Of a stretch of DNA of 32,000 bases, positions 1-32,000 are shown piece by piece. The position numbers and the translations under genes are program-made. Position 1 is the first letter of the stretch, and every line of letters starts with the position of its first letter. Origin of the DNA: Promethearchaeota archaeon (GTDB lineage: Archaea; Asgardarchaeota; Lokiarchaeia; Sigyniarchaeales; SOKP01); NCBI GenBank assembly GCA_030606485.1, contig JAUWGH010000005.1, positions 240,001-272,000 on the forward strand, written 5' to 3'. The notes below the pieces were generated by a model. The model was given only the letters and a program-made list of their open reading frames with translations. It was not told where the DNA came from and did no database searches.

Positions 1-795
1 GTGCATATATATCCCAATGAGAAAGAGACCTCCAATCTGCCCACGTGATGATTGCACCTCCTGCTCCATCACTACAAACCTGAGGTTCTTTTTGGGTAGC
101 AGCCTTTGTACATATAGCACTTCCGTCAAGTGTCCATTGAATACTTCCAGCTGAATTAACTCGCTGTGCATAAATGTCATTAGAAGTCCCTCTTTGATCT
201 TGCCATGTGATAATAGCTCCATTAGATCCGTCGGTTATAATTTGAGGATAATTTTGATCGTCGATAGCTCCACATATTTCTATTCCGTCAAGTGTCCATT
301 GAATACTTCCAGCTGAATTAACTCGCTGTGCGTAAATATCCATATCTACTGTTCCTCTATCATCTTCCCACACAATGATAGCTCCCCCAGCATCGTCACT
401 ACAAATTTGAGGAGAATATTGAAAATCGCTTTCCGCGCATATAGCCCTACCATTGGAAGTCCATTGTACATCTCCATTAGAATTAATTCGCTGAGCGTAA
501 ATATCATAAGTAGCTCCTCTTGAATCTGCCCACACAATAATTGCACCGCCTGCCCCATCACTGCAAATTTGAGGAATAACTTGATGATCGTCTGAAGTAC
601 ATATGGGCTTACTCTCAGTTCCCCAAGCAATTCCCCAAGATAAATTAGGCAAATTTTTTATAGAACTCGTTGAAGTTATGTTATTATTACTCGCTGATGA
701 CCAAAAAATTAATAGAGACGTATTTATCATAAATAAAAGTGTTGTAATTATGAATAAATGTATTAATAATGAACCTTTAAAATTTTTTTTCTCAT
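1..795 (-). CDS. Secreted/surface protein with ~54-aa tandem repeats (probable beta-propeller-type repeats); 5' part only, runs off the left edge; signal peptide apparently out of frame
   Basis: Not in the ORF track because its stop lies outside the window. Open minus-strand frame from ~799 to 1, first in-frame ATG at 730. Manual translation gives four repeats, e.g. ICTSDDHQVIPQICSDGAGGAIIVWADSRGATYDIYAQRINSNGDVQWTSNG and ICGAIDDQNYPQIITDGSNGAIITWQDQRGTSNDIYAQRVNSAGSIQWTLDG. ATG at 795 gives a signal-peptide-like start (MRKKNFKGSLLIHLFIITTLLF) only after a -1 shift at the A8 tract 783-790. Confidence 0.85.
121..331. repeat. Exact 49-bp direct repeat (121-169 and 283-331; period 162 bp = 54 codons) within the repeat-protein gene
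   Basis: ttccgtcaagtgtccattgaatacttccagctgaattaactcgctgtgc occurs identically at both positions, encoding AQRVNSAGSIQWTLDG. Confidence 0.95.
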
Positions 796-1030
796 GATTT
801 TACCCATCTTCAACTCTATTTTTAAAAAATATTATTAGAAGTGTATAATATTTCATTTTTCCTATATTTATACATTTTCGTTGATAGAATTTACTAAGAA
901 AAATAGAAGTGCTTTCGGGGAAATTTTTACAAATATTTCAAGAAATTTAACATTTTTTAACTACTTTTTTTCATTTCTCTTTTTTTTTTGTAGTTAATTA
1001 TTTCGAGGTATTTTTAATTTTTTTACTGTT

Positions 1031-1822
1031 TTATTTCTGTTTAAGATAACCGGGAGCAAACATTTTTTTACAGATTTCGGGGAGGTCCCTCTCATCATAT
1101 TTTATTGTGATGTATCGCAAGATGTGATTGATAGTGAGGATTCTAAGAAGATCTTTCCCGTAATTCTCGAGCATACCGGATTTAACCCCCAAAATAAGGG
1201 GTATTAATTCATGGTTTTCGGTATATTTTATCCTAATTGTTATTCCAGGAAAGATTTCTTTATTTAACTCCCAGAAGTCTTTATATTTAATGAAGGTCCC
1301 ACCAATAAATTCTGCTATATTCGGAATATCTTCATTAATTATAAAATAGAACGAGGGGCTTCTTTCATCAATGGCATTTTTTAACATTTCAGATTGTTTT
1401 TCTTTACCGGATTTAAATGGTTCTTTATTTATAATTATTCTTTCGGCGTAATTCATCATAATATCTATAAAATTTGCGAGGTCTTCCCCGGGAATCCACC
1501 TTATACGCTCACCTGAAAAGAAAAATTTTAATTGATCCGTTTCATTTGACCCAAACTCATCTCCATAATAAAAATAGATTGTGTGAATTTTAACATCAGG
1601 AAAAAAAGTTTTAGTTATTGTCCAATCTTCATTCAACCCTGTGTTTTCAAGTGTGCCCCCGATAATATTTTTTGTCACATTTTTAAGTTGTTCTTCAGTG
1701 AGTGTTCTGAAGGTATTAGCTTTTCTCCTCCCAATTTCCTTTAATTCTTTTTTATGGGGGCTACTGATAGAAGTTACTCCATCTATTTCATTAATTGAAT
1801 AAAGCTCTTTATGTTTCTCCAT
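1031..1822 (-). CDS. Hypothetical protein with two internally similar halves (loosely DUF3786-like)
   Basis: 263-aa ORF. IIGGTL..EDWTITKTFFPDVKIHTIY aligns with FIGGTF..DFWELNKEIFPGITIRIKY. The FFP-x-GDEF...GEDL pattern resembles my recollection of DUF3786, so the family call is tentative. Confidence 0.6.
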   Translation of the reverse strand: MEKHKELYSINEIDGVTSISSPHKKELKEIGRRKANTFRTLTEEQLKNVTKNIIGGTLENTGLNEDWTITKTFFPDVKIHTIYFYYGDEFGSNETDQLKFFFSGERIRWIPGEDLANFIDIMMNYAERIIINKEPFKSGKEKQSEMLKNAIDERSPSFYFIINEDIPNIAEFIGGTFIKYKDFWELNKEIFPGITIRIKYTENHELIPLILGVKSGMLENYGKDLLRILTINHILRYITIKYDERDLPEICKKMFAPGYLKQK

Positions 1823-1913
1823 ATTTTCAGACCTATAAATTATAGATATAAAAGATACTATTAAAACATAAAATTATATCTTCATGAATTTTTCTGAATT
1901 TATTACAATAAAT

Positions 1914-1928
1914 AAAAAAAAAAAAAAA
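1914..1928 (-). terminator. Oligo-T (T15 on minus strand) archaeal-type terminator candidate
   Basis: A15 on the plus strand, ~30 nt downstream of the stop of minus-strand ORF 1959..2522. Archaeal intrinsic termination occurs at oligo-T tracts. Confidence 0.5.
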
Positions 1929-1958
1929 GAAAAATAAATTTAATATTATTAAGCTTTA

Positions 1959-2522
1959 CTACATTCTTAATTCTTGTATCCACAGGCTTCGCGAATAATT
2001 ATACCCAGAATCTGCTAATTTTAGAAAATTGGTGCCACTTGCATCAAATCTCGACTGCCAGTACACTGCAACATTATATGTTCCCGCTGGTAAAGGGTTT
2101 GTTACATAATTTACATAGAGATTGTAAGTTAATTGTCGATAAGCACCCGTTGCTCCGCTACTATCATAGTAAGAAATAAAAAAAGTTTTATTACCGACTC
2201 CTTCTACCACTACAGAAAAAAAATAGCTATTTTTTACATTAAAGGTACCACTTAGAGTTAAAATTGCGTCAGCAGTAAAAATAATAGCTAGTGAGGAGCT
2301 CTCTTGAATAGTTATATTTAATTCAGTGTCGCTTATTTTTGTATATGCTGTAGTTTCACTATCAAAAATTATCGCGGTAGTTCTCCATTCTGCGTATTTA
2401 GATTGAACAACAATATTTTTCTCACTGACACCTGGAAAAATAAACGGTAAAGCAAAAAAAACTATCGCACTCATTAAGATTAAAGAAATTAAAATACTTC
2501 CAACAACTTCTTTGCCAGACAT
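1959..2522 (-). CDS. Membrane-anchored/secreted hypothetical protein with a beta-rich extracellular domain
   Basis: N-terminal hydrophobic helix (VVGSILISLILMSAIVFFALPFIF), Ser/Thr/aromatic beta-strand pattern, N-glycosylation sequons NIT, NKT, NYS. Confidence 0.7.
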   Translation of the reverse strand: MSGKEVVGSILISLILMSAIVFFALPFIFPGVSEKNIVVQSKYAEWRTTAIIFDSETTAYTKISDTELNITIQESSSLAIIFTADAILTLSGTFNVKNSYFFSVVVEGVGNKTFFISYYDSSGATGAYRQLTYNLYVNYVTNPLPAGTYNVAVYWQSRFDASGTNFLKLADSGYNYSRSLWIQELRM

Positions 2523-2833
2523 AATTTCACCTTCAAATTTTCAGATAAAATTTTTTATTTATGCATATTTATAGTTAGAAATTAGAACTATTTATTGGAT
2601 TAAAATAAGTTTAATTGTTAAATATATAAACTTTTTTTTTTTAAAAAAAAAGCACTTAGAATTATTAACCATTCATTTTTTCGACTAATCATTAAATTAA
2701 AACAAGTATTTCACCATTTTGTGTAATTTCAAATTTAAAATTATGGCTTAATAACATCTGTATGATACTTTATTTTTTGAAATTTTTTTGGAAATTAATA
2801 TTCATCCTTTTAAAAATTTTTAATATAGTAATA

Positions 2834-3313
2834 ATGGTTGGTAATTTCAAACAAAAAGTTGTTTTCATAGGTAAAGGTGGCGTAGGCAAATCTACTATTC
2901 TTTCTTTAATGCAAGGTAAGGAAATTTCGGAACGTCGTGATCCAACAATTGGCGTTGCTATTGAGCAAGTAAAATTAAATAATAGTGAAAAAATAACCAT
3001 ATGGGATATGGGGGGACAAGAACGCTTTCAATTCATGTGGGAAGATTTTGTTAAAGGAGCTGGATTAACAGTATTAATTACTGATTCTACAGAAGAGAAT
3101 ATTAACTTCACTAAAGGATTTTATGAAAGGTTTTCTAGGTTTAAAGGGAGTAAAGTTATCGCAATTGCAAATAAACAAGACTTACCCGGAGCAATTAATA
3201 TCCAGAATGTTGCTAATAGATTAGGTGTTAAAACATATGGGATGTGCGCAATAGATCCTGCTAAAAGAAAAGAAGTTCAAGCAATTTTAAGGCAAGAGAT
3301 TTCCGAAATTTAG
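2834..3313 (+). CDS. Ras-superfamily small GTPase, Arf/Arl-like
   Basis: G1 GKGGVGKS, G2 PTIG, G3 WDMGGQ, G4 NKQD, G5 CAI. ATG 2834 (MVGNFKQK) is preferred over 2762 because the upstream part is low-complexity AT-rich sequence. Confidence 0.92.
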   Translation: MVGNFKQKVVFIGKGGVGKSTILSLMQGKEISERRDPTIGVAIEQVKLNNSEKITIWDMGGQERFQFMWEDFVKGAGLTVLITDSTEENINFTKGFYERFSRFKGSKVIAIANKQDLPGAINIQNVANRLGVKTYGMCAIDPAKRKEVQAILRQEISEI

Positions 3314-3355
3314 TAAAACTTTTAGTAATTATCATTTTTGTTAATTGTGAAAAAG

Positions 3356-3922
3356 TTAAATCTCGAAAGACGCTCCTATCAAATGAGCAATTCGAACGGG
3401 TTCGGGAAGTTTTGAATCTATTGAAACTTTTTCCATTAGAATCTTAACTTTCTCAGGAGGTACTCCTACTGAATGAAAATAAACTGTTGAATATCCACCA
3501 TGGGTTTTTATTTTCATTTCATATAAATTACCAGCTTTAATGATTTTATTGATTTTATCTGTGTTTTTTTTTGGAAATTTTTTAATGATAGCTTTTTTTA
3601 CATCATCAAGGTTTACCATACGTTCAGTAAATGCAATTATCGGAATTTCAAGTTTTTGGTATATCTCCTCAATATCTGCAATGTTGAAACCACCAAATGT
3701 GATTGTATGGGTTAGGATATATTGAACATTATTTTCGCATGATCTAACCAGATCAATAATCGCATCCGTAGAATCATCTCCATCAATGGATATTTCTTTT
3801 TTTACAACCTTTACTACTCTAGTTCCTTGACATACAACACCAATTAAGGGAGTAGTTTGTTTTTGTCCATCAAAACGAAATTTAGCATCATCAAAGCCAA
3901 TAGTTATTGGATAATCTTTCAA
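3356..3922 (-). CDS. DUF99 family protein (endonuclease V-like fold)
   Basis: IGFDD, IDGDDST, ITFGGFN and KLPEPVRIAHLIG motifs typical of archaeal DUF99; usual neighbour of rpoL and RNase III-like genes. TTG start. Confidence 0.85.
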   Translation of the reverse strand: MKDYPITIGFDDAKFRFDGQKQTTPLIGVVCQGTRVVKVVKKEISIDGDDSTDAIIDLVRSCENNVQYILTHTITFGGFNIADIEEIYQKLEIPIIAFTERMVNLDDVKKAIIKKFPKKNTDKINKIIKAGNLYEMKIKTHGGYSTVYFHSVGVPPEKVKILMEKVSIDSKLPEPVRIAHLIGASFEI

Positions 3923-3928
3923 ATTAAA

Positions 3929-4414
3929 TCACTCAATCCTAGGGATGAATTTTTTAACGTTTTTTAATAAGTGAGTAAACGATTTAATAGCTTCAATTCT
4001 TTCAATTTTGTAATTGGAGATATCATCTTCAAGTTGACTCGCAAGAATTGATATTATTTGTTTAATAGTTATTTCTCCAGACAACCAAACATATGCAATT
4101 AGACCCTCATAAGTATTCGCTAAATCATGGGAATCTGGGCGAGTTTTTGCATATTGCCTCATATCTGCATTTTTTAAAGCATTAGAAAGAATATGTTTAT
4201 CAACTTTTTTTCCCTCTCTAATTGGAGATTCAGGAATGCTTTTAAAATGTGTTAAATATTTCGATTTTGCTACAGAATATGTTAAATTAATAATGCCATC
4301 TCCGATTTTCGCTAAACCTTTATCAGTTCCAATTAATTTTGGTTTATCTTTTAAATCAGAAATTAGAAATGTGAGTTCATTTTTATTATTATTTTCTTCC
4401 ATAATATGACACAA
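3929..4414 (-). CDS. Archaeal ribonuclease III-family (single-domain) protein
   Basis: LAKIGDGIINLTYS and DLANTYEGLIAYVWL match RNase III signature helices. Probable start ATG 4402. Confidence 0.8.
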   Translation of the reverse strand: MCHIMEENNNKNELTFLISDLKDKPKLIGTDKGLAKIGDGIINLTYSVAKSKYLTHFKSIPESPIREGKKVDKHILSNALKNADMRQYAKTRPDSHDLANTYEGLIAYVWLSGEITIKQIISILASQLEDDISNYKIERIEAIKSFTHLLKNVKKFIPRIE

Positions 4415-4420
4415 AAAGAA

Positions 4421-4897
4421 TCAGAAGTTTTTAATAAAAACTTTTTGAAGTTTAATTACTTCTTCTTCGAGAAGAGAAACTCCCTCAGAGATAATTTTTA
4501 TAATATCAAATCCATTTTTTAATCTAATAAATACTTTTGATGGCTCAATAGTTGTACTCTTATAAGCAGCTATTTCAACACCTTCAATATCTAGTAGGTA
4601 CTTAACTAAGATATTACAAAATCCATGAGTTTGACCTTCAATACTTAGTTCATAATCTTTTTCTCTGATTTTCTTAAGTTGTAGATTTAAATATTTGTAA
4701 AATTTTTCTTCTTTTACTGGTATTTTTTGAATTTCTTCTTCCTCTTCTGATACTTCTTCTTGTGGTTTTTCTTCTTCTTTAGTTTCCGTATCCGGATATT
4801 CTTCCTCAATATCAGCAGAAAAAAGTTCTTCATCTATATCTTCTAATTCTTTATTCTTTGTCTTATTTTTTTTACTTGTAGTTGTTTTTTTTGCCAT
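4421..4897 (-). CDS. rpoL: DNA-directed RNA polymerase subunit L (Rpo11) with long charged N-terminal extension
   Basis: The C-terminal ~85 aa (YELSIEGQTHGFCNILVKYLLDIEGVEIAAY) fit the RBP11/RpoL pattern (GEDHTLGNLL-like); position downstream of csl4 matches conserved archaeal synteny. Confidence 0.82.
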   Translation of the reverse strand: MAKKTTTSKKNKTKNKELEDIDEELFSADIEEEYPDTETKEEEKPQEEVSEEEEEIQKIPVKEEKFYKYLNLQLKKIREKDYELSIEGQTHGFCNILVKYLLDIEGVEIAAYKSTTIEPSKVFIRLKNGFDIIKIISEGVSLLEEEVIKLQKVFIKNF

Positions 4898-4976
4898 TTA
4901 AAGGAACACCTATTTGATTAAAATTCGTAATATAATTTATTTTTTTCTCTTATTTCTATTAGTTCTGAATAATAAG

Positions 4977-5186
4977 TTAAGAAATCTCCTTTTTAAGGAT
5001 CTCTTTAAATAAATCTTGAATTAAAAAAGTCGCTAAACGTTGTAAATCTCTTGGACCACTTAATTCAATATTTATTTTCATTCTTACGTTATCCATTGTC
5101 AAATTAATATTTAAATTAACGATTTTTTTTTTAATTGCTTCAATAAATTGAACTGCTTGTTTTACATTATTATATGTAAAAGACAA
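4977..5186 (-). CDS. Small protein resembling the N-terminal domain of the DUF2067 family
   Basis: Lies between csl4 and rpoL, where DUF2067 genes usually sit; pattern SFTYNNVKQAVQFIEAI...KINIELSGP is similar. Start uncertain (TTG 5186; no in-frame ATG between it and the csl4 stop). Confidence 0.55.
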   Translation of the reverse strand: MSFTYNNVKQAVQFIEAIKKKIVNLNINLTMDNVRMKINIELSGPRDLQRLATFLIQDLFKEILKKEIS

Positions 5187-5250
5187 TACTTTTCGTTTAG
5201 TTTTAGGAATAAGAGATCCCTCTTCACATTTATAAAGACATGAAAAAATT

Positions 5251-5847
5251 CTAAAATATTAATCGGGTTTTTACTGAACCATAATCATTTGCTAATTTCC
5301 TTTTTTCTACATTTTCACAAATTTCACATTTCAATAAATCCCTTTTGGTTCTATATAAAGGAGCTCCACATCTTGAGCAATCCGCTGATATTACACCTAA
5401 ATTTGGTTGATCTGTAACTAAATCTACTTCATTATACTTTAGTTTTGATACTCTTGCTCTAATAATATCTGTTTTTTGAAGGGCATCTTCTATTTTTTCA
5501 ATATAATTTCTAGAAATTTGAGATACATGAACATTTCCTAAATATCCCGAATAAAATTTTACATTATTATTGATGATATATACCTCTACGCCTACAGAAT
5601 ACTTTCTTACAAAATTTATCATACCAATAACAATATCACCGATTATCATATTTTGTCTCTTACGTTCGTCAAATCTTTTAACAGAGATCTTCTTTTTGTG
5701 GGAATCAATATATATTCTTCCTGAACGAGTCGCATAAATAACCCCTTTGTCTGCATAAGTAGAATTTTTATCAGGTAAATATTCTTCAACTACACCCAAT
5801 CTCTGCCCAATGAAAGCGTATTCTCCGTCTTTTGTATTCTTTGTCAT
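5251..5847 (-). CDS. csl4: Exosome complex RNA-binding protein Csl4
   Basis: N-terminal GQRLGVVEEY, S1 domain (GNVHVSQIS...DIIRARV), C-terminal Zn ribbon CSRCG...CEICENVEKRK. Confidence 0.93.
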   Translation of the reverse strand: MTKNTKDGEYAFIGQRLGVVEEYLPDKNSTYADKGVIYATRSGRIYIDSHKKKISVKRFDERKRQNMIIGDIVIGMINFVRKYSVGVEVYIINNNVKFYSGYLGNVHVSQISRNYIEKIEDALQKTDIIRARVSKLKYNEVDLVTDQPNLGVISADCSRCGAPLYRTKRDLLKCEICENVEKRKLANDYGSVKTRLIF

Positions 5848-5981
5848 TCAAATCAATTTTTTTTTAATTATTTCTTTAATTTTCTTAGTAACACTCGCTT
5901 AAATATACAAATAAAAATGATCTATAATAAATAATGGTTTCTAATATTTTTTATTAAGGAAAAAAATATTATTGGGATTAG

Positions 5982-6623
5982 ATGAGAAAAAAAGAATTAG
6001 TTACCATTATCCAAAAAACAAAAACTTTTACTAATCCTAATTTATCTTTAGAGCAATATTGTATCAGTGCAATTTCTGCAGTGGATATAATGTACTACGC
6101 TGGATTCGAACACAGTGATATTGAAAACAAAATAGTTCTTGATTTAGGAGCCGGTACTGGAAGGTTATCGATTGCCGCTACCTTTATTAGACCGGTATTA
6201 GTATTAAATATTGATATAGATCTTTCTGCGTTAATTATATTAAAGTATAATTGCGATAAATTAGATCTATATCATATTAATCATCCTATTGCATCAGATA
6301 TTAACCATTTACCCTTGAGGGATGCCTTTTTACGAGGAAACATTAATATCACAACTATAATGAATCCACCATTTGGAGTTCAAACAAGAAAGGCAGACAG
6401 ATTATTTTTAGATACTGCATTAAACATTTCAGATATTATTTATTCGGTTCATTTATCAAATAAAAATACTCGAGAATTTCTAATGTCTTATATAGAAAAA
6501 AGAAATTGGACGGTTGATGATATATTTTCTTTCAATATGTTTTTAGAGAAAACTTTTCAATTTCATACTCAAAAAAGGAAAGAGATTTTAGTTGATTTAT
6601 ACCGAATTATAAAAAAAGATTGA
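5982..6623 (+). CDS. METTL5-family (COG2263) SAM-dependent N6-adenine RNA methyltransferase
   Basis: LEQY, VLDLGAGTGRL (motif I) and MNPPFG (motif IV); commonly adjacent to csl4 in archaea. Confidence 0.9.
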   Translation: MRKKELVTIIQKTKTFTNPNLSLEQYCISAISAVDIMYYAGFEHSDIENKIVLDLGAGTGRLSIAATFIRPVLVLNIDIDLSALIILKYNCDKLDLYHINHPIASDINHLPLRDAFLRGNINITTIMNPPFGVQTRKADRLFLDTALNISDIIYSVHLSNKNTREFLMSYIEKRNWTVDDIFSFNMFLEKTFQFHTQKRKEILVDLYRIIKKD

Positions 6624-6626
6624 GAT

Positions 6627-7931
6627 TTATTGATATTTTTTCCAGTCATTAAATGATGAGGGATAGCTTACTATATTAGGATTACCTCCCTCAATCCTCA
6701 ATAATTGATTATATTTCGCATTTCTATCTGTTCTACATGGAGCTCCTGTTTTTATCAAACCTGTACATAAACCTACAGCCAAATCAGCAATGAACGTATC
6801 CTCAGTCTCACCCGAGCGATGGGAGACTACAACATTAAAATCGTTATTAAAAGCCATTTTTGCGGCGTGTATAGCCTCTGTTAATGTTCCTATCTGATTA
6901 ACCTTTAATAAAAGCGCATTTCCCGCTTCCATACTGATTGCTTTCTCTAATATTTTAACATTTGTAACTGTTATATCATCATCGACAATTATTACATTTT
7001 TATTTACATTTTTCGTTAATTTCCTAAATGAATCAAAAGCTTTCTCATCAAATGGATCCTCAATTAATTTTATTGGATAATCTTCTACAAGATTAATATA
7101 ATATTGAATCATTTCATTTGGATCTAAAACTTTTCCATCAATATGATATACACCATCTTTATAGAATTCACTTGCTGCTGCATCAAGCCCTAATACAAAA
7201 TCAATTCCAGGGGTGAATCCACTACTATTTATCGCATCTACGATAATATCTAAAGCTTCGGTTGTTTTTTGCATTGATGGAGCAAACCCGCCCTCATCCC
7301 CCACATTAATTGAATTTTTTCCATATTCCTTCATTAAAAGGTCTTTCATAGTATGGTAAGTTTCAACTAAAAACTGTATGCTTTCATCAAAAGTTTTCGC
7401 ACCGATTGGTAAAATCATAAACTCTTGGATTGCTAATGCATTTCCTGCGTGTTTTCCACCATTAAGAATGTTAGAACAAGGAATGGGCATTAAGTAAGAA
7501 TTAGTTGATTTATTATAACTCACTTGATACAAATGTGCGAATAATGGAATTTTTTGTAAAGTTGCTGCTAATTTAGCAGTTGCTAAAGATACAGATAAGA
7601 TTGCATTCGCTCCTAACTTGCTTTTATTTTCTGTTCCATCCAGTCTTATCATTTCTTCGTCAATTTTTTTCTGCTCTCTAACATCAAATCCAATCATTTT
7701 TTTCCCTAAAATGTCATTAACATTTGCAACCGCGGTTTTTACTCCCTTTCCTAAGAAAGTATTACCTCCATCTCTTAATTCTAGCGCCTCTGAAGAGCCT
7801 GTTGATGCTCCTGATGGAACTGCAGCACGAGAATAAACATCACCACTATAGATTTCTGTTTCTACTGTTGGGTTCCCCCTACTGTCCAAAATCCAGCGTG
7901 ATTTAATTTTTGTAATAGTAAATTCTGGCAT
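6627..7931 (-). CDS. eno: Enolase (phosphopyruvate hydratase)
   Basis: ILDSRGNPTVE, PSGASTG, GGKHA, GDEGG, LLKVNQIGT, SHRSGET, KYNQLLRIE. ATG 7931 preferred over TTG 7946. Confidence 0.97.
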   Translation of the reverse strand: MPEFTITKIKSRWILDSRGNPTVETEIYSGDVYSRAAVPSGASTGSSEALELRDGGNTFLGKGVKTAVANVNDILGKKMIGFDVREQKKIDEEMIRLDGTENKSKLGANAILSVSLATAKLAATLQKIPLFAHLYQVSYNKSTNSYLMPIPCSNILNGGKHAGNALAIQEFMILPIGAKTFDESIQFLVETYHTMKDLLMKEYGKNSINVGDEGGFAPSMQKTTEALDIIVDAINSSGFTPGIDFVLGLDAAASEFYKDGVYHIDGKVLDPNEMIQYYINLVEDYPIKLIEDPFDEKAFDSFRKLTKNVNKNVIIVDDDITVTNVKILEKAISMEAGNALLLKVNQIGTLTEAIHAAKMAFNNDFNVVVSHRSGETEDTFIADLAVGLCTGLIKTGAPCRTDRNAKYNQLLRIEGGNPNIVSYPSSFNDWKKYQ

Positions 7932-8070
7932 CTTTTTCTCTTTCAAATTTTTTTTTTATTGTTATTAAAAAATTTTATATGAATTTTAAAGATTTATTAA
8001 ATATAATCTACGAAACTAATATTTTTAATAATTATTATTAAATTTTTCTAAGTTATTTATCTGATACATT

Positions 8071-9039
8071 ATGACTGAAAAATTACGAAAACCTTGGGTG
8101 GAACAATATAGACCTATGAAATTAGCCGATGTTGTAAATCAGACAGAAATTATATCTCGTCTTAAACAATTCATTAAAGATAAAGCAATGCCGCATTTAA
8201 TATTTGCTGGACCTGCCGGAACGGGTAAAACTACAAGTGCTTTAGTGATGGTTAGAGAAATATATGGCAGAAAAATGACTCCTAATATTACATTTTTAGA
8301 GCTGAACGCAAGTGATGAAAGAGGTATCAATGTAATTAGAACAATAATTAAGGATTTTGCGAAAGCTAAGCCTCCACTAGATATCCCTTTTAAAATTCTA
8401 ATTTTAGATGAAGCGGATAATATGACTGCACCAGCTCAACAGGCATTGAGAAGAACTATGGAAAAATATACAAGAAATTGTCGAATGATTCTGATTTGTA
8501 ATTACTCAAATAAAATAATTCTCCCTATCCAATCAAGAGCAGTTGTATTTAGATTCTCAAAATTGTCTGATAATGATATCAAGGAAAGATTAAAATTTAT
8601 TGTAGCTAAGGAAAATATTAAAATTGACGAAAGCGGTTTAAATGCGCTTATAAATGTAAGTAGGGGCGATTTAAGAAGGGCAATTAATTACCTGCAATCA
8701 AGCAGCACTTTATCCGATGACATTAATGAAGATATCATATTAAGAATAGCTGGAGAAGTACCCTCTGAAGAAATTAAAAAAATATTAAATTATTCAATAA
8801 AAGGGGAATTGCAACTGGCTAAATTAACTTTAGACAAATTAATTAGAGAGTACGGATTGTCTGGAAATAATTTAATTAGACAAATGCACCGGGAGATCTA
8901 TAATTTAAAAATATCAGAAGAACAGAAGATAGAAATTATAAAGATTTTAGCGGAAATTGAATATAGACTAAGCCAGGGAGGAACTGAAATTATTCAATTA
9001 AATGCTCTTTTAGCAAAAATAGTTCTATTAAATTTATAA
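8071..9039 (+). CDS. rfcS: Replication factor C small subunit
   Basis: PWVEQYRP, Walker A GPAGTGKT, ELNASDERG, Walker B DEAD, SRA arginine finger; no intein. Confidence 0.95.
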   Translation: MTEKLRKPWVEQYRPMKLADVVNQTEIISRLKQFIKDKAMPHLIFAGPAGTGKTTSALVMVREIYGRKMTPNITFLELNASDERGINVIRTIIKDFAKAKPPLDIPFKILILDEADNMTAPAQQALRRTMEKYTRNCRMILICNYSNKIILPIQSRAVVFRFSKLSDNDIKERLKFIVAKENIKIDESGLNALINVSRGDLRRAINYLQSSSTLSDDINEDIILRIAGEVPSEEIKKILNYSIKGELQLAKLTLDKLIREYGLSGNNLIRQMHREIYNLKISEEQKIEIIKILAEIEYRLSQGGTEIIQLNALLAKIVLLNL

Positions 9040-9273
9040 TTTTCAAAATAATAAATTAAATTCAAATTTTTGCAAATTTTTTCACATAATTTCCTATTAT
9101 TTTTAAGATTTCAGTAAAATAGCAGATATTTTTAACCCGATTTAATAAAACAAAAATTTGTTAAATATATATTTTTTCAAATCATCAGAATTAATAGTAA
9201 ACATTTTATAAAACGATAAATAATCAAAAATTATCAATCTTAAAAAAAATAAAAAACAACGAGATGCAAAAAA

Positions 9274-9507
9274 ATGGTTGATATAAAAGAGACATTGGAT
9301 GTGAGAGGAGAAGTTTGCCCTTATCCAGATGTAAAGAGCAAGAGAAAAGTAAAGAAAATGAATTCGGGAGAAGTTCTTCAAATTTTAGTTGACTATCCTC
9401 TTTCTGCGGAGAGAATTCCTGAAACTATGAAATCTTTAGGACATGAACTAATCTCTGTAGAAAAAAAAGGAGATGCTGAATGGGAGATTCTCGTTAAAAT
9501 AAAATAA
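9274..9507 (+). CDS. tusA: TusA/SirA (YedF-like) sulfurtransferase
   Basis: LDVRGEVCPYP contains the CPxP active-site motif; 77 aa. Confidence 0.93.
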   Translation: MVDIKETLDVRGEVCPYPDVKSKRKVKKMNSGEVLQILVDYPLSAERIPETMKSLGHELISVEKKGDAEWEILVKIK

Positions 9508-9521
9508 GGAGACGAAGAAAA

Positions 9522-10583
9522 ATGGAACTAGAACTATTTTTACTAATGTTAATCCCTGGACTTATAGTGGGATTTATATTTGGTTTTATTTTGCAACGTG
9601 GACGATTCTGCATGAATTCTGCATTTAGAGATATTATTCTGCTAAAAGAATACAAGCTAGTAAAAGGTGTGGCGCTTGCAATTGGAGTTCAAATGATTGG
9701 GTTTTCAATACTGATACTTGCAGGTGCGGTTACTCAGAATCCTAAACCTTTTACAGTGTTTGGAAATATTATTGGAGGTTTTGTTTTTGGAATAGGAATG
9801 GTTCTTGCTGCAGGTTGTGCTAGTGGAACTACATACCGAGTCGGAGAAGGAATGGTGGGGTCATTTGTAGCATTAATTGGGCTAGGACTTGGAGCTTATA
9901 TGACAAAATCAGGGATTTTATCAAGTACCAGTACAGCTTTGAAAACAACAATAACCGATGGTGATGGAAATAACCTTACCGTTGCTGGTGTTGCTACACC
10001 AATCGTAATGCTCATCATAGGTATTGTTATCCTTGGCGTTTTTGTATATTTTCATTTATTACCGGCTTTAAAAAGTAGAAAGGAGGCTAAAGAATCAATC
10101 TTAGATTTTAGTGATATGAAAACAAAAATCTTTAAAAAGTCATATCCTTGGTGGGTTGCTGGCACTGCAATTGGTATACTTAATTGTGTAGCATGGTTAT
10201 CTTCTGCAGCAGCAGGTAGAAATTATCCGTTGGGTATTACTTCGGGCTGGCTTGGTTGGCTTAATTTTTCGGTGACGGCAGATGAAGCCGCTCTTAACTG
10301 GCTTTTATTTATGGTTGCAGGTGTTATCTTAGGTGCTTTTATAGCTGCTCTTATTTCAAAAGAATTTAAATTAAGGATTCCAAAACAGGGAAAAACATTG
10401 TTAATCCAATTTGCTGGAGGACTTATTATGGGTTTCGGAGCGGTTACAGCAGCTGGTTGTAATATTGGAAATCTTCTAAGTGGTGTTCCAATGCTTTCAG
10501 TTGGGAGTATAGTTACCTCTGCATTTATAATATTAGGTTGCTGGTTGATGGCTTATTTGCTTTTCATGAGAGAGAAAGAATAA
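9522..10583 (+). CDS. YeeE/YedE family thiosulfate/sulfur-compound transporter
   Basis: Multiple TM helices; all three conserved Cys motifs present (GRFCMN, AAGCASG, AAGCNIG); Shine-Dalgarno AGGAG at 9507-9511. Confidence 0.92.
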   Translation: MELELFLLMLIPGLIVGFIFGFILQRGRFCMNSAFRDIILLKEYKLVKGVALAIGVQMIGFSILILAGAVTQNPKPFTVFGNIIGGFVFGIGMVLAAGCASGTTYRVGEGMVGSFVALIGLGLGAYMTKSGILSSTSTALKTTITDGDGNNLTVAGVATPIVMLIIGIVILGVFVYFHLLPALKSRKEAKESILDFSDMKTKIFKKSYPWWVAGTAIGILNCVAWLSSAAAGRNYPLGITSGWLGWLNFSVTADEAALNWLLFMVAGVILGAFIAALISKEFKLRIPKQGKTLLIQFAGGLIMGFGAVTAAGCNIGNLLSGVPMLSVGSIVTSAFIILGCWLMAYLLFMREKE

Positions 10584-10608
10584 TAATATAAGGAGTGTAG
10601 AATAAAAA

Positions 10609-10971
10609 ATGGCAAAACTGGGTATTCTCTTTTTTACAGGCCCTTATCAATCTCAAGCGTGCGAAACAGTTTGCAAATTAGCTAACGCTGCGTTAGATAA
10701 AGGACATGAAGTGCGTATTTTTTGCTACATGGATGCCGTCAATGCGGTATTGCAAAACCAAAAAAAAATCGATGGAATCTATAACATCGAAGAAGGATTT
10801 AAAGAAATACTTAGTAAAGGAGCCGTTGTGAGATTATGTAATTTATGTCTTTTAGTAAGAGGTACTACAAAAAATTGCTTAACGCGTGATTGCGGTGATA
10901 TCAAACGAGCTGGAACTCCAGACTTAGCAAAAATAATAGAATTAACTGATAGGTTAATAGCAATTTGTTAA
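10609..10971 (+). CDS. DsrE/TusD-like sulfurtransferase subunit
   Basis: TGPY, RIFCYMDAV, and LCNLCLLVRG (Cys at the DsrE catalytic position). Confidence 0.85.
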   Translation: MAKLGILFFTGPYQSQACETVCKLANAALDKGHEVRIFCYMDAVNAVLQNQKKIDGIYNIEEGFKEILSKGAVVRLCNLCLLVRGTTKNCLTRDCGDIKRAGTPDLAKIIELTDRLIAIC

Positions 10972-10982
10972 GGTGATAAAAA

Positions 10983-11327
10983 GTGTCGGAAGAAAAAAAT
11001 TTAATAATACTATTAAGAGAGGCTCCTCACGGTTCTCTCCATCCTGTTGAGGGGTTACGAATGTCAGTTGCAGTTAGTAGTGATTACGACCCTATTACCA
11101 TTGCTATTGATGATGCTGTATATACTTTTCTTAAGGGTTCAGATAAAACAATATATCAAATGCATATAGATTTCTTAAAAGAAATTGACCTAGATGTTTT
11201 TGTTGATAAAAGATCATTAGAGGAACTCGGTCTTACTAAGGAAGATTTAATTGAGCAGGTGGAAATTAAAGAACATGAGGAAATATTAAAATTAATATCT
11301 GAATGTGATTTACTTATTCCTTTTTAG
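10983..11327 (+). CDS. DsrF/TusC-like subunit
   Basis: APHGS...EGLR, DDAVY and VDKRSLEELGL motifs; GTG start with GGTGA SD. Confidence 0.82.
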   Translation: MSEEKNLIILLREAPHGSLHPVEGLRMSVAVSSDYDPITIAIDDAVYTFLKGSDKTIYQMHIDFLKEIDLDVFVDKRSLEELGLTKEDLIEQVEIKEHEEILKLISECDLLIPF

Positions 11328-11332
11328 GAGGT

Positions 11333-11638
11333 TTGATGATAATGGGAAAAAAAGCATTATATTTTATTACAACAGAAAAAAGATCTGGGATAGAAATGGC
11401 CCTAGAAAATACAGAAGACGAAGTTACAATCTGTTTGCTCCAAAATGCAGTATTTTTTGCAAATAAAGCTGATAAACAAATAACTAAAGCGCTTGACCAA
11501 AATAAAACTGTGATTGCATTAAAAGAAGATGTGGAAATAAGAGGATTAAAGAATTTAATCCCTGATAATGTCAAATTACTTGATTATGGAGAAGTAATTG
11601 ATAAAATCTTTGAATATGATTCTATTATAAATATGTAA
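11333..11638 (+). CDS. DsrH/TusB-like subunit
   Basis: LLQNAV, ALKEDVEIRG and LDYGEVID motifs; GGAGG SD at 11327-11331. Real start is probably ATG 11336 or 11342. Confidence 0.85.
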   Translation: MMIMGKKALYFITTEKRSGIEMALENTEDEVTICLLQNAVFFANKADKQITKALDQNKTVIALKEDVEIRGLKNLIPDNVKLLDYGEVIDKIFEYDSIINM

Positions 11639-11672
11639 TCGATTTTAGACTATTAAATAATTATAAATACTA

Positions 11673-11691
11673 TTTTTTTTTTAATTTTTTT
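11673..11691 (+). terminator. Oligo-T terminator candidate for the tusA-yeeE-dsrEFH operon
   Basis: T10 and T7 runs ~35 nt after the dsrH stop. Confidence 0.5.
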
Positions 11692-11824
11692 CGATTCTTA
11701 ATTTTTAACAGTGAAAATTTTTTTAAGGATTTTTATTAATTTTTCAAAATTTATCCTCTTTTTTTTACTAGATTTAATCTAAAAATTAGAGATTTTTAAT
11801 CGAATTAATCAATGTCTAAAACAA

Positions 11825-11848
11825 ATTTATGAATATATATCCATAAAT
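11825..11848. promoter_or_regulatory. Near-perfect 24-bp palindrome upstream of the hydrogenase operon (candidate regulator site)
   Basis: ATTTATGaATATATATcCATAAAT has one mismatched pair; it lies ~20 nt upstream of a TATA-like TTATATAAAA (~11867-11876). The AT-rich background lowers its significance. Confidence 0.35.
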
Positions 11849-11944
11849 AAAAAATAATGCTGAATCTTATATAAAACTAAATATAAATAAAATTATCAAT
11901 TAATAAAGAATTATTTTAAAACACATATAAAAAGTAGATGAAAA

Positions 11945-13252
11945 ATGGCCGTAAAAGTATGTTTTAGTCAATTGAGTTCGTGTTGGGGTTGTCATCAGAG
12001 TTTACTTAATGCTCATCTTGGCCTTCTTGATGTGCTCCCAGCATTGGAGATTGTATATTGGCCTACAGTTGTGGATTTTAAACTTGCCTCATTAGAAGCT
12101 AGAGAAAACGGAGAGGTTGACGTTGGTTTTATTGAAGGTTTAGTTCGTACAAAACAAGATTTAGAACTTACTAAATTAACTAGAGAAAAATGTAAAATTA
12201 TTATTGCTTTTGGTACATGTGCTTGCTACGGTAGTGTTCCTGGACTTGCAAATCAATGGTCTATTGAAGAAGTCCAAAATAGAAAATTCATGGAAGTTGA
12301 ATCAGCAACAACTAAAAGAATTCCTGATCAACACGTTCCAGGTTTTGTAGATAAAGTCGTAAATGTTGATGATATTATCAAGGTAGATGCTTACTTGAGT
12401 GGTTGTCCTCCAAGAACCGAGCAAATTGTTGGAGCAGTTCAATTTTTATTGGGACAAAAAGGATTTCCGATGAATGAGAAGACCTTCTGCGAAGATTGTG
12501 TATTAAAAGAGAGTAATTGTTTATTAGATAAAGGAATTTTATGTTATGGACCAGTTACTAGTATCGGCTGTTCTTTAAAATGTCCGAATAAAGGTGATCC
12601 TTGCGTCGGATGTATGGGTCCAGCAAAAAACACTTCAGAGAAAGTGCAAAAACTACTGGATATGACAAAATCTCTTGATTATATTAGTAGTGGCGATAAA
12701 AAGAATTTATTCGAATTCTTATCTTTATTCTTAAATATACCATTAATGGCTGGATTTGACCTCTCAAGTGATATTTTAAAGCAAATTAAAAAAAGAGGAA
12801 AACCAGATACACCTATAACAAATATGCCATCAATTACCACTGAAATCGCAACGAATTTACTCGCATTCTTAGCAAAGCATCCTGAATTCCATGAGATCTC
12901 AAATGTTTGTCAAACATGTCCTAGAATAGTAGGAAAGGGAACAATGACAAAAGTGAAAAGAGATTATGAAGGTCTTCCAAATCAAGAAGACTGCTTTATA
13001 GAGCAAGGATATATATGTGTTGGTCCAATAACTAAAGCCGGTTGTGGAGGTTTATGTATCAAAGTAAATGCAACTTGCACAGGATGCTATGGACAAACAG
13101 AATGGGTAACTGATCAAGCTACAAGATTTTATAAAACTATTAAAGAGAGTTTCAATGTAGATTTAAGTAAGGAAGAATTTTTTACGCAAGTAAAGGACCC
13201 AATCGGAACATTTAATAAATTTACATTAGCATCAAATCGAGATTTTAATTGA
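11945..13252 (+). CDS. vhuG: Group 3c-type (F420-non-reducing) hydrogenase small subunit, with a duplicated C-terminal Fe-S domain
   Basis: SSCWGC, FIEG, GTCACYG and SGCPP proximal-cluster motifs; two copies of CxxC...C...G.IC.GP.T..GC...C......C.GC.G. At 435 aa it is longer than the usual ~300 aa. Confidence 0.92.
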   Translation: MAVKVCFSQLSSCWGCHQSLLNAHLGLLDVLPALEIVYWPTVVDFKLASLEARENGEVDVGFIEGLVRTKQDLELTKLTREKCKIIIAFGTCACYGSVPGLANQWSIEEVQNRKFMEVESATTKRIPDQHVPGFVDKVVNVDDIIKVDAYLSGCPPRTEQIVGAVQFLLGQKGFPMNEKTFCEDCVLKESNCLLDKGILCYGPVTSIGCSLKCPNKGDPCVGCMGPAKNTSEKVQKLLDMTKSLDYISSGDKKNLFEFLSLFLNIPLMAGFDLSSDILKQIKKRGKPDTPITNMPSITTEIATNLLAFLAKHPEFHEISNVCQTCPRIVGKGTMTKVKRDYEGLPNQEDCFIEQGYICVGPITKAGCGGLCIKVNATCTGCYGQTEWVTDQATRFYKTIKESFNVDLSKEEFFTQVKDPIGTFNKFTLASNRDFN

Positions 13253-13264
13253 GATGAATAATAA

Positions 13265-14572
13265 ATGGTAAAAGAAATAATAGTAGAACCAATAACTCGC
13301 CTTGAGGGACATGGAGGACTCAGGATCGTTATTGGAGATGATGGAAAAGTTAAAGACGCTCAATTTAATGTTACATCAACTAGATTTTTTGAAAAGTTTT
13401 GCGAAGGGCGTTATTGTGAGCATGTTCCAAGAATTACAACTAGAATTTGCGGTATTTGTCCAATTCCTCATCATTTAACTCCAACTAAGGCTGTTGAGGA
13501 CGCTTGGAATGTTCCAATTCCAACACCTGCATTAAAATTGAGAAAATTGTTGATAAATGCAAAACAATATTCCTCGCATTTGCTACATTTTTACGCTTTA
13601 GCTGCACCAGACTTTTTGGTAGGTCCATTTGCTGATCCAGCATTAAGAAATATAGTTTATGTAATTAATAAAATGCCTGATGTAGGAGCAATGGCTTTGA
13701 AAATGATGGATTTTGGTCAAAAACTCTGTGCAGAAGTAGGAGGTAAATCTGTACATCCTATTGCAGCAATTGTCGGAGGAATGAAAAAACCAATGGATGA
13801 GGACGCTAGACAAAAATTCCTAAAAATGGTGCCTGAACAAGTTGAGTTTACAAAAAAAACTGTAGATATTGCCTTAAAGGTTATAGAAGATTATTGGGAA
13901 GTAATAGCAAATGTGGGAGTGGTTCCAACTTATTATCTTGGGATGACTAATAAAGGAGTTCATGATATTTATGAAGGAGATATTCGTGTTGTTGCTCCAG
14001 ATGGTAAGAAAATGGATTACGATGTTCATAAATATTTAGATGTAATAGGAGAGCATGTTCCAGCTCATTCATATGCAACTCATACATATTATAAGCCCGC
14101 TGGATATCCAGATGGAATATATCGTACTAATTGTTTAGCAATGACTAATTGCGCCGATAAAATGGCCACTCCACTAGCAGATGAGGCTTTGAAAGCTATG
14201 AAAGCAAAGATTGGAACTGATCCCATTCATCATACGTTTGCCTATCATTGGGCCAGAATAATTGAGACAGTTGAGGCAATTGAAGTAATTGCGGGACTTC
14301 TTGAGGATTCAGATATATGTAATCCAGATTGTAAGACATTAGATATTGAGCCAAAAGAGGCAGAAGGAATAGGAATCACAGAAGCACCACGAGGAATATT
14401 ATTATATCATATATGGTCTGATGCAGATGGGATTTGTAAGAAATTAAATCTGTTAGTCGCAACAAATCATAATATTGCTGGTATCGAGAAGTCGTTGATG
14501 CATGTAGCTAAGCAGGTGTTTGAGGATAAAGTATTAGATGGATTAAAATTGCCAGACCCTTGGATAAAATAA
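13265..14572 (+). CDS. vhuA: Hydrogenase large subunit (VhuA/MvhA type) lacking the C-terminal Ni-binding motif (split subunit)
   Basis: EPITRLEGHG, L1 motif RICGICPIPH, EAPRGILLYH, ATNHN; ends LKLPDPWIK* with no DPCxxC motif. Confidence 0.93.
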   Translation: MVKEIIVEPITRLEGHGGLRIVIGDDGKVKDAQFNVTSTRFFEKFCEGRYCEHVPRITTRICGICPIPHHLTPTKAVEDAWNVPIPTPALKLRKLLINAKQYSSHLLHFYALAAPDFLVGPFADPALRNIVYVINKMPDVGAMALKMMDFGQKLCAEVGGKSVHPIAAIVGGMKKPMDEDARQKFLKMVPEQVEFTKKTVDIALKVIEDYWEVIANVGVVPTYYLGMTNKGVHDIYEGDIRVVAPDGKKMDYDVHKYLDVIGEHVPAHSYATHTYYKPAGYPDGIYRTNCLAMTNCADKMATPLADEALKAMKAKIGTDPIHHTFAYHWARIIETVEAIEVIAGLLEDSDICNPDCKTLDIEPKEAEGIGITEAPRGILLYHIWSDADGICKKLNLLVATNHNIAGIEKSLMHVAKQVFEDKVLDGLKLPDPWIK

Positions 14573-14621
14573 AAACTATAGAGGATTTTTTTACTCTAAA
14601 TAATTAAAAAATTGGAGAAAA

Positions 14622-14783
14622 GTGAAAAAAAATATGGAAGATATTCCTGAAGGACTAGTAAATTTCTTAGAAATGATAGTCCGATGTTATGATTGTTGAC
14701 TATCGTGTGCCGCCCACATCACAGTTGTGAATGAGGACGGTAAAGAAATTTACTCTCGTGAATTGAATGTTGGTTTAGGATGA
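14622..14783 (+). CDS. vhuU: Selenoprotein VhuU: separate C-terminal peptide of the [NiFeSe]-hydrogenase large subunit (in-frame UGA 14697-14699 read as Sec)
   Basis: Manual translation: (M)KKNMEDIPEGLVNFLEMIVRCYDC-U-LSCAAHITVVNEDGKEIYSRELNVGLG*. The UGA falls at the first Ni-ligand position of the L2 motif (RxYDP[C/U]xSCAxH) missing from VhuA. GTG 14622 (GGAG upstream) or ATG 14634 as start. Confidence 0.93.
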
Positions 14784-14815
14784 ATATCCAATAAAAACAA
14801 TAGATTGGATATAAC
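14780..14815 (+). promoter_or_regulatory. Candidate eukaryote-like SECIS hairpin
   Basis: AUGA, then perfect 9-bp stem ATATCCAAT (14784-14792) / ATTGGATAT (14804-14812) with an A-rich loop AAAAACAATAG. The 3' side reads AAC where canonical cores have GA. Confidence 0.5.
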
Positions 14816-14888
14816 TGCCCTTGCATGGGTTAAAGGCCAATAAACAATAAATAAATGAAAAAAAATTAAAAAAACATATGTGAAAAAA

Positions 14889-15383
14889 ATGGCAACAGAT
14901 TTTGAATTTAGAAAGCAAGTTCTTGATATGCATATGAGTGGTGTGATCAAATATTGTTATCAATGCAATCGATGCACAGATTATTGCCCCGTTGCCGAAG
15001 TTACTGATAATGCATACAATCCAAGACAAAATATTTTAAATGCATTGCTTGGCTTTAAAGATGCAATATTTTCAGCAGAAAAAATTGCTATATGGGGTTG
15101 TACAGTTTGTGATACATGCGATGAAGTATGCCCACAGAATATCGAATTAACAGAGATTTTCAAATTATTAAAGAATCATAGCGTTGCATCTGGGGATGCG
15201 CCAGATTTTTATTATCTCCAGGCAAAAACAATTTTTGAAAATGCTAAAGCAGTTCCATCTCAACCTGCTATAGAAAGACGACGTGAACAACTTGGTTTAC
15301 CAGCGGTTGCTGCACCTGATATAAATGAACTTACTACCTTATTGAAAAATATGGGAATTGATAAGAAATTGAAAGGAGAGTAA
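14889..15383 (+). CDS. hdrC: Heterodisulfide reductase subunit C
   Basis: Two ferredoxin motifs CYQCNRCTDYCP and CTVCDTCDEVCP; ATG 14889 preferred over GTG 14880. Confidence 0.9.
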   Translation: MATDFEFRKQVLDMHMSGVIKYCYQCNRCTDYCPVAEVTDNAYNPRQNILNALLGFKDAIFSAEKIAIWGCTVCDTCDEVCPQNIELTEIFKLLKNHSVASGDAPDFYYLQAKTIFENAKAVPSQPAIERRREQLGLPAVAAPDINELTTLLKNMGIDKKLKGE

Positions 15384-15389
15384 AGAAAA

Positions 15390-16259
15390 ATGGCAGAGTT
15401 TAAAATGTTTGAAGGTTGTATGATTGGTAATAGGATTCCTTTTATAGAAGCTTCTTGTAGAAAAGTTTTCGATAAATTAGGTATAGCAACTTCTCAGGCT
15501 CCATTCTCGTGTTGTCCTGATCCAACCGGTTTTGCTAATTTTGATAACGATGGATGGTTAGCAGTAGGTGCTCGTAATTTAGCATTAGCCGAATCTGAAG
15601 GAAAAGATATTATCTCTCTTTGTAATGGCTGTTCAAATACATTAAAACTAGTTAATCATACATTAAAACATGACAGTTTTAAGAAAGACAAAATTAACGC
15701 AGAATTGGCTAAAATCGGGAAGGAATATAAAGGAACTATTGATGTAAAGCACTTTGTTAGTGTGCTTAAAGGTGAATTAGAAAAGATAAAAAGTTCCACA
15801 GTGAAACCATTATCAGGTTTAAAAGTTGCGTGCCATCCTGGCTGTCACTATATGCGTCCTTCTGAGGTTATGGAAACTGACGATCCTATGCATCCAATAG
15901 ATCTAAAAGAGATTGTTACTGCATGCGGAGCAACAGTAGTTGATTATGGAGAAGAAGTATTATGTTGTGGTTCATCAGTTTCAAATGCGTATGAGGATCA
16001 TGGCATGGCAATCTTGAAGAAGAAGATGGATGCTGTGAAAAAAGCAGGTGCTGATTGCTTGGTTGTTAATTGTCCTGCGTGTTTTCAACAATTTGATGGA
16101 AAACAGAGAGATTTATCAAAGAAATTCGAGGAGGAATTCAAAATTCCAATATTGTACATTTCTGAATTAATCGCTCTTGGAATGGGAATTCCTGCCGATG
16201 AGTTGGGAACTAAGTTTCATAGAACTAGAGTAAGTGATATTTTAGAAAAGATTGGTTAA
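15390..16259 (+). CDS. hdrB: Heterodisulfide reductase subunit B (CCG domains)
   Basis: GC, SCCP, LCNGC, HPGCH, LCCG and NCPAC motifs: both non-cubane cluster ligand sets are present. Confidence 0.93.
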   Translation: MAEFKMFEGCMIGNRIPFIEASCRKVFDKLGIATSQAPFSCCPDPTGFANFDNDGWLAVGARNLALAESEGKDIISLCNGCSNTLKLVNHTLKHDSFKKDKINAELAKIGKEYKGTIDVKHFVSVLKGELEKIKSSTVKPLSGLKVACHPGCHYMRPSEVMETDDPMHPIDLKEIVTACGATVVDYGEEVLCCGSSVSNAYEDHGMAILKKKMDAVKKAGADCLVVNCPACFQQFDGKQRDLSKKFEEEFKIPILYISELIALGMGIPADELGTKFHRTRVSDILEKIG

Positions 16260-16286
16260 AATTATCTAAATAATAATTAATCTAAC

Positions 16287-16305
16287 TTTTTTTATTTTTC
16301 TTTTT
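16287..16305 (+). terminator. Oligo-T terminator candidate for the vhu-hdr operon
   Basis: T7-A-T5-C-T5 run ~28 nt after the hdrB stop, in a convergent intergenic region. Confidence 0.5.
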
Positions 16306-16326
16306 AAACATAGAAATTGTATTAAA

Positions 16327-17820
16327 TTACTTTGGAAATCTATTGTGATTTTGAAGGAATTCCCTATAAGTATTCAGATAATTTAACACTTTCCCTGCTA
16401 ATTCTATAGATTCATAAACAGGAATAGCCCGATTTAAAAGGCTTAATTTAAATTTATATCTACTTTTATATTCTTTAAAACCTTCATTTATTTTTAACAT
16501 AACACAGATAATGGGTTTTTTACAAACTTTTCTTACTTTTCTCATATACTTTAAGAATACTTTATTTAAATCGATTTTATCAAGCTTACCATGTTCTTCC
16601 ATAACTTGTTCTTCAAAACCTCCAAACCGCTCAGGATCCTTTACAAAAATAATTGCTGAAATATTTGGATCTTTTTCGAGTGAAACTATGGTCCGATAGT
16701 AAATATTTGGCATTATTCCCATTGCTCCAAGGTCTATTGGATTTGTCAGATTAGTATTTACATCTGGAAGAAATCTTTCTAATTTTGCAGTAGTTTTTTG
16801 AGTTAATTGAGGAATTTTAAGATTAAATTTTTCTAATATATCAACCAATTCAATACAAGAACCACCACCTATTCCTATTACACCAAGATTACGAGTTTTT
16901 GGTAAATTTAATAATTTAAATCCGGATGCCAATGCTGCAAGTTCTTTTGAACTACTTACTAAACTACAACCAGTTTGTTTTGCAACTGCTTCAAATATTT
17001 TAATATTTCCCGCTAAACCACCGGTGTGAGACATGATTGCTTTTTGTGTTGCTTCACCATAACCAACTTTCCATAATATCACAGGCTTCCTGTTTAAATT
17101 TAAATTTTTAACACTATTTAAGAATCTACGACCAATCTTTTGAGATTTAAGATTTTCAAGATACAATCCAATAATTGCTGTTTTAGGATCAGTTAAAAAA
17201 TAATCTAAAAAATCTGGATAAGTTAAATCTATTGCATTCCCCAATGAAATTAATTTTGATATGAAGCAACCATAAGAAACAGCTAGATTACTAACATTTA
17301 CTGAAAGACCACCTGATTGAAAAATTGCTGAGAAATTTCCCGCCTTTTTTGATTGAACAGCATTAATATAGAGGTTGCTGCTTGGATTATATACTCCCAA
17401 ACAATTTGGTCCCAAGATTCTTATTTTGTATTTTTTTGCTATATCCAATACATTTTTCTCAAGATCTGAAAAGCCAATCTCTGAAAAACCCGACGAAAAT
17501 ATTGTAACAAATGGAACTCCTTTTCTTCCAATTTCCTCTAGTAATTTGGGACATAATCTGGCTGGAACTGCAAGGATTACGTAATCAATAGGTTCTGATT
17601 CAGGAATTTCCAAAATTGAGCCATATACTTTTATACCAAATAATTTTTGCCCTTTTAATCGAGGATTAAATAAATAAATAGGACCTCGAAATTTATTTTT
17701 TAAGATCCTTACAAAATAACCTCCACCTGCTGGGTTTTGTGAAGCTCCTATAATTCCAACAGCTCTTGGGAAAAATAATTTCTCAAAATCTATTTTCTCT
17801 GAGAAAGACGTATTATTCAT
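16327..17820 (-). CDS. ADP-forming acetate/acyl-CoA synthetase alpha subunit (CoA-binding plus ligase domains)
   Basis: VGIIGASQNP, SSGFSE, LGPNCLG, SLGNAIDL, phospho-His motif SHTG, NPIDL; no ATP-grasp domain. Confidence 0.88.
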   Translation of the reverse strand: MNNTSFSEKIDFEKLFFPRAVGIIGASQNPAGGGYFVRILKNKFRGPIYLFNPRLKGQKLFGIKVYGSILEIPESEPIDYVILAVPARLCPKLLEEIGRKGVPFVTIFSSGFSEIGFSDLEKNVLDIAKKYKIRILGPNCLGVYNPSSNLYINAVQSKKAGNFSAIFQSGGLSVNVSNLAVSYGCFISKLISLGNAIDLTYPDFLDYFLTDPKTAIIGLYLENLKSQKIGRRFLNSVKNLNLNRKPVILWKVGYGEATQKAIMSHTGGLAGNIKIFEAVAKQTGCSLVSSSKELAALASGFKLLNLPKTRNLGVIGIGGGSCIELVDILEKFNLKIPQLTQKTTAKLERFLPDVNTNLTNPIDLGAMGIMPNIYYRTIVSLEKDPNISAIIFVKDPERFGGFEEQVMEEHGKLDKIDLNKVFLKYMRKVRKVCKKPIICVMLKINEGFKEYKSRYKFKLSLLNRAIPVYESIELAGKVLNYLNTYREFLQNHNRFPK

Positions 17821-17903
17821 ATAATATATCTGTAAACAGATGATTAAAATTTTTTGGAGAAAAAAAGATATATTTTGGATTAATTTCTAATTGTTATTGC
17901 ATT

Positions 17904-18743
17904 TTAATCTTTTGCATCTTTTAGAATATTGAAAAAATTAGTTCTAAATAGGGAATAATAATATTTTTGCTCGAAAAAATTGCACATTCGCTCTTTGCCT
18001 TTTATATTTTCAAAAAAATTAACCTCTTTTGGATAAATTATATCCCATAAAACTAGACCGTTAGGAGAATAAGGTTTGTAAGAAAATGATTTTATTGGAT
18101 CGAATAGAGTCTTAAACTCATCAAATGTTATTTTTTTAGTTCCTAGTTCAACTAATTTTCTAATTATCTTTCGTATTTGTTGCCTTAAAAAACTCTGGCT
18201 ATAAAAATCCAAAATTAGAAAATCATTTATAATTGATAATTTAATATACTCCAGATCTCTGACTGTATTTTTATCTTTATCTTTTTTAGCAAAATTAACA
18301 AAATCATGACTACCTTTTAATAGATTGCATCCCTGTTTAATCAAATCGATTTCGAATTCTGATTTTTTTATGAGATAGGATATTGGATACTCAAAAATAT
18401 ATTTATAATGCCGACAAATTGCATTCCGCCTTGGCTTATAATCTATTGGAACTCTTGCAACTGCCCATACCCCTATATCATTCGGGAGAGCACTATTTAA
18501 TTCCTCAGGATAAAAACTTTTCTGAGTTATAAAAGAAAACACAGATCCTCTTGCAGAAACAAAACGATCTGTTCGACTTGCTGCTTCAAAACCAGATTTG
18601 CTTTCATTTTCAATATAGGATTTATCAATAAGTTTCTTTATTAAAATACCTTCAATGGTATTTTCTTCCTTTTGACGTTGAGATCCAAGATAATGATCAG
18701 CCAAATAATACATCTTAATAAAATATCGTTGTGCTGATTTCAT
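17904..18743 (-). CDS. truA: tRNA pseudouridine(38-40) synthase TruA
   Basis: GSQRQ..TIEG, catalytic SRTD, GSHDFVNF, SFLRQQIRKI. Confidence 0.9.
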   Translation of the reverse strand: MKSAQRYFIKMYYLADHYLGSQRQKEENTIEGILIKKLIDKSYIENESKSGFEAASRTDRFVSARGSVFSFITQKSFYPEELNSALPNDIGVWAVARVPIDYKPRRNAICRHYKYIFEYPISYLIKKSEFEIDLIKQGCNLLKGSHDFVNFAKKDKDKNTVRDLEYIKLSIINDFLILDFYSQSFLRQQIRKIIRKLVELGTKKITFDEFKTLFDPIKSFSYKPYSPNGLVLWDIIYPKEVNFFENIKGKERMCNFFEQKYYYSLFRTNFFNILKDAKD

Positions 18744-18772
18744 CGAACTCTGATTTACTAGTTAAACTATTT

Positions 18773-18925
18773 CTAATCTAAAATAATAGTTATTTTTTTA
18801 ACCACATCTGGCATCTCTCGTAGGTTATTAATTATTGCTAAATTAACATCTTTGATGATTTTTGTAACAAAAGGATTCATAGGTATCTCTTTCTCATTAA
18901 TTAATAGTTTTATTTCATCACTCAT
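18773..18925 (-). CDS. 50-aa small protein (resembles the stand-alone MobB C-terminal-like domain)
   Basis: Not in the ORF track. MSDEIKLLINEKEIPMNPFVTKIIKDVNLAIINNLREMPDVVKKITIILD*; the LxVNxKxIPxNPFV pattern is recalled from MobB C-termini. Lies 29 nt upstream of truA on the same strand. Confidence 0.7.
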   Translation of the reverse strand: MSDEIKLLINEKEIPMNPFVTKIIKDVNLAIINNLREMPDVVKKITIILD

Positions 18926-19121
18926 AGTTTATATAAAGTAATATTTGATTTTAAGTTTGATATCAAAATTCTTGAAAAGGTTTTTTAGTAATATAAATTT
19001 CATATTTATATTATATATAGATGTATTAGAACTTGATATGGAATATATCTAAGTCGATTATTGATAATAAAGATTTATTGAAATATAATATATACAAAAA
19101 TTTTAGAGATAGTAAAGTTCT

Positions 19122-22100
19122 ATGAAATTAAAATTGAAATCAAGATTTCTAGATTTTCGTGATAAGATAAGAACAAAGATCAGAGTAAAGAAAGAGAACT
19201 TTGTATTTATTATCTGTATAATTTTAATTGTCTTTATTGCATTTCTTATTAGAATCAGCCCAGTGTTTGTTGGGCCCCCCTTGATTAAAGCGTTTGATCC
19301 TTGGATACAATATTATTCGGCAGAATATCTAAGTCAAAATGGGATTTATGAATATTTTCATTGGCGCGATTATAAGTCTTGGTATCCTGGGGGAATTGAA
19401 CGTTTTAGACTGAGACCCGGACTACAATTAACAGTCTGTGTTATTTATTGGGTCTTAAATGGACTGGGAATTCCTATTCAATTATATGATGTTTGCTATT
19501 ATTTTCCTGCATTTGCTGGAGCTTTAACAGTTTTTGTTATGTACTTTTTAGGTAAGGAAATTTTAGATAAACGAACTGGTCTTCTTGCTGCATTTTTCTT
19601 AGCATTCAATCCTGGACATATGCAACGAACAGTAGTTGGATTTTTTGATAATGAAACAATTGGCATTCTTGGAACATTATTAGTTCTTTTGTTTTTTGTT
19701 AAAGCAGTAAAAACAGGAAAAATCCATCATGCAATCCTTGCTGGATTATCACTAGGTTATTTATCACTAAGTTGGGGTGGTTATGTTTATACGTTATTAA
19801 TAATTCCTTTATTAACAGGGATATTAATTTTAGTTGATAAATATTCACCAAGATTATTAATTGCTTATGCGGGAACTGAAGGGGTTGGAATCCTTGTTTA
19901 TTCCTTATATATTAATTTTTCCCCCCAAAATTTTTTTAACGATTTTGAATTTTTAGCAGTTTTTCTCTTTTCAGTAGTATTAATTATATTTCATATTTTT
20001 TATCGACAAAAAACAATAAACCCAAAATTTTATGATGGTATATTAACTTTCATGCGATGGGCAATAATTCCTATTATTTTAATTGGAGCAATAGTTCTAT
20101 GGTTATTTCCTAATTTAATCCCATTTGGATTTGATGCACGATTTACAAGCGTATTTTCTCCTATGTTAAGGCAAGATTTACAGTTAGTTGCTTCGGTTGC
20201 TGAGCATATGCCAAGCCCGTGGAGTGTATTTTATTATAATACATTAATTCCGAGTTTATTAGTACCCGTAGGAATATATTTCTGTCTTAAAAGAGGAAAT
20301 GAAGAGGATTTTTTAATTATAATCTATGTTCTCACTCTTTTCTATTTTACAGGCAGCATGATTAGAATTATTTTATTATTTGCTCCTGCAGTAGCTTTAA
20401 TTGGCTCTTACGGGTTATCGAGTATTTTAAAATTGTTTGGAAGTTTTATTGGTAAAGAAAAAAGTATGATAACTAGACGTAGGAAAAGACAAATAAAAAC
20501 GACTATTGGAAGTTGGGAATCCTTTGGAGTATATGCCATAGTCGGTTTTTTAATGTTTGCTCAAGTTTCTCACGCAGCAGATATTTCGATTAGTTCATTA
20601 GCTTACTCACAAATTACTCCAGGGGGTAATCTTCATGATTGGGAAGAAAGTATGACTTGGATTAGGACTAATTTACCTCCCGGGACTGTAGTAGTAAGCT
20701 GGTGGGATTATGGATATTGGATAACTCCAATTGGTAATGCTACTACTGTTAATGATAATGCAACAATAAACCAAACACGAATAGGTGCCACAGGTATGGC
20801 ATTTATGCAAACAGATGAACTAGAGAGTGCTAAAATTCTACGTCACTTGAAAGCTGATTATGTTCTCGTATATTTTGGTATGCTATATACAGGCCTTGGC
20901 GGCGATGAGGGAAAATGGCCTTGGATGGTTAGAATCTGTAATGATAATTATCAGTCGTATAAAAATTTTGGCTGGGAAGCTTATAATTGGAAAGAAAATA
21001 GTGTATTTGATGAATCAGAATATCAAAATTCAACTACGGGTAAATATAAAGAAAAGTGGCTTCAGAGTCAATTAGTTAGATTAATGTTTGCTGGATTACC
21101 AACTAGGCTAGAAGAAGCAGATACAAATAAATTAGAATTTAATTACGCGGAGCAAATTGCTGGTAATCCAAGTCGGGGTATTTCCCCACGTGAACTCGAC
21201 GATGGTAGATTATGGTCTGAACTTATTCCTTACCACGGTTATTATGACTTCAAAGTGTTTAAACCAATATACTTTTCTGCACAGGGATTAGTAAAATTAT
21301 TTCGAGTTGATTATACTGCATTAGATTCCTCAATAGAAATTAACAATCCGAAAGTTTATGATAATGGCTTTGCCAATTTTAAATTAGTAAATACAGGAAT
21401 TAAAGAGGTAACCTTAGAGAATGTATTCATTAAAGGAGATTCTTATGATTTTACTATTGAAGATAATAACAGTCAAATTGAACCAGGAGAGGAAAAACTC
21501 GTTTGGATAGATGCCCAAAATGCAGGTTTTGAATTAAACGATATTGTTGAAATATCAGTTAGCATTGAGGCTGAAGCTCTAGAAAATCAAAAGTATACCT
21601 TTGAAAATAGTTCTACTAATATTTTAGTTGAACCAACTCCTACATATGGAATTAAAATCAATAGAGAAAACAGTATTGCTTTAATTAATGAAGATAATTC
21701 TAATGCTAGCTTTTATTTAGAAGTAGAAAATACAGGCGAAGGAATTCTTAATATAAATTCAACATCCATAAACGGAATTGAATTCAACAAAACCAATTAT
21801 CAGCTAAATAATTCATTATTAAAATCAGGATCTAAAATAACAATTTATCTTCCTGAATCTCCAGTCAATAAAACTACATTAGGAGATTCAATGGACAACT
21901 TAAGTGATACGATAAGAGTAGGTACATCTGAAGGAATATTCGATGAAACAATTTTTTCTTATAATAAAAAAGATTACAAAATTTCAATAATCTCTGAAGA
22001 CCGGGTACTATCTGATGAAACAGAAATCTTATTTAGTAAAAATCGAACTCAAATTCCTATAGATTTAAATAGCGCTTGTGCCTATGATAATGGAACAATT

Positions 22101-23003
22101 TTTATTAAAGTAAAAAACACTGGAACTAAAGTAATAGGATTAGACTCTGTATATATAGATGGAGTATCTAAAGACTTTATATCAGTTGACGATGATAATC
22201 TTCTCTCCATAGATGAGATCAAAGATCTAATAATTGATTACCCGGATATTGAGAATAATGAAGAAATTGAAATAATTATCGCAACATCTGGTTTGGATGG
22301 ATATATCGTAGCTACAGACGTTGGTTATTTATATCCAATTAGTGATTCTGCAAATTTGGCATTTGTATCAAAGTCTGATCTTAACATTACCCATGTATGG
22401 GCTAATGAAACAATTGAGATTGCAATTAAGAATACAGGAAATGCAACGATAAAACTAGATGATGTGATAATAAATGGGACGGAAATCATATCTATTGATA
22501 ATATAATTTTTAATTATAACGATAAGACATTGGATCTCCAAGAGATTGCAATATTCTCTTTCAGCTCGACTCAATTTAAAATAAATCAATCAAATGTAGT
22601 AGAAATAAATATAACTACTGAATCTGGAATCTCAGTAAAACAATCTTTTATAGCCGAGGTTAACCCAACATGGAATCCGGACAAATACAATATTGACATT
22701 TTAAATACATCCTCAGCAGATTATAGTGAAGTTCTATTAACACTCAATCTTAAAAATATAGGTGAAGACAATCTAATAATTGATGCAGTGTATGTAAATA
22801 ACACATACATCTCGTGGAGTACTATAACAATTGTAGATAATGTAGATCTAACTATTGAAACAGACGAGGAAATAACACTAACAATTACATTAACAGATCT
22901 TGTATCATTAATTGGACCTATTAATCCTAATGATACTCTTGAGATATTAGTTAGAACTGAAGAAGGAACCGAGGATACTCGCGTAATTACAGTTGTGGCT
23001 TAA
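19122..23003 (+). CDS. aglB: Oligosaccharyltransferase AglB/STT3 with a ~560-aa C-terminal extension of Ig-like repeats
   Basis: FDPW, about 13 TM segments, GFFDNE, SVAEH, WWDYG (20700-20714) and DNAT; the tail carries five NTG/NIG..I.LD.V.I[ND]G-type repeats. Confidence 0.93.
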   Translation: MKLKLKSRFLDFRDKIRTKIRVKKENFVFIICIILIVFIAFLIRISPVFVGPPLIKAFDPWIQYYSAEYLSQNGIYEYFHWRDYKSWYPGGIERFRLRPGLQLTVCVIYWVLNGLGIPIQLYDVCYYFPAFAGALTVFVMYFLGKEILDKRTGLLAAFFLAFNPGHMQRTVVGFFDNETIGILGTLLVLLFFVKAVKTGKIHHAILAGLSLGYLSLSWGGYVYTLLIIPLLTGILILVDKYSPRLLIAYAGTEGVGILVYSLYINFSPQNFFNDFEFLAVFLFSVVLIIFHIFYRQKTINPKFYDGILTFMRWAIIPIILIGAIVLWLFPNLIPFGFDARFTSVFSPMLRQDLQLVASVAEHMPSPWSVFYYNTLIPSLLVPVGIYFCLKRGNEEDFLIIIYVLTLFYFTGSMIRIILLFAPAVALIGSYGLSSILKLFGSFIGKEKSMITRRRKRQIKTTIGSWESFGVYAIVGFLMFAQVSHAADISISSLAYSQITPGGNLHDWEESMTWIRTNLPPGTVVVSWWDYGYWITPIGNATTVNDNATINQTRIGATGMAFMQTDELESAKILRHLKADYVLVYFGMLYTGLGGDEGKWPWMVRICNDNYQSYKNFGWEAYNWKENSVFDESEYQNSTTGKYKEKWLQSQLVRLMFAGLPTRLEEADTNKLEFNYAEQIAGNPSRGISPRELDDGRLWSELIPYHGYYDFKVFKPIYFSAQGLVKLFRVDYTALDSSIEINNPKVYDNGFANFKLVNTGIKEVTLENVFIKGDSYDFTIEDNNSQIEPGEEKLVWIDAQNAGFELNDIVEISVSIEAEALENQKYTFENSSTNILVEPTPTYGIKINRENSIALINEDNSNASFYLEVENTGEGILNINSTSINGIEFNKTNYQLNNSLLKSGSKITIYLPESPVNKTTLGDSMDNLSDTIRVGTSEGIFDETIFSYNKKDYKISIISEDRVLSDETEILFSKNRTQIPIDLNSACAYDNGTIFIKVKNTGTKVIGLDSVYIDGVSKDFISVDDDNLLSIDEIKDLIIDYPDIENNEEIEIIIATSGLDGYIVATDVGYLYPISDSANLAFVSKSDLNITHVWANETIEIAIKNTGNATIKLDDVIINGTEIISIDNIIFNYNDKTLDLQEIAIFSFSSTQFKINQSNVVEINITTESGISVKQSFIAEVNPTWNPDKYNIDILNTSSADYSEVLLTLNLKNIGEDNLIIDAVYVNNTYISWSTITIVDNVDLTIETDEEITLTITLTDLVSLIGPINPNDTLEILVRTEEGTEDTRVITVVA

Positions 23004-23169
23004 TAGCTTCAAAACTCTTATTTTTATAATTACCATTTATTCCTTTATATTTTAAACAGTAAAAATCTTAAGAAATTAAGAATTATTAATTTTTACGATA
23101 AATCACTGCTTATTAATTATTAATAATGTTTTTTTCATAAATAGAAGTAGCAATATGTGAGTTTATATC

Positions 23170-25158
23170 TTGAAATTTGAATTAAAAAGTGAATATTCAC
23201 CCACTGGAGACCAGCCCACTGCAATTAATGCCTTAGTTGAGGGAATTAAAAGAGGAAATCATTTTCAAACCCTTTTAGGTGCTACGGGTACTGGCAAGAG
23301 TTTCACAGTAGCTAACGTTATACAAGAAATTCAATTACCAACACTTGTAATGGCACCGAATAAAACATTGGCCGCACAATTATACAATGAGTTAAAAGAG
23401 TTATTCCCTAATAATGCAGTACGTTATTTCGTGTCATATTATGATTATTACCAGCCTGAGGCTTTCGTTCCAGTTAGTGGGTTATATATAGAAAAGGATT
23501 TTAGCGTTAATGAAGAAATCAAAAGACATCGATTGGCGACAGCTCATGCACTTAGAACAAGGATGGATGTAATAGTTGTTGCCACGGTTTCTTGTATTTA
23601 TGGAATGGGCCGACCGGAGGACTGGGAAGATGCTTCCATCGTTCTGGAAGTGGGAGAAGAAATTAAAAGGAGAAATATTCTCAGAAAGCTCATTGAAATG
23701 GGATATGAACGCAAAGATATGGAATTTAAAAGAGCTACTGTTAGAGCCAAGGGTGATATTATTGACATATATCCAGCTTATTTAGAAACGGCTCTAAGAA
23801 TATCTCTATTCGGTGATGAGATTGAATCAATTGAAGAAATTCACCCTGTCTCTGTCAACACAATAAATAAATTAACTAATTGTAGAATATTTCCAGCGAG
23901 TGAATTTGTAATTCCGGAGGAAAATAAAATCACCGCAATTGATAAAATTGAAAAAGAGATGCAAGAAAGGGTTACATATTTTAAAAAAGAAAAAAAATAT
24001 GCGGAGGCACAAAGAATTGAATCTCGGACAAAATTTGACCTTGAAATGTTAAGAGAAATGGGATTTTGTAAAGCAATTGAAAATTATTCAAGATATTTGG
24101 ATAATAGGGAACCTGGGATCCCTCCAAGGACGATTATTGATTATTTCCCTAAAAAATTTTTGATGATTGTAGATGAATCACACATAACCGTTCCTCAGCT
24201 ACATGGAATGTTTAGAGGCGACCTATCCCGGAAGAGAAACCTAATTGATTATGGCTTTAGACTCCCAAGTGCTTATGACAATAGACCTTTGAAATTTGAC
24301 GAATGGGAACATAAGATCAATAAAGTTATTTTTATGAGTGCTACTCCAATGGATTATGAAATAGAGAAATCAAATGGTAAAGTAGCTGAACAAATCATAA
24401 GACCTACGGGTCTTGTGGACCCCCGCGTTGAAGTAAGATCAACTAAAAACCAGATTGATGATCTTTTAGGAGAAATTAGAGAAGTAATTAAAAATAATGA
24501 ACGTGTTTTAGTTACTACTCTAACGAAAAGAATGTCAGAAGATATTGCAGATTATTATAATGAATTAGGTCTTAAAATAACTTACCTGCATTCAGAGATA
24601 GACACCGTAGAAAGGTTTGAAATACTCCGTAACTTAAGAGAGGGTGTTTTTGATGTTATAGTTGGTATTAATTTATTAAGAGAGGGGTTAGATTTACCAG
24701 AAGTATCTCTCGTTGCAATTCTTGATGCAGATAAGGAAGGATTTCTTAGAAACACTCGTTCATTGATTCAAACAATTGGAAGAGCCTCTAGAAATATAAA
24801 TGGAAGGGCTATTTTATACGCTGATAAAATAACACGATCAATAAAAGCTGCTATAGACGAGACTAATCGTCGAAGGAAAAAACAGATTGATTTCAATAAA
24901 AAAAATAATATTACTCCCAAAACCATTCACAAGAAAATTTTGGACTCTCTGGCTGAAGTACAAGAACTGAAAGAAAAAGAATCTAAAAAATTAAGATTTA
25001 AAATTGAAGAAAGAATTGAAGCATCTATAAATACAAAGGATTTATCAAGATATCTTGAAAGTGAGATGTATCGTGCAGCTCAGGATTTAAGGTTTGAAGA
25101 TGCAGCATACTTAAGAGATCAAATCAAAGACTTAAAACTTAATAAGAATATCAAATAA
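23170..25158 (+). CDS. uvrB: Excinuclease ABC subunit B
   Basis: PTGDQP, GATGTGKS, SYYDYYQPEA, DESH, GFRLPSA, GINLLREGLDLPEV, C-terminal FEDAAYLRD. Confidence 0.97.
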   Translation: MKFELKSEYSPTGDQPTAINALVEGIKRGNHFQTLLGATGTGKSFTVANVIQEIQLPTLVMAPNKTLAAQLYNELKELFPNNAVRYFVSYYDYYQPEAFVPVSGLYIEKDFSVNEEIKRHRLATAHALRTRMDVIVVATVSCIYGMGRPEDWEDASIVLEVGEEIKRRNILRKLIEMGYERKDMEFKRATVRAKGDIIDIYPAYLETALRISLFGDEIESIEEIHPVSVNTINKLTNCRIFPASEFVIPEENKITAIDKIEKEMQERVTYFKKEKKYAEAQRIESRTKFDLEMLREMGFCKAIENYSRYLDNREPGIPPRTIIDYFPKKFLMIVDESHITVPQLHGMFRGDLSRKRNLIDYGFRLPSAYDNRPLKFDEWEHKINKVIFMSATPMDYEIEKSNGKVAEQIIRPTGLVDPRVEVRSTKNQIDDLLGEIREVIKNNERVLVTTLTKRMSEDIADYYNELGLKITYLHSEIDTVERFEILRNLREGVFDVIVGINLLREGLDLPEVSLVAILDADKEGFLRNTRSLIQTIGRASRNINGRAILYADKITRSIKAAIDETNRRRKKQIDFNKKNNITPKTIHKKILDSLAEVQELKEKESKKLRFKIEERIEASINTKDLSRYLESEMYRAAQDLRFEDAAYLRDQIKDLKLNKNIK

Positions 25159-25172
25159 ATTAGGTGATGTAA

Positions 25173-28061
25173 ATGATAAATACTATGATTCATGTAAAAG
25201 GAGCTCGTCAGAACAATCTCAAAAATATAGATGTAAAGATACCTCATAATAAATTAATTGTAATTACGGGAGTTTCTGGGAGTGGAAAATCAAGTTTAGC
25301 AATGGATACTATTTTTGCAGAAGGCCAAAGACGTTTTTTAAAATCATTATCAAGTTATGCGAGACAATTTCTGGGTGAATTAGAAAAGCCAGATGTCGAT
25401 TCCATTGAAGGGCTCAGCCCCTCTATCGCAATTGAGCAAAAAGCGATATCAAGAAATCCAAGAAGTACGGTGGGGACAGTAACTGAAATTTATGATCATT
25501 TAAGAGTTCTTTATGCAAATATCGGTATTGCTCATTGTCCAAATTGTGGAAGAGAAATATCACCTCAAACTGCTACTGAGATAGTGTCTCAAATAATTAA
25601 GCAACATAAAAAGGACTCAAAAATTATTATCAAATCCCCTGTTGTAAGAGCAAGAAAAGGGTTATACCAAGATTTATTAGAAAAATTAAAGCGTCAGGGT
25701 TATGCAAGAGTTGAAATTGATGGTATTCAATATTCACTTTCTGAAGAAATTATCCTTGATAAATATAAAAAACATAATATTGATATAATTGTTGATAGGT
25801 TAGTAATTTCGGATGATATTAGAAAAAGATTATCGGATTCAGTTGAGACTTCACTAAAACTTGGAGAAGGAATAGTTAAAATAGAAACTTTAGGTGAGGA
25901 TGGCAGCACAGAACAAACATTATCTGAACATTATGCGTGTATTGAATGTGGATTATCCTTTTCCGATTTAAAGCCGCGAATGTTTTCCTTTAATACGCCT
26001 CATGGCTCTTGCCAGAAGTGCAATGGATTAGGAAGTGCTTTACAATTCCTTCCAAGTTTAATTATTGGAAAAGATTTAACAAAAACATTGGAAGAAAGCA
26101 ATATCAGAAAAATTTCAGGATTTAAGAGTACAAATGGTTATTCTTGGCAAATTTTAAAGCAAGTCTTAAAACATTATAAAGCAGAGACGAAGACTCCGAT
26201 TAAAGATCTTGATCCTGAATTGTTAGAAAAAATATTATATGGTACAGGATATGATGAAATACAATTTGATTTAAGAAAAGAAGAATATGATAGTAGATTT
26301 AATAAAAGAGAGAAAAATGATAATACAAGTTATCAATGGAGATTTAAAAGAGCCTTTGAAGGATTAATTCCATTATTATATCGAAGATATGTCGAAACTA
26401 CTTCTAAGGAGCAACGAGTTTCTTATAGTCACTTTATGATCGAAGTGATATGTCCAAAATGTAAAGGACAGCGATTAAATCCTTTTAGTCTATCAGTATT
26501 AATAGGAGGAAAAAACATTACGGAAATTTGTGATTTGGCTGTCAAAGACACATTTAAATTCTTAAATAAATTGAAATTAACAGAAATTGAGAAAAAAATC
26601 TCTAAAGATGTTTTAAAAGAGACTAAAGATAGATTATCGTTTTTGATTAATGTTGGTTTGGATTACATTTCATTAAATAGAAAAGCTCAGACGCTATCAG
26701 TTGGAGAAAGCGAAAGAATAAGACTAGCAACACAATTGGGTTCTAATCTTGTTGGTGTTACTTATGTACTTGATGAACCAACTATAGGGCTTCATACTCG
26801 AGACATTAAAAAATTAATTAATATGTTAAAGAAACTAAGAGATTTAGGGAATACAGTTATAGTTGTTGAACATGATGAGAGTATTATAAGGAATGCGGAC
26901 CATATAATCGACTTAGGACCATTCGCAGGAGAAAATGGGGGCTATTTAGTTGCAGAGGGACCATTACAGGCAATAATTTCCAATGAAAAATCAATTACGG
27001 GAAAATATCTAAATGGTCAACTAACAATTCCTCTTCCCGTTTCAAGAAGGAAACTAAATAATAAATTTTTAAGAATAAAAGGTGCTCGAGAGAATAATTT
27101 AAAGAACATTGATCTAAAAATACCCTTAGGAGTTATTGTTTGTGTCACTGGTGTTTCAGGAGCCGGAAAAACGAGTCTTTTTGTAGATTGCCTTTATAAA
27201 GGTCTTAAAAAAATAATGGGTTCTGAAGACAGATTTTATAAAGTTGGAGATTTTGATGATATTTTTGGCTTTCAAAATATTGATAAAATCATTAATATTG
27301 ATCAGAGTCCTATAGGGCGAACTCCACGTTCAATTCCAGCAACTTACACAAAAGCATTAGATTATATTAGAGAAATATACGCAAATTTACCAGAAGCAAA
27401 AGAAAGAGGGTATCTAAAAGGACGTTTCTCTTTTAATGTAAAAGGAGGTCGTTGTGGAAAATGTCAAGGCACTGGTTATATTCTCAAAGAGATGTTATTT
27501 CTTCCTGATGTATATATAAGGTGTGATGTATGTAAAGGGAAAAGATTTAATGATGAAACTTTAGACATAAAATTTAAAGGATATTCTATTGCAGACGTCT
27601 TAAAGATGTCATTCAGTAAAGCTTACAGAGTTTTTAAAAATATCCCGAATCTAAAAAGAACAATCAAAACAGTTATAGATGTAGGTCTAGGTTATCTAGA
27701 ATTAGGACAATCATCTACAACTTTAAGTGGGGGTGAAGCACAACGATTAAAAATTGCCAGAGAACTAAGAAAGGTTAGTACAGGAAACACGCTATATCTA
27801 CTTGATGAACCAACAACTGGATTACACTTTGATGATGTTAAAAAATTAATAAATGTACTTCAAAAATTAACTGATAAAGGAAATACTGTTATAATTATTG
27901 AACATAATATGGAAATCATTAAATCAACTGATTATATTATTGATTTAGGGCCAGAAGGAGGAGAAAAAGGAGGAGAAATAGTCGTTCAAGGCACACCAGA
28001 AGAGATTATTAGAAATAAGGATTCATATACGGGAAAATTTTTAAAGAAATATTTGCAATAA
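25173..28061 (+). CDS. uvrA: Excinuclease ABC subunit A
   Basis: Two Walker A motifs (GVSGSGKSS, GVSGAGKTS), Zn-finger CxxC pairs, LDEPT twice, LSGGEAQR. Confidence 0.97.
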   Translation: MINTMIHVKGARQNNLKNIDVKIPHNKLIVITGVSGSGKSSLAMDTIFAEGQRRFLKSLSSYARQFLGELEKPDVDSIEGLSPSIAIEQKAISRNPRSTVGTVTEIYDHLRVLYANIGIAHCPNCGREISPQTATEIVSQIIKQHKKDSKIIIKSPVVRARKGLYQDLLEKLKRQGYARVEIDGIQYSLSEEIILDKYKKHNIDIIVDRLVISDDIRKRLSDSVETSLKLGEGIVKIETLGEDGSTEQTLSEHYACIECGLSFSDLKPRMFSFNTPHGSCQKCNGLGSALQFLPSLIIGKDLTKTLEESNIRKISGFKSTNGYSWQILKQVLKHYKAETKTPIKDLDPELLEKILYGTGYDEIQFDLRKEEYDSRFNKREKNDNTSYQWRFKRAFEGLIPLLYRRYVETTSKEQRVSYSHFMIEVICPKCKGQRLNPFSLSVLIGGKNITEICDLAVKDTFKFLNKLKLTEIEKKISKDVLKETKDRLSFLINVGLDYISLNRKAQTLSVGESERIRLATQLGSNLVGVTYVLDEPTIGLHTRDIKKLINMLKKLRDLGNTVIVVEHDESIIRNADHIIDLGPFAGENGGYLVAEGPLQAIISNEKSITGKYLNGQLTIPLPVSRRKLNNKFLRIKGARENNLKNIDLKIPLGVIVCVTGVSGAGKTSLFVDCLYKGLKKIMGSEDRFYKVGDFDDIFGFQNIDKIINIDQSPIGRTPRSIPATYTKALDYIREIYANLPEAKERGYLKGRFSFNVKGGRCGKCQGTGYILKEMLFLPDVYIRCDVCKGKRFNDETLDIKFKGYSIADVLKMSFSKAYRVFKNIPNLKRTIKTVIDVGLGYLELGQSSTTLSGGEAQRLKIARELRKVSTGNTLYLLDEPTTGLHFDDVKKLINVLQKLTDKGNTVIIIEHNMEIIKSTDYIIDLGPEGGEKGGEIVVQGTPEEIIRNKDSYTGKFLKKYLQ

Positions 28062-28178
28062 TGATTTTTCTAATTCTTTTTAGTTTTTCATATCTTATTT
28101 GTAATGATAATTAATATAAGATTTTTTTTAATATTATAAATTAAGAAGTTTAATAGATATGAAGTGGGATTTTTAATA

Positions 28179-29978
28179 ATGCAATCTATCAAGGAAAATA
28201 AAAAACCTAGGGAATTAATAGCCTCAATACTCGGTCACATTGACCATGGAAAGACAAGCTTATTAGATTATGTGAGAGGGACGGTAGTTCAAAAAAGAGA
28301 AGCAGCGGGAATTACACAGCATATCGGAGCTAGTTATTTCCCAGTAGAAGCGATTAAAAACTTTTGTGGAGATAAATTTGCAAAATTGGACATTTTCCTC
28401 CCTGGTATTTTAATTGTGGATACTCCAGGGCACGCAGCATTTATGAACTTGAGGAAAAGGGGAGGAGCAGTTGCAGATATCGCAATTTTAGTAATTGATA
28501 TAATGGATGGACCAATGCCAATTACTTGGGAATCTGTAAATATACTCCGAGAAAAAAAGGTCCCTTTTATTATCGCAGCAAATAAAATAGACAGAATTCC
28601 AAGTTGGAAACCTAATAAAAATGCTGACTTTGTTGAAACCTATAATAAGCAAAGTGAATTTGTTCAAAAAAATTTTGATGAGAAATTATATAAGATTATT
28701 GGAGATTTCTTAGAAGAGGGGTTTCCCGGGTGTGATAGATATGATAAAATAAAAGATTTTACTAAAAGCTTAGCTATTGTGCCCACTAGTGCCATTACTG
28801 GGGAGGGGATATCTTCACTGCTTATCGTATTATTAGGATTAGCACAACAATTTTTAAAAGATAAATTACTATATTCTGAAGGTCCAGCAAAAGGTGTAGT
28901 ATTGGAGGTTAAAAAGGAAGCTGGATACGGATTTACAATTGATGCTTTAATATATGATGGAATCATTAAAAAAGGGCAAAAAATGGTTGTTGGAGGATTA
29001 GAAAAACCAATTGTTACAAAAATACGAGCCCTTTTTCAACCAAAACCACTTGATGAGATTAGAGATCCTCGTCAAAAATTTGATTCAGTAAATGAAATTC
29101 ACGCATCTGCTGGAATAAAAATCCTAGCATCAGATTTAGAAGGTACTGTTGCAGGAGCTCCACTTTATGTAATCGAAAATGAATCGAAAGAAGAAGAAAT
29201 TTATAAAATAGTTGAAGAAGAAGTTAATAGTATAAGAATACAGACAGATAAGGCAGGGATCGTTCTAAAAGCGGATACTTTAGGATCTTTAGAGGCATTA
29301 GAGAAACATTTATCCGAAAATGGTATTAATATTAGTAGGGCTGATGTAGGTCCAATAAAAAAAGCCGATATATTGAGTGCAGTTGTAGTGAGAGATTTTG
29401 ATTTATATTCGTCCGTTGTTCTTGGCTTTAATGTAAATATCTTAGATGAAGCAAAAGAAATGGCATACGATGAAAATGTAAGAATTTTTACCAATGATGT
29501 CATTTATAGATTGACAGAGGATTATATTGAATATAAGGAAACTCGAAAAGCAGAAGATACTGCAAAAGAATTAGGTGAATTGGTCTTACCGGGAAAGCTT
29601 CAAATGATGCCGGAATTTATCTTTAGAAACTCAAATCCTGCTGTTTTTGGAGTTAGGGTAATTGGAGGTGATCTGGTTTCCAAAGTTCCTATAATCAAAA
29701 ATAATGGGAAATACATAGGGCGTATAAATAAAGTTCAAGATAAAGGACAAAATATTCAAAAAGCAACTAAAGATATGCAGGTAGCAGTTTCAATGAAAGG
29801 TGTTGAAATTGGTAGAGATCTTGAAAAAGATGAGATTCTATATATAAATGTTCCTGAATCTCATGTAAGACAATTAATTGGAAAATTTCTGGATGAATTA
29901 ACCTCAGAACAAAAAGATATTTTACGAGAATATATTGTCTTAATGCGAAAAGAAAAAAACCCTTGGTGGGGCATGTAG
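28179..29978 (+). CDS. infB: Translation initiation factor aIF5B (IF-2)
   Basis: GHIDHGKT, GITQHIGA, DTPGH, NKID, KADTLGSLEAL, FRNSNPAVFGV. ATG 28179 preferred over GTG 28164. Confidence 0.96.
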   Translation: MQSIKENKKPRELIASILGHIDHGKTSLLDYVRGTVVQKREAAGITQHIGASYFPVEAIKNFCGDKFAKLDIFLPGILIVDTPGHAAFMNLRKRGGAVADIAILVIDIMDGPMPITWESVNILREKKVPFIIAANKIDRIPSWKPNKNADFVETYNKQSEFVQKNFDEKLYKIIGDFLEEGFPGCDRYDKIKDFTKSLAIVPTSAITGEGISSLLIVLLGLAQQFLKDKLLYSEGPAKGVVLEVKKEAGYGFTIDALIYDGIIKKGQKMVVGGLEKPIVTKIRALFQPKPLDEIRDPRQKFDSVNEIHASAGIKILASDLEGTVAGAPLYVIENESKEEEIYKIVEEEVNSIRIQTDKAGIVLKADTLGSLEALEKHLSENGINISRADVGPIKKADILSAVVVRDFDLYSSVVLGFNVNILDEAKEMAYDENVRIFTNDVIYRLTEDYIEYKETRKAEDTAKELGELVLPGKLQMMPEFIFRNSNPAVFGVRVIGGDLVSKVPIIKNNGKYIGRINKVQDKGQNIQKATKDMQVAVSMKGVEIGRDLEKDEILYINVPESHVRQLIGKFLDELTSEQKDILREYIVLMRKEKNPWWGM

Positions 29979-30003
29979 GAATTAGTTATAAAAGGCGGAT
30001 CAC

Positions 30004-31458
30004 ATGACTCAATTTGATGACATATTTAAAGGTGCTCTCAATGAAATTCTTCCTACAAAGCAAGAAATAGAAAAGCATAAAGAAATTATTGATTTTTTGA
30101 CCAAATTACTAACACAAAAGGCAAAAGAATTGGGAATTACCTTTAAATTTATTGAGCCTCAAGGTTCAACAGGAATTAAACAAACTCAATTGAGAAACAC
30201 ATCTGATATTGATTTGTTTATTGGAATGGATTTTAAATCGTTTATGGAAGAAAAAATAAGTAAAACTAAATTAAAACAAAAATTGAAAAGTAAATTTAGA
30301 GAACTCTGTGAAACTTGGATAATTAAAGCTATAGAAAAGCACGATTTTAAGAATATTATATTACTTTATGCAGAACATCCTTATGTCTCTGCGGAATATA
30401 TTGATTCAGAAGGAATAACTGAAATTGATATTGTTCTCTGCTTTGCTTTATCTAAGGAATACTTATTGGAAAATGGTCCAATAACGGCTGTTGATAGAAC
30501 TCCTTGGCATACTCGATTTGTTAGAGATAATTTAACTAAGGAACAAAAGAATGAAGTAAGATTATTAAAACAATTTTTTAAATGCTGTTATTCCTATGGA
30601 GATAAAAGTCCTGTTGGAAGGATAGGGTTCATAGGATACAGTTCAGAATTATTAATTTATCATTTCAGAAATTTATTAAATTTATTTGAGTATTTTGATG
30701 AATTGGAATATCAATCCATCGATTTTTTTAGTAGAAATACTAAAGAATTAAAAAAAAAGCCTCGATTTATTAATGATTTTCTAATTATAATTGATCCCAC
30801 AGACAAAAACAGAAATGTAGCAGCTGCAATATCAAAAAAAGCATATTATTATTGTAAAGATAAAGTTAAGCAATTTTTAAAAGATCCAGACATTTCATAT
30901 TTTCAAATTAAATCCTTACCAATTGTTGATTTTAATTTGGTAAAGAAAGAAGCGATATTTGACCATCTTTTTTTAATTGAATTCAAAAATGAAAATTTAG
31001 AGGTTCATTATACAGAATTACGAGATAAATTATATTCTTTTGGAGAAAAGGTAAAAAGTAGTGGCGAAATAGAAAAATCTAAAGACCCTAGATTTGGAAA
31101 AATTACTTTTGAAGTTTATTTCGAAACTGATAAAAGTTTTTATGCAATCTCATTTTTTTGCGAAAATCCAAAAATTTCAGAGAAATTTCTTAGGCGTGGT
31201 CCACCAGTTAAGGAAAAATTACATGCGAAGCAATTTAAAAAGAAAAACCCTAATTATCTTCTAAAAGAAAACTTTCTTTATATAGAAGAGAAGCGAAGAT
31301 TCATTAAATTTTTAGACTTTTTAAATGATATTTCAATAAATAAAGCACCGAAAGAATTTGATATAATTAACGTTTCAAATTGTTATCATGCAAAGACTGA
31401 TGTTGGAAAGAGATGTGTTTATGTTCTAAAGGAAATGGTACTTCCTTACATCAAATAA
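30004..31458 (+). CDS. cca: Archaeal (class I) CCA-adding tRNA nucleotidyltransferase
   Basis: QGS...TQL...SDIDLF, YAEHPYV, AVDRTPWH, RLLKQF, GFIGYSSELL, IIDPTDKNRNVAAA. Confidence 0.92.
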   Translation: MTQFDDIFKGALNEILPTKQEIEKHKEIIDFLTKLLTQKAKELGITFKFIEPQGSTGIKQTQLRNTSDIDLFIGMDFKSFMEEKISKTKLKQKLKSKFRELCETWIIKAIEKHDFKNIILLYAEHPYVSAEYIDSEGITEIDIVLCFALSKEYLLENGPITAVDRTPWHTRFVRDNLTKEQKNEVRLLKQFFKCCYSYGDKSPVGRIGFIGYSSELLIYHFRNLLNLFEYFDELEYQSIDFFSRNTKELKKKPRFINDFLIIIDPTDKNRNVAAAISKKAYYYCKDKVKQFLKDPDISYFQIKSLPIVDFNLVKKEAIFDHLFLIEFKNENLEVHYTELRDKLYSFGEKVKSSGEIEKSKDPRFGKITFEVYFETDKSFYAISFFCENPKISEKFLRRGPPVKEKLHAKQFKKKNPNYLLKENFLYIEEKRRFIKFLDFLNDISINKAPKEFDIINVSNCYHAKTDVGKRCVYVLKEMVLPYIK

Positions 31459-31756
31459 TTAATTTAACTTGTTTTTTCTAAAGTTTTTACCTAACTAATA
31501 TTTAAGAAATATTTTTTTGAATTCTTACTTGGTAATCAATTTACATGGATTTTACCTACAAATTATAAATTGTTTAAATATCATATCTAAATAATTTTTA
31601 CTTTAATTTTTTAATTGTTATTTTGGAATACTCGCGTTGATATAAAAGTATAGCATTATTTGAGTGTTCTTATTTTTAAAAATCGCAAAATTTTTATTTT
31701 TCTTCATATTTAAAAATGTAATTAGATGAACGAATAAATAAGTTGAAAAAATTACA

Positions 31757-32000
31757 ATGGTAAAAGTAAAAAATCCCGAAGAAATCCGGAGTCTAGTGAT
31801 TAGCGGACCTTATGAGAAGAAAAGGATCTTCTCAATTGTTGCGCATATCGACCATGGGAAAACAACAACTACAGATTATCTTTTAGAAAGAGCGGGGCTT
31901 ATGCGAGAAGAAGATGCAGGTCTACTCCTTGCGACCGACTCGGATGAAGAAGAACAAGAAAGGGGTATTACGATATTTACAAGCGTTGTATTACTTGCTT
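31757..32000 (+). CDS. Translation elongation factor EF-2 family GTPase (5' part, runs off the right edge)
   Basis: Not in the ORF track. [81 protein letters not shown] contains AHIDHGKT and EQERGITI. Confidence 0.9.

Follow-up and report, generated by a model that had tools for sequence, protein, structure and literature searches.

The locus raises the question of what a hydrogenase encoded together with an HdrCB pair reduces in an archaeon that is not known to make CoM-S-S-CoB, and whether the sulfur operon directly upstream supplies the substrate. The window (the whole stretch of 32,000 nucleotides that was analysed, from a Promethearchaeota archaeon) carries the ten-gene order described in the first-pass annotation, tusA-yeeE-dsrEFH followed by vhuG-vhuA-vhuU(Sec)-hdrC-hdrB, and all ten genes, as well as the 306-bp gap between dsrH and vhuG (11639-11944), were confirmed (Table 1). 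The reported lack of hdrA and vhuD at the locus was borne out by tblastn of related loci and by a Pfam search, in which no HdrA or MvhD domain was found in window ORFs of at least 90 aa. The gene order does not stem from misassembly, since a subsurface metagenome of 2017, obtained independently, contains a contig that covers 9043-11980, differing at 12 letters and gapped at 8 positions.

Table 1. Features of the window between positions 9205 and 16259.
Feature	Position	Strand	Description
Promoter-like element 5' of tusA	9205-9238	+	TATA-like box, 16 nt, AATTATCAA
Exact 12-mer AAAATTATCAAT in tusA promoter-like element	9227-9238	+	
tusA	9274-9507	+	PF01206, E 3.9e-22; TsuB/YeeD/YedF-like sulfur carrier; Cys15 within CPYP motif (CPxP read from sequence)
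yeeE/tsuA-type sulfur (thiosulfate/sulfane) channel	9522-10583	+	PF04143 (Sulf_transp), E 1.9e-89
dsrE	10609-10971	+	Pfam DsrE
dsrF	10983-11327	+	Pfam DsrE/F
dsrH	11333-11638	+	Pfam DsrH
Oligo-T runs after dsrH	11673-11691	+	T10, AA, T7; read from sequence
Promoter-like element 5' of vhuG	11868-11900	+	Homologous to the tusA one
vhuG, hydrogenase small subunit	11945-13252	+	435 aa; Pfam NiFe small subunit
VhuG 8-Cys module 1	12488-12613	+	Codons 182-223
VhuG 8-Cys module 2	12908-13087	+	Codons 322-381
vhuA, [NiFeSe] large subunit	13265-14572	+	PF00374; lacks C-terminal metal-ligand motif
vhuU	14634-14783	+	49 codons; Sec codon TGA 14697-14699, motif RCYDC-U-LSCAAH
lokiSECIS-type hairpin	14780-14814	+	AUGA, 9-bp stem, 11-nt loop AAAAACAAUAG, then AA
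hdrC, two-cluster ferredoxin	14880-15383	+	Two CX2CX2CX3C motifs; Pfam
hdrB, CCG-domain protein	15390-16259	+	Two CCG motifs for non-cubane clusters; Pfam

The encoded enzyme is a Vhu-type (group 3c-like) [NiFeSe] hydrogenase. VhuA matches 9sfi_g (E 8.9e-115) and 5odc_F (E 6e-97) and has the RICGIC motif; its score with the VhuA model, 439 bits, is below the cut-off of 800. The selenocysteine claimed for vhuU was confirmed, with TGA kept at this position in 89/89 orthologues examined. The hairpin (-8.6 kcal/mol, z -3.1), in whose AUGA the UGA is the vhuU stop, agrees with the lokiSECIS description for VhuU (PMC4989117). VhuG had been called extended; it is longer, not through a C-terminal tail but because the domain of the medial and distal clusters is duplicated in tandem within the chain, and it aligns with MvhG 5odc_E in two blocks (residues 3-190 and 335-430) that leave about 145 extra residues. 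Among 43 sequences all 16 module Cys are invariant. Of the proximal-cluster Cys, C92 and C154 are likewise invariant, and at least 90% of the sequences retain C13 and C16. From the duplicated eight-Cys module, VhuG is therefore predicted to carry five [4Fe-4S] clusters. HdrC matches 5odc_C (E 1.1e-22; 8 Cys invariant in 45 sequences), and HdrB matches 8rvu_b over its full length (E 1.5e-70), with C10, C41, C42, C78, C81, C152, C192, C193, C228 and C231 invariant in 14 sequences.

The cassette was detected in 126 of the 161 genomes of the class. Within the limits of the contigs, its five genes stand together in 80/80 close loci, in the order G-A-U-C-B or G-A-C-B-U; a third order, G-C-B-A-U, is found in one family that includes MK-D1, and hdrCB is placed within the hydrogenase genes in two of the three orders. 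The cassette is always a unit in which the hydrogenase is encoded with a disulfide-cleaving HdrCB pair. The lack of hdrA and vhuD beside it is a conserved property and not a local accident: in 76 of 80 related loci, tblastn with the HdrA and MvhD of this genome as queries detected neither hdrA nor mvhD (vhuD) within 10 kb of the cassette.

The main reading, to which a probability of about 0.45 is given, is that the cassette forms an H2:(per)sulfide-reducing module, optionally fed by the relay. VhuAU would split H2, and the cluster chain of VhuG would carry electrons to HdrC and then to the non-cubane cluster pair of HdrB, which would cleave an S-S bond reductively. The tusA-yeeE-dsrEFH (YTD) operon, if present, would import sulfane sulfur derived from thiosulfate or polysulfide, and this sulfur would be passed on as a TusA/DsrE persulfide and reduced to sulfide, either for assimilation of sulfur or as a sink for electrons. 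In an archaeon that has no DsrC, this would amount to a soluble equivalent of DsrC/DsrMK powered by H2. That HdrB receives the persulfide is judged slightly more probable than not; the direct wire from VhuG to HdrC without HdrA or VhuD is more tentative and falls a little short of even odds. The earlier model in which H2 electrons flow through HdrCB to TusA/DsrE sulfane sulfur is preferred to the other one that had been proposed, with the relay now accessory and the clause "possibly without bifurcation" qualified.

HdrCB or HdrC-like proteins also adjoin other input modules, which speaks for the main reading. One relative has hdrC-hdrB-fdhA, without hdrA or mvhD encoded alongside; an apparently matching order, HdrC-HdrB followed by an ORF of about 690 aa, is present in three others, and VhuG-like, amidohydrolase and HdrC-like genes stand together on a further contig, again without hdrA or mvhD alongside.

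The strongest competitor, considered rather unlikely, takes the cassette as the VhuAUG and HdrCB peripheral modules of an MvhAGD-HdrABC-type bifurcating complex, with HdrA-VhuD encoded distally and the YTD operon devoted to ordinary sulfur assimilation, merely co-located or co-regulated. The absence of hdrA/vhuD holds beside the cassette and not for the genome, which contains 11 MvhD-domain matches, 4 of them with an in-frame TGA and some fused or adjacent to HdrA; a route without bifurcation is therefore unproven. MvhD is present in 98/98 genomes of at least 90% completeness (3-18 copies each), away from the cassette. In Lokiarchaeota, HdrA-VhuD typically occur as tandems, methanogen bridge subunits have their orthologues in the Sec-VhuD/HdrA pairs, and published reconstructions name the system MvhADG-HdrABC. 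The bifurcating complex is also favoured by the close match of HdrB to methanogen HdrB and by the dispensability of the YTD operon, which in many cases is not linked to the cassette. Methanogens with an MvhAGD-HdrABC complex also have hdrA unlinked to hdrCB. Further points speak against the main reading: HdrB and HdrC are very near methanogen HdrBC, which dock on HdrA, and in one relative an hdrC-hdrB-hdrA-mvhD cluster lies directly 3' of the cassette. Evidence against the bifurcating complex comes from the lack of mvhD and hdrA near the cassette in 76 of 80 loci, across all three of its gene orders, and from the extra two-cluster module of VhuG, which is without counterpart in the solved MvhG/VhuG chains (288-308 aa). 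Several HdrA-MvhD loci have CCG or HdrCB partners of their own, and the genomes of one genus, devoid of the cassette, still have 13-14 MvhD genes, so that MvhD is independent of the hydrogenase. Finally, the 5' linkage of the YTD operon outlasts rearrangements.

A YeeE match was obtained in 43 of the 161 genomes, against 126 with the cassette, and the operon therefore cannot define the core substrate of the cassette. Since YeeE is sparse and missing from the three closest genomes, all of the same genus, HdrB must have another substrate in most lineages. Loss among close relatives has occurred by two different, independent deletions in one genus, and in two relatives the deletion junction lies inside the vhuG promoter-like repeat. 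The sulfur operon is optional and accessory. This genome is 100% complete and no DsrC was found in it, so that the relay requires a different acceptor. That the relay provides sulfur for building the Fe-S clusters (nine are predicted per protomer) or for hydrogenase maturation, and not a substrate, is improbable: the commonest context, in which the operon is flanked by hypE-hypD and vhuG and shares the hyp strand, agrees with such a role, but in this genus the operon has stayed beside the cassette and moved with it away from hypDEF (on another contig), at least 70% of cassette-bearing genomes have no YeeE match, and a separate TusA-DsrE-IscS-IscU cluster would serve Fe-S and thiolation sulfur.

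On gene content and model scores, the operon is assigned to the YTD-type clusters, with a predicted DsrEFH/TusDCB-like transferase. DsrEFH score weakly and below cut-off with the TusD/C/B models, which derive from type I proteins, and Cys77 of DsrE, within RLCNLC, is the candidate active-site Cys. The yeeE product, with Cys30, Cys99 and Cys313 in GRFC, AAGC and AAGC contexts, scores as a thiosulfate-type transporter (313 bits with the TsuA model, cut-off 400, versus 120 bits with the YedE/FdhT selenium model, both sub-cut-off). These scores disfavour the selenium part of the second earlier model; YedE/YedF-like selenium import and trafficking for Sec synthesis beside the selenoprotein hydrogenase has a low probability. 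In its favour, YedE/YedF co-occur with SelD, selenium starvation of M. maripaludis raises yedE and tusAD transcripts by 4.5-5.3 log2-fold, and the top NCBIfam match of TusA, all of whose best matches are sub-cut-off, is E. coli YedF (56 bits, cut-off 79). Against it, the vhuU TGA is kept whether the operon is present or not, and a dedicated LysR-DsrE-TusA-selenophosphate synthetase (Sec) cluster is found elsewhere in the genome.

The two gene sets would form adjacent transcription units with related promoters (9274-11638 and 11945-16259). The terminator-like T-run that had been noticed between them is present as two runs and is likely an archaeal termination signal. The composite promoter pattern has only 6 occurrences in the 3.75-Mb genome, two of which are the tusA and vhuG elements, and the exact 12-mer has only 2 copies in the window. 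The T-run and the second promoter, which part the units in this genome, speak against the main reading; the rare element common to tusA and vhuG speaks for it.

A YeeE match and the cassette occur together in about 37 genomes, and in 19 of these, including cultured Promethearchaeum syntrophicum MK-D1 with the operon directly 5' of vhuG, the operon lies no more than 5 kb away and always on the 5' side of vhuG. It is co-directional with the cassette in two genera and divergent in two others. Adjacency was observed in three of four upstream contexts (hypE-hypD, amino-acid-kinase and RFC) and never in the fourth (HTH regulators). In some relatives the operons are unlinked, and about one third of the full YTD operons examined are away from the cassette with no Hdr nearby, which counts against the main reading. 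The linkage of the two gene sets nevertheless goes well beyond what chance would give. Chance adjacency, which the first-pass annotation had allowed for, or phylogenetic inertia alone without common function, is very unlikely: the T-run, the separate promoter and the easy loss of the operon would suit it, but the operon adjoins the cassette in two families, in two orientations, with two of the cassette orders (types 1 and 3) and within three outer contexts, and wherever it does so it occupies the same site, 5' of vhuG, although the linkage label is scattered on the VhuA tree, where well-supported branches force 6 or more changes.

The news is comparative and not conceptual, because the hypothesis, reached independently for Nerearchaeum, is already drawn in a 2025 preprint (bioRxiv 10.1101/2025.07.22.663070) and four cassette genes are listed in the MK-D1 supplement under "NiFe hydrogenase" (only MvhA, HdrB, HdrC and MvhG, not vhuU; all expressed at 296-371). 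The scheme for Nerearchaeum marumarumayae, a figure-level hypothesis, holds the same idea, with electrons passing from a 3c hydrogenase via Hdr to TusA/DsrE persulfides and import by TsuA; a word search of the preprint gave no mention of gene linkage, missing HdrA/MvhD, an extended small subunit or bifurcation. The recurrent linkage makes the substrate of the Asgard heterodisulfide reductase testable in cultured strains.

Compared with MvhAGD-HdrABC/Vhu-Hdr of hydrogenotrophic methanogens (PDB 5ODC, 9SFI, 9SW2, 8RVU), the cassette has clear homologues of the large subunit, the small-subunit core (E 5e-58), HdrC and HdrB, the same split of the large subunit into VhuA and VhuU with Sec, and intact CCG and ferredoxin ligands; it differs in having no mvhD/vhuD or hdrA in or near the operon, in interleaving hdrCB with the hydrogenase genes, and in the second two-cluster module of its small subunit. 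The YTD clusters with type II DsrEFH of cable bacteria and sulfur disproportionators (PMC13293266) have the same yeeE, tusA and dsrE with two small DsrF/H-like genes, a putative likeness to type II judged by gene content and weak type I scores; in those organisms the sulfur goes on to DsrC and DsrAB/DsrMK, whereas the neighbour here is a hydrogenase-HdrCB cassette. In sHdr of sulfur oxidisers (PMC11094781), Hdr-like proteins are likewise genetically linked to TusA/DsrE-family transferases; sHdr, however, contains HdrA, runs oxidatively and needs lipoate-binding proteins, for which no gene was found among the annotated window ORFs, and HdrB here is of methanogen type. TsuA/TsuB (YeeE/YeeD) of thiosulfate uptake is the best-scoring transporter family, below its curated cut-off, and shares the adjoining TusA-like partner gene and the Cys in conserved contexts, but has no DsrEFH genes; recombinant cable-bacterial YTD proteins did not accept thiosulfate. 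In DsrMK(JOP), the HdrB/HdrD-type CCG protein DsrK acts on DsrC trisulfide. The proposed module would resemble it as an analogy in working and not in membership, with an HdrB/HdrD-type catalytic subunit wired directly to its electron input without HdrA and acting on protein-bound sulfur; DsrMK is membrane-bound and quinone-linked, whereas the proposed input here is a soluble hydrogenase.

All ten genes proposed in the first-pass annotation were recovered at their coordinates using Pfam and NCBIfam models. The best-supported reading is that vhuG-vhuA-vhuU-hdrC-hdrB (the cassette) encodes an H2-oxidising, S-S-cleaving module, for which tusA-yeeE-dsrEFH (the sulfur operon, or relay) is an optional feeder of sulfane sulfur. 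The window flanks carry Asgard housekeeping genes (Arf-like GTPase, RFC, enolase, STT3, UvrAB and aIF5B). A contig assembled in an independent study also runs from RFC through tusA to vhuG, which confirms the junction. A low-depth record (7) in one DNA run (X2) aligns on 8794 and on 11674 with seven unaligned letters between, and may represent a co-existing strain devoid of the sulfur operon, or the contig of a relative.

Features of the sulfur operon and of the cassette (window positions)
Feature	Position	Strand	Evidence or details
tusA	9274-9507	+	Pfam/NCBIfam
yeeE	9522-10583	+	Pfam/NCBIfam
dsrE, dsrF, dsrH	10609-11638	+	Pfam/NCBIfam
dsrH-vhuG gap	306 bp		intergenic
vhuG	11945-13252	+	
vhuA	13265-14572	+	
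vhuU	14634-14783	+	Sec TGA 14697-14699
lokiSECIS	14780-14814	+	AUGA, 9-bp stem, 11-nt A-rich loop, AA; -8.6 kcal/mol, z -3.1
hdrC	14880-15383	+	
hdrB	15390-16259	+	

VhuA has the N-terminal metal-ligand motif RxCGxC of group 3c-type Vhu/Mvh large subunits (as RICGIC) and lacks the C-terminal one, which is supplied by VhuU as YDC-U-LSCAAH; compared with the usual DPC/UxxCxxH, Sec occupies the ligand position and Cys replaces Pro. The motif RC[FY]DC-U-LSCAAH, with Cys just before Sec (14682-14717 in the window), is kept in 82 of 89 VhuU genes. Sec-VhuU and its SECIS were already known: lokiarchaeal lokiSECIS elements lie near the stop codon and consist of AUGA, a stem of 9 bp and an A-rich loop of 11 nt that ends in AG, followed by GA or, in VhuU, by AA (PMC4989117). 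The element of the window agrees exactly with this description, including the stop codon inside AUGA. The closest PDB matches of VhuA are Vhu and Mvh large subunits (9sfi_g over the full length, 8.9e-115), and HdrC and HdrB match solved methanogen subunits over their full length (5odc_C, 1.1e-22, and 8rvu_b, 1.5e-70, respectively). The eight Cys of HdrC (two CX2CX2CX3C motifs) and the ten Cys of the two CCG motifs of HdrB (non-cubane [4Fe-4S] ligands) are all invariant in the alignments. Scores against curated equivalog models all lie below the cut-offs (VhuA, NF041785, 439 bits for 800; VhuG, NF045875, 250 for 450; HdrBC, TIGR03288, 272.8 for 345 and TIGR03290, 87 for 160), and the hydrogenase-Hdr proteins were thus considered as relatives of the methanogen enzymes, not equivalogs.

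VhuG aligns to MvhG over two separate segments (residues 3-190 and 335-430), and its approximately 145 extra residues are a repeat of the eight-Cys medial/distal cluster module. Among 43 orthologues and paralogues, the Cys of both modules are invariant (16/16), as are C92 and C154 of the proximal cluster, C13 and C16 being present in at least 90% of the rows. Five [4Fe-4S] clusters are thus predicted, versus three in the solved chains (288-308 aa). The AlphaFold2 model built on the 43-row alignment (mean pLDDT 59, cluster-binding regions below 50) was too poor for a fold search. Elsewhere in the source genome (L023:6195-12163; G000:C1:232.2-238.2 kb), a VhuG-like protein of 463 aa keeps all cluster Cys in the absence of a [NiFe] large subunit, in the order MobA-like gene, VhuG-like gene, Amidohydro_3 protein (577 aa, possibly FwdA-like), HdrC-like ferredoxin and MFS gene, the latter with one in-frame TGA.

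The five cassette genes stay together throughout the surveyed loci, in three orders: vhuG-vhuA-vhuU-hdrC-hdrB (type 1, window and most of family f1), vhuG-vhuA-hdrC-hdrB-vhuU (type 2, a paralogous cassette that shares several MAGs with type 1) and vhuG-hdrC-hdrB-vhuA-vhuU (type 3, family f3, including Promethearchaeum syntrophicum). The position of hdrCB amid the hydrogenase genes in types 2 and 3 argues for a single polycistronic unit and for co-assembly of its products. Type 2 cassettes (L035, L038, L041, L056, L067, L073, L075, L089, L090 and L103) differ from type 1 in sequence (VhuG only about 46% identical, HdrCB about 55-60%) and are never preceded by the sulfur operon; an FdhD-like ORF has homologues ahead of the cassette in at least eight of them, and the genes ahead of it in L038 are those for FdhD, a GXGXG (FwdC-like) protein and a molybdopterin-enzyme fragment. 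The VhuA tree places type 1 and type 2 copies from the same MAG as sisters, a pattern suggestive of vhuA gene conversion between cassettes of one genome. This tree (quick search, poor resolution, apparent homogenisation between same-genome paralogues) was discarded as a guide to cassette history and used for counting label changes only. In the distant families f4, f6 and f7 (L116, L117, L118 and L121), vhuA-vhuU has no recognisable vhuG or hdrCB adjoining.

HdrCB or HdrC was found beside other input modules, with no HdrA or MvhD neighbouring, in two further arrangements. Directly upstream of one cassette (L069:2594-8112), a focA-like transporter gene, hdrC-hdrB-fdhA (a 695-aa molybdopterin enzyme) and an AsnC-type HTH regulator gene form what looks like a formate-driven HdrCB unit; L047, L071 and L104 resemble it in ORF arrangement alone (HdrC, HdrB and an ORF of about 690 aa). 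The second arrangement is the contig C1 locus described above, with its MobA-like, VhuG-like, amidohydrolase and HdrC-like genes. The nearest paralogue of HdrCB, 54-58% identical, is encoded downstream of hypF (L025:1961-9874; G000:C2:268.0-275.9 kb), with hypE and hypD just upstream. It stands with two hexapeptide-repeat proteins, a ferredoxin-like protein of 226 aa and a low-molecular-weight phosphatase, and may be a remnant of the ancestral hyp-cassette site. The same locus (10274-12952, - strand) encodes an 892-aa reverse transcriptase/maturase of group II intron type, to which several zinc-ribbon and CapR-homology domains are fused.

The absence of hdrA and vhuD noted in the first pass holds at the locus but not in the organism. 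No HdrA or MvhD domain was detected by a domain scan of the window ORFs, and among 80 loci (VhuA at least 78% identical, 10 kb around the cassette) 76 have no clear HdrA or MvhD. In three type 2 loci MvhD lies 7-8 kb off, in L089 HdrA lies about 8 kb downstream at the contig end, four more loci are matched by one HdrA query alone, over short ferredoxin-domain stretches, and type 1 loci have no MvhD within 10 kb. The source genome (3.75 Mb, 13 contigs, 100% complete) nevertheless contains 11 MvhD-domain matches (two in-frame TGA in each of four) as well as 45 CCG-domain matches (about two dozen open frames). These include an HdrA-HdrA-MvhD fusion adjoining hdrCB (contig C4), hdrCB-hdrA-mvhD-hdrA-mvhD (C7), and an HdrA-like-MvhD fusion beside the genome's one other [NiFe] hydrogenase (C8). 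At that locus (L028:6214-10807; G000:C8:256.2-260.8 kb) the hydrogenase is encoded with an 843-aa protein in which DUF7347 and an HdrA-like flavoprotein part are combined with ferredoxin motifs and MvhD.

Two routes for the electrons were weighed on these data. In the first, the cassette would be a self-contained, non-bifurcating five-subunit H2:persulfide/protein-disulfide oxidoreductase, whose extra two-cluster VhuG module would stand in for the MvhD-HdrA bridge and connect the [NiFeSe] site directly with HdrCB; the long-sought physiological substrate of the Asgard Hdr would be protein-bound sulfane sulfur handed over by TusA/DsrEFH, and FdhA-HdrCB units would be the formate-driven equivalent of the cassette. 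Favouring this direct wiring are the gene orders, the conservation of the extra clusters and the FdhA-HdrCB unit as a parallel; we give it, taken with its substrate, a tentative probability of roughly 0.3. In the second, the cassette would work through HdrA/VhuD as in the canonical complex, for which several points speak: HdrA and VhuD are ubiquitous, HdrBC is close to the methanogen proteins, a non-bifurcating reaction would be an energetic waste, and one relative has an hdrCBA-mvhD cluster after the cassette. All 98 genomes that are at least 90% complete have MvhD (98 of 98), and so has genus g6, where the cassette is absent; being universal in the class, it gives phyletic patterns that cannot decide whether the cassette recruits HdrA/VhuD. 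Of the model in which H2 electrons reach relay-bound persulfides, the feeding of the cassette by the relay is favoured; the electrons may or may not bypass HdrA/VhuD.

The other function that had been considered for the sulfur operon, selenium supply for hydrogenase maturation, is weak and disfavoured. The best family of the transporter is the TsuA thiosulfate model (313 bits, below the cut-off of 400), versus 120 bits for the selenium YedE/FdhT model (cut-off 350) and 62 for seleno_YedE (cut-off 200); the YedF model gave 56 bits (cut-off 79), and the proteins do not qualify as YedE/YedF selenium proteins. YeeE Cys30, Cys99 and Cys313 stand in GRFC, AAGC and AAGC contexts and are candidates for the conserved Cys along the pore of TsuA/YeeE transporters. 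DsrE Cys77, the CPxP Cys of TusA (Cys15) and the gene order are those of a YTD cluster (yeeE, tusA, dsrE and two small dsrF/H-like genes), and most operon-bearing relatives have the identical five genes. VhuU contains Sec in 89 of 89 cases regardless of the operon, and two further TusA-DsrE pairs exist in the source genome. The first, on a contig other than that of the operon (L122:5687-8416; G000:C1:17.7-20.4 kb), comprises a LysR-type regulator, DsrE, TusA and selenophosphate synthetase (SelD/SPS, with Sec in GUSCK), and looks like a split YedF beside SelD with a LysR_Se/HrsM-like regulator; the second is TusA-DsrE-IscS-IscU. Selenium and Fe-S sulfur trafficking having their own modules, the transporter-linked relay is left for imported sulfur species.

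Chance adjacency of the two operons, which had been kept as a possibility, is excluded by their linkage across the class. The cassette was found in 126 of 161 genomes, a YeeE match in 43 and both in roughly 37; coordinates were compared across the genomes having both, and doubtful loci were fetched. In 19 of these no more than 5 kb separate operon and cassette, and the operon stands 5' of vhuG every time, in both orientations and in three contexts. Three more genomes have it 6-10 kb off, with another HdrCB unit between in two of them (G124 and G113). A further dozen or so complete operons, second copies among them, are located elsewhere with no Hdr nearby. The operon is co-directional in the source genome, G026 (same genus), the cultured P. 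syntrophicum MK-D1 and G020 (family f3), and divergent in genera g11 and g12. Its outer neighbours are hypE-hypD with hypF (commonest), an amino-acid-kinase context, or RFC (source genome); in a fourth context, with HTH regulators upstream, the operon is never present. Since hypDEF lie on another contig in the source genus, the operon stayed with the cassette and not with the maturation genes. Relics consist of DsrH alone, DsrEFH without transporter, or a TusA fragment, and the linked state changes at least six times across well-supported branches of the quick VhuA tree.

The operon is missing from three MAGs of the same genus (VhuA 91-99% identical), whose sequence can be aligned with the window on either side of it, and no YeeE was found in their genomes. 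In two of them (L030 and L031) the deletion junction falls inside a promoter-like element that precedes both tusA and vhuG, their intergenic region being a chimera of the two upstream elements; in the third (L032) the deleted span is another one, approximately 9052-11740. Together with G026, these junctions indicate an ancestral co-directional arrangement and two independent deletions; a new insertion of the operon in the source genome was dropped on the grounds of G026 and the chimeric junction. The shared element (a TATA-like box, 12-18 nt, AATTATCRA) has only six occurrences in the whole genome, and two copies of its exact 12-mer are present in the window, 36-47 and 45-56 nt ahead of the start codons of tusA and vhuG. 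This suggests, from sequence, that the two promoters are related and possibly under common regulation. The T-run reported between the operons was confirmed (11673-11691), which suggests that the two units, each preceded by the element, are transcribed separately. A repeat search detected no direct repeats flanking the operon; the shared element is a short, imperfect repeat that came to light through alignment and pattern counts. Scans for bacterial sigma-70 promoters and terminators were set aside as not meaningful for an archaeon. RNA runs gave 5-7% of sampled words and a few short, diverged contigs.

The cassette genes are already listed in the MK-D1 supplement, where 'NiFe hydrogenase' comprises just MvhA, HdrB, HdrC and MvhG (DSAG12_03951-54, expression 296-371), despite which the text of that paper names the enzyme MvhADG-HdrABC. 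A 2025 preprint on Nerearchaeum (bioRxiv 10.1101/2025.07.22.663070) draws a group 3c hydrogenase, Hdr, TusA/DsrE persulfides and TsuA import; a word search of its text turned up nothing on synteny, HdrA/MvhD or bifurcation, and a literature search found no other Asgard paper linking hydrogenase-Hdr to the relay. Several points are new: hdrA/vhuD are lacking at the cassette class-wide, the cassette comes in three gene orders, its predicted five-cluster small subunit is conserved, the 5' linkage of the YTD operon has been quantified and withstands rearrangement, both units share a promoter element, and two deletion junctions were found. Asgard metabolic models lean heavily on 'MvhADG-HdrABC' with an 'unidentified heterodisulfide'. 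Should the enzyme prove to be VhuAUG-HdrCB with relay-bound sulfur as its substrate, H2 metabolism would have to be redrawn, in direction and in energetics, for those archaea that are most closely related to eukaryotes, as would the hydrogen-sulfur syntrophy scenarios resting on these energetics and the catalogue of Hdr-type enzymes. The arrangement also occurs in MK-D1, which makes the Asgard Hdr substrate question testable at the bench, in cultured strains. The operon is absent from most genomes with the cassette, so in these the cassette must act on another substrate, and the relay does no more than broaden its input.

In gene content the operon corresponds to the YTD cluster, which encodes a DsrEFH type II transferase taking sulfur from TusA (PMC13293266). 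Approximately 74% of the carriers of this cluster or of type II DsrEFH also have DsrC and DsrAB; unlike most of them, the source genome is without DsrC (no PF04358 match in the 100%-complete genome). By analogy, HdrCB would take the part of DsrK, and the relay proteins that of DsrC.
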